NCBI GenBank assembly: GCA_045595285.1
Contig: JAZOAC010000164.1
Coordinates: forward strand, 11,386 to 75,385
DNA length: 64,000 nt
DNA from: Kiritimatiellia bacterium
Lineage (GTDB): Bacteria; Verrucomicrobiota; Kiritimatiellia; RFP12; UBA1067
Reading direction: 5' to 3'
The notes under the pieces are model-generated. The model worked only from the letters and a program-made list of their open reading frames with translations, was not told where the DNA came from and made no database searches. Shown here one piece after another: positions 1 through 64,000 of this stretch (within the stretch, counting starts at the first letter, position 1; each line of letters starts with the position of its first letter). Position numbers and translations under genes: made by a program.

Positions 1-756
1 CTGCTCGTCCCTGTCTGCCATCGGATTAAGTATTCCGCCGTCAAGCAGCGCCTGTGCGCTTATCGGCTCCTCCTCATATTCATTGAAGCCCTTCAGATGC
101 ATGAGGTCGTCCAGGTCCGTAATCTCCCCGTCACGCGATGCCGGAAGGTAGTTGGCATTCTTCTCCACATCCCTGCCATCGACAAAATCCTCGTAGGCCA
201 GCTTGTAGAAGTCGGTCTCCGCACCGCCGTCCCCGGTCATCGTACCGTCAGTGTCACGCCAATCGCACCAGCTGTCCACAATACCGTCCCAATAGTCCTC
301 CGGTACGCCGGACACCGCCAGTATCGCCTCCCATATCTTTGCGAAGTTTGAATCGCCACCAGCATAGAGATTGTTGATGTTCCACTTGGCCTCAATGGGT
401 TTGATCCTCACTGTGACCGATCCGCCGCCGGGATTGAGCGCGTCTACGGGCACCGCGCCGGTTGAGCATTCCCGGTTATCCTTCAGATCCACCTTCTCCA
501 TGTACCAGCGGTCGTCTTCAAGCTTCTCCTCGTAGTTCGTCTCCTCGTCGACCGTTACATTCTGGTAGTCAAGCATTATGACCTCAGCAATCGCAATGCC
601 GGCATCGGTAAGATGATCTACGCGCACCCGTTCCTGAAGATACAGGTTTATGCGCGTCTGAAGCTGGGCGTCGACGGCATATGTCGCTATCAACACCGAC
701 AGGACCGCAAGAATCCAGATTGCGCCGACAAGCGCACTGCCACGGCGAAGATTCAT
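1..756 (-). CDS. gspK: Type II secretion pseudopilin GspK (runs off window start)
   Basis: Hand-translated from ATG at 756: MNLRRGSALVGAIWILAVLSVLIATYA...; GspK-type prepilin N-terminus (G|SAL, no Glu5); ATGA overlap with gspJ stop. Confidence 0.8.
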   Translation of the reverse strand, partial: MNLRRGSALVGAIWILAVLSVLIATYAVDAQLQTRINLYLQERVRVDHLTDAGIAIAEVIMLDYQNVTVDEETNYEEKLEDDRWYMEKVDLKDNRECSTGAVPVDALNPGGGSVTVRIKPIEAKWNINNLYAGGDSNFAKIWEAILAVSGVPEDYWDGIVDSWCDWRDTDGTMTGDGGAETDFYKLAYEDFVDGRDVEKNANYLPASRDGEITDLDDLMHLKGFNEYEEEPISAQALLDGGILNPMADRDEQ

Positions 757-1514
757 TTCTTCTTGCCTCCCTTGTCTCCGTCCGTGCCTGACGAATCGAT
801 CTTCAGAGGATTCTGCGATATGTCCCAAAGCGGCATCTCTACAACCCGCACGACCGGATACGGTTCCTTGCCCTCCTCAAGTGGCTTCATCCAAAATGTC
901 AGCTGAACACGGCGCGGGATGCAGTTTGACGTATCCCACACATCCCGCCAGTTGGCGCGGTCGGCGTCGAACGGCTGATCCTTGTCCAGAACGCGGCAGT
1001 CGAACCCCTGCACGTTCTCGCTCAAGACGAAACGGTCCCAGTTCTCAAGATCCTCTTCATCGAAGTCCTCCGGGCGGAACTTGTTCTCGCCGATGACATC
1101 GCACACGAGTCCTCCATTCTCATACGCTTCGACGTCGCTTTCGCCCGGCTTCACGACATAGATCGAAACATGGTGCGCCGCCTTGGAGAAACGAGAGTTT
1201 CTTCCTACGATAGCCGGGCCCAGCTTCGTCCAGGCTATCATATCGGACTCTTCCGGGTCATTGCGGTCGTTACCGTTCTCCAGCTGAAACCCATCCGCGA
1301 CCGTGGTTTCGCCGCTTGTCGGGAAATATGCGCTGCGCAACGCACTGGTTATCTGCGCGAGAGCGTAATCAGTGCGCTGCATATTGTCGGCCATCTCCGT
1401 GGCGAGATTCCAGTTTCTGATGATCGTGTGGAACGTCCACGTCGATACGATGGTGAGAATCGAAAGTATCAATACGGCGAGCATCAGCTCCACTATGGTG
1501 AACGCCTTCTTCAT
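753..1514 (-). CDS. gspJ: Type II secretion minor pseudopilin, GspJ-like
   Basis: MKKAFTIVELMLAVLILS prepilin motif; C-terminal IPRRVQLTF typical of GspJ; operon position. Confidence 0.75.
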   Translation of the reverse strand: MKKAFTIVELMLAVLILSILTIVSTWTFHTIIRNWNLATEMADNMQRTDYALAQITSALRSAYFPTSGETTVADGFQLENGNDRNDPEESDMIAWTKLGPAIVGRNSRFSKAAHHVSIYVVKPGESDVEAYENGGLVCDVIGENKFRPEDFDEEDLENWDRFVLSENVQGFDCRVLDKDQPFDADRANWRDVWDTSNCIPRRVQLTFWMKPLEEGKEPYPVVRVVEMPLWDISQNPLKIDSSGTDGDKGGKKK

Positions 1515-1999
1515 CGCTTCTTTCTCCAAAGCGTGATGACCGTGGTCTCGCTGCGGTCCTTGCTACGCCTTGCATGCCCCCACCTGATCACCGTTCGCAC
1601 GGTGTACAGATATCCGCTCCGGGCCAATTCCTCGTCGTCGATATCGTCCACCGTCCGTTCAAATGTGTAGTATTCAAGTTCATCCCTGCGCTCTTTGGTT
1701 ATGTCATCCAGCTCAAGGTCGCGCAAGAGCGTCAACGCCTCGGTCTCCTCAATGTTGAGGAGCTCGTTGTCCAACGGATCGTCAGAGACCTGATCTGGCG
1801 ACGGCAGCGGATACAGCGTCTCACCCAACATGAGGACATACTGAGCGGTCTCAAACCCCTGCGTGGCCCGCATTATCCGCTGGCACTGCATAAACGCCGT
1901 AAGAAGAGCCACAAGCCCGAGCGAGAGGATTATGGTCGCCACCATAACCTCCAGGAGCGTAAAACCCATGCGAAATCTACCGGCGGCGTTTACGGGCAT
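1511..1999 (-). CDS. gspI: Type II secretion minor pseudopilin, GspI-like
   Basis: GFTLLEVMVATIIL prepilin motif; lies between H and J; start uncertain. Confidence 0.7.
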   Translation of the reverse strand: MPVNAAGRFRMGFTLLEVMVATIILSLGLVALLTAFMQCQRIMRATQGFETAQYVLMLGETLYPLPSPDQVSDDPLDNELLNIEETEALTLLRDLELDDITKERRDELEYYTFERTVDDIDDEELARSGYLYTVRTVIRWGHARRSKDRSETTVITLWRKKR

Positions 2000-2831
2000 C
2001 ACCACGTCTCCCTTCGCCGTCCACACCGTCTCCGACAGTGGCCTTACCACTGCGAGAGATGTTTATCGCAAACCCTTCATCAGCCTCTGACGCATCCTGT
2101 AGCCTGATGATGATTCTGTGAGGGTTCACGCTTCCATTCGTCTCATAGGTTACGGAAACCGGTGCCTCGTCGCCCTCTTCTTCGGAATCCTTTTCCTCGT
2201 CGTCCTCCCTGCCGATGTCTAGACTGTTAAAGACATCCACGACCGGCTTTTTCCTCTCCGGCTGCCTGAGGGAAAGAGACGCAGCGACCTCCGGAGGCAG
2301 CGGCTCGCCGTCCTCGCCAAGGACCTCAACCCTGATTTCAATCCCGTCGTATTCGCCCTCGGCATCCTCCTTGGCGAGTTCTTCGGGATTGAGAGCCTGA
2401 CGCGTGTAGAAAAAGCTCTTTTTCTCCTTCTCGACCGCACCCGACGCTCCCTGAGGCGAATCACCGGCAGCATCAACAGACCCGTCCCCCTCGACCTCAG
2501 CGGCAACTTCCGCGGCTGTTTGCGTAACTTCGCCATTGACCTCCTGATATATCGGATCGGAAGGAGCGCCCACCTCACCGGAACCGGTCGTCTCACCGGA
2601 TATTCGGACCTCGACGCGCCCCTTCCTGTGGAAGGTAATGACGACGGGACGCTGCCTGAGAAGAGCAAGCGAGGAGGCGTAGCGCGAGAGCTGGATCACT
2701 CCACGTGTCGCCTCCTTCACCTTTACGGCGCCGCGCCCGGAAGCTACGCTCATGACCGCGCTGGCGAGCATTATCGCAATGATGCCAACGACTATCAGAA
2801 TCTCAATAAGCGTAAAACCGGCGCGCCTCAC
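1977..2831 (-). CDS. gspH: Type II secretion minor pseudopilin, GspH-like, with long acidic insertions
   Basis: RRAGFTLIEILIVVGII motif; GTG start at 2831 inferred; follows gspG. Confidence 0.7.
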   Translation of the reverse strand: MRRAGFTLIEILIVVGIIAIMLASAVMSVASGRGAVKVKEATRGVIQLSRYASSLALLRQRPVVITFHRKGRVEVRISGETTGSGEVGAPSDPIYQEVNGEVTQTAAEVAAEVEGDGSVDAAGDSPQGASGAVEKEKKSFFYTRQALNPEELAKEDAEGEYDGIEIRVEVLGEDGEPLPPEVAASLSLRQPERKKPVVDVFNSLDIGREDDEEKDSEEEGDEAPVSVTYETNGSVNPHRIIIRLQDASEADEGFAINISRSGKATVGDGVDGEGRRGDARKRRR

Positions 2832-2865
2832 GGTGTCAACACCCGCTGAACGCGGGTCTCCGCAA

Positions 2866-3285
2866 TTACTTCTTCTTGCTCTCGACGTTCGTGATGTCGT
2901 CTTCGGTACCCATTTCGCCGTCAGGGCCCGCGGACGTGATCTTCGGACGCTTCTTGCCGCGCTTCTCGAACTGGAGCGGAGTGCCCCACGGATCTTCGGT
3001 GCCACCCTGGAGAAGCGCATCCTCGTCCTCGGTCTCCTCCGTGAGGACATCAAGCGAATCGGGATACTTGCCGCCGTGCTTCATGCTGTAGGCGACAAGG
3101 GCCTCCTCGACATTCTTGATCTGAACGCGGGCAGACGCCACGCGCGCTTCGTTCATCTTGCCCGTCACGTTTGGAATCAGCACCGCGACCAGAAGGCCTA
3201 TGATGCCGACAACCACCATGATTTCGATGAGCGTAAAGCCCTGCTCTGCCTTACGGACGATCTTCTTTATTTCTTCCCTCTTCAT
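2866..3285 (-). CDS. gspG: Type II secretion major pseudopilin GspG
   Basis: QGFTLIEIMVVVGIIG; DPWG and SAGPDGEMGTEDDI motifs. Confidence 0.92.
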   Translation of the reverse strand: MKREEIKKIVRKAEQGFTLIEIMVVVGIIGLLVAVLIPNVTGKMNEARVASARVQIKNVEEALVAYSMKHGGKYPDSLDVLTEETEDEDALLQGGTEDPWGTPLQFEKRGKKRPKITSAGPDGEMGTEDDITNVESKKK

Positions 3286-3348
3286 TTCTGTTTCCTTTCT
3301 TTTATTCTTTCTAGAACCATCGCTCTTTGCTCTTCACGCATCCCCCAA

Positions 3349-4482
3349 CTACCCTATCGCATTCACCATGCCGAACACGGCCATGAGGATTGCGAGCACG
3401 ACAAATCCGAGCACCACAGCCACGCCGACGATGAGAATCGGCTCGAGAGCCGTGGTGAACGCCGCAATGCTGCGGTTCATGTCCTTCTCGTACCGCATGC
3501 CGATGTGTTCAAGCGATGCGGCCATGTTGCCGGCGCGTTCGCCGACGGCAAGCATATCGGTCATCATGCGCGGGAATGCGCCAGACTGGGCGAGCGGACC
3601 GGAGATCGAAGTGCCGTCCGTGACACGCTTCCTCGCATTCGCGAGCGCCGCACCGATGACGGCGTTTCCGCACGTCTCCTCCGCAATCCGAAGGGCGTTG
3701 AGCACATTGACGCCGTTCGACAGGAGCGTCTTCAGGGTAAAAGCGAGTGACGCGTAGATTCCGTTCGCGACGATGTTTTTGATGAGCGGCATCTTGAGCT
3801 TCACGCCGTCGAACTTGATCCGCCCGGAAGGCGTCGCCACCCACTTCCTGAACCAGACCACGAGCGCGAATATCCCTATCGCCATGAGCCAGCCGTACCC
3901 GATCACCGCATCGCTCATTCCGATGAGTATGCGCGTGGGCAGCGGCAGCGATCCACCCATGGAGGCGAACACCTTCTCGAAGAGAGGAATGATCCACACA
4001 AGCGCACCTATCACGCCGATGACGCCCAGCGACAGCACGATGCACGGATAGATGAGAGCGCCTTTCACCTTGCTGCGGATATTGTCATTGCGCTCGTAAT
4101 GGTCCACCAGACGGCGGAGCACCTCAATCATCGCGCCAGACGATTCGCCCGCCTTGATCATGTTTCCGTAGAGCGGCTGAAACGTCTTAGGATGATGCTT
4201 CACCGCCTCCGAAAACGCCTCGCCGTTCACGATACGGTCTGTGAGATCCTTGCAGACAAGCCTTTGCGCGGAACCCTCGTCACCCTGACTCGCCAATGCC
4301 CCGAGCGCCTGGCCGAGAGTCATGCCGGCCTCAAGAAGGTCGGCCAACTCGCCCGTGAAAAGGAGAACATCAGTCTCCTTCATCACAGGCTCTTTGCCCG
4401 TCTTCGAGGACCTATCGGTGCGTCTTCTGGTTGTCTGCCTTGCCATGCCTTGCTCTATGCGCGAGACGTCAACTGATGACAA
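3349..4482 (-). CDS. gspF: Type II secretion inner-membrane platform protein GspF/PilC
   Basis: AGESSG, ALIYP, VGERAG, LEPILIV motifs; three hydrophobic segments; start may be 4447. Confidence 0.9.
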   Translation of the reverse strand: MSSVDVSRIEQGMARQTTRRRTDRSSKTGKEPVMKETDVLLFTGELADLLEAGMTLGQALGALASQGDEGSAQRLVCKDLTDRIVNGEAFSEAVKHHPKTFQPLYGNMIKAGESSGAMIEVLRRLVDHYERNDNIRSKVKGALIYPCIVLSLGVIGVIGALVWIIPLFEKVFASMGGSLPLPTRILIGMSDAVIGYGWLMAIGIFALVVWFRKWVATPSGRIKFDGVKLKMPLIKNIVANGIYASLAFTLKTLLSNGVNVLNALRIAEETCGNAVIGAALANARKRVTDGTSISGPLAQSGAFPRMMTDMLAVGERAGNMAASLEHIGMRYEKDMNRSIAAFTTALEPILIVGVAVVLGFVVLAILMAVFGMVNAIG

Positions 4483-4639
4483 TCTCAGTGAAACATTTGT
4501 CGTGCCGCATATTATACCACACCTGTCGCACTAGAATTCTGCCGCTAATAACATGGCCACTTACCCGGATCAGCCCTCTGTCTTCGAAGAGGAGGCTCGT
4601 ATTGTCCACTGGCGAGAGAAAGCCCCCCCCTCTTTTCAG

Positions 4640-5548
4640 CTATGCCCTTGGATGGTACCTTCTGTGAATATCGCCGAGTCTTGACTGATCCACATGCGTA
4701 TAGATTTGGGTTGTCGATATGGAGGAATGCCCGAGCATCTCCTGTATTGCACGGATATCTGCCCCATGCGACAGGAGATGGGACGCAAAACAGTGCCTCA
4801 GAACATGCGGCGACACCGTATCGGGATCGACACCTGCCGCGACCGCACGCTGCTTGAGAATCTTGAACACTCCCATACGGGTGAATTTCTTTCCGAGTCT
4901 TGTCAGAAAAAGATGCCGTTCGGAGACGTTGCCCTTTGAGAATGTATCTCTGGCAGACTCCAGATAGCGAGTGATCGCATTTCCTGCGGCGCCTCCTATC
5001 GGAACAACCCGATCCTTGGCCCCCTTGCCTGTACACCGTACAAGCTCCGCACCGAACGGAAACGACTCTAGCGTAAGGTCGCACAACTCGCTTACGCGAA
5101 GTCCGCAGCCATAGAGCAGCTCCAGCATGGCTCGATCCCGCAGATCGCGAGGTTCTGTGCCCGACACCGAATCCACTAGACGCTGCATCGCCTCCTCTGG
5201 CAGTATCTTCGGCAGGACCAACCCTTTCTTCGGAGACTCCAGACCTTCAGTCGGATCAACGGCAATCAGCCGCGTGTCCTTCAGATGCGAAAAGAACTCT
5301 TTTATGGCGGTGAATGCACGAGCTCTGGAGGAAGCACGCTTCGCCGTATCACGCAACACATCCAGGTAGGAGGTCATACAGGCCCTGGACACCTTCCCGG
5401 CATCATGCACCCCCTGCCCATCAAGAAAACGAACGAGGGCCCGCACATCGCGCAGGTATGCCTCCTGCGTATTCTCTGCGAGCCCACGCTCCAGCGCGAG
5501 CGCGGCGGCGAACGACTCTACCGCCTCTGTAAACGATACTGCGCCCAT
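4640..5548 (-). CDS. xerD: Site-specific tyrosine recombinase XerD
   Basis: RDRAMLELLYGCGLRVSEL, GKGAKDRVVP, SPHVLRHCFASHLL, LGHSSISTTQIYTHV, ends YHPRA. Confidence 0.88.
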   Translation of the reverse strand: MGAVSFTEAVESFAAALALERGLAENTQEAYLRDVRALVRFLDGQGVHDAGKVSRACMTSYLDVLRDTAKRASSRARAFTAIKEFFSHLKDTRLIAVDPTEGLESPKKGLVLPKILPEEAMQRLVDSVSGTEPRDLRDRAMLELLYGCGLRVSELCDLTLESFPFGAELVRCTGKGAKDRVVPIGGAAGNAITRYLESARDTFSKGNVSERHLFLTRLGKKFTRMGVFKILKQRAVAAGVDPDTVSPHVLRHCFASHLLSHGADIRAIQEMLGHSSISTTQIYTHVDQSRLGDIHRRYHPRA

Positions 5549-5559
5549 GCCAAGGCCGC

Positions 5560-6531
5560 TTAGCAGCGACCCTTGGACTTGAGGAACTTGAAGGATGCGT
5601 CGATGGTGGAGAGCGAATCCTCATGCTTCTCGCACTCGACCACATACCACTTCACGCCGTCTGCGTCGGAAGCCTTGAAAAGCCTGTCCCAATCAACGCC
5701 GGGAACGGTGCGTCCGTCATTGAACTTTCCGGGCTGTCCGAGAATCGCATCAAACTTATCCGCCCATGTGCGCTTGCAGTCCGCTGAATACACGCAACCG
5801 TTCTCCTTTGCGTGGAGAGTGGGGCTGCGATGCGGATATTTCACGTACTGTTCGCACGGATCGTATCCGGCGGCGGTAGTCCAACCGACATCCTGCTCCA
5901 TGCAGACATTCTGAGGCGTGTTCTTGAAGAAATAGTCCCAAACGGTCGTGCCGTCGGAGAGCTTCATCTGGAATTCCCAGGAGTGGTTGTGGAAACCAAT
6001 CTTGCATCCGAACCTAGCGGCATCCTCTGCGGCCTTGGCATAGTATTCGGTGAGATACTTCCACCAGTCGTCCTTGATTCCGGAAGTGGAGTTCCACGAC
6101 GTTCCGGCAGGACGATTGCCGCCTCCGGGGCAGATGATGAGATTGTTTCCGAATGTGAGGTTGAACTCGCAGGTCGCCTTCACCTTCTCCGGACCGAACG
6201 CATCCTTGCCTACATGCGTACCGCAGGCGACAAGCCCGTTCGCCTTGAGCATCCTGTCAAGGGATTTCGCATCCAGACCGTAATAGCCGGCCATCTCCAC
6301 ACCCTTGTATCCGATCCTAGCGACATCCTCAAGAGCCTTCTCAGGCCCGACTCCGCCGATGGCGGAATCGCTGCCCTTGAGACGCTTACCCATGATGTAA
6401 GTGCGGATGGAGTAGAGCTGCACGGCGACCTGCGCCTTTGGCACGCTGCAAAGCGAACAGCACCCCGGAAGCGAGGCGGCGGAAAGCGCCGCAAAAGACG
6501 AGCCCAGGAAGGAACGACGATTGATATCCAT
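5560..6531 (-). CDS. Sugar phosphate isomerase/epimerase (xylose isomerase-like TIM barrel), Tat signal
   Basis: NRRSFL signal; VQLYSIR, FHNHSWEF, EQDVGW, LHAKE, VVECE. Confidence 0.85.
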   Translation of the reverse strand: MDINRRSFLGSSFAALSAASLPGCCSLCSVPKAQVAVQLYSIRTYIMGKRLKGSDSAIGGVGPEKALEDVARIGYKGVEMAGYYGLDAKSLDRMLKANGLVACGTHVGKDAFGPEKVKATCEFNLTFGNNLIICPGGGNRPAGTSWNSTSGIKDDWWKYLTEYYAKAAEDAARFGCKIGFHNHSWEFQMKLSDGTTVWDYFFKNTPQNVCMEQDVGWTTAAGYDPCEQYVKYPHRSPTLHAKENGCVYSADCKRTWADKFDAILGQPGKFNDGRTVPGVDWDRLFKASDADGVKWYVVECEKHEDSLSTIDASFKFLKSKGRC

Positions 6532-6627
6532 TTTTCAGTTTATCCTTTCTTTAGTTCTTGTTGAAATTGAAACAGACCCATGCCGACAGCGCACCTGCCT
6601 TGCGGCATGCCGGAAACCCTTGGATGA

Positions 6628-7848
6628 TCAGTCGTTGAACCAATTCCAGAATTCCCACCAGGACGGCTCAGACATGCCGAGAGCTTCCCTAACGGCCTTG
6701 CCAAACGCCTTGCTCATGGACATCATGCCAAGATCGTTCGGATGCACACCATCAACAGTGCCTTCCAGATCTCCCGTATACATATCCGTCTTGGGCAGAT
6801 ACACTAGATTCTTCCATCCTTCGGCAATGAGCTTGTCGTAGAGTTTCTTTATGAATACATCCTTGACCGACGGTCCCTTGCAATACACGTCGCACTGCTC
6901 CGCCATGATAATCGGCACGTTGGGACGAAGCTTGCGGAGATTGCGGATGAACGGCTCATAGCGTGCACGCACCAAAGCATCGGGACCAGGCTTGACACCT
7001 TTAAGGTCCTCTACGCTCTTTGCTTTGCTATCCTTTACGTTCCCCATGTTCCAAAGGCAGTCCAACACATAGCAGCTCGCATCAATCGCCGCAAGATGCT
7101 CGCTCATCTCGAACTCCATGCGACCCGATCCGGAAAATCCGAGGTTCACAATCGGCACATCAAGGTCGCGTCCGACAATCGAGGGAAATGCAAGACCAGG
7201 GCGTGAAGCGCATCCGCCATGCGTGATTGACGTACCGTAGAACACGACCGGCTTGTTGATGCCGCTCTTGCGCGGACCGAGAGCCTTGACCTCCGCATTC
7301 TTCTCAATACCGAGCGAAAACGATGTAATGCCGTTATAGAGCGGAAGGTTCACGAGACAAGGATCGCCTGGTTTCCAGGAAATCTTGAGACTGCCGCCCG
7401 TCTTCGCATCGCGCAAGCGGCCAGTCTTGACATATCGCCATTTCCCGTCTGCATCCTGCCTATACACATCGATTCCGGACACGCCTGTAGACGGCATATG
7501 GTCCATGGCAAGTCTCGCGTTGATAGGCTTCCACCTGAAATGGAGAATGCCGGAATCCGTACTGAAGCGGAACTGCAAACCGGACGAATGATTCTTCATC
7601 CCACGCACACCGGCATTCACCCTCTCCGTGACATTCGATGGAAGGCGATCATAAAAGGCAGCCGTGTTGCTGAAACACTTGCCTTCAAGCGGAAGATATC
7701 TGCCATCTATCCACTTTACCCCTTTTGTGTCCACAGTCGCCTTCTCAAGCGCCATGCGCGGATCGAATTTCTCAATCGCATTCTCCTGGGCAACCATCAC
7801 GCCCACCGCAAATGCAGTCGCAACAACCAATGTAATTTTAGTTTTCAT
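6628..7848 (-). CDS. SGNH/GDSL hydrolase with N-terminal GxDxY domain (putative acetylesterase)
   Basis: SGIDVY, FYGTSITHG, NLGFSGSG, DGVHPND; signal peptide from ATG 7848; GTGGTACAAT -10 box just upstream. Confidence 0.85.
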   Translation of the reverse strand: MKTKITLVVATAFAVGVMVAQENAIEKFDPRMALEKATVDTKGVKWIDGRYLPLEGKCFSNTAAFYDRLPSNVTERVNAGVRGMKNHSSGLQFRFSTDSGILHFRWKPINARLAMDHMPSTGVSGIDVYRQDADGKWRYVKTGRLRDAKTGGSLKISWKPGDPCLVNLPLYNGITSFSLGIEKNAEVKALGPRKSGINKPVVFYGTSITHGGCASRPGLAFPSIVGRDLDVPIVNLGFSGSGRMEFEMSEHLAAIDASCYVLDCLWNMGNVKDSKAKSVEDLKGVKPGPDALVRARYEPFIRNLRKLRPNVPIIMAEQCDVYCKGPSVKDVFIKKLYDKLIAEGWKNLVYLPKTDMYTGDLEGTVDGVHPNDLGMMSMSKAFGKAVREALGMSEPSWWEFWNWFND

Positions 7849-7921
7849 GCGCAACATTGTACCACTTTCCCCGCAAAAATGGAACCATTGCATGCAACAC
7901 CAACGCAATGGCAGGCCTGAA

Positions 7922-8153
7922 AGGACCGAAATCATCCCTCCACCATTTGCATCGCCAGCAGCGTCGCCTCCTCTATCGTATGGTTCTCTAGCGCCTCGCC
8001 GATCGTGTCGCCGCTCGGAGGATCGAGCGGCTTCCACGTGCGGCCAAGCGGCAGAAGCCGCACTTCCGCATGGAGCGGCCATGCAGGGCCGGCATGGAAC
8101 GGACCGTAATACTGCATGTTGTTCGAAAGCGGATATTCCGCGTAGGCGTCCGA
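7922..8153 (-). pseudogene. Relic fragment of a paralog of the 878-aa gene (10611..13247)
   Basis: Encodes SDAYAEYPLSNNMQYYGPFHAGPAWPL...EALENHTIEEA, near-identical to the internal segment at ~11540-11744. Confidence 0.85.
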
Positions 8154-8244
8154 AATACAGATTATAGAAACATCATATAATATTTTTGCAACTGGCGGCA
8201 TTTTTATTGCTTCCCTTCTGTATTTTGTCTACTGAAGCCGTGCC

Positions 8245-8862
8245 TTATGGCGCATGCAGACGCCACACTCGCGTCTCACCCTTTCTCATATTCTCACGAA
8301 TGGCTTTAACCCCTTTTCTATCGTGAGATGCGGCAAATATCTCGCTGACATTGCTGACTTCCGGCAATTCGACCTTTTTATTTCCATCTGATGAGGCATG
8401 CACAGTCACATACCCGCGCCCGGCGGAAAAAACATCGTCTGTATCCATCCAGACATGCACACCTGCATCCCGGAATGCATTACGCACAGTTGATGGTGCC
8501 GCAGGTTCCGGCATGAATATGCTCTGCCATCCGTCATGTCTGCAAATGGAACTCCCGACGGGAACTATCTGACGATCGTACGGACAAGTTGAATCAAGGG
8601 TTCTTAATTTTACAGGAACGCCAACAATGTCCTCAACCAGACTCACGCCGCCCTCTCCAGCGCCATCATAATATCCCGGTGCAAAAAACCATATTGCCGT
8701 CTTCCCCGGGCGTCTCACAACACGTTTGATTCTTTCGCGCATTTCACCGGTCAGTGTAAATGTGTTGGGGAACACATATACCTTGTAATCCGGCAGGCGG
8801 GGATCGGCAATATCTGAAAGTTCATACGAATCAAAAGGCACCCCGCAAGACAAAAGAATCAC
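8245..8862 (-). pseudogene. Probable C-terminal fragment of a GH42-like/beta-galactosidase trimerisation-domain protein
   Basis: Starts abruptly at GVPFDSYELSDI...YKVYVFPNTF; ends GETRVWRL; no catalytic domain or signal peptide. Confidence 0.55.
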
Positions 8863-10541
8863 CGATGGGCACGGACAGAAGAATCCACATGCAAGATCAG
8901 ACTCGACTCATCCGCAAACACCTTGTTGTGCGCTATTCGCGGAGTTCTGACCCTGAAAGCGTCGCCAGCCATGTTGGGATGCGGTGCGAAATGTTCGCTC
9001 GCCCCGGATATATCCACGCGCAGACGGTCCCCCTTGGACAGCCGAAATGCGTGATCTGCAAATCGGTAGCGAAGTTTGCGGCGATAGCCCGGACTGTACG
9101 GCGAATCGTACGCGAGAGAAGCGATATCGTCGCGCAGCAGCAACCATTTGCCGTCGCCCTTGTCGACGCATATGCGGATGTAGAAGCTGGAATCCTCGCA
9201 GTCGCTCGCGACGGAAAGCTCCGCTTCCATGCGGCCGCGCACATCCAGCCGTCCGTCAAGCGGCGGCAGAATGTAAGTGACCATATCGTCGCGTCCGGCA
9301 TGCGGCGGCTGTATCTGCATTCCCTTAAAGCAGATTCCGCCCGAACCAGGAAACTCAGGCGGTTTGCGCCGCGGATCGTAAGTGAACGAACCGGCTTCTT
9401 TACCCAATGTGAAGCGGACTTTCCGCGGACCGTCGGTAAGCTCCGGTTCGGTACGCCAGACGTTTTCCCAAAGCGCGTAATACCGCACCTTCCCCAACGG
9501 CATATTGTCGGATGAAGTTTTTTTGCGGATTGAATCAAACCAATCGACAGCGTCTGAATTACTTTCCGGGCGGGCGCCGCCGGGAAAGTCCGACACCATT
9601 CCCGCCGGGATGCCCTCCCGGCGTCCGCTGTGATCGCTTGCGTCAATCACCAACGAACAGTTCGCACGGCGCGATTCGGGCATTTCACGCCACATGGCAC
9701 ACACGCCGTCGGTATAGATATCGTAAAACGCGGTCCTGAGCAATACGGGCATAGTCGATTTCAACATCGCATTGCGAAACCCGGCACCACTGCCCGGCTC
9801 ATTTGAGCTCCAATAAGGGTCGTCGACACGGGGATGGCGAAGCACCGTATCAAACGACGGCACATCCTCACCCCAATACCGCACCGGGAAATCTGCAAGC
9901 GGAAACTGACGGTAGGTCACCGACGGGTCTCGTTTCAGCGCAAGATTCTTTTTCTTGTAGCACTTCTGGAACCAGCTTCCCGTGAGGGCGATTTTGAAGA
10001 AACCGTTGCGATAGCAGATATTATAGCGGTTGCAGTCCTGTACACCAAGCGACGCCCCCTTCACATCCGGCGGATCGGTGTCGAGATAAGAGAAGTGGAC
10101 ACTCGAGGAGTAGCTGGCACCATGAAGAAAAATCTCGCCGTTGTACCAAGGCAGTTTGCGCACGAAATCAAGGAGCGACAAACCGTCTGCCCGTTCGTTC
10201 TCGTACGGAATCCAATCACCTTCACTCATGCCGCATCCGCGGCAGTGCTGATACACACAGGCGTATCCGCGTTGAATGTATGCGCGACGCTCCTTCTCGA
10301 ACTTCGCGATATCCGCACGCTGCGGTTTCATATATGGAGTACGGGTTATGACGATCGGACATTTCCCGGCGTCGGCCGGAGCCACGCCTATCGTGTACAG
10401 CTTCACGCCGTCAGCCGCAGGCATGAACTCCTCGAACCATTGCACCTTGCATTTGTCCGACGCGGGATTTATCTTTACGTCCGCATTGACAGTCGAGCTT
10501 TGGATGAGAACCAAAACCGTTAAAACGATCAGTTTTTTCAT
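8859..10541 (-). CDS. CocE/NonD family serine hydrolase, exported
   Basis: ADGVKL, ITRTPY, QHCRGCGMSEG, nucleophile GASYS, C-terminal jelly-roll HAFRLSKGDRLRVDIS. Confidence 0.88.
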   Translation of the reverse strand: MKKLIVLTVLVLIQSSTVNADVKINPASDKCKVQWFEEFMPAADGVKLYTIGVAPADAGKCPIVITRTPYMKPQRADIAKFEKERRAYIQRGYACVYQHCRGCGMSEGDWIPYENERADGLSLLDFVRKLPWYNGEIFLHGASYSSSVHFSYLDTDPPDVKGASLGVQDCNRYNICYRNGFFKIALTGSWFQKCYKKKNLALKRDPSVTYRQFPLADFPVRYWGEDVPSFDTVLRHPRVDDPYWSSNEPGSGAGFRNAMLKSTMPVLLRTAFYDIYTDGVCAMWREMPESRRANCSLVIDASDHSGRREGIPAGMVSDFPGGARPESNSDAVDWFDSIRKKTSSDNMPLGKVRYYALWENVWRTEPELTDGPRKVRFTLGKEAGSFTYDPRRKPPEFPGSGGICFKGMQIQPPHAGRDDMVTYILPPLDGRLDVRGRMEAELSVASDCEDSSFYIRICVDKGDGKWLLLRDDIASLAYDSPYSPGYRRKLRYRFADHAFRLSKGDRLRVDISGASEHFAPHPNMAGDAFRVRTPRIAHNKVFADESSLILHVDSSVRAHR

Positions 10542-10610
10542 AATGGACTTTCTCTTTCCTTTCAAGTCACAATTTCCTTTAGGACCGAAATCATTCCTGC
10601 GCCATTTGCA

Positions 10611-13247
10611 TCACCGCAGTATGCGGGCGAAACTGTCACCGTACATCCTGCCGATGTTGAGCCGCCGAGGCGCAATGTGCGGTTTGTCGACATTCGGCCA
10701 CACGGAATTATCCTTTCCCTCGAACTGAATCCATCCGGGGCGGCGTTCATCCGACCCTCCCCACGACAAGGATGAGATCGTAAACTTCACAATGACGCCT
10801 TCTGCTGCGCTCTCAACGGAACGCGCAACAACCTCATGGCTTGGAGAGACCCGATTCCTGCTGCCGATGCCAGACGCCCTGACCGTACCGTCCGGCTGAA
10901 TCGAAAGCGTTCTGTACCAAGTGACGCCGGCCGCATCTAGGGTATTCATCAAGATCGGATTCTTGCCCTTAAGATGGATATCCACAGACATGTCGCCGTT
11001 CGGTTCGTCCTTCACCCGGAATCGGGAGCCCCCCGGCAGATCCGTCCATTCGCCGCCGGCACGGCAATGCGGCGCATTGCGTTCCAGATCGGACTCGGGA
11101 TACTCCCCGCCATCCTTCAGCACAGAGAGGATGCGAGCTATCTCCGAATGGGTTCTCGTCAAGCTGCGAAGGCGCCATTCGAGTTTCGCCGGGTGGTACT
11201 GATGAGCCTCGGCCTCCGAATGGAACCCGAGACGGGAATCCGCAACCGCAAGAGGAAGAAGCCTTGATGTCACAGCCTCTTCTTCGGACGCGATACGGTC
11301 CATTGTCTCGACAGCAGTTATCGCAGCGGCGGTGTTTTTACGCACGCGACTCTCATAGATGGCCTTCGCACGGCACGCGTAGAAACGCAGAATGTTGCAT
11401 CCGCTCTCGAACTGACACTGAAGCGCGCGCATAACCCCGATGTCCTTGATTCGCTCCGGATGTCCTTTCCATCGTTCGGCAAGCGAATCAAGGATATCGC
11501 TTCCCGAAGCGTCAAGCATCTGCGCCCCCTTCGCCATCCGCATCGCCAGCAAGGCCGCCTCTTCTATCGTATGATTCTCTAGCGCCTCGCCGATCGTGTC
11601 ACCGCTCGGAGGATCGAGCGGCTTCCACGTGCGGCCAAGCGGCAGAAGCCGCACATCGGCGTAGAGCGGCCATGCCGGACCTGCATGGAACGGACCGTAA
11701 TACTGCATATTGTTCGAAAGCGGATATTCGGCATAGGCATCTGACAGACGCTTCCATACACTGGCAACGAGTTCAGCGTCCCTGCCCCAGTATGGCGCGG
11801 CAAGCTTCCGGAGAAACGTATCTTCATCATCCGCAAAGTCGCTGAACGACAGTTCACCCGCCGCCTTGTTCATGATGCCCGGATAGTTGCCGAAAAACCA
11901 GCACTGAAGAACCGTCGAGACTCCCGCCTCCTTCATCGCCTTGTATTTCCGGTAGAGAAGCCCCGGCACCGGGACGAACGGCACTGTCGCAACCTCATGC
12001 GAATTGCCTACCTGTATCTTAGCGCCGATGCGAGACCCCGCGACCTTCCCGGCCTCGGCGACGGCTTTGAAGCCCTCCGCCGGCCCCACAAAGGACAGCC
12101 AGTAGTCACCGCCCGTCCGGCATCGGCCAAGCTGTTCCTTGACCGCACCCGACTCAAAGTTGTATATGAACGTCACTCCGTCTGGCACATGCCTGGCGCA
12201 GTCCGCGACCCATGGTGCGCGCTGCGGAAGGACTTGCGGCTGATAGAACCAGCTGATGTATTCCGCATTCGAACCTGCCGAACGGACACCACGGACCACC
12301 GCCTCAGAAGTGTTGCGGTATATCTGCCACGGTTCAAGATGCGCGCACTCCCGGCAGCATTTGTAATCCCAGTCGCGCGTCACGCCGTTAATGACGGAAA
12401 GGCATGTGGTGGGCCGCTCGCCGTGCGCGATCATCAACACTCCGCCAAGGTCTGGGACTTTGCCGAATACGTCGCGTACAGACTCCTCGATGTAACGCTG
12501 GACTTCCGGTTTCGCCGTGCACATCAATCTGCGATCATCACCGTAAGATGCCCCTCCGAACAATTCCGGATGTTCCACGAACAGAGGATCAGAAGGATAG
12601 ACACAGGCGGGTTCAATGCTGAACACCCACACCTTTATGCCGTATTTTTTGCACCGCTCAACCGTGCGACGGAGCTTTGCGATACGCCTGTCCGCATCAG
12701 GCGACTTTTTCGTGAACGATGTCTCGGCGATGTCTCGCCAAACGACGGTTATCCACAGCCCGTTGACTCCCTCGTGCGCAAGACGGTCGAGATACGCCTC
12801 AGGATAGTAGTCCACGTCATCCATCAGTTCATCTCGATTGAGAGGAGGGCGTTTGATGGGACTGAAGAAGCATCGCGATATGCGGTTCTTGACCCAGGGC
12901 TTGCGGATGCAGCTCTTGAGGTCTCCGGCACGCACCCGATCCTGATAGTAATAGACAGCCCTTCTCAACCCCTCGTCGTCCTCGGCGGTAATGGACACCT
13001 TGCCATCCTGCGCAATGTCGATGCGGTAGCTTTCCTCGCCGGCGACTTTTCCCCGAATGAAAGCCACGCCGTTAGTCGGTACCGGCACAAGCGCCTCCGG
13101 CCGGGCAAGGTCCTTCCTGAACCCCCAGCTTTCAATACCGGGATACGGCGGCGGAGCCTCATCCAGCTGGGCATCCGCTGCAAAAACACTTCCGCAGAAC
13201 ACCGCAACAGACATCGATAAGAATGTAAATGTGTGAAACGTCTTCAT
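10611..13247 (-). CDS. Exported hypothetical protein, putative glycoside hydrolase
   Basis: Signal peptide; EESYRIDI...ITAEDDEGLRRAVY resembles the GH20/GH67/GH115 N-terminal domain; TIM-barrel-like core. Confidence 0.6.
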   Translation of the reverse strand: MKTFHTFTFLSMSVAVFCGSVFAADAQLDEAPPPYPGIESWGFRKDLARPEALVPVPTNGVAFIRGKVAGEESYRIDIAQDGKVSITAEDDEGLRRAVYYYQDRVRAGDLKSCIRKPWVKNRISRCFFSPIKRPPLNRDELMDDVDYYPEAYLDRLAHEGVNGLWITVVWRDIAETSFTKKSPDADRRIAKLRRTVERCKKYGIKVWVFSIEPACVYPSDPLFVEHPELFGGASYGDDRRLMCTAKPEVQRYIEESVRDVFGKVPDLGGVLMIAHGERPTTCLSVINGVTRDWDYKCCRECAHLEPWQIYRNTSEAVVRGVRSAGSNAEYISWFYQPQVLPQRAPWVADCARHVPDGVTFIYNFESGAVKEQLGRCRTGGDYWLSFVGPAEGFKAVAEAGKVAGSRIGAKIQVGNSHEVATVPFVPVPGLLYRKYKAMKEAGVSTVLQCWFFGNYPGIMNKAAGELSFSDFADDEDTFLRKLAAPYWGRDAELVASVWKRLSDAYAEYPLSNNMQYYGPFHAGPAWPLYADVRLLPLGRTWKPLDPPSGDTIGEALENHTIEEAALLAMRMAKGAQMLDASGSDILDSLAERWKGHPERIKDIGVMRALQCQFESGCNILRFYACRAKAIYESRVRKNTAAAITAVETMDRIASEEEAVTSRLLPLAVADSRLGFHSEAEAHQYHPAKLEWRLRSLTRTHSEIARILSVLKDGGEYPESDLERNAPHCRAGGEWTDLPGGSRFRVKDEPNGDMSVDIHLKGKNPILMNTLDAAGVTWYRTLSIQPDGTVRASGIGSRNRVSPSHEVVARSVESAAEGVIVKFTISSLSWGGSDERRPGWIQFEGKDNSVWPNVDKPHIAPRRLNIGRMYGDSFARILR

Positions 13248-13279
13248 TTTTTCCTCATTTCCGTTTAAACAAGCTACAC

Positions 13280-16189
13280 TTAAAAATCATATGTTTTGTG
13301 AAACGGCATAAACGGCTTTACAGCTCTGCGCTCGCCGAACAGTGCATCAAGCCTGGAACATTTCTTGACCTGAGGCAGAAAATAAAACGAACCTTCGAGC
13401 TTTTCTCCCGCCTTCACATCGCCCATATTCCTCGGCACATTGAACTTGCACGCTTTGCCGGCGACAAATGCATTGTGGGCAAGGAGCGTATTCTCACCGC
13501 GACGTTCAAAGGCAATATCGGCAGATACCGACGGAACCACCGCAACTTCACTACCATCATCCGAACTTGCAAGCAGAAGGCGGACATCGCGCCGATTGCC
13601 TGAAAAATACAAATCATCCCTGTTCAGAGCCCAAATCCCAAACTCAGAGAGCGTTGATGCCAACGGATAGCACTCGTAGGGTCCAAGCCCCACCCAATCG
13701 AAACGGTTGAACTTTCCGGGCAGCTGAAGTGCGATACCGGTCTCGACAAGTTTGCGTTCACAGGCGTAACCCAAGGAATAATCCACGCGAATGCGGTTGT
13801 CTTCCACCGTAAAACGGACCTTTCCGTGAAGTTCACGAAGAATGTCTGTCTTCTCCTTGAGGGTGAACTCCTCCGGTTTCCAGCAAAGATCAAGAACAAG
13901 GGAAGACTCCGAATTTGAAACAACCTTAACCTGCGACGGTTCAAGCGCATTCGGCGTCCAGCGGTCAAACTGTTTTGTCTTACGGTCTTTGGAAAGCATC
14001 GGCCTGCGGTCTACACGGGCAACAACCGGAGTGCGCAAAAGTTCCTTCCCTTCGCCCAGAAACACAACCTGTCTGGACACATCATCAAACCTAAGCGTCA
14101 AACGCGGAGATGCCGTCAGCACCGGAAGCGATACTTTCAGGGGATAAGAGCGTTCATAAACCGCTCTACCGTCACGGCGCCGCATAAACGAAACTTCAAC
14201 ACGCCACAGCGAAGCGTCAACCTCAGGTACATTGCCGATGACCTCCAGAGAGCCCTTCCCGTGCGGAACGACCGCAGGCAGCTTCACATTCCCGTCCGCA
14301 ACCTGCCTGCGATCGGCGAATAGCCTCCAGACACCAACCAGCCCCTTGTCCAGCGCAAGAGTGTCCTGCCGATTCTCAACCGGTATCGACAGCGAAAATG
14401 CGTTGCCTTTCAACGTCGATTCCGTCGCCTCTGCAAGCCTCACCGGAGCATAGACCTTGCGCATTTCAAAATAGTCGCTCTGCGGCGTACGGTCGGAATA
14501 GACGACTCCGTCCGTCCCAAGGCTCCTGGCCGAATCCCACACATGCCGCGAATCTGGCCATACGCAATTCTCCCGCTCCTCAGCAGTCATGTCATCAACC
14601 TTACGGATGATACCCTGATCATTGAACATCCAGACAGCTCCGCCCGCATAGGAAGGGTCGTTCCACATCATTTCACTCCAATACCACTCGAGCAATCCGA
14701 AATCCAATCCGTATGCGTGGGCATATTCCCCTGAAAGATAAGGGCGGTCGAATCTGGAGAAATATCCGCTTTTCAGTTCCTCCGGCTCTCCGCATATCGC
14801 CGGGTAGTGCCAATTCACAAGATCGCCCAACTCTGATACCGGACGCTTCTCCAGTTCTCTCAAAAGCTCCCGCGGCTGCATGGGGAAACACCATGGACGG
14901 GACGGATCCATTGCTTTCACTCTCTTTGCCGTCTCCAGTGAAATCGGAGTAATGTGATTTTCGTTACCGACGCTCCAGATGATTACCGATGCGCGGTTTA
15001 TGTCTCGCGCAAGGGTCAATTCGGCACGTTCGAGAAGAATCGGCCCGTATGACGAATCATCAAGGAAACGATTGCCAAGGCCAAACGGAACTTCGTCCAT
15101 CACATAAATGCCAAGTTCATCGCAGGCATCCAAAAGAGCCTTTGACGGCGGATAGTGGCTTGTGCGTATGAAATTGCAGTTTGCCGCATTTATAAGCTCA
15201 GCATCCCTGCGCTGTTCCGCATCAGTGATCGCCCTGCCGTTGATATGCGACAGATCATGATGGTTAACTCCTCGTAGTTTTACCGGCATGCCGTTCACCT
15301 TCAGCACACCGCCGTTCCAGGAAATTTCCCGCAACCCCACCTTGGAACGACGGGTTTCGCAAATTCTTCCGTTCTCGTTCCGGACAATAAATTCCAGATT
15401 GTAGAGTTCAGGCGCTTCCGCACTCCAGAATCTGGCATCCTTTACCATCATCTTCGCATTCGCTTTCGCGCCAGCCGTCGCACCGGCAGAGCTCGCCACC
15501 AGTCGGCCGGAAGAATCGAATATCCGCGTCTCCACGTTTCCTTTCTGTGAAAGCTCGCTCTCGATGGAAACCAACGCATTGCGACCGTCGACTTTGGTGG
15601 AGATGCGCCACTTCGCCAGATGAAGTTGAGGACGATGAAAAACGACCACACTGCGGAAAATGCCGTGCAACGTCCAGTCGTCATTGGTATCAAATTCCGC
15701 CCCCTTGGGATGACCGTTCGTACGGACGGCAATGGTGTTCTCGCCGCTGCGATTCACAAACGGAGTGATGTCCAGCTCGTTGGCGTTGAACGAACTGGTG
15801 AAACTGCCGGCCTCACGTCCGTTCACCCACACCTTTGCGCCGAACATTACACCTTCAAAGCGTATGCGCACAATCCCATCCTGCGGCCATGAATCCGGCA
15901 GGGTGAAACGCCGCACATAAAGACCGGACTCACCGGATATCTTTTCATCGTAGAGCGGCTTTCCGAAGCCTTTCATCTCCCAGCAGGACGGAACATCAAT
16001 CAGATCCCACCGAGAAACGTCAAAGTCCTTACCCCAAAAGGTGTCCGCAGGGGATTCCTTCTCGCTTGCCAACAGCTTGAAGCTCCACTTTCCGTCCAGC
16101 TTCATTTCATTTTCGCGTTCGCACATCCGATCTTCCGTCACGCAAGCCGCGAGAAGAAACCCCGACACCAATAATGCCAATCTCTTCAT
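13280..16189 (-). CDS. Glycoside hydrolase family 2 (beta-galactosidase-like), lipoprotein
   Basis: LLAAC lipobox; LRGVNHHD, IRTSHYPP, WSVGNE acid/base, GEYAHAYG nucleophile, DGVVYSDRTP. Confidence 0.92.
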   Translation of the reverse strand: MKRLALLVSGFLLAACVTEDRMCERENEMKLDGKWSFKLLASEKESPADTFWGKDFDVSRWDLIDVPSCWEMKGFGKPLYDEKISGESGLYVRRFTLPDSWPQDGIVRIRFEGVMFGAKVWVNGREAGSFTSSFNANELDITPFVNRSGENTIAVRTNGHPKGAEFDTNDDWTLHGIFRSVVVFHRPQLHLAKWRISTKVDGRNALVSIESELSQKGNVETRIFDSSGRLVASSAGATAGAKANAKMMVKDARFWSAEAPELYNLEFIVRNENGRICETRRSKVGLREISWNGGVLKVNGMPVKLRGVNHHDLSHINGRAITDAEQRRDAELINAANCNFIRTSHYPPSKALLDACDELGIYVMDEVPFGLGNRFLDDSSYGPILLERAELTLARDINRASVIIWSVGNENHITPISLETAKRVKAMDPSRPWCFPMQPRELLRELEKRPVSELGDLVNWHYPAICGEPEELKSGYFSRFDRPYLSGEYAHAYGLDFGLLEWYWSEMMWNDPSYAGGAVWMFNDQGIIRKVDDMTAEERENCVWPDSRHVWDSARSLGTDGVVYSDRTPQSDYFEMRKVYAPVRLAEATESTLKGNAFSLSIPVENRQDTLALDKGLVGVWRLFADRRQVADGNVKLPAVVPHGKGSLEVIGNVPEVDASLWRVEVSFMRRRDGRAVYERSYPLKVSLPVLTASPRLTLRFDDVSRQVVFLGEGKELLRTPVVARVDRRPMLSKDRKTKQFDRWTPNALEPSQVKVVSNSESSLVLDLCWKPEEFTLKEKTDILRELHGKVRFTVEDNRIRVDYSLGYACERKLVETGIALQLPGKFNRFDWVGLGPYECYPLASTLSEFGIWALNRDDLYFSGNRRDVRLLLASSDDGSEVAVVPSVSADIAFERRGENTLLAHNAFVAGKACKFNVPRNMGDVKAGEKLEGSFYFLPQVKKCSRLDALFGERRAVKPFMPFHKTYDF

Positions 16190-16281
16190 CTTCTACCCAT
16201 CTTTCATTACTCTCTTTTTACTCTTTACCCTTTTCTCTTTACCCTTTACCCTTTTCTCTCCATTCATTACTCATCTCTCCA

Positions 16282-17931
16282 TCACAAATCGATCATACAC
16301 CCGGCGACCAGATCATCGGATCGGAAGCGCTCCTTCCCGTCCACAAACACGGCAAAACCTTTGCCCGCTTTATAATACTCGCCAGTGCGATCCCACACAA
16401 CCGTTACGTTGCGAGCGTGATACAGGAGATTTGAAAGCTTGAAATACCGCCAATGCCGAGATGCCAACGGACGGATCTCAAGGCGATTACCGATATGCGG
16501 AACGATTCCGCAGAGCCCAGAAATTACAAGATCGCAGAATGAAGAGTGGTTGTAGTCTTTGCCGCGGTGGTATCGGCTATGCATTTTCTTTATTCGGTAT
16601 ATTGTCCGGGCCACCCATTCTCCGGTAAACGGATCCCAGTCTTCGTCGATCCAGCTTACGGCACGTCCATCTGGACGATGAATGACATGGGCGGCGGCGT
16701 ATTGATGCAGAAGCACAAGATAATCCCTTGAATCAACCGGCAGACCGTCACCGGAACGCAATGCATTGGCGAGCGCCGTCAGTACAAGCGACGTTTCATA
16801 CGGCCAGCTCGGACCATCACGGCGGCATGCGGCGCGGTTGGCGTCATATCCCATGACAAAACCTGGCGCGGTCTGCTCCGGATTCGTCAGACCGCACGGC
16901 GCAAGAAAACCCTTTGTGTCCATGATCCATGACCATGCTGTGCCGAACCCCTTGAGCGGCATGTTGAAATACCACGGGGAATACCCGAACAGCTCACGGA
17001 CATCCTTGTGCACCCCTTCCAGGGAACGGGTTGTGAAAAAGCCGCGTTGACCATTCCATAGCTGCGTTTTCATGTTTCGCTCCAGCTCGGACGCTTTCTC
17101 CTCAAATTCAGAAGCGACATCCTCGCATCCCGCAAGCCGTGCAATCTCGGCGATGGCATGCGCATCTCCCCACATGGCTGAATTGACGAGCGGTCTGCAC
17201 CCGTCTCCGGAAAGCGAATTCTCGCTGCCCTCACGGTCGTCCGTGGATGCGAAAAGACCGTTCGCCTTCTGCCCCATCGGAAACATCACTGCCGGTCGGT
17301 CGGGATACAGACAGCGATCCACATACGCCTTGCGCTCCCAGCCCTCGGCCCATGTGCGCCAGTTGCGGACCATGGGATCAAGCAGCGATTTCACCACTTC
17401 CAGATCGCCGGACACCCGTGCCGCCGCAAGTATCGCATGAGCAGGCCAGCATACGTACGCGCGTTTCCCGGACATCGTTCCATCCGTGAACCAGAACCGG
17501 GAATAGTCGGAGATGTACCGACGGTCCCTAAGCCATCTGCCTTCCATGATATGGTGGCCCGCCGCACAGTTGATCGTGTTGTACGCTCCGGCCCATCCCA
17601 CATCCGGAAGAAATTCGGTAACGACATATCCTTTGGGAGTAAGCTTAAGATGCCGGCGGAATGTCCACCACCTGAAATAGTACGCCCGCTCAATCTCTTT
17701 ATCCGGACATTCAAGGAGCGGTATGTTCTCGTTCAAAAAATCAAACGCCTTGCTGTTTGGGATGGCATTTGTGTGATGCTCCACGTCATCGGCATTGAAT
17801 CTGTCGACATACATCCTCAAAACGCCGGAACCGTCTATCGGCGCACTTGCCGAATCGGCATCGCATTGCGCCGCCCAAAGCGGGCTTATCGACAAAGCCA
17901 CCGCCATTCCAACAAAAAATTCACGTCTCAT
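16282..17931 (-). CDS. MGH1-like (GH63-related) (alpha/alpha)6 glycoside hydrolase
   Basis: YYFRWWTFRRH, AAGHHIMEGRWL, RELFGYSPWYF, DGPSWPY, DYNHSSFCDLVISGL. Confidence 0.75.
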   Translation of the reverse strand: MRREFFVGMAVALSISPLWAAQCDADSASAPIDGSGVLRMYVDRFNADDVEHHTNAIPNSKAFDFLNENIPLLECPDKEIERAYYFRWWTFRRHLKLTPKGYVVTEFLPDVGWAGAYNTINCAAGHHIMEGRWLRDRRYISDYSRFWFTDGTMSGKRAYVCWPAHAILAAARVSGDLEVVKSLLDPMVRNWRTWAEGWERKAYVDRCLYPDRPAVMFPMGQKANGLFASTDDREGSENSLSGDGCRPLVNSAMWGDAHAIAEIARLAGCEDVASEFEEKASELERNMKTQLWNGQRGFFTTRSLEGVHKDVRELFGYSPWYFNMPLKGFGTAWSWIMDTKGFLAPCGLTNPEQTAPGFVMGYDANRAACRRDGPSWPYETSLVLTALANALRSGDGLPVDSRDYLVLLHQYAAAHVIHRPDGRAVSWIDEDWDPFTGEWVARTIYRIKKMHSRYHRGKDYNHSSFCDLVISGLCGIVPHIGNRLEIRPLASRHWRYFKLSNLLYHARNVTVVWDRTGEYYKAGKGFAVFVDGKERFRSDDLVAGCMIDL

Positions 17932-18016
17932 TCTCATCTCTCTCTTTACCCTTTTCTCTTTACCCTTTACTCTCATCACTGCAATCCAAAATTCATACTC
18001 GCATTAAATACACTCT

Positions 18017-18051
18017 GCCGCAGTTCCGACCCGAAGGATCGGAACTGCGGC
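18017..18051. terminator. Strong hairpin downstream of the Gfo/Idh/MocA gene
   Basis: GCCGCAGTTCCGA-CCCGAAGGA-TCGGAACTGCGGC, perfect 13-bp stem; no clear U tract, so may be a stabilising/pause hairpin. Confidence 0.6.
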
Positions 18052-18064
18052 CTGAACAGCGGAA

Positions 18065-19612
18065 TCAGAATTCGAATCCGCTGCGCATATACGGCTTGAT
18101 GAGCGCGTTGGCCTGCGCGTTGTCGAAGCTCTGCTTGCAGGAATTCCAGTTGAGCTTACCGGGCACCTGCTGTGCGACCACACCGCAAAGCACGCTTTCC
18201 ATCATCGGAATTGAGAAATCGACATCCGAGAAGCAACGCGAACCGGTTTCGGCATACCTGGGACCATCGCCGTTGATCGCGTTGAGGAATTCCAGATAGT
18301 GACCGTCGTTGTCGGCCGCCGCCACGCCGGCGCCGCCCATCTCCTTCACGCCGACCGAACCTTCGTTGCAGCGCGGAATCGACCGGGCGATATCCTGAAC
18401 GGCGGGATGCTTTTCGATATCCTGCATCACCTTCTCGCCCTTCATGGCGATGGTGGAATACTTACCATAGTCGTTGGTGGAGCAGAGCGTACCCTTCGTA
18501 CCGATGAGAATGCAACCGGTATTCGGAACCTTGCCGTCGGGCATGAGGTCGGCGGAAGGCTTATGATTGCCGTCGTACCAGTAGAGCGTAACCGCCGGAA
18601 GTTTCGCATTGCGGAACTTGGAGCAACGTTCGGCGAAAGTCATCTTCACGATCGACTTGGTCGGGAATGAGACATCGTTCTTCTCTTCGATCATGGTGCA
18701 TTCAACATCCGTCACCTTGCCGAGCTCAAGCCCGCGGAAAGGCAGGTTCATCGTATGGCAGGCCATATCGCCGAACGCGCCGCAGCCGAAATCGAGGAAA
18801 CCGCGCCAGTTGAACGTGTGATAGACGTTCTGCCCGTAGCGCTTCTTGGGATTGCGGGGATTGAACGTGGGGCATTCATCCGGGAGTTTACCCTTATAGT
18901 TGCGCATCGCCGCCGTACCGATCCAGGAATCCCAATCAAGGCCGGCGGGAATGGGATCAGCGGCACCGGCGGTAACCTTCTTCGCCCAAAGACCCTGCGG
19001 CCATACGGGGCGGTTGGTCCATACATGCACTTCCTTGACATCGCCGAGAATTCCGCTGCGCACGATCTCCACGCCGCGGCGGAAGCCGCCGAACGCCGAT
19101 CCCTGGTTGCCCATCTGCGTTATTACGTCATATTCCTTGGCGGTGTCGTAGAAGTATTTCGCCTCCCAAAGCGTACGCACCAGCGGCTTCTGCACATAGC
19201 AGTGAATACCCATCTTCATGGCGCGGATGGACTGCGCCGCGTGCATGTGGTCGGGCGTAGAAATCGTCATCGCGTCAATCTTGAGTTTAGACTGGTCGTC
19301 AAGCATCTTGCGGTAATCCGTGTAGAACGGCACCTTGGCGAGCATATCGACCAAACCCAGTTCTTTCACCATCTTGTGGGTGAGCACTGCGGTGCGCTGA
19401 TTGGCGTCGGCGTCGCAGAATGCCACGAGCTCGACCATGCCCGATTTCACCATAGGCATCCAGTCGGAAAAGCCCTTGCCCATGATGCCGACCGCCGCAA
19501 GACGGATCTTGCCGCCGCGCTTGCACCAGCTGCAGCATCCTCCCATCGCGCCGAACGCGGCAACGCCGCCGACTCCGCGCAGGAAATCCCTTCTTGATGT
19601 GTTGAATATCAT
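18065..19612 (-). CDS. Gfo/Idh/MocA family oxidoreductase, Tat signal
   Basis: SRRDFL; AAVGIMGKG; STPDHMHA; YVQKPL; TQMGNQG; GDMACH. Confidence 0.92.
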   Translation of the reverse strand: MIFNTSRRDFLRGVGGVAAFGAMGGCCSWCKRGGKIRLAAVGIMGKGFSDWMPMVKSGMVELVAFCDADANQRTAVLTHKMVKELGLVDMLAKVPFYTDYRKMLDDQSKLKIDAMTISTPDHMHAAQSIRAMKMGIHCYVQKPLVRTLWEAKYFYDTAKEYDVITQMGNQGSAFGGFRRGVEIVRSGILGDVKEVHVWTNRPVWPQGLWAKKVTAGAADPIPAGLDWDSWIGTAAMRNYKGKLPDECPTFNPRNPKKRYGQNVYHTFNWRGFLDFGCGAFGDMACHTMNLPFRGLELGKVTDVECTMIEEKNDVSFPTKSIVKMTFAERCSKFRNAKLPAVTLYWYDGNHKPSADLMPDGKVPNTGCILIGTKGTLCSTNDYGKYSTIAMKGEKVMQDIEKHPAVQDIARSIPRCNEGSVGVKEMGGAGVAAADNDGHYLEFLNAINGDGPRYAETGSRCFSDVDFSIPMMESVLCGVVAQQVPGKLNWNSCKQSFDNAQANALIKPYMRSGFEF

Positions 19613-19678
19613 TTTTACTCCTTTTGTTTTATTTGTCAGAAAAAAAAACTTGATAGATTTTATCACACCACCAAATCG

Positions 19679-21739
19679 TTAGGGCATCTTATTCTCGACG
19701 ATGATTTCCACCGGCCCGATGAGACCCGAAGGCTGTAGCGGATCGTCTGCCGCCGGACCGGAATAGACGGTTTTGCGCACACCAGGCGTTTTATCCGTGC
19801 GATCCTTCCGGGATTTCTTCCAGTAATGGAAATTGGTGCGCGTGACGCGTTCTTCCGGAACAAGGAAGCAGTCGCCGACAAGCCGGTTGTACCAGTTGTT
19901 GGTGTAGCGCACTTCGATTTCGTTAGCGCCGGACCTGAGTGCCGCCGAAACATCCACCGTCCAAGGTGCGCACCATACAATTCCGCAATCCTTACCGTTT
20001 ACATACACATGCGCGACGCCGGTTTTAAGTTCGCCCAGAGAAAGCTTATAGAATGACGATGCCGTTCCCGGCTTAAGGGAAACTGTCGTACGGTAGGAAG
20101 AGGCGCCGGCGAAATAGCGAAGCTCGGTGCTCGCAGCCTTGCCGTTTTCGCCGTATGACGTCCAGTCACGCAGCTGCGGCATCACAACCGGCGCAGGCGG
20201 CGCTGCGGAAATCCCTTCATGATACGAGAATGAAACCCTCCAAGGCCCCGGAACCGCGATTGTTTCGCGCTTTACGGCGGCGTTTGCAGACAGGCCGTCC
20301 GGCGCAAACACGACGAAACAGCTGCCGCCGACAGGAAGATCAAGTGAAAGCTGAGTCTTTCCGTCAACGGCTGAAACATCATCCGCCGCCTTTCTGGTTG
20401 CGCTGACGACATCCCAGATCTCCACCTTGCGGCCATTGAGCACCGTATTGAAGACCGCCTTACCCTTGCCTTCACCCGCAACAAAGAACCAGTCGACATC
20501 ACCCTCGCGGCGGTGCGTCATTGTAAATTGGGCATCCTTGTCTTTGCGGTATCGTCCCCAGCTGTGGTAGTTATTGGCCTTGCCTGAGTGCACGAATTCA
20601 CCGTCGTCAACCGGTTCGCCGCGCTGAAGCAGAGCCTGACATCTGGCAAGATAGCCCACAAATGCGGTTGCATCTTTGTGCCAGGTGACATTGCGGTTGA
20701 TATGGGAGCCGGCAAAGTATTCCATGCCCGGCACTCCATACTTTTTCGGAGATGAGGTGAACGTATGCCAGACGACGAGATTGGCGCCGTCGGCATATCC
20801 AATATCGGCAAGCGGCTTCAGGAAGGAAGGATCGACTGAATAGTGGCGGTGCATGTGGGTGAACGCCTCAAGCGAAACGCGCCTGCGCCCTTCGCGGCGC
20901 GCCGAAAGAACGACAGCCCGCTGGAAGTACCGTCCGTTTCGGTTGGCCCGGCCTGAATCGGGCGTGGTAAGCTTCTCCTTGATCGGCCAGAATTCCCCCT
21001 GCGGAAAATCGTTGTGCATGAGCATATCAAGCTGGTCGCAGTCGAGCACGGTGTTGCGGCTGTACCACTCCCACGGACCGCCGGATTCGGAATACACCTT
21101 AAGTCCGTGCGAGTGCGCCCATTCGCGCATTGTGGCGTAGAGCGTATTCTTGATGGTCTGCCAGGTTATTCCCTTTTTGACGTTGCCTTCGTAACTGACG
21201 GAATAGATGTGCGTAAATGTAGTACCGATGAGATCGGGGACTCGCTTGAGAATCGGTCCGAGAGCGGCGTCAAGATGTTCAATGACCGCCTCTCTGCTCG
21301 TCACATCCGTTTCGTGCGCCTTGCCGTCGATGAACCGCTGCAACGTGCCGCCGGACGCGGCGCAGTTCATCGTAAACTCAAGCCCCACCCGGGCGCATTC
21401 GCGGATCGTGAATTCTACAAGATCATACCACGGCTCGCTGCCCCAAACAATTTCTGCCTTGGGGTAGCGGACATGGCGATCGTCATCATGATAACCGCGA
21501 GAGTCCAGCATATTTATTCCACCGAACCCCAAACGCTTGATCGCCTCGATATCGGCTGTGATCGATTCTCGGTCGGCCTGACCGTTAAACCAGGCGAAAT
21601 AACTCCAGGGCTTGGCGGCGTCCGGCGGATTGACAAAATCATTCCAAAGCGAGAGCCGTACATCCTGCGCACCAGAGGCGCAGGCGGCATTCGCTACCAT
21701 ATACGCAACCGCCACCATCGACATCAATCTCAAAAACAT
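19679..21739 (-). CDS. GH106 family glycoside hydrolase (alpha-L-rhamnosidase-like), unusually compact
   Basis: PPDAAKPW..WFNG, GEFW, EAFT, LKPLAD, YLARCQALLQRG, GIVWCAPW, PSGLIGPV. Confidence 0.8.
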   Translation of the reverse strand: MFLRLMSMVAVAYMVANAACASGAQDVRLSLWNDFVNPPDAAKPWSYFAWFNGQADRESITADIEAIKRLGFGGINMLDSRGYHDDDRHVRYPKAEIVWGSEPWYDLVEFTIRECARVGLEFTMNCAASGGTLQRFIDGKAHETDVTSREAVIEHLDAALGPILKRVPDLIGTTFTHIYSVSYEGNVKKGITWQTIKNTLYATMREWAHSHGLKVYSESGGPWEWYSRNTVLDCDQLDMLMHNDFPQGEFWPIKEKLTTPDSGRANRNGRYFQRAVVLSARREGRRRVSLEAFTHMHRHYSVDPSFLKPLADIGYADGANLVVWHTFTSSPKKYGVPGMEYFAGSHINRNVTWHKDATAFVGYLARCQALLQRGEPVDDGEFVHSGKANNYHSWGRYRKDKDAQFTMTHRREGDVDWFFVAGEGKGKAVFNTVLNGRKVEIWDVVSATRKAADDVSAVDGKTQLSLDLPVGGSCFVVFAPDGLSANAAVKRETIAVPGPWRVSFSYHEGISAAPPAPVVMPQLRDWTSYGENGKAASTELRYFAGASSYRTTVSLKPGTASSFYKLSLGELKTGVAHVYVNGKDCGIVWCAPWTVDVSAALRSGANEIEVRYTNNWYNRLVGDCFLVPEERVTRTNFHYWKKSRKDRTDKTPGVRKTVYSGPAADDPLQPSGLIGPVEIIVENKMP

Positions 21740-21743
21740 TTCT

Positions 21744-21872
21744 TTAAACCTTTCTTACTTTGCCAGCAACGTTGCCAGTTACGCTACCGACCACGCTACC
21801 GACCACATTGTCAGTTACGCGACCAGCTACACTACCAGCTACGTTGCCGACTGCAATAACTTCCAAGAACAT
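21744..21872 (-). CDS. Putative 42-aa leader ORF built from 12-bp repeats
   Basis: Hand translation MFLEVIAVGNVAGSVAGRVTDNVVGSVVGSVTGNVAGKVRKV; lies between TATAAT (21889-94) and GH106 start; no clear RBS. Confidence 0.4.
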   Translation of the reverse strand: MFLEVIAVGNVAGSVAGRVTDNVVGSVVGSVTGNVAGKVRKV

Positions 21873-21888
21873 TTCTTGAATGTCGCTA

Positions 21889-21957
21889 ATTATATCCCAT
21901 CCGGCACTTTCGATTCAATGTATATTTTCGCAACCACGTAGTATATTTTCGCAACCA
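21889..21957 (-). promoter_or_regulatory. Promoter with tandem direct-repeat operator
   Basis: TATAAT at 21894-21889; TATATTTTCGCAACCA twice at 21-bp period (21921, 21942). Confidence 0.7.
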
Positions 21958-22169
21958 TTCCATTCATATCACACCCCTAAACGAGAATTAATCCGAATAG
22001 AATTCTCGTTTACTTATCTATCTGTTTTTGATATCATCTTTCGCCATTTAAACAGGTGTGCGTATATTGATTGTTGAGGCGAGAAATCACCGTGTTCAAC
22101 AACCGATTTCCAAACCTGGCAAACCGGCAATTATTTCAATACAGCGAATAAATACAGAAGGGAAATACA

Positions 22170-23390
<1,221 letters not shown>

Positions 23391-23558
23391 AACCGGCACC
23401 GTAGCAACAACCATTCCGGAAAACCCAAATGCCATAAAGCACTGTCGCTATTAAGCCCGATTTCGACAAAATTCAATCAAGAATACCAGAAGCATGTTTC
23501 AACTCAAAAAATCTAATGCCTTGTATTTCCGGGATGAGGCGATTCGGCTCTTTACTCT

Positions 23559-25445
23559 TCACTCAGCACACGCCACCGGCATTTTACGGATATCCACTCC
23601 CAACGGCGGAAGGCTGATCTGCGCCGCCGAACAGCAGCCGACAGCAATGCAGCAATCGATCGGCTCATACGTCATATTGACCGTAAACAGCCAATCTTTC
23701 CCCTCATGGCGGAACGCCTTGGCGATGACCCCTTGCGGCATTCCGGAAACCTTGGGAGCCTTTTCAGCAGACAACAAAACCGGAATATACTTTACCGCTT
23801 CGCCATACGCCCGGCACACCTCGGCCCAACGCCGCTCAAACGGATCCTTTTTATCCTTTCGCCTAAGCGAAGTGTAACTGAAAGCGCACACGCCGTTGGC
23901 TCCGGAAACAATGCACTGCCAGAGCATATTCTTGACTTCCGCCTCGGTAGGCGCCTTGGTGGGGAAGAGATTATTCTGAACTTCATTGTCGAAAATCTGC
24001 GGCACCTGCAACACCGCCTTACCCATAGCGTCGCGGCAGGTGCGCCTTGTCCAGTCTTCCACCATTGATATCGGACGACGGTTGCGCGAACCGATCGGGT
24101 ACGGATCCGTGCCCAGCACATCGTACGTTCCTGCATATTCAGTGAGGTGGTTCATCTGATAGAGCACCATGAAGGTCGGATGATCAGGATCATTTCGCGA
24201 CACGAGCTCGTGCCTTTTCTTAAGTCGGTCGATCCATGTCGGACCGAACTCGTCATTGATGTACCAGGCAAAAAGCGCCGGATGATCCTTTACTTTCTTT
24301 ACTTCCCTCTCCACCCATTCGCGCTCCGTTTTTTCGTCGACAATCTCCCTTGGGCACGACTCCTGTCCTAAAAACACACCCTTGATTGAATAGATCACTT
24401 TCTTGCCGGCGGAATGAAAGCGATCCAACTGTTCGCGCGTCGGCCTGCGGTAGCACATGACGCAGTTGAACGGGCTATTTGAAATATCGAGAAACGCCTG
24501 CTCGGTGATGTATGTAAGATAAACACCCACGGGGAAGAACGGCTTGCCCTCCACAAGAAAACGATTGTGCTCATCAACCCGTACTTTCCAATCGGGAACC
24601 TTCTCCACTCGGCTGAATACGAGCGAACGCCGTTCGACAACTTTGCCGCCCTCATCCACTATGCGCAGCGAAACCTTGGACTTACCCATCGGCAATGTAT
24701 GTATGCTGACTTGCACCCGGGCGATTTTGTCCGTCACCGTCCCTTCAACAGCGCGGACGGCACCCGACACATCAGGGATGTCGAACATCGCCTTGAGCCC
24801 GCGAGCGGCAAGTTCTTTACCATCGACCGAAAGTGCCGCCGAGAAGATCACATCCCCTTTTGCCGCCGTGTCGCGGTGAACATCGGATACGAGCTGCCCG
24901 AGAATAAGCGGCTTATCGACCTGAACGCAGGAGATATCGTCGAACCATGCGGTGCCGTAGCGGTTCTTGGTGACATACGGAGAAAATTCACACGTCACGG
25001 TATTCGTGGGAATATCAAGCTCGAAAGAAATCTCGCGCCAATCCTTGACCGTACCGCGCACACCATGTGCTACAGCATTGCATAGTTTCTTTTTTTCAGC
25101 GTTCCTGCATATTACATAAAGAGACGCGCCTTGGCCTTTCCCCAAGACATTTTTCGCCCGCACCCAAGCGCCGAAACGATATCGCTTACCCGGCTCTACG
25201 GCTACAACCTGCGTAGGAAACGAGTAAGAGGATTTTCTTCCGATTACGAATTTGAGCGCCGTCGACCCATTTCGCCCTTCACCCTTCACATACGAAAAAG
25301 TTTTGCGCGGCTCATCCCAATCCGACACAATACCATCGGCGGAAAAATTCTCGAATCCGGGATTGCGCACCACGTTGGCGGAAGAATCCGCCAACACCAT
25401 ACCGACGGAACCTATTGACAATAAAGCAAAAATACATCTTTTCAT
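23559..25445 (-). CDS. Exported protein: CBM4/9-like domain plus putative GH TIM barrel
   Basis: Signal peptide; NVVRNPGFE...AWFDDIS CBM; GKPFFPVGVY, HPALFAWYINDE, GTDPYPI. Confidence 0.65.
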   Translation of the reverse strand: MKRCIFALLSIGSVGMVLADSSANVVRNPGFENFSADGIVSDWDEPRKTFSYVKGEGRNGSTALKFVIGRKSSYSFPTQVVAVEPGKRYRFGAWVRAKNVLGKGQGASLYVICRNAEKKKLCNAVAHGVRGTVKDWREISFELDIPTNTVTCEFSPYVTKNRYGTAWFDDISCVQVDKPLILGQLVSDVHRDTAAKGDVIFSAALSVDGKELAARGLKAMFDIPDVSGAVRAVEGTVTDKIARVQVSIHTLPMGKSKVSLRIVDEGGKVVERRSLVFSRVEKVPDWKVRVDEHNRFLVEGKPFFPVGVYLTYITEQAFLDISNSPFNCVMCYRRPTREQLDRFHSAGKKVIYSIKGVFLGQESCPREIVDEKTEREWVEREVKKVKDHPALFAWYINDEFGPTWIDRLKKRHELVSRNDPDHPTFMVLYQMNHLTEYAGTYDVLGTDPYPIGSRNRRPISMVEDWTRRTCRDAMGKAVLQVPQIFDNEVQNNLFPTKAPTEAEVKNMLWQCIVSGANGVCAFSYTSLRRKDKKDPFERRWAEVCRAYGEAVKYIPVLLSAEKAPKVSGMPQGVIAKAFRHEGKDWLFTVNMTYEPIDCCIAVGCCSAAQISLPPLGVDIRKMPVACAE

Positions 25446-25461
25446 AGATATGCCCTTCGAA

Positions 25462-25580
25462 TAGTTCGAGTTTTAAGTTCGAGTCCAAGAGTGGAATTTC
25501 CCTTGAGGGGAAATTTTGCCCAAAGCAAAATTCCGCTGTTCAACTCATCTCTCATCACTCATCACTCATTACTCATTACT
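25462..25580. repeat. Intergenic element: heptamer repeats flanking hairpins
   Basis: AGTTCGA/GTTTTAA units, then palindromes AATTTCCC-TTGAG-GGGAAATT and AATTTTGC-CCAAA-GCAAAATT, then CTCATCA/CTCATTA units. Confidence 0.6.
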
Positions 25581-25590
25581 AAAAAACCCC

Positions 25591-26977
25591 TCAGCGCACC
25601 ACGACTACCGTGCCCACCTTTTTCTCACCAACAATGGCAAACCAACCGAAGTTGTACAGGTCGGGTGATGGCCCGAAATCTTCAGTCTGGATATAGGGTT
25701 TCTCGTCCGACGGGATTGCTGTACCGACACATTGCCATATCCCGCTTTTTTCATCAGCGCAACGATACACCTTGATAATATCAACTTCTTTCATTTGGGC
25801 AAGCCGGGGATCATAGTGGAAGTAGAGATTAACGGATTCAAAACCAACTTTATAATCTTTCGTCAGTTTATTATTGGCGGTATTGTGTCCTGTATTGGGA
25901 ACCTTTGATACATCAAAATGACCTATGCGCCAAACCGATGATATTTGATACCGTTCAGCCTTGGGCAATCCTGCAGGAATATCGTTTCTATCAATTGCAT
26001 ACAATTCTGAAAATATATAAGTTCCCGTAGTTTTCCTTGTGACATCATCAAAATAATATTTAAAAGAATTGACTAAATCAATATCCCCTCTGAATGGAAA
26101 TCCTCCAATATACTGGTAATTTCCATTTCCTCGCTTTGGGAAGCGCGGCATCAACAGTCTTCCTTTGTTAATCGCATACCAACCGTTGGTACCGCATTCA
26201 TTGCCCGTCGTAGTAGAATTGGGCACCCCCATCTTGGAAAAATCCAAATCACGTTCAGAGCCGTTACCATCAGCAATTACTTGACCATACAGTCTGAACT
26301 GTCCCCATCCAGGATTGCTTCCACTATCAACTCTGTCTACTCGGTCATATGCATTCATCATCAAGTTTGGATTGGAAAACCCCACAAAACCCCATCCCGA
26401 CACAACTCCTCCGGCATAAGAACCATGATAGTCGTAACCAACTTGCATTGAGGTTGAAGCGGCATTCTTAGTTGAATCTAGATATATTTTTCCTCCTTTA
26501 ATTTCAAGGCGGCCTATACTGCCACTGACACGGCCCAACTTAAAACTGCAAATATCAGACACTACCGCATTTTCAGCAAGAATCAAGTATCCTGCACCAT
26601 CCTTAGATGATACCGTAATATTTGTAATAGCTGCAGCTGCGTTTTGTTGCAGCTCAAATGTACCGTTGACACCATCTTTTTCGGCAATAGACAGGGTCTC
26701 GAAATTCACCGAAGCGCCGCCCTCGACCGTCAGTTTCGCCGAACCGGGAGTTTGACCGAGAACCACAGTCTGCGTATTCGTCCATGCCACACCGCTTTTC
26801 ACTGTAACGAGCGCATTGGCGGGATCGCCGCCGTCGGTTGCATTCTCATGTCCGATAATGACATTATCATCGATCTTTTCCGACTGTGAAAATGTTTTGC
26901 TGTTGAAGTACACATCCGCATACAACATGTGCATACAACTTGCCGCCAATGATATGCTGATACATTTTTTTTTTCAT
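25591..26977 (-). CDS. Secreted beta-rich hypothetical protein, frameshifted in an A10 tract after the start codon
   Basis: GGAGG RBS, ATG at 26977, A10; removing one A gives MKKKCISISLAASCMHMLYA in frame with the 452-aa ORF ending KKVGTVVVVR. Confidence 0.75.
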
Positions 26978-27012
26978 AGGGAGAACCTCCTTGTTTAGAA
27001 AATTCGAATGTA

Positions 27013-27106
27013 ATTATACCGCAAACTCAAGATATTGTGTTGATTTTTTACGCAAGGGTTTTATGTATTTTTACGCAACGCTTTTTGGGAAATATTTTGC
27101 TATAAT
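27013..27106. promoter_or_regulatory. Divergent promoter pair with direct repeat TTTTTACGCAA
   Basis: GGTATAAT on - strand (27013-20); TGCTATAAT on + (27098-106); repeat at 23-bp period between them. Confidence 0.55.
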
Positions 27107-27114
27107 TTCAGCCG

Positions 27115-28326
27115 ATGACGGAAAAGACAAAAACCAGCGATTCTCAGAAAATACTCATCTCGATACGCTCTCTCAGGCGAGCGTCTGCGCGCGATGTGAT
27201 CTCCGGCATATTCAACCATCTGGAACGGACTTCCGACTGCAACATCTGCCTGATGCAATCGGTGGAGAATCCGATAACGCCCGAAAAGATCAGTAACGCC
27301 GAAAAAAGCAATGTGGCCGGATTGTTCATATCCAAAGCCGAAGATGCCGAGCTTATGCGCGCATTGGTCGACACCCCTATCCCTATGGCGGTCATCGGGA
27401 TAAAAGATCCAGTTCTTAAGGCTCGCAAAAATCCGACCGTGTTTATCTTCAATGACAACGCCGGTATCGGGGCAATGGGAGCCAACTACTTTTTAAAGCA
27501 CGGGAAATTCAACTCCTTCGGCTTCGTATGCGCAAACATCGATATAAATTCGATGCAAGAGCGTGCCGACGCTTTCTGCAACAGAATAAGATCAGCTGCT
27601 CCCGACACATTCGTCAGCGTATTCCCGGCTGTTTCCGATTCCGGATCGGAAAATGACATCGCGGCGCTTTCTGATTGGATATTGACATTGCCGAAACCTG
27701 CCGCAGTAATGGCTGCTGCCGATTGGCGGGCGGTACATGTTCTGACAGCATGCGATCACTTGAAGATTCGTGTACCGGAAGCTGTGTCTGTCCTTGGTGT
27801 CGACAATGACGAATTCATGTGCGCACATGCATCTCCGCCGCTTTCGAGCATCTTGCCCAACCATGTCGAGATCGGCAGACGGGCTGCCGAAGAGCTAGAA
27901 AAACTCATCAAAAGCAAAAAGTCCGGACAACGCAAAATGATAACCGTACCGCCGCAAATGGTTATCGAGCGGGAATCAACGCGGATATGTGCGCCGGCGG
28001 CGGCGCTCGTCGACAGAACCAAGCGCTTCATCCGTGCGAACGCCACCCGCGGGATAAATGTCGCGGATGTTGTCGCTCATCTCAAAGTTTCACGACGCTT
28101 GGCGGAAATCCGCTACCGCGCGGCAACCGGAGAAACGATACGGGAAGCGATCGAATCGACAAAAATGGCGAAGCTTAAACGCCTGCTTATTTCCAACCGA
28201 CGACCAATCGCCGCCATTGCCGCCGAATGCGGCTTCAGCAACATCAACTCGCTTTCACACCGCTTTCAACAATGCTTCGGCTCTTCAATGCGCGAATTCC
28301 GGAAGAACGCCACCAATCCCGGATAA
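27115..28326 (+). CDS. XylR-type regulator (LacI-type ligand domain + C-terminal AraC HTH)
   Basis: DNAGIGAMGANYF, LPKPAAVMAAAD, VSVLGVDND, PPLSSI, IAAECGFSN. Confidence 0.9.
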   Translation: MTEKTKTSDSQKILISIRSLRRASARDVISGIFNHLERTSDCNICLMQSVENPITPEKISNAEKSNVAGLFISKAEDAELMRALVDTPIPMAVIGIKDPVLKARKNPTVFIFNDNAGIGAMGANYFLKHGKFNSFGFVCANIDINSMQERADAFCNRIRSAAPDTFVSVFPAVSDSGSENDIAALSDWILTLPKPAAVMAAADWRAVHVLTACDHLKIRVPEAVSVLGVDNDEFMCAHASPPLSSILPNHVEIGRRAAEELEKLIKSKKSGQRKMITVPPQMVIERESTRICAPAAALVDRTKRFIRANATRGINVADVVAHLKVSRRLAEIRYRAATGETIREAIESTKMAKLKRLLISNRRPIAAIAAECGFSNINSLSHRFQQCFGSSMREFRKNATNPG

Positions 28327-28416
28327 TACCGATTAAAACGAACGGAAAAGAAAATCCAATTATACCAGATACAAAAAGTTTTGCGTACTATTACCCTAAA
28401 AACGGCTGTTGATTTC

Positions 28417-28610
28417 AACGCAGAGGCGCGGAGACGCAAAGTAACGCAGAGAAAAAGAGAAGTAATGTGAAAAATGGAAAATACGAGAATTTTTCTGACG
28501 GAATGAATCTTCACCCATCGGGTGTCGATAGTGTGGGGTTGTATAAAAGAAGATAACTTTCAAAAAACTCAAAACGAGCTGTTTTCTCTGCGCCTCTGCG
28601 TCTCTGCGTT
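28417..28610. repeat. Inverted pair of 8-bp-unit repeats (CGCAGAGR) enclosing ~130 bp
   Basis: AACGCAGAGGCGCGGAGACGCAAAG at 28417 vs CTCTGCGCCTCTGCGTCTCTGCGTT at 28586-28610. Confidence 0.75.
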
Positions 28611-28655
28611 AAAAAAGAACTCGTCCAACTGCCGAATTTAGGCTAAACTCTAAAC

Positions 28656-29235
28656 TTATTTTTCCTCTCGCTCCATCAAGAGCCCCTGATGGCCTGCCGG
28701 GATTAACGCCTGTCCATGATAGAGTACAGCAAGATCCGGTCTCCCTGAAAGTTTGTATTCGCGCAACAGCTTTGGCGCTTGCGGATTGACGAAATCCCAA
28801 ATCCCGTTGCTTTGATTGCCTGCGCGAACTTTGCCGCGCTCATCCGATCTTGCATTTCCCCCGCATCCTTCAAGCAACGGACGAGACCGTTCCATGAAAG
28901 GTGCGGGGCGGACATGGTCTCCATTGGTACGCGATTTCACCTCCGGACCCAGTGGCGAAAGACGGTCTCGGCCTTCTTGCCCCGGCCCTTTCCCACGTCC
29001 GCGCATTTCCTCGCAGAGCGGGACTTCCACCCGAACCCAACATGTTCGTGATTCCGCGAAGCCGCACCCGCGACCCCGCACCGGCTTTCGCGCATACGAC
29101 TGCGCGGAGCAGGAGGTGAACGCCTTGGCCGCAGCTTTTCAAGTTCGGCGGCAACGGCAGTATCGTTGCCCTCTTCCCTGTATCCGGCAAGACGTTTTTC
29201 AAGCGCCGCCGCTTCCATCGTCGGTCCATTGGCAA
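28656..29235 (-). pseudogene. Possible degraded gene of unknown family
   Basis: Several overlapping short minus-strand ORFs with protein-like stretches in different frames; no intact CDS. Confidence 0.3.
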
Positions 29236-29345
29236 ATTCAGGATTTCGAAGGGTGTGTCCCTTTATTTTACGAGACGAATTAAATACTTTGTATTTTATA
29301 TAATATCATCCTTTTTTAATGTATGAAACCTTTATCGATGGCGCT

Positions 29346-31694
29346 TCATCTGAGTCTGTGCCTTGTTATCACCTCATCCTGCCAGCGCTTCGACAGAGAA
29401 ACAAATCTCGCCGAAAATCCGCACACACGCACAATGAGATCCTGATGGCGCTCGGGATGCTTCTGCGCGTCGAGCAGCTCCTCCACCGAATTGCAGTTCG
29501 GCTGCAGAAGATGCGAGCCATTCTTCGCGAACACCCGAATGACCGTAGCCATAAGGCCGGGGGTCATTACGCTGCCGTCGAAGGTGAGATTGGCGTTGCT
29601 CTGGTACAGGCATTCGTTCGGCAGCCGGCCAAGCGCCCCCATGACCGCCGTCACCCCTTCCTTGCAGCGGAACTCGCTTGGAGAAAGGCCTTGCGCGAGC
29701 CTATCGCCGCTGTGGCGGCCGTCGGGAGTCGCCTTGGTTTTCAGACCCCAGTATAGGAACTCGCGATAGGCAAAAGCACCGAGCTTGTAGCTGCCGCCCA
29801 TGTCCGTCTTCACGCCTTCTATGTCAGCATGCGTCCGTTTGATGAGCCAGGACATCAGCGAAACGGAGGCGTCGGAATTGTCGCCCCAGTACGGCGCGTC
29901 CATCGCGAGCATCCTGAGCCGCTCGCCCTTCTCGCCGCTCCAGTTCGAGCGTACCGCGTCAAGGAACTCGCGCACGCTGCACACCTTGTCCCGGAAGCAC
30001 ACCTTTTCGATGGAGAGAAGCGAATCGACTACGTTGCCGATGAACGCCAGCGTTATCTCGCGCGGTCTCTGGCGTCCAGTAAGGCCGCCATCCGTCGTGT
30101 CGCGCCGGGATGACACGCCGCCGACCATGCACATCGAATACACGGGATGCGGGAACACGCTCGCCGAAGAACGCCCGTACCGAGTGTAGTCGCCGATGAC
30201 GTCCCGGAAGAAACGGATGTGGTTCCTGTACACTATCTCCTTCAGCTCATCCATGTCCCTTGCGCCGTCAAGCGGCTCCATCGACAGGCGGCATTTCCGC
30301 CTGACGTCCGGATCGTCGTGGATCGCGAGGGCAAGCACCTTCGCCATGTTCATGTAGTTCGAGCTGTCGACGTCCTGCATGGAATCCACTAATCCGGTCC
30401 AGCATCCGCAGCCGATGTACTCGCGCGCATCTTCTACGGCGAAGCCCTCGTCGGCGAACTGCTTTATGAAGCGCTTGTCGTTGAACAGCGTAAAAGCGGC
30501 ATGCCCCTTGCAAAGCATCCTGCCAATATGCTCTAGATACGGCTGCGGGGAATCCGGCGCCACGCGGCAGTGGAGCTTGGGATAGACGCAGCGGCAGCCG
30601 ATGTGCGCATCAAGGAACATTCTCGTCAGCTCGTTGTACACCGGCTTCCCCTCCATGTCGCATCCGCCAAGCGTGACGTGAATCTCCACCTCCTGGTCGT
30701 TGTTCGCATCCAGCATCCGCATGTCGTCGTAGTGGCAATGCGCGGTGATGAGGAACTTCGCCACAAGGTCGCGCGCCCCCGCCTCGGTCAGCGTGCCAGC
30801 CGCGATCTCCCTGCGGTACGCATCAATGAACCAGGAGTCGGGGCGCCCAAGCGAAAAGATGTTCACGCCGTCCACATAACCGACGATCTCCCGCACGAAC
30901 CACAGGGTGTTCAGCGATTCGTAGAACGTGCGCGGCGGCTCCCACGGGCAGCGGGCCGATGCCTCGACCATGCGCGTGTCGCCCATCGCCTTCGCCGCCT
31001 CATGGAACTTGAGCTGGATCTGGCGTATGGTCTCAAGGCCGACGAGGGCGGTTTCAAGCTCCTTGCGCCCCTTCGCGTCATCCGCCGGGCATTTCTCAAG
31101 CGCGGCGGCGACTTCGTCGCGGACGCCTTTGAATCCGAGCTTGAGGATTCTGCGCATCGGCGGCACATGGTGCAGGTCATCGACGAACGGCCCGCAGATG
31201 ACCACCAGATTGTTCCGGCGGCGATGGCTGAGCGTCTCGAACGCCTCATCCGGAACGAGGCCCTTCTCCTTATAGAACTTCCAGCACAGCTTGTTCACGA
31301 TCCGTGCCGGACGCTTCCCGCCCCAACCGCCGTTCACTCCGGCCTCGAAGTAGAACGGCGATTCCGTGAACAGGAACGGCACAAAGTGCCTGCGCATCGC
31401 CATGTAGCATTCGCGGCGGACGTCGAGCGCGTCGTAGTCCGGATGTGCAGCACACCATGCCTTCAGGTCTTTCTCTATCTTCCCGTAGCTCTCCGCCGAA
31501 CGCGGATCCTTGACGACATCGCGATTCCCCTGCCCCCAATCGGGATAGAACGCGCGCAGCTGTTTCCTGAGCGCCGCGTAGTCCGCCGCCCGGAACGGAT
31601 TCGACGCAGCGTCGCCAGCAAACGTTCTGCGAACCGCCGCCAGGCTCGCCAGCGCGGCGGACCCTCCGATAAACGCTTTTCTCGTAAGTTGCAT
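29346..31694 (-). CDS. Glycyl radical enzyme (PFL-like superfamily) with Tat-like N-terminus
   Basis: PPRTFYESL, SLGRPD, VTLGG, KATPDGR, C-terminal LLDAQKHPERHQDLIVRVCGFSARF; N-terminus MQLTRKAFIGGSAALASLAAVRRTFA. Confidence 0.9.
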   Translation of the reverse strand: MQLTRKAFIGGSAALASLAAVRRTFAGDAASNPFRAADYAALRKQLRAFYPDWGQGNRDVVKDPRSAESYGKIEKDLKAWCAAHPDYDALDVRRECYMAMRRHFVPFLFTESPFYFEAGVNGGWGGKRPARIVNKLCWKFYKEKGLVPDEAFETLSHRRRNNLVVICGPFVDDLHHVPPMRRILKLGFKGVRDEVAAALEKCPADDAKGRKELETALVGLETIRQIQLKFHEAAKAMGDTRMVEASARCPWEPPRTFYESLNTLWFVREIVGYVDGVNIFSLGRPDSWFIDAYRREIAAGTLTEAGARDLVAKFLITAHCHYDDMRMLDANNDQEVEIHVTLGGCDMEGKPVYNELTRMFLDAHIGCRCVYPKLHCRVAPDSPQPYLEHIGRMLCKGHAAFTLFNDKRFIKQFADEGFAVEDAREYIGCGCWTGLVDSMQDVDSSNYMNMAKVLALAIHDDPDVRRKCRLSMEPLDGARDMDELKEIVYRNHIRFFRDVIGDYTRYGRSSASVFPHPVYSMCMVGGVSSRRDTTDGGLTGRQRPREITLAFIGNVVDSLLSIEKVCFRDKVCSVREFLDAVRSNWSGEKGERLRMLAMDAPYWGDNSDASVSLMSWLIKRTHADIEGVKTDMGGSYKLGAFAYREFLYWGLKTKATPDGRHSGDRLAQGLSPSEFRCKEGVTAVMGALGRLPNECLYQSNANLTFDGSVMTPGLMATVIRVFAKNGSHLLQPNCNSVEELLDAQKHPERHQDLIVRVCGFSARFVSLSKRWQDEVITRHRLR

Positions 31695-31695
31695 A

Positions 31696-32469
31696 TCAAT
31701 CCACCTTTGAAGTTATCCGCTGACAGTCGCCGATGACCTTTTCAGTGAAGCGCCGTCTGCCCGTCTTGTTAAGAAAAAGAGAAGTCGCGTACAGGCGATC
31801 ATCCTGAAATCCGCCGTCGCTCCAATAATCAAGAAACTTTACGTCAGCCCCCTTCGTGACATCGCGGATAAAATCGTAAACGTATGCCTTCATAAAGGAA
31901 TCGGGGAACAGACCGCGCAGGCACTTCGCCGCCGGCGGCAACACGAGCACAGGCCTCAGGCCCTCTTGTCTGCACCAGCCGACGAAGTCGCGCATTCGCG
32001 CCACGTTGGCGGAATATGCCGTGCGGTTCGTCTCCGTCATCGGGTCTGCATAATCATGTATGGAGAACTCCTTCTTCCAGCCCCTGTCGAGCCTGCTGGC
32101 GTATCCAGCCATCGCCTTTTCGTCAGGCATGCCGTCGAACTGAAGAAGCGGATGCGACGCGGCGCTGGGTTTGAGATCGTACGACTCAGGCAGAACGGAC
32201 GAGAAGAGGCAGATCGGAATTATGACGTATGCGCCGCACGCGAGCTCCTTTCGCTTCGACTTGAGAATGGCGACACCGCGACGCAGACTCTGCGGAGAAC
32301 CTGCAAGATTGAGGCCTTGCACGCCTGCAGACTCCCAATCAAACGCGAAAAGACCCGACTTGGAGCCGACGTTGACCCACTGCGCGAGATCCGCCCCTGC
32401 GCGAGCCGCGCCCGGGATAAGGCATATCGCCAGGATGAAAACCGCTACCCAAAAAAATCGCTTCTTCAT
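31696..32469 (-). CDS. Exported hypothetical protein, SGNH-like fold
   Basis: Signal peptide; VNVGS, GLNLA, VLVLPP, FLNKTG (no catalytic His apparent). Confidence 0.55.
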   Translation of the reverse strand: MKKRFFWVAVFILAICLIPGAARAGADLAQWVNVGSKSGLFAFDWESAGVQGLNLAGSPQSLRRGVAILKSKRKELACGAYVIIPICLFSSVLPESYDLKPSAASHPLLQFDGMPDEKAMAGYASRLDRGWKKEFSIHDYADPMTETNRTAYSANVARMRDFVGWCRQEGLRPVLVLPPAAKCLRGLFPDSFMKAYVYDFIRDVTKGADVKFLDYWSDGGFQDDRLYATSLFLNKTGRRRFTEKVIGDCQRITSKVD

Positions 32470-32480
32470 AACAACGCCCC

Positions 32481-33851
32481 TTATGGTTTCGACCTGAAGT
32501 CTTTAGAGCGAAAGAGCGGCTCAACGCGGCGAAGCGACTCCATATATTCGGATATCTTCACCAGTTCCTTTTGAATATTGAACTGCCATTGAGGACACTT
32601 CTTTTCACAGCGCGCACAGCCGATGCAGCGTTCCGCTCCTCTGAATGTGCCGAATCGCTTTCCGTAGTCGGCAAGAAACTTGAGCCTTGCCTCGTGGTCG
32701 CCGGGATCGGTAAGAGACGGCAGACGACTCCACTTGAGCTTCATGTTCCACCAGTGGAATATACCCACGATATCTACGCCGTATGGACATGGCATGCAGT
32801 ATCCGCACCCGGGGCAAGGCACGCCCTCTCCGCCGCCGGAATTGATCTTGATCGCCTCAAGATAAGACGATACCTCCTCCTGCGACAGCGGCTTATACCC
32901 CTTCTCGTTGAAGATGGAGATGTCCTCTTTCAAATGTTCAAATCGCGTGAATCCGGTCATCGCCGTCATCACGCCCTCGCGCTCGGCCGCGAACTTAAGC
33001 GACCACGCGGCATCAGTAAGGCCCGGTCTTGCCTTGGCGAGATGCTCTTTAGCCGCGGGCAGCATATTCGCAAGACGTCCTCCGGCGAGCGATTCCATGC
33101 CGACGGCCGGAATGCCCTTCGCGCGCAGTTTGGAAAGAAGCGACTCGGATCTGTTGGGCCCGCGCCAGTCGATGCCGTTTACAAGTATCGTCACCACATC
33201 CCACTGCTGCGTCTCCAAGAGATAGTCCATGAAATCCTCACGGCCATGGAACGAAAATCCGAAATGACGGATGCGCCCCTTCGCCTTCTCTTCGCGGAAG
33301 TAGTCGATCGCTCCGGTCTTAACGAACGTCTTTATGTAATCCTCCTGATGGACGAGCGAATGAAGCATATAAACGTCGAAATACCCAAAGCGCGTGCGCT
33401 CAAGCTGTTCCTTGAAGATACGCTTGGCGTCGGCGAGGCTTGATATATCCCATGGCGGCGCCTTGGTGCAGAACCAGAACGACTCCCTCGGATAGCGCGA
33501 GAGAGCGTGCCCGAAGAAGCGCTCGCTGTCGCCGCCATGATAGTGGTAGCCGCTGTCAAACCAGTTGATGCCGTGGGCAAGCGCGTAATCGACGTACTTG
33601 GTCGCGGTTGGGTAGTCCACGGGATCCATCTGATTTCTGAGTCTGCCTGTAGCAACCGGCAGTCTGACCCCGCCAAAACCTATAATGGAGACCTTGCGTT
33701 TGGGGTCGAGCGGCGACGGACGCTGTATGACGAACTCTCCCGGATTCTGATCAGGCAGCGCATCGTCCTTCGCCACCGCAGAAGCCGCCGCGAGCGGCAC
33801 CGTCGCGCCGATCGCCTTCGCAAACTCTCTTCTCGTGACCGCCATACTCAC
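32481..33851 (-). CDS. Aldo/keto reductase with C-terminal 4Fe-4S dicluster, Tat signal
   Basis: TRREF; IGFGGVRLP, GINWFDSGYHY, GRIRHFGFSFH; CPGCGYCMPCPYG and CIGCARCEKKCPQ. Confidence 0.9.
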   Translation of the reverse strand: MSMAVTRREFAKAIGATVPLAAASAVAKDDALPDQNPGEFVIQRPSPLDPKRKVSIIGFGGVRLPVATGRLRNQMDPVDYPTATKYVDYALAHGINWFDSGYHYHGGDSERFFGHALSRYPRESFWFCTKAPPWDISSLADAKRIFKEQLERTRFGYFDVYMLHSLVHQEDYIKTFVKTGAIDYFREEKAKGRIRHFGFSFHGREDFMDYLLETQQWDVVTILVNGIDWRGPNRSESLLSKLRAKGIPAVGMESLAGGRLANMLPAAKEHLAKARPGLTDAAWSLKFAAEREGVMTAMTGFTRFEHLKEDISIFNEKGYKPLSQEEVSSYLEAIKINSGGGEGVPCPGCGYCMPCPYGVDIVGIFHWWNMKLKWSRLPSLTDPGDHEARLKFLADYGKRFGTFRGAERCIGCARCEKKCPQWQFNIQKELVKISEYMESLRRVEPLFRSKDFRSKP

Positions 33852-34450
33852 GACCTCCCTTCAACAATCATCGCCGCCTTCGGACGCGCCGGGCAGAAAA
33901 ACTCACATGCGCCGCACCCCATGCACTTGTCGGCGTCCACCTTCGGAATCTTCGGCTTAGACGAGGGTGCGTCTTTATTCTCCACAAGGGAAATCGCTCC
34001 GGTCGGGCAATGGCGCGAACACGCGTTGCAAATGTCCTTACCGGTCGCCGCCACACAGCGCTCGCTATGCCATACGGCGATGCCCGTGCGAAGAAGCTTC
34101 TTGCCTTCCGGCGTGAGATCGCGCTTGATCGCCCCCGCCGGACACGCCTCGGCGCAAAGATTGCACTCGGGGCGACACCATCCGTACCGGAAGTCTAGCG
34201 CAGGGCGTGCGAAATGCCCGGCTTTCGATGAAGGACGCAGAATGCCTGATGGACACGCGCTTATGCATTTCATACATCCAACGCACCGGGTCCTGAACGT
34301 GGCCGCATCCTCCGCGCCAACAGGAACCGGCAAGCGCCGCTTCTCGTCGGCCGACGCCTCGGCGTAACTCACCTCACCCATTTTTCTGTCGCGAAGTACA
34401 TAGACGTAAGCGTCTCCCGCCGCCAACATGATAAAACTACGCAAAGTCAT
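33848..34450 (-). CDS. NapG/MauM-like polyferredoxin (4Fe-4S)
   Basis: Four Cys clusters: CVGCMKCISACP, CRPECNLCAEACP, C..CNACSRHCP, CMGCGACEFFCP; ATGA overlap with upstream gene. Confidence 0.85.
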   Translation of the reverse strand: MTLRSFIMLAAGDAYVYVLRDRKMGEVSYAEASADEKRRLPVPVGAEDAATFRTRCVGCMKCISACPSGILRPSSKAGHFARPALDFRYGWCRPECNLCAEACPAGAIKRDLTPEGKKLLRTGIAVWHSERCVAATGKDICNACSRHCPTGAISLVENKDAPSSKPKIPKVDADKCMGCGACEFFCPARPKAAMIVEGRS

Positions 34451-35196
34451 CGCCATTTCAAAGCCTCCTTCCGGCACGAGCCTTTACAGTTGAGGCAAAC
34501 CACGCACTTTGAGTGGTCGACGACAACGGATCTGTCGCCACGAATCTGTATCGCTCCTTTGTCGCAAGCTTTCGCGCAAAGCCCGCACTTAACGCATTTG
34601 CCGGCGTCGATTCGCGGACGAAAGAGCGCAAAGCGCGAAAAGAGCCCGAGAAACGTCCCTACAGGGCACATCTGATTACACCACCAACGCGCACGGAATG
34701 CCGTCATAATCAAAATGAACGAGAACAGCGCCAACGCCCAGACGACAAGCGCGAGCGACGCATCGCCTTCACGCAGCACTCCCAGCGAAAGAAACCGCCC
34801 GAAGATTCCGTATGGCGCGATCAACCCAGTAAAGCCCAAAATGGCGGCGATTATAAAAAGCGCCAGCACGACGTAGCGCACCCACCCTACGATTCGCAAA
34901 CTTTTCAGGCGAAGAAACTTTAACGGCGTGCGCGCCACATCCTGCGCGATGCCCAGCGGGCAGATGAGCGCGCAATAGGCCCGAGCGAAAAGCGCCACCG
35001 ATATCGCTATCAGCGCCAGCACCGTAATCTCGAGCGACATCACCGCAGGGATGAATTGCGCCCTAGGAAGCCATCCGAACGAAACGCATATCCACGCAGT
35101 GGGCATGACAAACAACAATGTCATCGCAATTAGCGACAGTATCGCTGCTATCCTAACCAACAAGGCGGCTGCGCCTAAAAAATATTCTCGCTTCAT
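34447..35196 (-). CDS. NapH/MauN-like membrane 4Fe-4S protein
   Basis: Multiple TM segments; RAYCALICPLG and RWWCNQMCPVG; two CxxCxxCxxxC motifs. Confidence 0.85.
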   Translation of the reverse strand: MKREYFLGAAALLVRIAAILSLIAMTLLFVMPTAWICVSFGWLPRAQFIPAVMSLEITVLALIAISVALFARAYCALICPLGIAQDVARTPLKFLRLKSLRIVGWVRYVVLALFIIAAILGFTGLIAPYGIFGRFLSLGVLREGDASLALVVWALALFSFILIMTAFRARWWCNQMCPVGTFLGLFSRFALFRPRIDAGKCVKCGLCAKACDKGAIQIRGDRSVVVDHSKCVVCLNCKGSCRKEALKWR

Positions 35197-35348
35197 GTTT
35201 TAGGAGTATATCACAAATTTCTTTTGAAGGGAACGGGGGTAAGCGGTTAGTCGGCTGTGCAACTGCATTTTTGTTTCTCCTTCTTGACCAGTCCCATCCA
35301 CAACGTACGGACGCCCGTACTACTATTGCAGATGCAAATTAATCTCAT

Positions 35349-36287
35349 TCATCCGATGGCGTCTTTGCAATACGCGCGAGACACATCAACTTCGCGCACC
35401 GCGTCGGATGTGGCGGGAATGTCGTATTCAAGCTCGATGTCGCACGGGAAGCGATAGCCTTCCTTCTGCATCAGCGCAAACAGCCCCTTAAGCGGCGTAT
35501 CTCCCTTGCCGAACGCGAGGTTCTTCTGCCCGTTCGCCTTGGACGTGCGGTCCTTCAGGTGTACGGAAAAGATTCGGTCATGGTATTTCTTGACGAACGC
35601 AAGCGGATCGTCGTCATTGGCCGCGACATAATGGCCGATATCGAAGTTGATCATGAACTTCGGAGACCAGTCGAGCAGCGGGCCGTCGTATGTAGTGGCG
35701 TTGATCTGAAGATGGTTGTGAAACGCGACTGCGATATCGTACTTCTCGGCGAGCTTGGCAATACGCAGCGCCATCGGTTTCCAATCGGCAATCGTCTCCG
35801 GCTTGGGAATTTCGCGGGTAATCGCTTTCGCACCCATGATTTTCGCCACCTTGAAGCAGTATTCCAATTCTGCATCAGGCTGCGTCATATAACTTCCCAG
35901 AATACCGAATTTAACGATGTGAGCATTTATTCCGGCGGCATCGTACTTCTCGCGCACCGCCTTGAAGGAGTTGATGTCCACAGTCTTGCGCCATTCAGCG
36001 ACGCGCAACTTTTCTTCTCTGGTCATCTTCCACAACAGCTTGGGCACGGGAGCACCTGCGTCAAGTTCAAGGTCGTTGCACATCAGCTCGATTTCACTTA
36101 GACCCGAATCCTTGGTATATTCAATAGTTTTGAATGGACCAAAGGGCATAGTGCGGTAGGAGTAGGTGATAACTCCGATCGGAATGCCCTGATAAATCGA
36201 ACCGCACTGATTGGCGGCAAACGGGCATGAGCAACCGCCGGCGACGAGCGCCGCGCTCTGAATCAAAAAGTCACGTCTGTTAATCAT
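35349..36287 (-). CDS. Sugar phosphate isomerase/epimerase TIM barrel, Tat lipoprotein
   Basis: NRRDFL...AGGC; GVITYSYR, FHNH, FDIGH, HLKDR, IELEY. Confidence 0.85.
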   Translation of the reverse strand: MINRRDFLIQSAALVAGGCSCPFAANQCGSIYQGIPIGVITYSYRTMPFGPFKTIEYTKDSGLSEIELMCNDLELDAGAPVPKLLWKMTREEKLRVAEWRKTVDINSFKAVREKYDAAGINAHIVKFGILGSYMTQPDAELEYCFKVAKIMGAKAITREIPKPETIADWKPMALRIAKLAEKYDIAVAFHNHLQINATTYDGPLLDWSPKFMINFDIGHYVAANDDDPLAFVKKYHDRIFSVHLKDRTSKANGQKNLAFGKGDTPLKGLFALMQKEGYRFPCDIELEYDIPATSDAVREVDVSRAYCKDAIG

Positions 36288-36315
36288 TGTTTGTTTCCTT
36301 TTTTAATGATGGGCA

Positions 36316-36427
36316 TGAGAGATGAGAAGTGAGACGTGTAAGACAGGTGAGACAAGTAGGACTTATCTCGCTTACAAATGACTCTTCCCTCATTACTCAT
36401 CACTCATTACTCATTACTCATTACTAC
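36316..36427. repeat. Intergenic 7-/9-bp repeats with hairpin
   Basis: TGAGAGA/TGAGAAG, GTAAGACAG/GTGAGACAA stem-loop, then CTCATTA/CTCATCA x5. Confidence 0.65.
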
Positions 36428-36442
36428 CAACTAACCCCTAAC

Positions 36443-38455
36443 TCACTTCCACATCTTTTCCGGAGAGAGGAAGTACCAGCCGGGAACGCCGTTGAGCGAA
36501 ATCACATGATTTTCAATCCGGCATTTCTTCGGCGGATCGAGCTGAAGCGTCCACAAGCCGCTCTTCGGATTGTCGACACGTGCATAGCGAAGACCGATCA
36601 CCGGCTCGAATTCGTATGCCACATTGCCGTCGGGATCGCAGAAACGCGCATTGAGCGCTTCGCGTCCGTCGCCGTAATATGCCGCCGTAAAAGCCTTCAC
36701 CCCTTCCGCCACGTTGGCGTACAGCTTTGCGCCCTTGAACCCTTTGACGGGATTTTTAATTCCAAGAAGCCCAACGCGCCCCTTTGTGGCATCAATGGCA
36801 ATGGGCACATTGAACGACACAACCGCCGCCGAACACGCCGAGCGCATTCTGATTTCATAGAAGCCCGTCTCCGGCACCGTGAACTTGAGCGGCACCTTCT
36901 CACGCGAAAACGTTTTCCGATAGATCATCGAATTCATGTCGTCATACTTGCCCACCTGGAACATGCCTTTCGGCTTGACCCCGGTGCGCGTTTTGACGAG
37001 GAAATTGATCGCCACATCCTTGCCCTTTTCGGCATGGAAAACATATCGCGTATAGAAGCGCTTTTTGGTCGGAGTGCGAACAAACACCGGATCGCACTGA
37101 ATGGCCGCCCCCGGAGCGGCATCAATGATTTTCACCTTGGAGAGATCCGCCTTCACGCGACGGACGATTTCTTTGGTCTCGCACGGCGTAAAGGGCGTAT
37201 TCTTCTCGCGCCAGGCTGAATCGAGCGTATGCGAAGCTGTCTTGCCTTCGGCCTTGACCGTCACCTTGCCGCAAAGCCGCGTCGGCTCGCCCTTGTACGG
37301 CTGCGGCTTGTCGCACACATCCAACCAATTGCGTGCCTTGCCCTGACGGATCGTAACGTTCCTGAAATCAACCACATACGGCTCATAGCCGTCGTGTCCG
37401 GTAACGCAAACCGACACATCCGCATCATCAGGCTTGTCGACGCCGCAGTTGTCGATAAGGCAGTTCTCCATCACGAAGCTGCCGGACGAGAGCGGACGGT
37501 TGAAAATCGAAACGGCCTGTCTCCCGCTGCGCACGAACGAACAGTTCTTGAGAACGACATCGCTTTCGCGATACGGAATCTCCGCATCATATCCGCTCTT
37601 GCGGCCGAACGCGCCATGATATGTAAAGCCATGTCCTGCATCGTCGATCGAACGGCAGTTTTCGAAAGTGATCGAAACTTTCGCCGACTCGGAATTGAAA
37701 TAGTTCGGTACAATGCAGTAGCCGGAAGACGCGTTGTTGGTGGTGAGGCAGTTGCGCATCACGATATTCACCATCTTCTCCCCGTCGCCGTTCGGTTCGA
37801 AGTCGATCCCGGCCATCGGCGGAGTACCCTTTGTGTTGGACATGACCACATTTTCGATCAAAAGATTGACCGCGGAAATGACGCTTATGCCCTGACGGTA
37901 GTTCTTGTCGAACACGCAGTTGCGCACCACCACATTGCGGCAAGGATCGGTATTGCGCCCGAGATTGGAAATGTACAGTCCGTCGCCGCCCGATTCGTTA
38001 GCCGAAATCCCTTCAATGAGCACATCTTCGCACGAGTTGACGGAAATCGCCATGCGGTGCTCGGAATGCTTATAGAGATTCGTGCTGGCGTAGTCATCGC
38101 GCCACATCTTAAGCCCGCACTTTTCGGCACCGGCGCCGATGAGCTTCACGCCCTTGCACTGCTTGAAAACGAGCAGAGAATCCACATGACCGTGAAATTC
38201 GCCGCGCTTCGCGACGAGCCAGGCGCCGTCCTCAAACCGGATCGTCTTGTTGCCGTTCGTGCAGAGAAGCGGAGTTGCAATCCACGGCGTATCGCGCTTG
38301 TCGAGAATAAGCTCCTGTTCATTGGAATTAAGCGCAGCCTGAAGAAAACGGGTGGAATCGGCGGCATCAAAACCGAACTTCTCCGAAATCTTCACCCCCG
38401 CACCAAACGCCGCAAACACGGCGACGCTGCAGCCTGCCAACAGTATTTTTTTCAT
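36443..38455 (-). CDS. Exported right-handed parallel beta-helix protein
   Basis: DSTRFLQAAL, ESGGDGLYI, NYRQGISVIS, GTPPMAGIDFEPN. Confidence 0.8.
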   Translation of the reverse strand: MKKILLAGCSVAVFAAFGAGVKISEKFGFDAADSTRFLQAALNSNEQELILDKRDTPWIATPLLCTNGNKTIRFEDGAWLVAKRGEFHGHVDSLLVFKQCKGVKLIGAGAEKCGLKMWRDDYASTNLYKHSEHRMAISVNSCEDVLIEGISANESGGDGLYISNLGRNTDPCRNVVVRNCVFDKNYRQGISVISAVNLLIENVVMSNTKGTPPMAGIDFEPNGDGEKMVNIVMRNCLTTNNASSGYCIVPNYFNSESAKVSITFENCRSIDDAGHGFTYHGAFGRKSGYDAEIPYRESDVVLKNCSFVRSGRQAVSIFNRPLSSGSFVMENCLIDNCGVDKPDDADVSVCVTGHDGYEPYVVDFRNVTIRQGKARNWLDVCDKPQPYKGEPTRLCGKVTVKAEGKTASHTLDSAWREKNTPFTPCETKEIVRRVKADLSKVKIIDAAPGAAIQCDPVFVRTPTKKRFYTRYVFHAEKGKDVAINFLVKTRTGVKPKGMFQVGKYDDMNSMIYRKTFSREKVPLKFTVPETGFYEIRMRSACSAAVVSFNVPIAIDATKGRVGLLGIKNPVKGFKGAKLYANVAEGVKAFTAAYYGDGREALNARFCDPDGNVAYEFEPVIGLRYARVDNPKSGLWTLQLDPPKKCRIENHVISLNGVPGWYFLSPEKMWK

Positions 38456-38471
38456 TTCTTGTTATCTTTCC

Positions 38472-40880
38472 TTATTTTTCATTTCTTGAAGACGAAGATA
38501 CGCGCCATTCAGGCACCGAAAGAAGACCGCACGGACGCGGCTCGTTCGTACCGTAATATTTTCCACCTTCTGGCGCAGCGGCGCCGAACAGCGGTGCAAG
38601 AGATGTATAGACGCCAATTTCCAACTCAAGGCGCTTCCCGCATAAATCCTGCGGCACACGCCATGAGAAATCACCCCAGCCGACCGCGCCCAAATCGCGA
38701 CCGCCCAACTTCACACGCGCAAAATGTCCGCCGGTTTCGATACAAAGCCGCACTTCGCGCCCTTCCGGCACATCCACATTCCGCTTCCAAGTCGCCTTTC
38801 CGCAAAATCCGGCGAGCCCGTACGACTCCAATGCACCAGCCTTCACCTGCGTAGGCACAGGCAGAATCTTTCCGCTCTTTTCCGAGAAGTCGCCCGCGAT
38901 AAATGCCGCAGGAAGAAACCAGTTCTGATCCTTCATCCCCTTTGGAAGCTTGAATACATGTTCGCCCTCACCAAGTGCAAACGGCTGTGACACCTGATAG
39001 AGCTCGTTGAATGAAGGACGAAGCAGATTGCATTTTTGAGACACCGCCACCTCTTTGCCGTCGATAGTCACTGCCGCTCCTCGCGTAACAATCCTCAATC
39101 CGGAAACAGGCTGTTTCAGAACGAGACGACAGAATCCATTCGTGTCGAACGGCAGGCGAAGCGTAGGCTTAGCGCTTAGGTTCAACTCCCAGTCGCCGCC
39201 GATTTCGATGCGCTTCCCAGCGCGTTTCTTCTCCGGCTCACCGCGCATCCGAACATACGCATGCGACCCGTCGGAGTAATTTCTTACGATCGTATCGCGA
39301 GCAAGCGTACCGTCAGCTTCTTTGAGGATGAAGCGTTCGGGGATGCGTTTGCGGGTCCAGTCCGGAACGTTCTCGAAGGATGCGAACGTTTTCCCGGTGC
39401 GCTCTTCACGGACAGCATCTCCATCAAACGAGAAAACCACCGGCGCGGATGTATCGTCCTCTTCGCGGATGAGTTCAACGCCGATCTGCGCACATTCAAG
39501 CGTTCGCAGAAGATTGATCACCGGCGGATATTTAGGCTTCCTGAAGCCTGCATTGTCAATGGCGATCTGCCTGCGCGGGAAACGTACGGCCACATCCAGA
39601 ACCGCTCTTTTCTCCGCCGTCTTCGCCACCTCATCGGCGGCGTCGAGAAACAGAGAAAACTCCTCGAACCACGGCTGAAATTCACCGATGGTCGTGGTGA
39701 AGCCATGCATTTCATCCATCCATGAAGCATCCATCGCGCTCATCACCGTGAAATACCGCGTAATCCCGTAGAGTCCGCAAAGACGGATCATTTTCAGACA
39801 TTCCCCCGGCGTCATATTGGCCGGACCGCAGGCGAAAAGCTCCGCCATGCCGCCGCGTCCGTTCTTGCGGATTGCGTATTGCGCAGTATGAAATGTAAGC
39901 CACTGAAACTTTTCAGGATTGGTTTTGGTGCGGATTTCATCAATGCCGGGGAATGAAAGCGCAGAAAGAGTTTCAAGCGGATCGCCATTGAACCGCACAC
40001 TGACCGCCGGATTGTCTTCGCTGATCATGTGACCGGTGGAAAGAATCCCGTTCGCATCCGCCCAGCCGGTGAGCCTGTCGAAATACACGCTTTTGAACCG
40101 CCTGGCATAAAGCGTATTGTACCGAACCCACACTTCAGCATTGGCCTTGTCGGCGGAATCGGCCCAAGCTTCAACATCCGCACGGAAATTTCCGCCGAAA
40201 GCCTTCGCATAGTCCTCCTCCAGCCCCTCGTACCAGCGAAACGACGCGACCGTACCTTCCGGCAGATCGATCGGAGCGCGATGAAACGGTTCATCGGTGA
40301 AAATTCCGCGGATAACGCCGTTAGTGAAGTATGGCGCAAGTTCGCGACGGTAGGCTTCGTGCGTAAGTTCAACGAAGCGCTCCACCGCACGCGGCTCCAG
40401 CAGATTCGACCATCCGCGCTTGCCGTCACCGGAGATCATGCCGACATCTGCAGGACGCGCAAAATTACGCGACCAGACAAATTTGCCGTTTTGCTTCGCA
40501 CAGGTGAGCTGCACCAGTTTGAAATCGTCGCTTTCCGCCGGTACACGCCCCAGGCAAGTGCCGCTGGGCCAGTTGTACTCGTCATAGAGCCACATTTTCA
40601 TATTGCGCCGCCGGGCGCCTTCGGCAAAGGCCCGCGCCACATCGAAGAATTCACTTCCGAGATAATCGAGCTTAAGTCCGCTGACCGGATACAGCATAAA
40701 CGAATCAATGCCCCCCGCGGCCAGTGCCGACAGTTTCCTTTCCACATCGGCAACCGTCGGACGGCCGTTCATCGCCATAAACATGGTTATGCTTCGTTCG
40801 TTCTCGGAAGCCGCCAATACACCCCCGGCAAATAAGACCAAAGTTGCAATGCTGTATCTTATGGAAAATAATTTATTCAT
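38472..40880 (-). CDS. GH106-like glycoside hydrolase, exported
   Basis: WLYDEYNWPSG, GIFTDEP, GHMISE, PGIDEI, ELFA; paralog of 48542..51166. Confidence 0.7.
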   Translation of the reverse strand: MNKLFSIRYSIATLVLFAGGVLAASENERSITMFMAMNGRPTVADVERKLSALAAGGIDSFMLYPVSGLKLDYLGSEFFDVARAFAEGARRRNMKMWLYDEYNWPSGTCLGRVPAESDDFKLVQLTCAKQNGKFVWSRNFARPADVGMISGDGKRGWSNLLEPRAVERFVELTHEAYRRELAPYFTNGVIRGIFTDEPFHRAPIDLPEGTVASFRWYEGLEEDYAKAFGGNFRADVEAWADSADKANAEVWVRYNTLYARRFKSVYFDRLTGWADANGILSTGHMISEDNPAVSVRFNGDPLETLSALSFPGIDEIRTKTNPEKFQWLTFHTAQYAIRKNGRGGMAELFACGPANMTPGECLKMIRLCGLYGITRYFTVMSAMDASWMDEMHGFTTTIGEFQPWFEEFSLFLDAADEVAKTAEKRAVLDVAVRFPRRQIAIDNAGFRKPKYPPVINLLRTLECAQIGVELIREEDDTSAPVVFSFDGDAVREERTGKTFASFENVPDWTRKRIPERFILKEADGTLARDTIVRNYSDGSHAYVRMRGEPEKKRAGKRIEIGGDWELNLSAKPTLRLPFDTNGFCRLVLKQPVSGLRIVTRGAAVTIDGKEVAVSQKCNLLRPSFNELYQVSQPFALGEGEHVFKLPKGMKDQNWFLPAAFIAGDFSEKSGKILPVPTQVKAGALESYGLAGFCGKATWKRNVDVPEGREVRLCIETGGHFARVKLGGRDLGAVGWGDFSWRVPQDLCGKRLELEIGVYTSLAPLFGAAAPEGGKYYGTNEPRPCGLLSVPEWRVSSSSRNEK

Positions 40881-40892
40881 GTTTGTCTTCTG

Positions 40893-41936
40893 TCACACAA
40901 ATTCGATTTCGTTCACTTTTCCCTCGAAGTTTCCGCCGGCGACAATCATCGGCACTCCGTTCCAGGAAGTGCGGATGTCAGTATGCAGATGACCGCAGAG
41001 AATCGCCTTTATTTGATCCTTGTGGCTTCTCAGTTCATCCATAAAGGCGGCATCGCGGTCGGTCTGAAGATGCGGTCCAAAGCCTTTTATTATCTTTGGC
41101 TTTTTGCCGTACTTGGCGGCTTTCTGTTTGATACGTTCCTGCACAAATTCTCTCATTTCCGGCGTGTCCAACGGCTTGTGGCACATAAGCACCACCGGAA
41201 GCCCCTTTGCGAACTCCGCCCGCATCAACTCAAGCCTCTCGCGCAGATGCCACCTTTCAAGCCCGCCATTGTCGTATGCGACAAAATTCACTCCGTTCAC
41301 CACCTTGGACGCGACCAGCAGCGGATGCCCCATCGCATTTTCGTAGCGACCGCGCAGGGCAAGCGCCGCTTCGGCCGAATCTGGATTCATGTCCTTCGCG
41401 TGATGGCCAAACCCTTCATGATTGCCAAGAGCGGAAAAAACATCCTGTCCGGCAAAAGAATTCGCAATGCAGCTGATGTTCGCCTCGCTGCGGTAATCAA
41501 ACAGATCTCCGGTGTTCAAAAGCGGCATCTTGCGCCGTGCGGCATAGGCAAGGGTCGCCGCCAGCGTTTGCACCGAAACCGGGAAACGCGGCTGACGCGC
41601 CTCGAAAAGCGTAAGCGAGCGCGCGTTGCCTTCCATGATATCCCGCGCATCCGACATCGACACGTGCGTATCGGAGAAATGCAGCGCGGAGAAAGGCTTA
41701 TCCGCCCCCACTTTCAAGGTAAGCCTGGAAACCTTAAGATACTTCTCCGTCAAATACGAAGAAAAATCCTTGGCGTCCGGCGAAACGCCGCCGGCAAAGA
41801 CCGACAGCGGCTTCACCGCTTGGGCAAGCGCCGCCCCAAAGGCGAGCTTGAGCAGACTCCTTCGATCTGTGCCGAATAACGTTCTTCCGTCTCTCATGTT
41901 TTCGTCTTCCCTTTTCCCGCCGAACTTCATCGTCAT
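40893..41936 (-). CDS. Calcineurin-like metallophosphoesterase, Tat-like signal
   Basis: DRRSLL; FSDTH, TGDLFD, LGNHE, CHKP, CGHLH. Confidence 0.88.
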   Translation of the reverse strand: MTMKFGGKREDENMRDGRTLFGTDRRSLLKLAFGAALAQAVKPLSVFAGGVSPDAKDFSSYLTEKYLKVSRLTLKVGADKPFSALHFSDTHVSMSDARDIMEGNARSLTLFEARQPRFPVSVQTLAATLAYAARRKMPLLNTGDLFDYRSEANISCIANSFAGQDVFSALGNHEGFGHHAKDMNPDSAEAALALRGRYENAMGHPLLVASKVVNGVNFVAYDNGGLERWHLRERLELMRAEFAKGLPVVLMCHKPLDTPEMREFVQERIKQKAAKYGKKPKIIKGFGPHLQTDRDAAFMDELRSHKDQIKAILCGHLHTDIRTSWNGVPMIVAGGNFEGKVNEIEFV

Positions 41937-43414
41937 CAGGCGTTTTCAGAAAATTTCCAGCCGGTGCCGATCGCGCGGCCATTCTTTCCGAATTCACCGA
42001 GCGGCGTAACGGTGAAGGCAATTTCACCCCCGTCACGGTCGGCAAACGTCTCCGCCTGAAAGCGGCAAGTCACCGGCTCGACATCGAAAGAAGAAGCCAT
42101 CAGCGCGTTCGGCGAATACACGCGAAGCGATGAGTCACGGCGCGTTCCGTCCTTGCCTTTCCAGACGGCCTCTACCAGGAAGTCGAGCGCCCGGGCACCT
42201 TTGACAGAAATTCCATTCACCGGAGGGAAGGAAACCTCAACCTGCGGATCCTTCTCTCCTATGCGGTTAAACCCTTCCGGCAGATATCGCACCGACACCT
42301 TCGCTCCGGCGGCGAATTCCGGCGGTCTCGACGTCGCGCGGCGGCTTTCGACGAGATAGGGGCGATTTGCCGAGTATCCGAGCGGAATCACCCAATCTTC
42401 ACCGAGACTGATACCATTCTTCAAATCCCGCCTTTCAAGCACAATCCGATCGTCATAGACTTCCATAAGCATTCCCTGCTGGCACGAGTGGAAGTCGATC
42501 GGCGGCATCGTGAGTGGCGGACGCTGACGGCTGTCAGTTCCAAAATGTCCGTTCGCGTGACCGGGCGGAGTTCTGGCATATCCTGCCGAGGAGCTGCATC
42601 CTATGGATGTGAACGAACCTTGCCATATGGTACTTCCGAACAGGAGCGAATAGTGCGAATGTCCCGAGAACGCGACGGCATTAGGATATTTCTCAAGGAC
42701 GCGATAGGCAGTGCCGTCATCGAATATCCCTTTTCCGTCCCAGCTGCATGTACCTGCCGGAGTCTCGTGCTGGCAGAAGAAAAACGGCTTGTCTTTGGGC
42801 AATTCGCCGCCATGCTCCGCGAACCATTCCGGCAGAGGGTTCTTCTCCGGCTTGGCGGTGCAACCGTCCCAGCCGGCATCCTTCAACTTCTTGTCGTTAA
42901 TCCGGGAATGCCAATTGCGAAGAACAAACACGTAACCCTTCACTTCGCGCTTGACGACCGGCGCGTATTCACACCGGAAAAGCTCGCGCCACATTTTCTC
43001 ACGATGGAAATAGAAGCTGTCCTCCACCGCCTTTTTGAGCGGCTTCTTCGCCGTGAGCAGTTTATTGGCATGTCCGTCCACATCATGGTTGCCGGTGATG
43101 AACAAGCGCTCGACCGGAGAGCCGTCGGGCAGTCTGTCGCCGGGGAACACATCGAGCCATACATCCGCAAGCTGCTTAAGCTCCTGAATCTGCCCGCGTG
43201 TACTCAAATCGCCGGCGATCATCACCGCGTCGACCTTACGGTCACGGAAAAATTCAAGCGTCTTGCGCACCGTTACCGCGCGTTCTCTGTTTATGTGCGT
43301 ATCCGAAAGAATACCAACGCGCAAATTCGGCTTCGTACCGGCGGCAAGCGCCTTGAGCGAACACATTGATGAAGCCATCGCCGCACCGACAACAAATCCT
43401 CGTCTTGTAATCAT
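41936..43414 (-). CDS. Calcineurin-like metallophosphoesterase, Tat signal
   Basis: TRRGFV; LSDTH, AGDL, TGNHD, FSGHSH. Confidence 0.88.
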   Translation of the reverse strand: MITRRGFVVGAAMASSMCSLKALAAGTKPNLRVGILSDTHINRERAVTVRKTLEFFRDRKVDAVMIAGDLSTRGQIQELKQLADVWLDVFPGDRLPDGSPVERLFITGNHDVDGHANKLLTAKKPLKKAVEDSFYFHREKMWRELFRCEYAPVVKREVKGYVFVLRNWHSRINDKKLKDAGWDGCTAKPEKNPLPEWFAEHGGELPKDKPFFFCQHETPAGTCSWDGKGIFDDGTAYRVLEKYPNAVAFSGHSHYSLLFGSTIWQGSFTSIGCSSSAGYARTPPGHANGHFGTDSRQRPPLTMPPIDFHSCQQGMLMEVYDDRIVLERRDLKNGISLGEDWVIPLGYSANRPYLVESRRATSRPPEFAAGAKVSVRYLPEGFNRIGEKDPQVEVSFPPVNGISVKGARALDFLVEAVWKGKDGTRRDSSLRVYSPNALMASSFDVEPVTCRFQAETFADRDGGEIAFTVTPLGEFGKNGRAIGTGWKFSENA

Positions 43415-43436
43415 TTCAATATTCCTTTTCCACAAC

Positions 43437-45056
43437 CTACTTTTTAGAACCGGGAAGAAGCGCCGCGACGACGCTCTCCATTTCCCAGTCCGTCACACCG
43501 CATTCGCACAAAAACGCCTGAACACGCTCCTTGACGGTTGCGCCGGGATATTTCGCCAGCATTGAGTGCAGCCGGTCGATGCATTTCTCATGCACAAACC
43601 TGAGACGCGGCGTATAGCAGCAGGTAAGCTCCCAATCCTTGACCAGTGTGTCATCATCCACATCGCACAACGCCTGGATGAAAAACGCAAGGCATCCCGT
43701 CCGGTCCGCACCGCCGATACAGTGGAACACAAGCGGACGGCTCGCGGGATCGGCAAGTATGCCAAAGACCTCTTTTACCGATTTCTTGAAAGCCGGCCTT
43801 TTCTCGAACTCATTGTAATGCCCGAAAGAATGATGACGCCAACTTACTTTTTCTCCAATGGGAGAACCGGTCATTCCCCAACATTCCGAATCACTGCGAA
43901 GATCGATATCGGTCTTAAGGCCAAGCTTCTCCAAGGCAACTTTTCTGCCCGCTTCCGTCAGCCGACTCTTGCCCGCCTTCCATTCAGACTCCGGCGTACC
44001 CTTTTTCGTGACTGCGTTGTCGTTCCATCCCGCAGAACGGTAGAAAACACCTCTTCTCAACTCAATACCGTTTTTATTGACGATGCCGCCGACATCTCTC
44101 AGGTTCGGAATATTCTCGACCCGTACCCAGCGCGAAAGAAGCCCCTTGCCGTCGGGATAGTTCGCCTTGAACGCCTTCCTGCGGAAACGCATGTCTTTGA
44201 AGAGTCTGCGCCGCTCTAACGCCGGCTTTTCAAGGAATTCGGCAACCGTAGGAATCTTTGCCGCGCAATTTTCAGTGACACCGTCAGGAAGTCGCACCTT
44301 GGCCACCAACGGAAAATGATCGGTATTAAGCACATAATCTTCCAAAACCCTGAAATCCTTGAACGTGAGATTCGTCGAAATGATGATGTTGTCGGCCGGG
44401 ATATTCCGCAGCGTCGCCTTCACACCGTATTTTTCAGAACAATTGGCAACAGTAAAGCCGGATTTGCCGAATATGTCGTATTCCCAAGGCTTCTGCGCGT
44501 TGAAATCACCGGCAAGCACGGCAAAGTCAAACCTTTTCGCATCCTCAATAAGTTCCTTGAATTGAATCTGACGGAGCTTCTGCGAAAACGACATTTCCCC
44601 TTCGGCAGGTTTTGGAGCACGGATATGGCCTTCTGCGACAAGATGCACTCCATAAACGGCCAATGTCTTTCCGCCCATGTCGTAGGTAAGGCGCAAAGCC
44701 CGGTGGCGTGGCGTCCTGCATACGCTCTGGCCGACGTCGATGCAATTCGCCAAGACAACCACATCGACGGCGGCCGGATCATTTTTAGCCGAGGCGCGTA
44801 TGTCGAATTTAGGACAGGATATGTTTCCCAACCTGCCCTTGCCGACATCTTCGAAAAAGAATACATCCTGCGGCCAATCCTTTGCAAACTTCAGCCAAGA
44901 AGCCTTGAAGTCGGATTCGGACGCACGGTTCTTCCCATAGCGGAACGCACCGCAGTTCACGCATCCCACGGTGAATTCTTCGGCGGCATTGCAAACCGAA
45001 GAAAACAGCAGTGCAACCAATGCTGCGCCAACAGCAAATTTACGTCTCGCCACCAC
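43437..45056 (-). CDS. Fusion: endonuclease/exonuclease/phosphatase domain + tyrosine phosphatase-family domain
   Basis: GVHL, AGDFNA, ADNI, TDHFPL; then NLRDVGG, IDLRSDSE, P-loop HCIGGADRTG. Confidence 0.82.
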   Translation of the reverse strand: MVARRKFAVGAALVALLFSSVCNAAEEFTVGCVNCGAFRYGKNRASESDFKASWLKFAKDWPQDVFFFEDVGKGRLGNISCPKFDIRASAKNDPAAVDVVVLANCIDVGQSVCRTPRHRALRLTYDMGGKTLAVYGVHLVAEGHIRAPKPAEGEMSFSQKLRQIQFKELIEDAKRFDFAVLAGDFNAQKPWEYDIFGKSGFTVANCSEKYGVKATLRNIPADNIIISTNLTFKDFRVLEDYVLNTDHFPLVAKVRLPDGVTENCAAKIPTVAEFLEKPALERRRLFKDMRFRRKAFKANYPDGKGLLSRWVRVENIPNLRDVGGIVNKNGIELRRGVFYRSAGWNDNAVTKKGTPESEWKAGKSRLTEAGRKVALEKLGLKTDIDLRSDSECWGMTGSPIGEKVSWRHHSFGHYNEFEKRPAFKKSVKEVFGILADPASRPLVFHCIGGADRTGCLAFFIQALCDVDDDTLVKDWELTCCYTPRLRFVHEKCIDRLHSMLAKYPGATVKERVQAFLCECGVTDWEMESVVAALLPGSKK

Positions 45057-45090
45057 TAGACTTCAAGCTCCTGTGACTCCAAAAACTGCT

Positions 45091-46605
45091 TTACCGCACA
45101 TTCCCTATTACCGGACAGAACAGACGAACGCCGATATAGCCATACCTTACTCTAGGTTTATTATTAGGGGAAGTAAGTTGATATTGATATCGGCGATCCA
45201 AACCTTCACTCTCCAGTGCGGCTTCAGGGGTACCACCTTCTCTCCAATTCCATCCACGAACCATATTCCGTCCAGTATCGTTAACACCATAAGGATCAAC
45301 GGTAACGGCACCAGTATCCCATCCGGGCTCTAAGGATGCTTTAAATCTAGGCAGATCTTCACTTCCAGTACCGCGGAAATCAAGGCAGATTTCGCTTACA
45401 TTTCCAAGTACATCATAAAGCCCCCAATCATTGGGCTTGAGCGAGCCAACCGGCATTGGACCCGTCACCCCTAAGCCATTATGCATATATTGGTTTCCCC
45501 GAATGGAAGCAAAAAGATATGCATTATTCTGCGAATATTCCATATTGCAAGGAAGCCGCGTATTGGAACCTGCCCGCGCAGCAAATTCCCATTGTGCCTC
45601 TGAAGGCAGATCCAAATTGACGATACCTGTACGCTTACGGAGAATATCGATTACACTGCCGTGAGCAACCTCATGTCCTCGCTGGAAATACTGATAATAT
45701 TTTTTCTTTTCTTCTTCGGCGGCAAAATCCTTTCCATAAAACGTGCTCATATACCCATAAAATTTGCTATATCCGTTAAGACCTCGCAAATACTCAATGT
45801 AGTGTCCTATCCGTTCCGCCGGAAGCAAATCGGCTACTTCACTTTGTGCATAATCGGTAAAATTTGTTTTGGGGAACTTATCGAAGGCATCTGCAGCCTT
45901 GAGCTGACCTATTGTCAATTCAAACACTCCGGCATAATAATCTTCCGTCAACTTAACTTTATGCGGCACATGATTTACCGTATCCCAACCATCATCACCT
46001 ATCCGCATCGGGGAACCCATCCACCACTCAACATTCTTTGCGGGAATCTTGCGCATCAGCAGTTTAGAGGTCTTGTATTCCACATTGTCAAAACCGCCCG
46101 GAAGATCGTTGGTGGAAGCATAGTACCTTACGAACTTTCCATGCCGCAAATCCGCTACCATATAATTTGGTGGCGTATTGGTGGGCCATGCGGTCGCAGT
46201 AACACGAATTGCGCCTGGTTCAAATTTTTTTCTGCCGAATACCGGCACCGGATTCCAGTACGCCTTTACCGGCTGATCAAGCGTATAAACAACCTTATTG
46301 GCTTCGCCGCCAAGAACTCCAGTACCCTTGCCTCCAATAGACACCCAGTCGCCTGAAGCGTCTGCAAGCGTGTTCGTTTCGATGTTGATGGTGACAACCG
46401 CCGGCTCTCCGGTCAAGGTATAGGTTATCTCGGCTAAGGCACCGGTCTGCCCAATCGCAATAGAATCCGCCACAATCTCTGGCTGCACCGCCATTGCAGG
46501 CAAAACTGCAAGCATAGCCAAAAGACCGGCAACCCGAACACACTCTGCGCCTTTGCGCCTCTGCGTTAAAGAATATAACGCCCCAAAACCAATTCGATTA
46601 TTCAT
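45091..46605 (-). CDS. Exported FGE-sulfatase (SUMF1/C-type lectin fold) domain protein
   Basis: WMGSP, HKVKLT, ELTIGQ, LPSEAQWEFAARAG, PNDWGLYDVLGNVSE, YIGVRL; AGGAG RBS before ATG 46605. Confidence 0.85.
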   Translation of the reverse strand: MNNRIGFGALYSLTQRRKGAECVRVAGLLAMLAVLPAMAVQPEIVADSIAIGQTGALAEITYTLTGEPAVVTINIETNTLADASGDWVSIGGKGTGVLGGEANKVVYTLDQPVKAYWNPVPVFGRKKFEPGAIRVTATAWPTNTPPNYMVADLRHGKFVRYYASTNDLPGGFDNVEYKTSKLLMRKIPAKNVEWWMGSPMRIGDDGWDTVNHVPHKVKLTEDYYAGVFELTIGQLKAADAFDKFPKTNFTDYAQSEVADLLPAERIGHYIEYLRGLNGYSKFYGYMSTFYGKDFAAEEEKKKYYQYFQRGHEVAHGSVIDILRKRTGIVNLDLPSEAQWEFAARAGSNTRLPCNMEYSQNNAYLFASIRGNQYMHNGLGVTGPMPVGSLKPNDWGLYDVLGNVSEICLDFRGTGSEDLPRFKASLEPGWDTGAVTVDPYGVNDTGRNMVRGWNWREGGTPEAALESEGLDRRYQYQLTSPNNKPRVRYGYIGVRLFCPVIGNVR

Positions 46606-46674
46606 TGCAATTCTCCTTTCACTCTTTACTCTTTTCTCATTACTCATCACTCATTTCTCATTACTCATCACCCA

Positions 46675-46911
46675 TCACCAAATCCGGATGCTTAAGCCGC
46701 GTATAAACGTACTGAACGCTTCCGCCATATCATCCCACACACTGCAGCTGGCAACTCCCGCAACCTCTGTCGTACTAGTGGATGACTGAACACTCGTTAC
46801 CGGAGCCTGATATGCTGTATCGAAGTTCCAAAACGGTTCCCGCACTGTTTCCTGAGCAGACACAGCACAAAAAACTCCAACAGCAAATGCAAAAACAAAA
46901 ATCCTATTCAT
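46675..46911 (-). CDS. Small exported protein (78 aa) between two FGE-domain genes
   Basis: Signal peptide MNRIFVFAFAVGVFCAVSA, Ser/Thr-rich linker, C-terminus RGLSIRIW; AAAGGA RBS. Confidence 0.7.
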   Translation of the reverse strand: MNRIFVFAFAVGVFCAVSAQETVREPFWNFDTAYQAPVTSVQSSTSTTEVAGVASCSVWDDMAEAFSTFIRGLSIRIW

Positions 46912-46925
46912 CTCAAGTTATCCTT

Positions 46926-48287
46926 TCATTTAAACACCGCTGGTGCGCAAAGTCGGCAACCATGGTAGTTGTATTTCTTGTTATATGTGCCACCCGCACG
47001 ACTTGCCGAACGACAACCATGGTATGCTTGACCATAATGGCCACCCCTCAATATGAAAACGTTTTCACCGCTTGCCTCTCCCACCGTAGGACCAACAGGA
47101 TCAACTGCGACACCGTTAAAAGCATAATCTATCGGCAAAAACGAAGCTGAAGATTGCCAATCCGAATAACGATCCAAACAACGCTCCTGAACATTTCCGT
47201 GCATGTCATAAAGTCCAAAATCATTGCATTGCTTCAACCCGACAATATGCGTCTCGTCACCAGCGTTCACATGATACCAACCGACAAGAGTCATATTTTC
47301 GGGAGAAGAAATGCCTCCGTTGTTGAATGCCGTTGTTGTTCCTGAACGGCAAGCATATTCCCATTGAGCTTCTGTCGGCAAATCAATCCGGTCAAGACCG
47401 CATTTGCTGCGAAGTTTCCCGATTAAGCTCTTGCTATAGATGTTGGTGTAACCGCTCTCTGGCCAAGGCACTATTTCAGGATAGTCATTATCGAATCCCC
47501 CTCTCAAAATATTCACTGACAACTTTTCCGCCGGTCGCATCGGCGAATCGGCAAAATCCTTGAAATTAGACTCGTGACTATAGCCAATCTTGGCCAATTG
47601 GCCTTGCGTCAATTCATACACCCCCATATAGTAGTCGGCGGTAAGCATCACTAAATGCGGAATTTCACTTGCACCACGATTTGCATCTTCACCTTCCGGC
47701 GAACCCATACGCCAGACAACGCCTGCCGCCGGAAAAATCTTGCGCATCAATATGGCATTCGTCTTGTAGTAGTCGCTATTGATGCCGTACGGCACGAAAT
47801 CAGGCTTGGCATAAAGCCGCACATCGTTCTTCGTCTCCAAGCCGATCACTAGATAATCCGGCGGCGCATTGGTGGGCCATGCCGTCACCACGGCGCGAAT
47901 CTGCCCGGCGGGGATACTTTTCTCCGGCCATTCGGCGCGAGACTGCCAAGTGATTTTGCGCGTTCCCGCTCTGATCACCTTATGCACGTCGCCGCTTAAG
48001 GTCTGCAGATTCTCGCCGCCGATGGAAACCCATTCTCCGGAAGCGTCGGCCAAGGTATTGGTTTCGATATCCACCGTAACAATCGCCGGAGCGTTTTTAA
48101 GCTCGTATGATATCGTAGCCTTGGCATTGACCTGCCTGAAATCCACGCTCGACTGCTCAATCACCGGCAGCGCTGCATTCATCCCCATTGACACCATGAA
48201 AGCGGAGAATACAGTCAGGAGTTGCAAAGATGAATGCTTCATATTTGCACCCCCCCCCCTCATTATGTCATTTTTTAGCAGTTTCAT
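46926..48287 (-). CDS. Exported FGE-sulfatase domain protein with G10 tract in N-terminal leader
   Basis: RMGSP, LPTEAQWEYACRSG, FGLYDMHGNVQE, LRGG, HGCRL; start either 48287 or 48242. Confidence 0.85.
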   Translation of the reverse strand: MKLLKNDIMRGGGANMKHSSLQLLTVFSAFMVSMGMNAALPVIEQSSVDFRQVNAKATISYELKNAPAIVTVDIETNTLADASGEWVSIGGENLQTLSGDVHKVIRAGTRKITWQSRAEWPEKSIPAGQIRAVVTAWPTNAPPDYLVIGLETKNDVRLYAKPDFVPYGINSDYYKTNAILMRKIFPAAGVVWRMGSPEGEDANRGASEIPHLVMLTADYYMGVYELTQGQLAKIGYSHESNFKDFADSPMRPAEKLSVNILRGGFDNDYPEIVPWPESGYTNIYSKSLIGKLRSKCGLDRIDLPTEAQWEYACRSGTTTAFNNGGISSPENMTLVGWYHVNAGDETHIVGLKQCNDFGLYDMHGNVQERCLDRYSDWQSSASFLPIDYAFNGVAVDPVGPTVGEASGENVFILRGGHYGQAYHGCRSASRAGGTYNKKYNYHGCRLCAPAVFK

Positions 48288-48361
48288 AGGTTTGCTCCTT
48301 TCTGGTTTTGCGGCTTTTCACAATCAAGTGAGAACAGCCTACAACATCTCATATGTCGCGC

Positions 48362-48434
48362 ATTGTACTAAATGCCGCACATCGGGTTCAATACAAATTT
48401 TCGCAATACTCAATAATATTTTCGCAACTCAAAA
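48362..48434 (-). promoter_or_regulatory. Promoter with direct-repeat operator (copy A)
   Basis: TACAAT at 48367-62; TTTTCGCAA at 48398 and 48419. Confidence 0.7.
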
Positions 48435-48541
48435 AACATAGTTTTGGTTTGGAATTCAGCAACTGACACTAGGAATATGGCTATTGCATAGAACTCTGCT
48501 CAAAGTCGCTCCACCCAAAATCAGGGGTTCCAGTCAAATGA

Positions 48542-51166
48542 TCACAAGTTTCTCCACTCGGCGGAAATCAGGCCTTCGTTCCCGCAATTCAGAGTCGATA
48601 CGCCCGGCTGGTCCACCTTGATTCCGTGAAGAACTCCGTTCCCGATCGAACGCCCCTGTCCATCAATGTATATCGGAGCACGACCGAAGGACGGACGCAT
48701 CGACGTCACAATCGTCACCTCCAGCCTTGCTTTTTTCCCGGCCATCGCCCCGGGTACCTTCCATTCGAACGGAGCGAGTGCGCGCTCACCGAGATCTATC
48801 CCGCCCAGCCTTACGCACGCAATCAGACCCGCGGTGTCGAGAGCAAGGACATTCCCCTCCACCACAACGTCGGCACTGTACGTCACTTCGCCGGCGAAGT
48901 CCTCAAGGCCAATGTCGGACAGCCTCCCGAGAGAAGATGCCGTTTCCGGGCAATCAAACACCACACCGGGCTCGCGCGCCCCGAATCTGCCGCAAAACCA
49001 CAGCGCAGGCAGATAAATATTGCCGTCGTTTCTCCCTTCAAGACGCAGATCATACTCCCCTGCCGCCAGCGTAAAGGGAGCAGTCTCCCCATACATACCG
49101 GAGTAGGAGAACGGAACGTTTCCGCTAGACCGATCGGGAACGACCAACTTTCCATTGACGGATATCTTGACCTTCCCCTTGGGGCAGTCGCAGACGATCC
49201 AGCGGACGTTCTCTATCGGATCCTTCACGACAAGTCTCGCCGTGTTGTTTGTCGTGAACCAGATTCGGCGAAGACTCGGCCGATCAAGCGACAACTTCCA
49301 TGAATCCGCCTTCACCGGAGTGGATTTCACCGTATTCCCGCGAGAACGGACTGTCTTGTCGAAGATGACACGTCCGCAGGCAGGGAGATCGAAAACATCG
49401 CCACGGCCGAGACGCAGCCCCGTGAAGTCAGTATCCGTGAGATTCAACACAACGCCCGTGCCGTCGGCATAATTGCGGACGAGAAGTCCCGGCACAACAT
49501 TGCCGGCGCTGTCAACCGCTCGCCATAACCCGTCCGTCTCTGCGTAAAGCCAGTCGCGAACCTCTTCAGGCGACGAAAACTCCCTGCCGCACCTCTCCTC
49601 GACAATCTTGTCTCCCCTGAAGCCGAAGATGTACTTCAGTCCGCTCTTGTCGTCTTCCTGAAGAAGCTCGAATGAGACCTGTCCCCAGCTCAGTTCCCGC
49701 ACGAGCGGATTGAACGGCGGGGACTTCTCTCCCGGAGCGAATCTCTTGAGCGCAAGGCGTCCGATAAGCCTCTGCGGATACCTGACTCCCACATTACGGA
49801 CAAAACGCTTGCGGCTCCACTTCGCCGCAAGTCTTGCCTCGTCATGAAGTCCGGCGCAGTGCGCGAACCACGGCTGAGCGGGGCTTGCCATCATGGCATA
49901 TGCGCTCTTTTCGAGAAATCCGAGGGCGGTCACCTGATAGAGAGACGTGAAATAATGGTCCATTCCGTAAAGCGCACACGTCCAAAAAGCCTGCGCCATC
50001 TGTCCATGCGTGATGTCGAGCGGACCAAGCGCATAGAGTTCCACGCCGCCTGGGCAGGAGAGGAAGTCACCGGGCTTTGAATTATGCTCGATGCCATACT
50101 GTGCGGTGGAGTACGTCAGCCACTCATCCTCCTTCTGTACACGGACCGGATAGCTCTTTGGGAGATTGATGCGTATCTTGTCCATACCCGGAAGCGTCAT
50201 GCCGCAGATGGAATTGAGAGGAAGACCGTTCCAGTTGCTCGAAGTGAGGGGCGAACCCTCTCCGATCATATGTCCGCACAATTTGATTCCCATCTTGTCG
50301 CACCATGCGGATATCTGGTCGAAGTAGGCGCGGCGGAACTGACGACCTTTCAGCTCCGTGTAGAGTTCCCAGACACGTGTCTTCGAAGAATCGCGAAGCG
50401 ACTCCTCCACGTCTTTCCGGAAGTCACATCCCGTCAGCTCGCAATACTGCGCCTCGAGCTCCTTCCACCAGCGGAAGGTGACGACGGGCTTGGGGTTCTT
50501 CCACTTCATTATCGACGGATGCGCCGGTTCGTCCGTGAAGATTCCGAGTATGGTTCCGTCGCGGAAATACTCGCCGAAGCGTTTTTCATACACTTCGTGG
50601 GTGAGTTCCATGAAGCGGCGTATGGCGTCTTCGGAGTATGCGTTGACGTCGTAGTACGGATCGTACATCGAAAGCTGGTCATTTCGCTTCACTTCCCAGT
50701 CGAACGATCCGTCGTCGCGGCGGCGCACCGCATATTCGGTATAGGTCCATTCGGGATTCTCCATCGGCACGCGCCCCCTGCAGCTGCCGCTGGGCCAGTT
50801 GTATTCATCGTAAAGCCAGATGTGTCCGCCCACCGACCTTGCCTCGCGCAGCATGTGCCCGACAAAGTCAAGCCACTCTTCGCCCATGTATTCGATTTTA
50901 AGTCCGCTGCGCGCATAGACCACCCACTGCTTGAATCCGGCCTTAACCGATTCCTGTACTATCTCCCGCGCATCCTTCGCCCCGGGTCTGCCGCTAATCG
51001 CAGTGAACAGAATAAGCGGCGAATCCCCGCCCGTGCCTTTATCTCGAGTGGGCGAATCCGCTCCAGAGGCAATTAGCGGAACAGACGAAAAGACCGCGGA
51101 CAGAACTGCCGCAAACATCAACGCAATTCTATATGATGTGAACAGACGCAAAGACAAGTGCTTCAT
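48542..51166 (-). CDS. GH106-like glycoside hydrolase, exported
   Basis: YARSGLKIEYMGEEW, WLYDEYNWPSG, GIFTDEP, GHMIGE, PGMD. Confidence 0.72.
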   Translation of the reverse strand: MKHLSLRLFTSYRIALMFAAVLSAVFSSVPLIASGADSPTRDKGTGGDSPLILFTAISGRPGAKDAREIVQESVKAGFKQWVVYARSGLKIEYMGEEWLDFVGHMLREARSVGGHIWLYDEYNWPSGSCRGRVPMENPEWTYTEYAVRRRDDGSFDWEVKRNDQLSMYDPYYDVNAYSEDAIRRFMELTHEVYEKRFGEYFRDGTILGIFTDEPAHPSIMKWKNPKPVVTFRWWKELEAQYCELTGCDFRKDVEESLRDSSKTRVWELYTELKGRQFRRAYFDQISAWCDKMGIKLCGHMIGEGSPLTSSNWNGLPLNSICGMTLPGMDKIRINLPKSYPVRVQKEDEWLTYSTAQYGIEHNSKPGDFLSCPGGVELYALGPLDITHGQMAQAFWTCALYGMDHYFTSLYQVTALGFLEKSAYAMMASPAQPWFAHCAGLHDEARLAAKWSRKRFVRNVGVRYPQRLIGRLALKRFAPGEKSPPFNPLVRELSWGQVSFELLQEDDKSGLKYIFGFRGDKIVEERCGREFSSPEEVRDWLYAETDGLWRAVDSAGNVVPGLLVRNYADGTGVVLNLTDTDFTGLRLGRGDVFDLPACGRVIFDKTVRSRGNTVKSTPVKADSWKLSLDRPSLRRIWFTTNNTARLVVKDPIENVRWIVCDCPKGKVKISVNGKLVVPDRSSGNVPFSYSGMYGETAPFTLAAGEYDLRLEGRNDGNIYLPALWFCGRFGAREPGVVFDCPETASSLGRLSDIGLEDFAGEVTYSADVVVEGNVLALDTAGLIACVRLGGIDLGERALAPFEWKVPGAMAGKKARLEVTIVTSMRPSFGRAPIYIDGQGRSIGNGVLHGIKVDQPGVSTLNCGNEGLISAEWRNL

Positions 51167-51285
51167 ATTTACACACTTCCCCTCATTATGTTATTTTCCG
51201 GCAGTTTCATATGTTTGCTCCTTTCTTGCTTCACAGCTCTTTTACAAATCACATAAGAATAGCCTGAAATACCGCATCGGCCCAC

Positions 51286-51358
51286 ATTGTACTAAATGCC
51301 GCACATCGGGTTCAATGCAATTTTTTGCAATACTCAATAATATTTTCGCAACTCAAAA
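51286..51358 (-). promoter_or_regulatory. Promoter with direct-repeat operator (copy B), divergent from XylR-type gene
   Basis: TACAAT at 51291-86; TTTTTGCAA at 51322, TTTTCGCAA at 51343; near-identical to 48362-48434. Confidence 0.7.
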
Positions 51359-51384
51359 CAGAATTTTGTTATATAATTCCAGCC

Positions 51385-52587
51385 ATGAACACAAAGAAGA
51401 AATACCGGATCGGATTGATCGTCGAACGCTCCAGAGCATTTGGGCGAAAACTGTGTGAAGGCATAATAACATACGCACAGGACCGTGACGATTGGTATCT
51501 GCAGTTCCTGACCCCCAGCGATTTGCGCCGGCGACAAATCCGCGACAATCTCGACGGCTTCATAGCACGTGTAACATCAAATGCTTTTGCACGTCTTCTG
51601 AAATCAACAGGGATGCCGGTGGTGGATATATATTACGAAAATCCGCTTCCGGGTTTCGCCGTAGTGAAAACCAAGCATGAAGCCGTAGGGATCCTTGCCG
51701 CAGAACATTTCATAGACAGGAGATTCAAGAACTTCGCCTATTGCCCGTACGGAGGCGGACGCACGTCTGCATATTGCCGAAAGTCTTTTATACGGCGTCT
51801 GAGACGCGCCGGATTTGAATGCAATGTATACTCCACAAAAAACGAGCCGTCATACTGCATAGACGGATCGGACCACATCAGCGACGTCCTTTCACCGCCC
51901 AAGGATGCGAAGCAGCTCGAAAAATGGCTGGCTTCGCTTCCCAAGCCTGTGGCCATATTCTGTCCGAGCGATCTCAGAGCCTGGCAGATAAACGAAATAT
52001 GCCATTCTTCCGGAATAAACGTACCGAGAGAGGTCGCAATACTCGGACTGGACAACGACATCATAATATGCGGCACATCCAAGCCCATGATCTCCAGCAT
52101 TGATCCCGATGCGCAGAAGATCGGCTACACCGCGGCGGAAACTCTCACGGAAATGATGGAGAACGGCATTCCTGAACGGATGATCATAAGGCAGATACCT
52201 CCCTCCGGAGTAGTGACAAGGGCGTCATCCGAAACTGCTCCGGTAGAACCCGCATGGCTCGCGGACGCACTCGTGTACATTCAGCGCAATGCAAAACACG
52301 GCATATCCGCCTCGGACGTTTTCGCAGAGCTTAACCTGTCCCACACTCTGGTCACAAGAGCCTTCCGCAAAACCCTCGGCGTAACAGTGCAGGGGGAAAT
52401 CGCCAGAACCCGGCTTGAAGAAGCCCGCAGACTTTTATCCATGACCGACCTGAGCATCACCCAGATTGCAAAGCACTCCGGGTTCAACTCGACAACATAC
52501 TTCATGCAATCGTTTTCCAAAGCCTACGGCATTGCCCCTGGCTTATGGAGAACAAATCTTAACCCGACTTTCCACGTTCGACCCTAA
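51385..52587 (+). CDS. XylR-type regulator (LacI-type ligand domain + AraC HTH)
   Basis: FGRKLCEGI, DGFIAR, LPKPVAIFCPSD, VAILGLDND, IAKHSGFNSTTYF. Confidence 0.9.
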   Translation: MNTKKKYRIGLIVERSRAFGRKLCEGIITYAQDRDDWYLQFLTPSDLRRRQIRDNLDGFIARVTSNAFARLLKSTGMPVVDIYYENPLPGFAVVKTKHEAVGILAAEHFIDRRFKNFAYCPYGGGRTSAYCRKSFIRRLRRAGFECNVYSTKNEPSYCIDGSDHISDVLSPPKDAKQLEKWLASLPKPVAIFCPSDLRAWQINEICHSSGINVPREVAILGLDNDIIICGTSKPMISSIDPDAQKIGYTAAETLTEMMENGIPERMIIRQIPPSGVVTRASSETAPVEPAWLADALVYIQRNAKHGISASDVFAELNLSHTLVTRAFRKTLGVTVQGEIARTRLEEARRLLSMTDLSITQIAKHSGFNSTTYFMQSFSKAYGIAPGLWRTNLNPTFHVRP

Positions 52588-52735
52588 GTTTAACTTTTTT
52601 CATGGAAAATAAGGCCCTTGGGGAAATGCAGCATGCGGCGTCACAGAACCTCTACGGGGACTTCATCAATCGCGCATTCTCGGAAGATAGGCCACTACGC
52701 CTTATCAGCAGTCCGCCAGAATCTAGCGACTAAAA

Positions 52736-53575
52736 TCAAAAAGCCAGATTCATTCCAAAACGGAACATCGTAAAGTCACGGCGGTAGTTCCCATGCACAC
52801 CGTCGCGCGCATCGGACGAGACGATCCCAAACTGCTGCAGCATGGCATGGAATGAAAGATTCTCAGTCGCCGTCCATCTCATTGATATCTGTGCAATGCA
52901 GGAGCCGATGCCGGTATGGTATTTACCGGACTCCTTTTTGCCGAATCGCGATTCAAAAAGCCTGTTGCTTCCCGTCTCAACAAAGAATCCGGGCGTAACC
53001 TCAAGGGGACGCGGATTCCCTGCATCCCCGAAATCACACACCTCGAACGGTTTGGACAGGCCATACTGGAAATACACCCAGCTTGCGTTGATCAAGCCGC
53101 GGCGTATCAGCGCCGACGGCACGACGTACGGGTTTTTGAACGAACCCACATACCAAAGTTCATAGGAGGAATTATCGCTGTCCCCGCGATACGGCTCTAT
53201 GTTCTGTGGAACCGTAATCCACCAGTTCATGAATTCGGTCGACAGCGTGAAGTCCTCGGACAGTTCCAGATCATGATGCCAAAACGCAGCGAAATCCACC
53301 TCGTTGAACGCCCGGCGATGGATGTGGGACCGGCGATTGCAAAGGGACGAATAGTTCCAGTGCATCACGCCAACCCTGCCGAACGGACCGACATCGGCAT
53401 GCATGCGAACGTCAACCACCGCCACAGGACGATCTTCCGCCACCCGCATACGCGAATGATACGCAGACCGAAACTGCAAATCGGCATTGACGCCAAATGG
53501 TGCGACATCAACTCCGGCAACCGCAGAAACAGCCGCCACCCCCACAGCAATTGCCAGCGCTACAGACCTTTTCAT
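52736..53575 (-). CDS. Putative outer-membrane beta-barrel protein
   Basis: Signal peptide; amphipathic strands; EVDF motif; C-terminal FGMNLAF. Confidence 0.6.
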   Translation of the reverse strand: MKRSVALAIAVGVAAVSAVAGVDVAPFGVNADLQFRSAYHSRMRVAEDRPVAVVDVRMHADVGPFGRVGVMHWNYSSLCNRRSHIHRRAFNEVDFAAFWHHDLELSEDFTLSTEFMNWWITVPQNIEPYRGDSDNSSYELWYVGSFKNPYVVPSALIRRGLINASWVYFQYGLSKPFEVCDFGDAGNPRPLEVTPGFFVETGSNRLFESRFGKKESGKYHTGIGSCIAQISMRWTATENLSFHAMLQQFGIVSSDARDGVHGNYRRDFTMFRFGMNLAF

Positions 53576-53681
53576 CTTTGATCTTTGGTGGATATCCACG
53601 CAATGTCCCTGCCGTCAGATATTCCAGCCGCTGAAGTACGGTGTAACGTAGAGTCTGTCGGCGACATAAGCATTTCAAAAC

Positions 53682-53758
53682 TGGGGCAAGAGACGGGGTA
53701 CGATCCCGCAACCCTCAGAATCACAATCTGATGCTCTACCAATTGAGCTACTCTCGCC
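53682..53758 (-). tRNA. tRNA-His(GTG)
   Basis: G(-1)GCGAGAG...anticodon arm TCAGA-TTGTGAT-TCTGA...CTCTTGC-C-CCA; G-1:C73 His identity. Confidence 0.95.
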
Positions 53759-53959
53759 ATGAGGTGTAAAACGGCGCACATTATATCAAAGAGGCTCGTT
53801 AAAGACAATCCCCATTTTTCAGTTTTTTGGTCGCATTTACTTTGTCTTGTCACCGCATTCATGATTTCGACGAGAAATCGTAAACGAAGGCGACGAATAT
53901 GGTATAATCTGCAGTAATTATTTTTGAGCTTTACGACACATTAACAAAAGAGTTCCGAA

Positions 53960-56467
53960 ATGGCAGAAGAACAGAACGATCAGGTTGTTCCAGAGGAGGC
54001 TCCCGCCGCCGGCATCCTTGAAAACGTCAACATCGAAGACGAAATGGCCCGTGACTACATCGACTATTCGATGTCCGTCATCGTGGGCCGTGCGCTCCCC
54101 GACGTGCGCGACGGCCTGAAGCCCGTACATCGCCGCTGCCTGTATGCGATGCACATGCTCAACAACACATGGAACTCGAAGCACCTCAAGAGCGCCCGAA
54201 TCGTCGGCGACGTGATCGGCAAGTACCACCCGCACGGCGACACGGCGGTGTACGACACGATCGTGCGCATGGCGCAGGACTTCTCGCTCAGGTGCCCGCT
54301 CGTGGACGGCCACGGAAACTTCGGCTCCATCGACGGAGACCGCGCCGCCGCCATGCGCTACACCGAAGTGCGCATGCAGAAGATCACGGAGGAGATGCTC
54401 AACGACCTCGAGAAGGAGACCGTCGACATGGTCCCCAACTACGACGAGACGACGAAGGAACCGTCCGTCCTCCCCGCAAAGCTTCCCAACCTGCTCCTTA
54501 ACGGATCGTCCGGCATCGCCGTGGGCATGGCCACGAACATCCCGCCGCACAACCTTGGCGAACTCTGCGACGGCATCACGCATTACGTGGACAACCCCGA
54601 CTGCACGATTGACGACCTCATGCAGTTCGTGAAGGGTCCGGACTTTCCGACCGGCGCGCAGATCTGCGGCCACAACGGAATCTCCTCAATGTACAAGCTC
54701 GGCCGCGGACAGCTCCGCGTGCGCGGCAAGGCCGACATCGAGACGGAGAAGAACGGGCGCGAACGCATCGTCATCACTGAGATCCCCTACGCGGTGAACA
54801 AGCGCGAGATGATCATCCACATGGCGAACCACGTCAAGGAAAAGGTCATTGAAGGCATATCCGACATCCGCGACGAATCCAAGGCAGACGTCCGGATCGT
54901 CGTCGAACTCAAGCGCGACGCCGTTGGCCAGATCGTGCTGAACAACCTCTACAAGCACACGGAACTCCAGACGACGTTCGGAGCCATCATGCTCGCCATC
55001 GACGGGGGCAGGCCCAAGATCCTCAACCTGAAGCAGTTCTTCAAGTGCTATACAGACCATCGCTTTGACGTCATAACGCGCCGCACGCGCTTCGAGCTCC
55101 GCAAGGCCGAGGCACGCAAGCACATCCTGGACGGATTGATCCTCGCGATCTCCAACCTGGACGAAGTCGTCAGGATAATCCGCGCATCCAAGAACCGCGA
55201 AGAGGCGAAGACCGCCCTCGTGGAGCGCTTCGGCTTCTCCGACGCCCAGGTGAACGCAATCCTCGAGATGCGCCTCTATCAGCTCACCGGGCTCGAGATG
55301 GAGAAGCTCCAGAACGAACTCGCCGAGCTCCTGGCGAAGATCGCCGACCTCAAGGCAATCCTTGCGGACGCAGGACGCGTCTACCAGATCATCAAGGACG
55401 ACCTCGCGTTCATCAAGGAGAAGTTCGCGGGCAGGAAGGATTCGGTGCGCCGCACGGAGATCATCGCGGACGAAAATGAAGTGTCCCTCAAGGATCTCAT
55501 CGCCGACGAACCCTGCGTAATCACCCTTTCCAACCGCGGCTACGTCAAGCGCGTACCCCTCACGGAATACAAGGAGCAAAACCGCGGAGGGCGCGGCGTC
55601 AAGGGTGCGCAGATCAAGGAGGAGGACTTCCTCCGTCTCGTGTTCGTCGCAGAGACGCACGACTCGCTCATGTTCTTCACGAACACCGGCCGTCTTTTCC
55701 TCAAGGATGCGTATGAAATCCCCGAGGCGCCACGCACAAGCTTCGGCAAGCCTCTGGTGAACTTCCTCAGCCTCCAGGAGGGCGAGCAGGTTCTCCGGCT
55801 CCTGCCGATCCGCAGCTTTGACGGCGATATCGACGTGATGTTCGCCACGAAGAACGGCACCGTCAAAAAGACCCTTCTTGGCGACTTCAAGAACGTGAAC
55901 CGCAGCGGCATCCGCGCCATCAACATCGAGGAAGGCGATGCGCTCGTGGAGGTGCGTCTCGTCAAGCCCGGCGAAGACGTTCTCATGATCACAAAGAACG
56001 GCATCGGCACCCGCTTCAACTCGGACGAGATCAGGCGCATGGGCCGCACCGCGACAGGCGTTCGCGGCATCAAGCTCCGCTCGGACGATCAGGTGTGCTC
56101 GCTCGACGTTGTAGACGAGTCGAAGACGCTCCTCATCGCCACCGAAAACGGCTACGGCAAGCGCACGGAGTTCAATGCCTACGATCCCAAGCACCGCGGT
56201 GGAATGGGCGTCACCGCCATCAAGGGCGCCGACCGCAACGGCTTCGTGGTGTCCGCCCACGCCGTGGCTGACGATGAGTCCATCATCACCATCACGTCCG
56301 ACGGTCTCATGGTGCGCCAGCGCGTGAGCGACATCACTGTCGTCGGCCGCTCCGGGATGGGCGTTCGCCTTGTGCGACTCACCGAAGGCGCGAAGCTCGT
56401 GTCCGTATCGGTCGTCGAGGCAGACGAGGAACACTCTGCCGAGACTCAAGCTGAACCCGACGCGTAA
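53960..56467 (+). CDS. gyrA: DNA gyrase subunit A
   Basis: [30 protein letters not shown] catalytic Tyr, GyrA box QNRGGRG; TGGTATAAT promoter ~53900. Confidence 0.97.
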
Positions 56468-56667
56468 TGCGGTCTATCGCCGCACCCGTCCTGTTCCATT
56501 CCCGAAGACAAGCGTCTCCACTTCCCGGATGGTGCAAGGTTGGGGTCGTGCCCGTTCAAATGCAATCCGTTCCAACACCATCAAAGGCGGGATTCCGGAA
56601 TTTGAGGTGCAGGATCAAATTGCGATTATGCGCCTGACGATATGGTGCGTAGCGGACAGCTACAACA

Positions 56668-58464
56668 TCACTCTTCGTCCTCTTCGCCGAAGAGTTCCTT
56701 GAGGACGGTCTCGTAGCCCTTGGCCTTGAGCGAATCGCCCTTTGCGCGACAGACGTCCGCCAATGCCCTGTAGGCCTTGGCGCGGGCCTTCATCCCCTGC
56801 GCACCGGCATTGCGCGCGATTGCGTCCGCAAGGGTCTTCTCCGCGGCGTCAAACTCGCCTTTGCGGAACTCCAGAAGGCCCAAGGCAAGCGCGGCGGCCG
56901 CTCCCTCATCGGTTTCGGCCCTCACGGACATCGCCCTGCGGTATGCGGCTATCGCCTCATCAGAACGCGACAGACCTTCAAGGGCCTGTCCCTCCCGAGC
57001 GGCGGCGACCTGCATGAAAGCGGGATCCCGCGAACGCTTCGCCAAAGCCTGCGCACCTTTCAGGACCGCATCCCACTCCGAATGCTCGGAAAGCAGCTTC
57101 ACCACGGCGGCAAGATGCGCCGCCGCCATGCGGTCCGCCGCACCTGTCACCATGAGTTTTGAATAGCGTCTGGCCGCTTCGGCCGCTTTCCCGGAACGCG
57201 CCTCGAAATCGGCTATGAGCAGGTTCGCCTCCCGCGTCTGGTCGAGAGTGAGACCAAGCTTGAGCGCTTCTTCAAGACGCGATGCGCCCTCAACGTCGTG
57301 TCCAAGGCGCATGGCGGCGACACCCTTCCAGTAGAGAGCCTCGCTTCTGCGCGGCAGGTCAGGGAAACGCTTCAGCGCCTCTTCAAGCGCAAGCTCACCC
57401 GCATTCCAGTTCCCGGCGCGCAGATCGGCCAGGGCATTCGCGAACAGCGCCTCTCCGGCGGCGGGATCGTTCGGCCATTTCATCGCAATGCGACGGTATT
57501 CGGCGCGGGCCTCGTCGAGCGCGCCGGCCTTCTCGTGCGCCCAGGCCAGACGCAGCGCGTCCGACGCAGCCCCCGTGGCCGCCGCCGCAAGCTTTGCCGC
57601 CTGCACCGCAGCCTGCATGTCGCCCTTCTTCACGGCCGCATCGAAGCGGGCGCGCTGGACAGGCAATTCCGCAGATGCGCGATAGCGGCCCTTCGGATGC
57701 GCTTCAAGATACCTGTCGAGCTCGGTAAGCCCCTGCTCCTTCCGGTCCAGCGCAATCAGGGAAGAGGCGCGAAGATAGAAAAGGTCGTCCTCCATGCTTT
57801 CACCGCATGCGCTCATGCACTCGGTGTAACGTCCGGCGAGGAACGCACTCCAGGCATAGGGAACGGTGGCGGCCTTTGCCCTTGCTCCGTCCGGGCTTGA
57901 CTTCCGCAGCCGTCCGAAGAGTATTGCGGCCTCGTTCCAGCGCCTGTCGCCGTATGCGAGAGTCGCAGCGGCATAGAGAGCCTCCTCCGCCACAGACTTC
58001 TCCGAAGACAGAGACAGGTCGAGGAAGACTCCCGTTGCCTCGCGGCGTTCAGCCGGCTTGTCGCTCTTCGCAAGGATGAGAGCGCGCTTCAGACGCGAAA
58101 AGGACGCGTATCTGCCATCCGGATCAGTCTGCTCGCATTTGAGGAACAGCGAAGCGTCATTGCGCGCACAGGCAAGCCTGTACATGGCGACGGCACGCAT
58201 GGATGCCGGGATGTCGCGGAGAATCAGCGAATCATATGCCGCCAAAGCCTCCTTCTCCCGTCCCAGCATGCGGTCGCACTCTGCGATGCGGAACGACACA
58301 TCGTCAGACGAGACGGTCCGCTCGCCCTTGAGCGCATTGTATTCCGCAGCCGCATCGGCATACATTCCCTTGGCGAACATCTTGTCAGCCATCTGCAGAC
58401 GGTCGGACGGCGCAAGCGCAAGCGTCGCAGCGAACAGAAGTTTACATGGCAGGACCGGCATCAT
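56668..58464 (-). CDS. Tetratricopeptide repeat protein, probably exported
   Basis: Repeated Ala-rich helical TPR-like units (EALYAAA, EALFANA, EALYWKG). Confidence 0.75.
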   Translation of the reverse strand: MMPVLPCKLLFAATLALAPSDRLQMADKMFAKGMYADAAAEYNALKGERTVSSDDVSFRIAECDRMLGREKEALAAYDSLILRDIPASMRAVAMYRLACARNDASLFLKCEQTDPDGRYASFSRLKRALILAKSDKPAERREATGVFLDLSLSSEKSVAEEALYAAATLAYGDRRWNEAAILFGRLRKSSPDGARAKAATVPYAWSAFLAGRYTECMSACGESMEDDLFYLRASSLIALDRKEQGLTELDRYLEAHPKGRYRASAELPVQRARFDAAVKKGDMQAAVQAAKLAAAATGAASDALRLAWAHEKAGALDEARAEYRRIAMKWPNDPAAGEALFANALADLRAGNWNAGELALEEALKRFPDLPRRSEALYWKGVAAMRLGHDVEGASRLEEALKLGLTLDQTREANLLIADFEARSGKAAEAARRYSKLMVTGAADRMAAAHLAAVVKLLSEHSEWDAVLKGAQALAKRSRDPAFMQVAAAREGQALEGLSRSDEAIAAYRRAMSVRAETDEGAAAALALGLLEFRKGEFDAAEKTLADAIARNAGAQGMKARAKAYRALADVCRAKGDSLKAKGYETVLKELFGEEDEE

Positions 58465-58476
58465 GGTTTGCTAACG

Positions 58477-59706
58477 TTATTTTTCAAGTTCAACAAGTGT
58501 CTCGAAACGGGCGGTGCGCGGAAACATGTCGAACAGGCGCACGCGCTTTATCCGGTAGGTTTTGACGATGGACTGAAGGTCGCGCGCGAGCGTCGCCGGA
58601 TCGCAGGACACGTAGAACAGCCGCCTGGCCTTCGAGTTCGCCAGAAACGGCGGGACATTGCGTTCCATCCCGCCACGCGGCGGATCGACGATCACCGTCG
58701 TCCGGTCGCCTATGCGGATCCGCTGAAGACTGCCGCCCACGCGTTCGCAGAAGAAATTCGCGGCGATTCCGGCGGACTTGGCGTTGGCTTTCGCGGCGAC
58801 GACGGCCTTCCGGCCGCTTTCAACCCCGACAATGCGGGGCTGGCAGGGCAAGCCTCTTCCCCTTACGCCGTTCACGCAAGACAGCCCGAACACGCCCACT
58901 CCGCTGTACAGGTCTACGACGTCTGGCGAGGACTCGACCCCGTCCGCATAGGAATCCACCACTGCCTTCACCAGCTTTTCGCCGATCTCAGGGTTCACCT
59001 GGTAGAAACCGTCCGCAGACACGTTGAATCTGATTCCGCAGGTGCGCTCGACAAGCTCCATCCCCTCCGGAGCCTTGCCGAGCCACCAACGCACGCCGTC
59101 GTCAAGCGTCCAGCGAATGGTCACTGCAGAGCGTTCGCGGGCCTCGCGGCGGATGTTGCGGGAGCCCTGCGTGAGCATCGAAAGCACCCCTGCGCGGATG
59201 GACGGAAGCGCCGCGTTTATCTCCTTGCAGGCGAGAGGATCGTACTCGACGTCTATCACGTCATGCGAAAACTCGCGCCGGTAGCCGATAAGCCATCTGC
59301 CGCCGATCTGCTGGATATGGTATGTCACCTTGTTGCGGTAATTGGAGCTTTTCCCTGCAACGACCTCGATGTGCGTATAGGACTGCCCTATACGCTCAAG
59401 GAAATTGCCGAGCTGTTCCTCCTTGAAGCGCAGTTCGGCGGCGTAGTTCACGTCGGCATACACCATCCCAGGAACGGCCGGCGATGAGGCTGGACGCGGC
59501 TCTTCAGGACGGCGAGTGCGGTCCGGAGACGCCTCGACAAGCTCGACGCAGCGGGCGCGGACGAAACTCTTCTTCTGTTCCGTCAGCTCCGCCCTGACGG
59601 TCTCTCCGGCAAAGACCCCGGGGACGAAGCACACGCGTCCATCCCCGAGACGGCCCAGTCCATCGCCGCCGTAAACGTTTTTCTCTATCTTCAGGGTGAC
59701 AGTCAT
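58477..59706 (-). CDS. rlmD: RlmD/TrmA family RNA m5U methyltransferase with TRAM domain
   Basis: GGDGLGR, YRNK, FYQVN, DLYSGVG, VDPPRGG, YVSCDPATLARDL, DMFPRT. Confidence 0.82.
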   Translation of the reverse strand: MTVTLKIEKNVYGGDGLGRLGDGRVCFVPGVFAGETVRAELTEQKKSFVRARCVELVEASPDRTRRPEEPRPASSPAVPGMVYADVNYAAELRFKEEQLGNFLERIGQSYTHIEVVAGKSSNYRNKVTYHIQQIGGRWLIGYRREFSHDVIDVEYDPLACKEINAALPSIRAGVLSMLTQGSRNIRREARERSAVTIRWTLDDGVRWWLGKAPEGMELVERTCGIRFNVSADGFYQVNPEIGEKLVKAVVDSYADGVESSPDVVDLYSGVGVFGLSCVNGVRGRGLPCQPRIVGVESGRKAVVAAKANAKSAGIAANFFCERVGGSLQRIRIGDRTTVIVDPPRGGMERNVPPFLANSKARRLFYVSCDPATLARDLQSIVKTYRIKRVRLFDMFPRTARFETLVELEK

Positions 59707-59713
59707 TGGAGCG

Positions 59714-60019
59714 TCAGCTCTTGATGATAAGCGCCATGAACGTGAGATCCGTGTCGCCGGTGTTCACGAGACCATGCGATGAACCGTCAGGCGTCCATGT
59801 TGAATCGCCAGCCTTCACCATGCGGGTCACGCCGTTGTCGTTGTACTCGCCTTCGCCGGAGAGGATGTAGTACGACTCGCTGTCGCCTACATGCTGGTGA
59901 TACGGAACCGCGGCCTTCGGCGGCACTACGACCCTGGCATAGAGACCGAGCTTGTCACCATACTCGGCCGGTCCCAGAATCTTCTCAAGAGTGAAATCCC
60001 CCATCTTTACGACTTCCAT
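59714..60019 (-). CDS. Cupin domain protein
   Basis: YHQHVGDSESYYILSGEG...SHGLVNTG. Confidence 0.85.
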   Translation of the reverse strand: MEVVKMGDFTLEKILGPAEYGDKLGLYARVVVPPKAAVPYHQHVGDSESYYILSGEGEYNDNGVTRMVKAGDSTWTPDGSSHGLVNTGDTDLTFMALIIKS

Positions 60020-60236
60020 TTCTACTTTCCTTTCTTTCGTTTTGTTTTCAAGTCAATTCACGGAACACGACTTCTCCGAAACCTTTCGCACAAGTCGATC
60101 CTGTGCGCATATTGTCGCAGAACATCGCTTCTTCGCCATTTCAGCTGTCTGAATTCGCCCGCAAGTATACCACAATCGCCCTTTCCCCTCAATCGCACTA
60201 TTGAGATGGCCGTCAGGGGAAAGTCAGGGCGTCAGG

Positions 60237-61544
60237 TCAGGAAACGAAGTCGTATGCGCCCGTAACCTTCATCGATTCATCGTCCGCAGTGACATAGACA
60301 ATCTTATATGAACCACCCCCGGGGGCGACAGAAAGCACAACGTGTCCCGCATTGAACGACTCCTTCGCGATATCGTCCAGAAAGGCATTCCCCTCATCCT
60401 CGAAACGGCGGAGCGGAGAGAACACTCCTCCTGCGATGAGTCTGGGGCCGGGATACGACTTCCGGCTCGACATGCGCTCAAGCGTGTCTGCGGTAAGGTG
60501 CAGTTGGTCCCAAATGCATGTGGTCCACACCTGCGGACGCAACGCGGACACGAGTTCATCGGGCATGCACTTGTAGCCGTGATGATTCACTTTCGCCACA
60601 TTGACCGGATCGAGTTCCTTCGCGAATTCCTTCTCGATATTGCGGATTGTCCCGTCAGGAAGTCTGACATTGTCGGAAAAATCGCCTGCTGTGTAGAAGC
60701 GGAAAGCCCCGTACTCAACCATGAGCCCAAGGCACATGCCGTTCTCGTTCAACCGTTTCGCGTCATGCACTTCGACATACAGATCGCGGATTGATCCGTC
60801 CCTGCACAGTATCTTGCCGTTCGCCGCAATGTTGGTAATCTTAAATTGCGGATACGCCGCCGCGTTGCGAAGCATTGCAACCTGGTTCACCGCACCGACA
60901 TCGAACTTCTTCATCTTCAGGCCGTCACGTTCGATAAGATGATCGAACACCTTGCGGATATGCGAATAGCACCTCGTGTCGCAGCATTCGTTGGGAATCG
61001 GCTCGTTGAAATCCGGCCAACCCCTGTCAAAGCACTTCTTGAACTTGAGGGTGTCCGCCGCCAGAAGAAACCCGTTGAGCGAAAGCCTGCCGCCCCTCCA
61101 TTCCCGGACGCCCATCCCCCAGTCTTCCATGCCGCCGTGGTCGGAATGGTGATGGGAAAGCATCATGTAGTCCACGTCCTTGCCGTGCGGATTGACGCGC
61201 TGAACGTAACGCGCGACCCACTCGCCCGCGTCGCGCTTTCCGTCAGGAAGCACCCACACGGCCTTCTTTCCCCGGCGGATGGCAGGATGGTCTCCGCAGT
61301 CGAGAAGCATCGTCGTCCCGTCCGGGAATATCCAGAACAAACTTTCACCGACTCCTGTGTAGATGAAGTGTACCTGCAGTTCACCCGTCTTCCACGGAGG
61401 AAGCTTCCTGCCCGTCAGCTCATGCCCTGATCCATCCGGAACGCCCTTGCAAGGCGCCTTCCCCGCTGCTGCGCCCGCCCGTCCGACAACCCCTGCGAAG
61501 GACGCCGTGGCGACCGCCTTGATGAAATCCCTTCTGCTGCCCAT
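60237..61544 (-). CDS. Metallo-beta-lactamase-fold hydrolase (ComEC/Rec2-like), Tat signal
   Basis: SRRDFI; LLDCG, SHHHSDHGG, NENG, TAGD, KVNHHG. Confidence 0.8.
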   Translation of the reverse strand: MGSRRDFIKAVATASFAGVVGRAGAAAGKAPCKGVPDGSGHELTGRKLPPWKTGELQVHFIYTGVGESLFWIFPDGTTMLLDCGDHPAIRRGKKAVWVLPDGKRDAGEWVARYVQRVNPHGKDVDYMMLSHHHSDHGGMEDWGMGVREWRGGRLSLNGFLLAADTLKFKKCFDRGWPDFNEPIPNECCDTRCYSHIRKVFDHLIERDGLKMKKFDVGAVNQVAMLRNAAAYPQFKITNIAANGKILCRDGSIRDLYVEVHDAKRLNENGMCLGLMVEYGAFRFYTAGDFSDNVRLPDGTIRNIEKEFAKELDPVNVAKVNHHGYKCMPDELVSALRPQVWTTCIWDQLHLTADTLERMSSRKSYPGPRLIAGGVFSPLRRFEDEGNAFLDDIAKESFNAGHVVLSVAPGGGSYKIVYVTADDESMKVTGAYDFVS

Positions 61545-61577
61545 TTCCTCCTCCTTCCTTGATGGTCTTCCTGAACA

Positions 61578-63995
61578 TCACCTCTCGCCGAATTCGAACA
61601 CACGGAGCGTCTCCGGAGGCAAATCAACAGCATTCGTCTCGCCGTTCCAGACGAGACCGTCACCTGCCACCAGTTCGCGCAGAGGTCTACGGGACGGGTC
61701 CTTCAGCCGGAGAACCGCTTTCACGGGCTTGCGGGAGTCGTTGAACACCGTCACATAGCACCGGCCGTCCTCGTGCCCAAACTGTTCAAGGAACACCGAC
61801 GGCGTTTCCGTGGCGAGCACATGATTCACCGGACGCCATCCGGCCTCGGAAATGCTTTTGCATATCGGTATGTACTTCCTGAAGAGATCACGGTCGCGAT
61901 TGTAGAGCTCCGGCCTGGAGAAGTAGTGGTATCCGCTCGTGGTCTTGCTGAACACGCTCGGGAAAAGTCCGTATGCGACGGCGCGCATCATGTATTTTTC
62001 CATCTTCGCATGGGACATCGTGGAGAGGTCAGTATTCATCAGATAGCCAAACGGCTTCCCTCCGCAAAGAGCGCGGTGGAACAGCATCTGCTCGTCCGAA
62101 GCGGGAGTCCAGCCCGCCTTCTTGTTCCAGTCTATCTCGAACCCCATCACATCGAGATACGGCGCAAGCCAGCACCATCGGATAGGAGTGGAGTTGCCCA
62201 TCACCCTGCGTCCTGAAGGATGGAGCCGCTCGGAAAGGTTGCGCACATATTCGTACGAGATCATGCCCTTGAACACTCCCGGCACGCACCCGTCGCGCGA
62301 GAAGCAGAGCGGGGTTTTCATCGCGCCGAAATGTGCGCGGTCGAAGTCAAGCGCCGTCGTCACATACAGATCCGCGGAATCGACATATTCACCGTCAACG
62401 CCTTTCGGCGGCCTGTCGCCTGGCCTGTAGCGTTCCGCAAAGCGCCCTTCGCCTATCTTGCGGCTGAAATCCGTTACGTCACCGCGGATTCCCGGAGCGG
62501 AATTCATGCTCCACACCATTCCGTTGCACCACGGAGTGTCGAGAAGCATCCCGATCGGCTTGCCGCGCTCCGTGCGGCAGACGCTCGTCCACCACGCCAG
62601 CGCGGCTCTTTCGCCTTTCCCCGCAAGACGCGCCACCTCGGCGATGCAGTCCTCCATCGACGGCTTCGGCTGGCCCTTCTTCGCCTTGATGCGCATCCAC
62701 CAAGTGCCGGGCTCCGTGTAGGCATAAGTGGTCAACCCGTTCGCGTCATCCCAATCTGTTTCGTTGATTCCCTCCTTGATCGCGAACCCGAAATCCTTCC
62801 ACCCTTCGACCTTGCTGATCTTGTCGAACGCCATCCATATGCCCTGATTCTTCTGACGCACCTTGAACGCCTCGGGGAAAAGCGACATGTATGCCTCATA
62901 AGCGCCTCTGAAGTTCTCTTTCCCGTCGAAACCGAAACGGCAGAACCGGAAACGCGCTGACGGAGCCTCCTCTGCGAGGCCGACGTCAAACGAAATGTAG
63001 AGAAGGCGCAGCGCCGGATTGACGGCGGTGCGGAAATACGCAGGGGCCGACGTGTCGAGGGCAAGAGCCATGCCTTTGCCGCCCACTGTGACCGCACCTA
63101 CCGGCCAATGGGAAAGCCCGCCCGCACCGCACAGCGAAGTCATCGTGTTGCGCTGTTCGGAATCACCGTCCGAAAGCGTCTTGCTCAGTCGCGGATGCAC
63201 GTGCCACGTGATCTCCCCTTCCGGAAGCGGAACGGCATAAACCAAAGTCACCGCACGATCCCCGGGCTTCTGCTTCTCAAGCCTCACGTCGAAAAACTCA
63301 GCGCCGTCACGCTCCTCCCGCAGACAGGTCATATTGATGCCCTTCGCCGCACCGCCTATCTTCGCGAACCCGCTTTTCGCCGCCACGTCCCGGATCAGAA
63401 ACGACGGAGCCGAAAGCCGCTCCTTCACGTCCACATGCACGGAATCGAACATGCCCGCCGCGCCGCCCGAAAGCTCGCGCACCTTCACGTTGCGGAACCT
63501 CATGCGGGACGAGGTTCTCCGGAGCATCATGTACGCAACGATGTATTTCACCGGCTTCGAAGGCTGGATCAGCACGGACCTTTCGTGCCACCCGACAGAA
63601 ATGAGCCTGTCGAACTTCGCCGTCTGCCCCCAGAGGCTTGTGTCGTCCATGTAGGTAACATCGACGTAAATCTGGATATCGCCGCCGTCATCCGCCTTTT
63701 CGGGGAACGCTTCGGCGGACACCATGATGGGGACCGGCGTCCGGGCATCATATTTCACGGACCAGGCGGCGCCGGCGGTGCCTCCCTGCGCCGAAGTGGT
63801 GTCCACAATGATTTCCTTGCCGTCTGCGGACACCTCAAACCCGGAGCCGTACTTTCTTGCCGTCCCGGCGGCAAGTTCCTTCCACCGTCCCTCAGCCACT
63901 GCGACGGGAGCGAACGCCTCCTTCTCCGGCGATGAGGATTCTGCCGCACAACACGCCATGCAGACGGCGGCGAACATCAACAGTCTCAATTGCAT
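61578..63995 (-). CDS. Exported hypothetical protein, putative carbohydrate-active enzyme
   Basis: Signal peptide; CBM-like N-terminus (YVDVTYMDDTSLWGQ); DGEYVDS, YLDVMGFE. Confidence 0.55.
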   Translation of the reverse strand: MQLRLLMFAAVCMACCAAESSSPEKEAFAPVAVAEGRWKELAAGTARKYGSGFEVSADGKEIIVDTTSAQGGTAGAAWSVKYDARTPVPIMVSAEAFPEKADDGGDIQIYVDVTYMDDTSLWGQTAKFDRLISVGWHERSVLIQPSKPVKYIVAYMMLRRTSSRMRFRNVKVRELSGGAAGMFDSVHVDVKERLSAPSFLIRDVAAKSGFAKIGGAAKGINMTCLREERDGAEFFDVRLEKQKPGDRAVTLVYAVPLPEGEITWHVHPRLSKTLSDGDSEQRNTMTSLCGAGGLSHWPVGAVTVGGKGMALALDTSAPAYFRTAVNPALRLLYISFDVGLAEEAPSARFRFCRFGFDGKENFRGAYEAYMSLFPEAFKVRQKNQGIWMAFDKISKVEGWKDFGFAIKEGINETDWDDANGLTTYAYTEPGTWWMRIKAKKGQPKPSMEDCIAEVARLAGKGERAALAWWTSVCRTERGKPIGMLLDTPWCNGMVWSMNSAPGIRGDVTDFSRKIGEGRFAERYRPGDRPPKGVDGEYVDSADLYVTTALDFDRAHFGAMKTPLCFSRDGCVPGVFKGMISYEYVRNLSERLHPSGRRVMGNSTPIRWCWLAPYLDVMGFEIDWNKKAGWTPASDEQMLFHRALCGGKPFGYLMNTDLSTMSHAKMEKYMMRAVAYGLFPSVFSKTTSGYHYFSRPELYNRDRDLFRKYIPICKSISEAGWRPVNHVLATETPSVFLEQFGHEDGRCYVTVFNDSRKPVKAVLRLKDPSRRPLRELVAGDGLVWNGETNAVDLPPETLRVFEFGER

Positions 63996-64000
63996 TCTCA

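Follow-up and report, generated by a model that had tools for sequence, protein, structure and literature searches.

A glycyl radical enzyme with a putative export signal, encoded behind a membrane Fe-S module in a Kiritimatiellia bacterium

In a Kiritimatiellia bacterium, a glycyl radical enzyme (GRE) that is catalytically intact as judged by its sequence was shown to be the last gene of a five-gene cluster within a 64-kb stretch of DNA (the window, C164:11386-75385), and comparison with its relatives indicates that it is sent out of the cytoplasm. A preliminary description of this DNA had proposed a periplasmic GRE coupled to a membrane Fe-S redox chain; the observation itself was confirmed and the interpretation as a whole is partly supported. 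The overall best explanation, to which we assign a probability of about 0.55, combines an exported enzyme, its route, a carbohydrate chemistry and a redox module joined to the operon. The GRE would be folded and receive its radical in the cytoplasm and would then be exported by Tat to the periplasm, where its substrate would be a sugar-derived molecule released by the surrounding glycan-degrading enzymes. The reaction would be a radical reaction on this carbohydrate-derived molecule other than Glu-assisted 1,2-elimination. The NapH-like, NapG-like and AKR-FeS proteins encoded upstream would make up a quinone-linked oxidoreductase module of the periplasm, one that usually stands alone and was joined to the GRE operon in this genus; most likely, it would act in the GRE substrate pathway by oxidizing or reducing a carbonyl or alcohol group and would not serve the radical itself.

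Organization of the gene cluster

All five ORFs are tightly packed on the minus strand in the order NapH-like, NapG-like, AKR with Fe-S domain, p257 and GRE (Table 1), which bears out the tight operon first described. The NapH-like gene shares up to 31 nt with the NapG-like gene, or 10 or 4 nt should the latter start at an in-frame ATG; the NapG-like and AKR genes overlap by 4 nt, and gaps of 11 nt and 1 nt separate the AKR gene from p257 and p257 from the GRE gene. The operon had also been credited with a -10 box of its own. The motif, TGTGATATACT, is present, but at 35205-35215, 9 nt upstream of the NapH-like ATG, and it was not called by a consensus promoter scan, which found 3 sites in the region where 3.8 were expected; it is a candidate promoter element of the extended -10-like type. 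The upstream neighbor of the cluster, 152 nt away on the same strand, encodes a xylose-isomerase-like protein with a Tat signal, a possible member of the same pathway. Positions 29249-35266 are tiled by contigs of a single metatranscriptome library, which bridge three gene junctions; this suggests only weakly that the cluster is present as RNA, since such libraries can contain DNA. One DNA run has 1082 other letters in place of the 263 nt that immediately follow the GRE gene.

Table 1. Features of the cluster and of its upstream neighbor (positions in the window).
Feature	Position	Strand	Basis
NapH/MauN-like integral-membrane Fe-S protein, 249 aa	34447..35196	-	Fer4_5, Fer4, TIGR02163
NapG/MauM-like polyferredoxin, <=209 aa	33848..34477	-	best NCBIfam match NapG
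AKR with C-terminal 2x[4Fe-4S] domain and Tat signal	32481..33851	-	Pfam, N-terminus reading
p257, putative exported protein, 257 aa, Sec-type signal	31696..32469	-	predicted fold
GRE, 782 aa	29346..31694	-	Pfam, AF2 model, family alignment
Putative GRE signal peptide, residues 1-26	31617..31694	-	N-terminus reading, family comparison, AF2 model
Catalytic Cys431 codon	30402..30404	-	alignment; codon checked
Radical-bearing Gly759 codon, in RVCGFSARF	29418..29420	-	family alignment; codon checked
Extended -10-like motif TGTGATATACT	35205..35215	-	sequence reading
Xylose-isomerase-like TIM-barrel protein, Tat signal (NRRDF)	35349..36287	-	AP_endonuc_2 52 bits (Pfam), N-terminus

Identity, active site and distribution of the GRE

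The GRE matches the Pfam profiles PFL-like (PF02901, 222 bits) and Gly_radical (PF01228, 61 bits), and its AF2 model (pLDDT 88.5) has the full GRE fold, with TM scores of 0.72-0.78 to solved GREs. These comprise the 1,2-eliminases and their relatives B12-independent glycerol dehydratase (1r8w), A. fulgidus PFL2 (2f3o) and CutC choline TMA-lyase (5fau), as well as 1,2-propanediol dehydratase (5i2g) and PflD and YbiW, acting on 1,5-anhydro-sugar-alcohol 6-phosphates (8id0, 8id7). Like them, the query has an aligned Gly loop (RVxG) and Cys loop and would depend on a PFL-AE-type radical SAM activase, which the genome encodes. The Gly loop had been reported as intact, and RVCGF was read in the translation; both Gly759 and Cys431 are invariant in 121/121 family sequences, and the loop of Cys431 (G-C-W-T-G) aligns with its counterparts in PFL2 and CutC. 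Unlike the solved enzymes, to each of which it is 17-21% identical with none standing out, the query carries an N-terminal export signal and has Thr in place of Glu at the Cys+2 position. Relatives have Asn, Asp or Ser at this position; because the Glu is replaced, the query is not expected to carry out the Glu-assisted 1,2-elimination typical of known dehydratases and lyases. Scores against all NCBIfam equivalogs were far under the cut-offs, and the GRE could be assigned to no characterized GRE class.

The family is large and belongs to gut and rumen PVC bacteria (Kiritimatiellia, Opitutales, Lentisphaeria), nearly all of its members bearing a signal peptide. It is patchily distributed, with members in 10 of the 401 genomes sampled from the class and in 3 of the 12 other genomes of the genus; a search of 30 relatives gave no ortholog above 64% identity, and the loci compared place family GREs in many gene contexts apart from the trio. 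The genome studied here has eight GREs, six of them with signals; those six come from three clades that are at most 27% identical to each other.

A Tat-like export signal

GREs are oxygen-sensitive radical enzymes. To our knowledge, none with an N-terminal export signal has been characterized and the type is known only inside cells; the literature searches made for this analysis found no published exported GRE. The N-terminus of the query GRE, MQLTRKAFIGGSAALASLAAVRRTFA, comprises a TRK n-region and an h-region of weak hydrophobicity, followed by a basic c-region (VRR) and then TFA, after which comes the conserved mature start. In the AF2 model, residues 1-29 have a pLDDT below 50 and lie outside the fold, which begins at about residue 30. 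The translation start appears secure because the ATG is preceded by a Shine-Dalgarno sequence (AAAGGTGG) at 6 nt and by the stop codon of p257 at 1 nt, and the signal region contains no other start codon (Val21 is GTT); these features place the start upstream of the signal.

Signals were classed by a rule of our own, in place of SignalP or TatP. By this rule, 115 of 120 GRE homologs have a signal-like N-terminus, Tat-like in 42 (19 RR, 23 RK) and Sec-like in 73 (64 Sec-like proper and nine 'KR' sequences whose hydrophobicity is Sec-like). The family alignment shows a variable signal followed by a conserved mature start, and one homolog (P0001) differs from the query in bearing a Sec-type signal, although the two are 98% identical. 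The h-region has a median hydrophobicity of 1.85 in RK, 1.87 in RR and 2.58 in Sec-like signals; the query, at 1.92, lies near the RK and RR medians. RR and RK swap freely across the family tree (15 changes in 43 rows vs 14.3 with shuffled labels), other Tat-like proteins of the genome also use R-K, and the tree, with 107 labeled rows, implies a minimum of 21 switches of signal type. The query signal looks Tat-type despite R-K in place of the canonical R-R, in agreement with the first reading of it as an RK variant. Export of the GRE out of the cytoplasm is well supported by sequence because a signal is retained throughout the family, the start is secure and signals occur on 6/8 GREs of the genome; the earlier proposal of export now extends beyond a single gene.

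Activation before or after export

No radical SAM or activase gene was found within the window, as had been noted at first, and activation in trans had been suggested. Genome-wide, there are 23 PF04055 matches, of which the sole one on the contig (C164:80694-81167) lies outside the window. A genome search returned five activases, which fits activation in trans. One, signal-less (G000:C164:80487-81242), is encoded 5.1 kb past the window end and adjoins a paralogous Tat-signal GRE, 37 kb from the query GRE on the same contig; two others bear Tat-type signals (G000:C126:9055-9879 and C112:3427-4260). Like PFL-AE-type activases (TIGR02494), those of the genome score above the family cut-off and keep the CX3CX2C and GGE SAM motifs. 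Unlike the profile, they are short (251-277 aa), the ferredoxin-like insert at positions ~42-97 being unmatched, and one subfamily here departs from PFL-AE-type activases in having a Tat-type signal peptide.

The chances are about even that the query GRE is activated in the cytoplasm by a signal-less, trans-encoded activase, of which G000:C164:80487-81242 would be the closest candidate, and then exported by Tat. This route is suggested by the sister operon of a same-genus genome (L030), where the GRE gene overlaps that of a signal-less activase by 4 nt and the two are translationally coupled. Family GREs adjoining a signal-less activase have a Tat-type signal in 10/10 readable cases (9 RR, 1 RK). 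Activation before export cannot be a family-wide rule, because 64-73 of the 120 relatives are Sec-like and the signal type changed repeatedly.

A tentative, less probable alternative is that the whole radical system lies outside the cytoplasm, the GRE being exported unactivated and the radical being installed in the periplasm by one of the two Tat-exported activases. In both of these, the Tat-type N-terminus precedes a conserved mature start (KTPLMLD), and the CX3CX2C and GGE motifs are intact with or without the signal. Signal-bearing activases directly follow family GREs in 5/47 loci (RR in L018 and L019), TatA/B and TatC genes come after the GRE-activase pair of L018, and the extension recurs on 4-5 of the top 150 representative relatives. 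Moreover, the Sec-like signals of so many relatives would demand activation after export, and a signal-bearing activase was found in 6/9 genomes with a Sec-like family GRE vs 0/2 genomes whose only family GRE is of the RR type. On the other hand, we know of no periplasmic source of SAM or of low-potential reductant, both of which would be needed, the query signal is Tat-like and not Sec-like, and the activase of the only homologous operon, L030, is signal-less. A signal-bearing activase was also not detected in 3/9 genomes with a Sec-like GRE (G508, 63% complete; G513; G515, 71% complete); in G513 and G515, members of the signal-bearing subfamily start without a signal.

The NapH/NapG/AKR module and its link to the GRE

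Pfam and NCBIfam confirm the assignments first made for the GRE, AKR, NapG-like and NapH-like proteins. The NapH-like protein matches Fer4_5 (48.5 bits), Fer4 (36.7 bits) and TIGR02163 (76 bits vs a cut-off of 213), and its translation contains two CX3CP motifs (YCALICP and WWCNQMCP); its C-terminal domain is a 2x[4Fe-4S] ferredoxin. The best NCBIfam match of the NapG-like protein is NapG (PRK09476, 68 bits vs a cut-off of 269). The AKR matches Aldo_ket_red (96 bits) and Fer4_9 (29.5 bits, Fer4 dicluster) and has a canonical Tat signal, MSMAVTRREFAKAIGATVPLAAASAVA. The NapGH quinol dehydrogenase of E. coli consists of the membrane Fe-S protein NapH and the Tat-exported polyferredoxin NapG. Like it, the query pair combines a membrane protein with Fer4_5 and CX3CP and a four-cluster ferredoxin partner in adjacent overlapping genes; unlike it, both proteins score well under the cut-offs, their partner is an AKR-FeS protein, and the N-terminus of the NapG-like protein (MAMTLRSFIML) is without the twin arginine borne by most trio NapG-like proteins. 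The ORFs scanned, those of the operon and others of the window, included no molybdoenzyme such as NapA. Since the NapG-like proteins of both GRE-linked operons (query and L030) are without the twin arginine, the topology of the Fe-S chain is uncertain.

The trio is a separate, common and conserved module; the preliminary description had itself called it common and allowed that the linkage might be incidental. An AKR homolog occurs in 70/151 genomes of the order, NapH and NapG accompany the AKR in 15 of 20 related loci, and a second trio is found in the same genome (C71:2942-5294). These uncharacterized trios unite the same three families as the query, with Tat signals on the AKR and most NapG-like proteins. 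No GRE or activase lies within ~8 kb of the related trios (0/20), and a sample of 400 other genomes of the class yielded no close ortholog of the query AKR (E <= 1e-110). The trio precedes a family GRE in 1/47 other loci (2/48 with the query), namely L030, which reads NapH-NapG-AKR-GRE-activase with overlaps of 10, 1, 4 and 4 nt. Unlike the related trios, whose usual order is AKR-NapH-NapG, both GRE-linked operons have the order NapH-NapG-AKR followed by the GRE, and the query AKR shares 55% identity with its L030 counterpart, whereas other homologs in the order reach 44% at most. The two clusters share gene order at 45-59% protein identity, the p257 gene being absent from L030.

Because L030 is translationally coupled throughout, the link between trio and GRE in this genus is probably more than chance. 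It is rather unlikely that the adjacency is meaningless and that a mobile, patchily distributed GRE gene came to lie after a periplasmic oxidoreductase operon to which it is unrelated. The patchy occurrence of the family, the lack of an ortholog above 64% identity among 30 relatives, the signal of P0001 (implying a different 5' junction), the p257 gene missing from L030 and the replaced segment downstream of the GRE would all fit such an event, but a gene order shared with a second species, with overlapping start and stop codons, and the gaps of 1 and 11 nt in the query cluster argue against it.

It appears improbable that the chain is an integral partner that supplies or removes electrons for the GRE or for its periplasmic activation. 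Tight spacing, the coupling of all five L030 genes with the activase last, the similarity of the two AKRs and their common gene order are in its favor. However, GRE catalysis needs no external electrons after the radical is installed, and quinol-level electrons have far too high a potential to reduce the radical SAM cluster. The rarity of the linkage, the related trios standing apart from GREs and the many other contexts of family GREs also speak against it, and the signal-less activase of L030 means that no periplasmic electron supply is needed for activation there. The coupling originally proposed is weakly supported: the gene linkage recurs in L030 but not in the related trios, and no observation points to electrons being handled for the GRE itself.

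p257, the glycan context and the place of the GRE

No Pfam or NCBIfam match was obtained for p257, and the invariant columns of its family (24 homolog clusters) include no His. Its AF2 model (pLDDT 86.5) has SGNH esterases as top Foldseek matches (E 5e-5 to 3e-3), and an SGNH-hydrolase-like fold is predicted; the earlier label of an exported SGNH-like protein stands at the level of the fold but has no sequence-family support. The window and the loci of the GRE paralogs are glycan-degradation loci, with GH2, GH106, GH28, GH92, esterases and beta-helix proteins.

It is very improbable that the GRE is not exported, its hydrophobic N-terminus being a membrane tether or functionless in an enzyme that is cytoplasmic like all known GREs: although the motif is R-K and not R-R, the assembly (86% complete) yielded TatA but no TatC, which was found in 12/12 other same-genus genomes, and a recognizable signal is absent in 3/120 homologs and 4/34 readable loci, the signal is retained by nearly all homologs though its sequence and type vary, the charges on its N-terminal side would place the protein bulk outside by the positive-inside rule, P0028 and L045 are fusions of a signal, a GH16 domain and a GRE, and the proteins neighboring the GRE also appear to be exported.

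A GRE with an export signal, encoded beside sugar-degrading and Fe-S redox genes, suggests that radical chemistry may take place outside the cytoplasm in a gut bacterium.

Gene organization of the operon and assignment of the glycyl radical enzyme

The preliminary description of this stretch proposed a tightly coupled cluster of NapH-like, NapG-like, aldo/keto reductase (AKR), exported-protein and glycyl radical enzyme (GRE) genes, and five minus-strand ORFs confirm it, with Pfam and NCBIfam matches for all but the exported protein and gaps or overlaps of 1 to 31 nt throughout (see the table). The start codon of the GRE is secure because AAAGGTGG lies 6 nt and the stop codon of the preceding gene (p257) 1 nt upstream of the ATG, and because none of the first 97 codons offers an alternative start that retains the conserved N-terminal region; the downstream start that had been considered as a possibility is thereby set aside. 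Of the promoter proposed ahead of the operon, the -10 motif is present (35205–35215) and a promoter consensus scan called no site there.

Features of the operon in the window
Feature	Coordinates	Strand	Basis
NapH-like protein	34447–35196	-	ORF, Pfam/NCBIfam
NapG-like protein	33848–34477	-	ORF, Pfam/NCBIfam
Aldo/keto reductase with C-terminal Fe-S domain (AKR-FeS), canonical Tat signal TRREF	32481–33851	-	ORF, Pfam
p257, 257 aa, Sec-type signal	31696–32469	-	ORF
GRE, 782 aa	29346–31694	-	ORF, Pfam/NCBIfam

The GRE matches the PFL-like barrel domain PF02901 at 222.3 bits (cut-off 24.3) and the glycyl radical domain PF01228 at 61.3 bits, and it contains the motif RVCGFSARF, whose glycine (Gly759) is invariant in all 121 sequences of an alignment of the query with its 120 best homologs; the Gly loop is intact, as first described. 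Cys431, which aligns with the Cys-loop cysteine of PFL2 and CutC, is invariant in the same 121 sequences. The protein is predicted on these grounds to be a member of the superfamily, with a ten-stranded barrel domain, an RVxG glycyl radical domain and a catalytic cysteine. The GRE 1,2-eliminases are marked by a glutamate two residues past the catalytic cysteine (G-C-x-E). Unlike these enzymes (glycerol/propanediol dehydratase, CutC, HypD, IslA), the query has a threonine at that position (G-C-W-T), and the 121 aligned sequences carry Asn (97), Asp (19), Thr (4) or Ser (1). The GRE also scores below every NCBIfam equivalog cut-off: 245 against 678 for TIGR01774 (the PFL2/dehydratase subfamily), 197 against 1100 for HypD, 182 against 1050 for CutC, and 176 and 164 against 1000 for the sulfopropanediol dehydratase profiles. 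The nearest solved relatives are found by sequence at E 4e-49 over residues 241–779, and an AlphaFold2 model built from 31 family sequences (pLDDT 88.5, pTM 0.90) resembles the solved GREs about equally (TM 0.72–0.78, 17–21% identity). Judged by HMM scores and by sequence and model matches to solved GREs, the enzyme is predicted to be intact and to fall in none of the characterised classes, which speaks against its clustering with one of them.

Export signals across the GRE family

The Tat consensus is S/T-R-R-x-F-L-K, and Tat signals are further characterised by a weakly hydrophobic h-region, a basic c-region and an A-x-A-like cleavage site. The query begins with T-R-K-A-F-I, with R-K in place of R-R, its best 10-residue window has a hydrophobicity of 1.92, and VRRTFA directly precedes the conserved mature start; its h-region, c-region and cleavage site are those expected of a putative Tat substrate. 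In the AlphaFold2 model, residues 1–29 have a pLDDT below 50 and the fold starts near residue 30. R-K also occurs on further Tat-like proteins of the source genome (e.g., C136:341-2047), in which a crude regex scan returned 57 RR, 13 RK and 23 KR signal-like N-termini.

A word-indexed search gave 319 homologs at E ≤ 1e-10, and among the best 120 of them (57–98% identity) the N-termini vary in sequence and length before a conserved mature start (...DYAALRxELRAFYP). Under a rule of our own, which looks for a hydrophobic 10-residue window preceded by R-R, R-K or K-R, these 120 comprise 19 RR, 23 RK, 9 KR and 64 Sec-like sequences and three without a signal; of the remaining two, one is a GH16 fusion behind a Sec-like signal and the other, also Sec-like, lacks the anchor motif. 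The h-region has a median hydrophobicity of 1.87 in RR, 1.85 in RK, 2.55 in KR and 2.58 in Sec-like signals; RK thus resembles RR and KR resembles Sec, and by this rule about 42 of the 120 are therefore Tat-like and about 73 Sec-like, although a few of the Sec-like rows are probably Tat signals shortened by wrong start calls. One homolog (P0001), 98% identical to the query, carries a different signal of the Sec type. A tree of the mature parts was built with FastTree, leaving out the nine KR rows, the three signal-less rows, the fusion and the anchor-less row; on it, Tat-like and Sec-like labels require at least 21 changes over 107 rows (shuffled 33.8 ± 2.5), RR and Sec-like labels 14 changes over 83 rows (shuffled 17.5 ± 1.2), and RR and RK labels 15 changes over 43 rows (shuffled 14.3 ± 1.7). 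The varied classes among the 120 homologs and the label changes on the tree indicate that a predicted signal is nearly always retained in this family (three of 120 lack one) and that its type is labile. The export signal first noticed on the query alone is in this sense a property of the family.

Two natural fusions, P0028 and L045:6093-9554, join a Sec-type signal and a GH16 domain to a full family GRE, the latter with a Tat-signal activase downstream, and they hint at the substrate class. Past the LRAFYP motif, some subgroups of homologs P0040–P0120 continue with DWGQG..VVKDPR like the query, and others carry cysteine motifs such as DECHxxCKDP or PGYCRxxCQS, which in an exported protein could form disulfides or a metal site.

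Activases and Tat machinery of the source genome

No radical SAM gene or activase is present in the operon or elsewhere in the 64-kb window, as had been stated from the sequence. The genome search for activases that had been suggested returned five, all outside the window and all passing the TIGR02494 cut-off, together with eight GREs. The nearest activase (C164:80487-81242) lies 5.1 kb past the window end and adjoins a paralogous GRE with the canonical Tat signal TRRSF. Six of the eight GREs have signal-like N-termini and belong to three clades with at most 27% identity between them (the query and C124; C164b; C126a, C126b and C112), and the other two, PFL and C98, are cytoplasmic types. Two of the activases (C126:9055-9879 and C112:3427-4260) themselves start with a signal-like N-terminus (M..TRK[DE]FMA...SPMLA) ahead of KTPLMLD, the conserved start of the mature protein, and the CX3CX2C and GGE motifs are kept in signal-bearing and signal-less activases alike. 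Two exported proteins of contig C126 encoded next to the Tat-signal activases, p241 and p323, were considered as conserved partners of these and were rejected, having no match in 47 family loci. TatA is encoded at C167:5085-5231; TatC was not found in the source assembly, which is 86% complete, and it is present in 12/12 other genomes of the genus and 28/30 relatives.

A tblastn search with three activases over the region 3' of the GRE (28300–29400) found no activase remnant (best E 2.4), and the same region holds no direct repeats and only three inverted-repeat pairs (28413–28614). A 32-nt inverted repeat (28413–28444 and 28583–28614, 81% complementary, arms 138 nt apart) sits between a XylR-type regulator gene and the end of the GRE operon, and breakpoints of contigs from several sequencing runs fall near 28584 and 28615. 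In a contig of DNA run X1, 263 nt at 28985–29249, starting 97 nt past the GRE stop, are replaced by 1082 other letters.

Pairing of signal type and activase type in other genomes

Scanning one genome per species yielded 47 family GRE loci, recorded as Kiritimatiellia, Opitutales, Lentisphaeria and unclassified Verrucomicrobia, many of them from gut, rumen or faecal sources. An activase lies directly 3' of the GRE in 17 of the 47, many loci ending at contig ends; 12 of these activases are signal-less, and Tat-type signals head the other five (DRRVF, NRRGF, TRKEF and, twice, TRKAF). Where the activase is signal-less, the GRE N-terminus is readable in 10 of 12 loci and is Tat-type in all 10 (nine RR, one RK), or RR in 10 of 11 when the pair of C164b from the source genome is added; beside signal-bearing activases the GRE signal is RK in L018, L023 and the source-genome C112, RR in L019, and Sec-like in the L045 fusion and the source-genome C126a, so that RR occurs in one of six, these rows including close kin and not being independent. 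Whole-genome inventories of nine genomes with a Sec-like family GRE found a signal-bearing activase in six (G000, the source genome, and G509, G510, G511, G512 and G514) and none in G508, G513 and G515, of which, by coordinate match, G508 is 63% and G515 71% complete; the activases of this subfamily in G513 and G515 start straight at the mature sequence, and no signal in another frame precedes them. The two genomes whose only family GRE is of the RR type (G516, G517) have solely signal-less activases.

Among the top 150 representatives drawn from 10,655 relatives of the Tat-signal activase, four or five carry the N-terminal extension, all in the nearest subfamily, two members of which are without it. 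Locus L096 (G512:C32) encodes an activase of another, usually signal-less subfamily (..EKFATHDGPGIRT) with a Tat-type N-terminus, MNITRRAFAGAAAAFAAAG, and since this signal lies in a different subfamily, activase signals may have arisen more than once. Members of the GRE family are distributed patchily, with hits in 10 of 401 genomes sampled from the class (two candidates scored per genome) and in three of 12 other genomes of the genus; no ortholog was more than 64% identical.

At L018:10526-13521, a GRE with a TRK signal and its Tat-signal activase (DRRVF) are followed on the same strand by OmpA-family, TatA/B and TatC genes, which may be a chance adjacency to the housekeeping Tat genes. Additionally, proteins of 990–1100 aa with an HZS_alpha middle domain adjoin family GREs at L024:12291-15587, L028:3750-6728 and L031:3516-6809.

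The AKR/NapH/NapG module and its linkage to the GRE

Scores of 96.2 bits against PF00248 (cut-off 24) and 29.5 bits against PF13187 (cut-off 27) predict an aldo/keto reductase barrel with a C-terminal 2x[4Fe-4S] motif. The NapH-like protein reaches 76.1 against a cut-off of 213.05 for TIGR02163, and the NapG-like protein 68.3 against 269 for PRK09476 and 62.1 against 178.85 for TIGR00397; the architecture is that of the NapGH quinol dehydrogenase, but membership by score is not reached. A further difference is the Tat signal of the NapG subunit, which the window protein lacks: the NapG-like N-termini are without twin arginine in both GRE-linked operons, the present one (MAMTLRSFIML) and L030 (MALTLRCLLF, L030:3171-3740), a sister operon of the same genus. 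Twin arginines are found on about 15 of 18 NapG-like proteins of other trios (AKR-FeS with NapH- and NapG-like genes) and on most trio AKRs. The topology of this chain may thus differ from that of E. coli NapGH.

The trio had been described as common in itself, and this is what was found. Of 151 genomes of the order, 70 encode an AKR-FeS homolog (E ≤ 1e-40), the best being 44% identical. In the best 20 AKR loci, the AKR is accompanied 15 times by both partners, arranged AKR-NapH-NapG, three times by one and twice by neither (one of these on a short contig). Linkage of the GRE to a membrane Fe-S chain, from which a coupling had been proposed, is seen in the tight operon here and in L030 and does not extend to the family: none of these 20 loci has a GRE or activase within about 8 kb, a second trio of the source genome (C71:2942-5294) is without a GRE, and only L030 among the 47 GRE loci contains the trio. 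L030 runs NapH-NapG-AKR-GRE-activase, adjacent genes overlapping by 10, 1, 4 and 4 nt, and its first four proteins are 45%, 46%, 55% and 59% identical to those of the window; its GRE has a TRK signal and its activase is signal-less and 58% identical to the one at C164:80487-81242. L030 lies in G515, which by coordinate match is the same-genus genome G006. A search of 400 other genomes sampled from the class, G006 not among them, gave no close ortholog of the window AKR (E ≤ 1e-110). On our reading, the trio is a periplasmic oxidoreductase module of its own, probably quinone-linked, which was built into a GRE operon in the source genus. Tight coupling in two species at 45–59% identity argues for a shared pathway of trio and GRE; that so few loci link them speaks against the partnership being obligatory.

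The p257 protein and the glycan-degradation context

The ORF between the AKR and the GRE had been called SGNH-like, a label that holds for the predicted fold and does not extend to a sequence family or a conserved histidine. The protein has 24 homolog clusters, and no family was found in Pfam or NCBIfam, nor in Pfam at E ≤ 1 over 18 members; a protein-cluster atlas lookup gave unnamed clusters only, plus a DltD label on 12% of one cluster. Its AlphaFold2 model (pLDDT 86.5) has SGNH esterases as top Foldseek matches (3mil, 1jrl, 1deo, 7pzg; probability 1.00, target-normalised TM 0.48–0.65, E 5e-5 to 3e-3), and the fold matches include rhamnogalacturonan acetylesterase and sialate O-acetylesterase. 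The serine of a G-S-N/K-S-G motif is conserved in at least 90% of the alignment, in which no histidine is invariant or nearly so. The model thus suggests an SGNH fold, perhaps without the canonical Ser-Asp-His triad. L030 has no p257 gene.

The window is a long same-strand run of glycan-degradation genes (among them GH2, GH106, an MGH1-like GH, Gfo/Idh/MocA, CBM4_9, beta-helix proteins, Tat-signal TIM-barrel proteins and metallophosphoesterases, and FGE-sulfatase-like proteins). The contexts of paralogs and family members are similar and varied (GH28, GH92, GH78, GH43, GH20-like DUF4838, GH109 and esterases), the Pfam scan of neighbours at the family loci having covered 54 of 156 ORFs, from L018–L033. 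At its low end, the glycan-gene run of the window carries a tyrosine recombinase gene (4640–5548, Phage_integrase, 149 bits).

Occurrence in sequencing runs

The 5.85-kb stretch recurs nearly unchanged (0.79–0.89 of sampled words) in 18 runs of at least nine studies, all animal gut or faeces according to their records. In the metatranscriptome library X7, 0.86 of words are present, six contig pieces tile 29249–35266, and contigs bridge the p257/GRE, AKR/NapG and NapG/NapH junctions. As to further RNA evidence, runs X19 and X20 yielded no more than scattered pieces of the stretch. DNA can occur in a metatranscriptome library, and a contig that spans two genes is not the same as one transcript; for these reasons the X7 contigs are a weak hint of expression. 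TTGCTCA-like repeats at 36380–36425 coincide with many short high-depth contigs and loose ends in several runs and are probably a repeat shared with other organisms.

Proposed activation and export, and significance

To our knowledge, GREs and their radical SAM activases are regarded as strictly cytoplasmic or microcompartment enzymes, because activation needs SAM and a low-potential reductant. Literature searches turned up no account of exported or periplasmic GREs, of signal-bearing activases or of the AKR/NapGH trio. The new results are that signal type pairs with activase type and is labile on the tree, that some family GREs are fused to GH16 domains, and the outcome of testing the Fe-S linkage. 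The comparison establishes, at the level of predicted proteins and gene order, an intact GRE with a conserved signal, two kinds of trans-encoded activase, a glycan context and a tight operon with a redox module.

The GRE would be a periplasmic enzyme with a sugar-derived substrate. The route favoured for this copy is that the radical would be installed in the cytoplasm and the folded, radical-bearing protein then exported by Tat, given its Tat-like signal and the signal-less activase of L030, the one homologous operon; the AKR-FeS/NapGH module would probably contribute a carbonyl or alcohol step to that pathway. Activation of this GRE after export is a serious rival, since the number of Sec-like relatives, together with the existence of Tat-signal activases, implies that the family is activated post-export in many organisms; it would require SAM and low-potential electrons to reach a periplasmic activase. 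A complete periplasmic system, in which a Tat- or Sec-exported GRE, activated there by a Tat-exported activase, would cleave glycan-derived substrates while the AKR-FeS and NapG/NapH-like proteins feed that activation with low-potential electrons from periplasmic sugar oxidation, is improbable as a whole, at roughly one chance in eight.

If these GREs are exported, radical chemistry would move to the compartment of complex-glycan breakdown in gut and rumen PVC bacteria, and they would constitute a new enzyme class for anaerobic polysaccharide degradation. It would then have to be asked how SAM and reducing power are provided outside the cytoplasm or, alternatively, how a protein radical survives Tat transport. 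The present operon would be a candidate for a linked periplasmic redox step in such a pathway.
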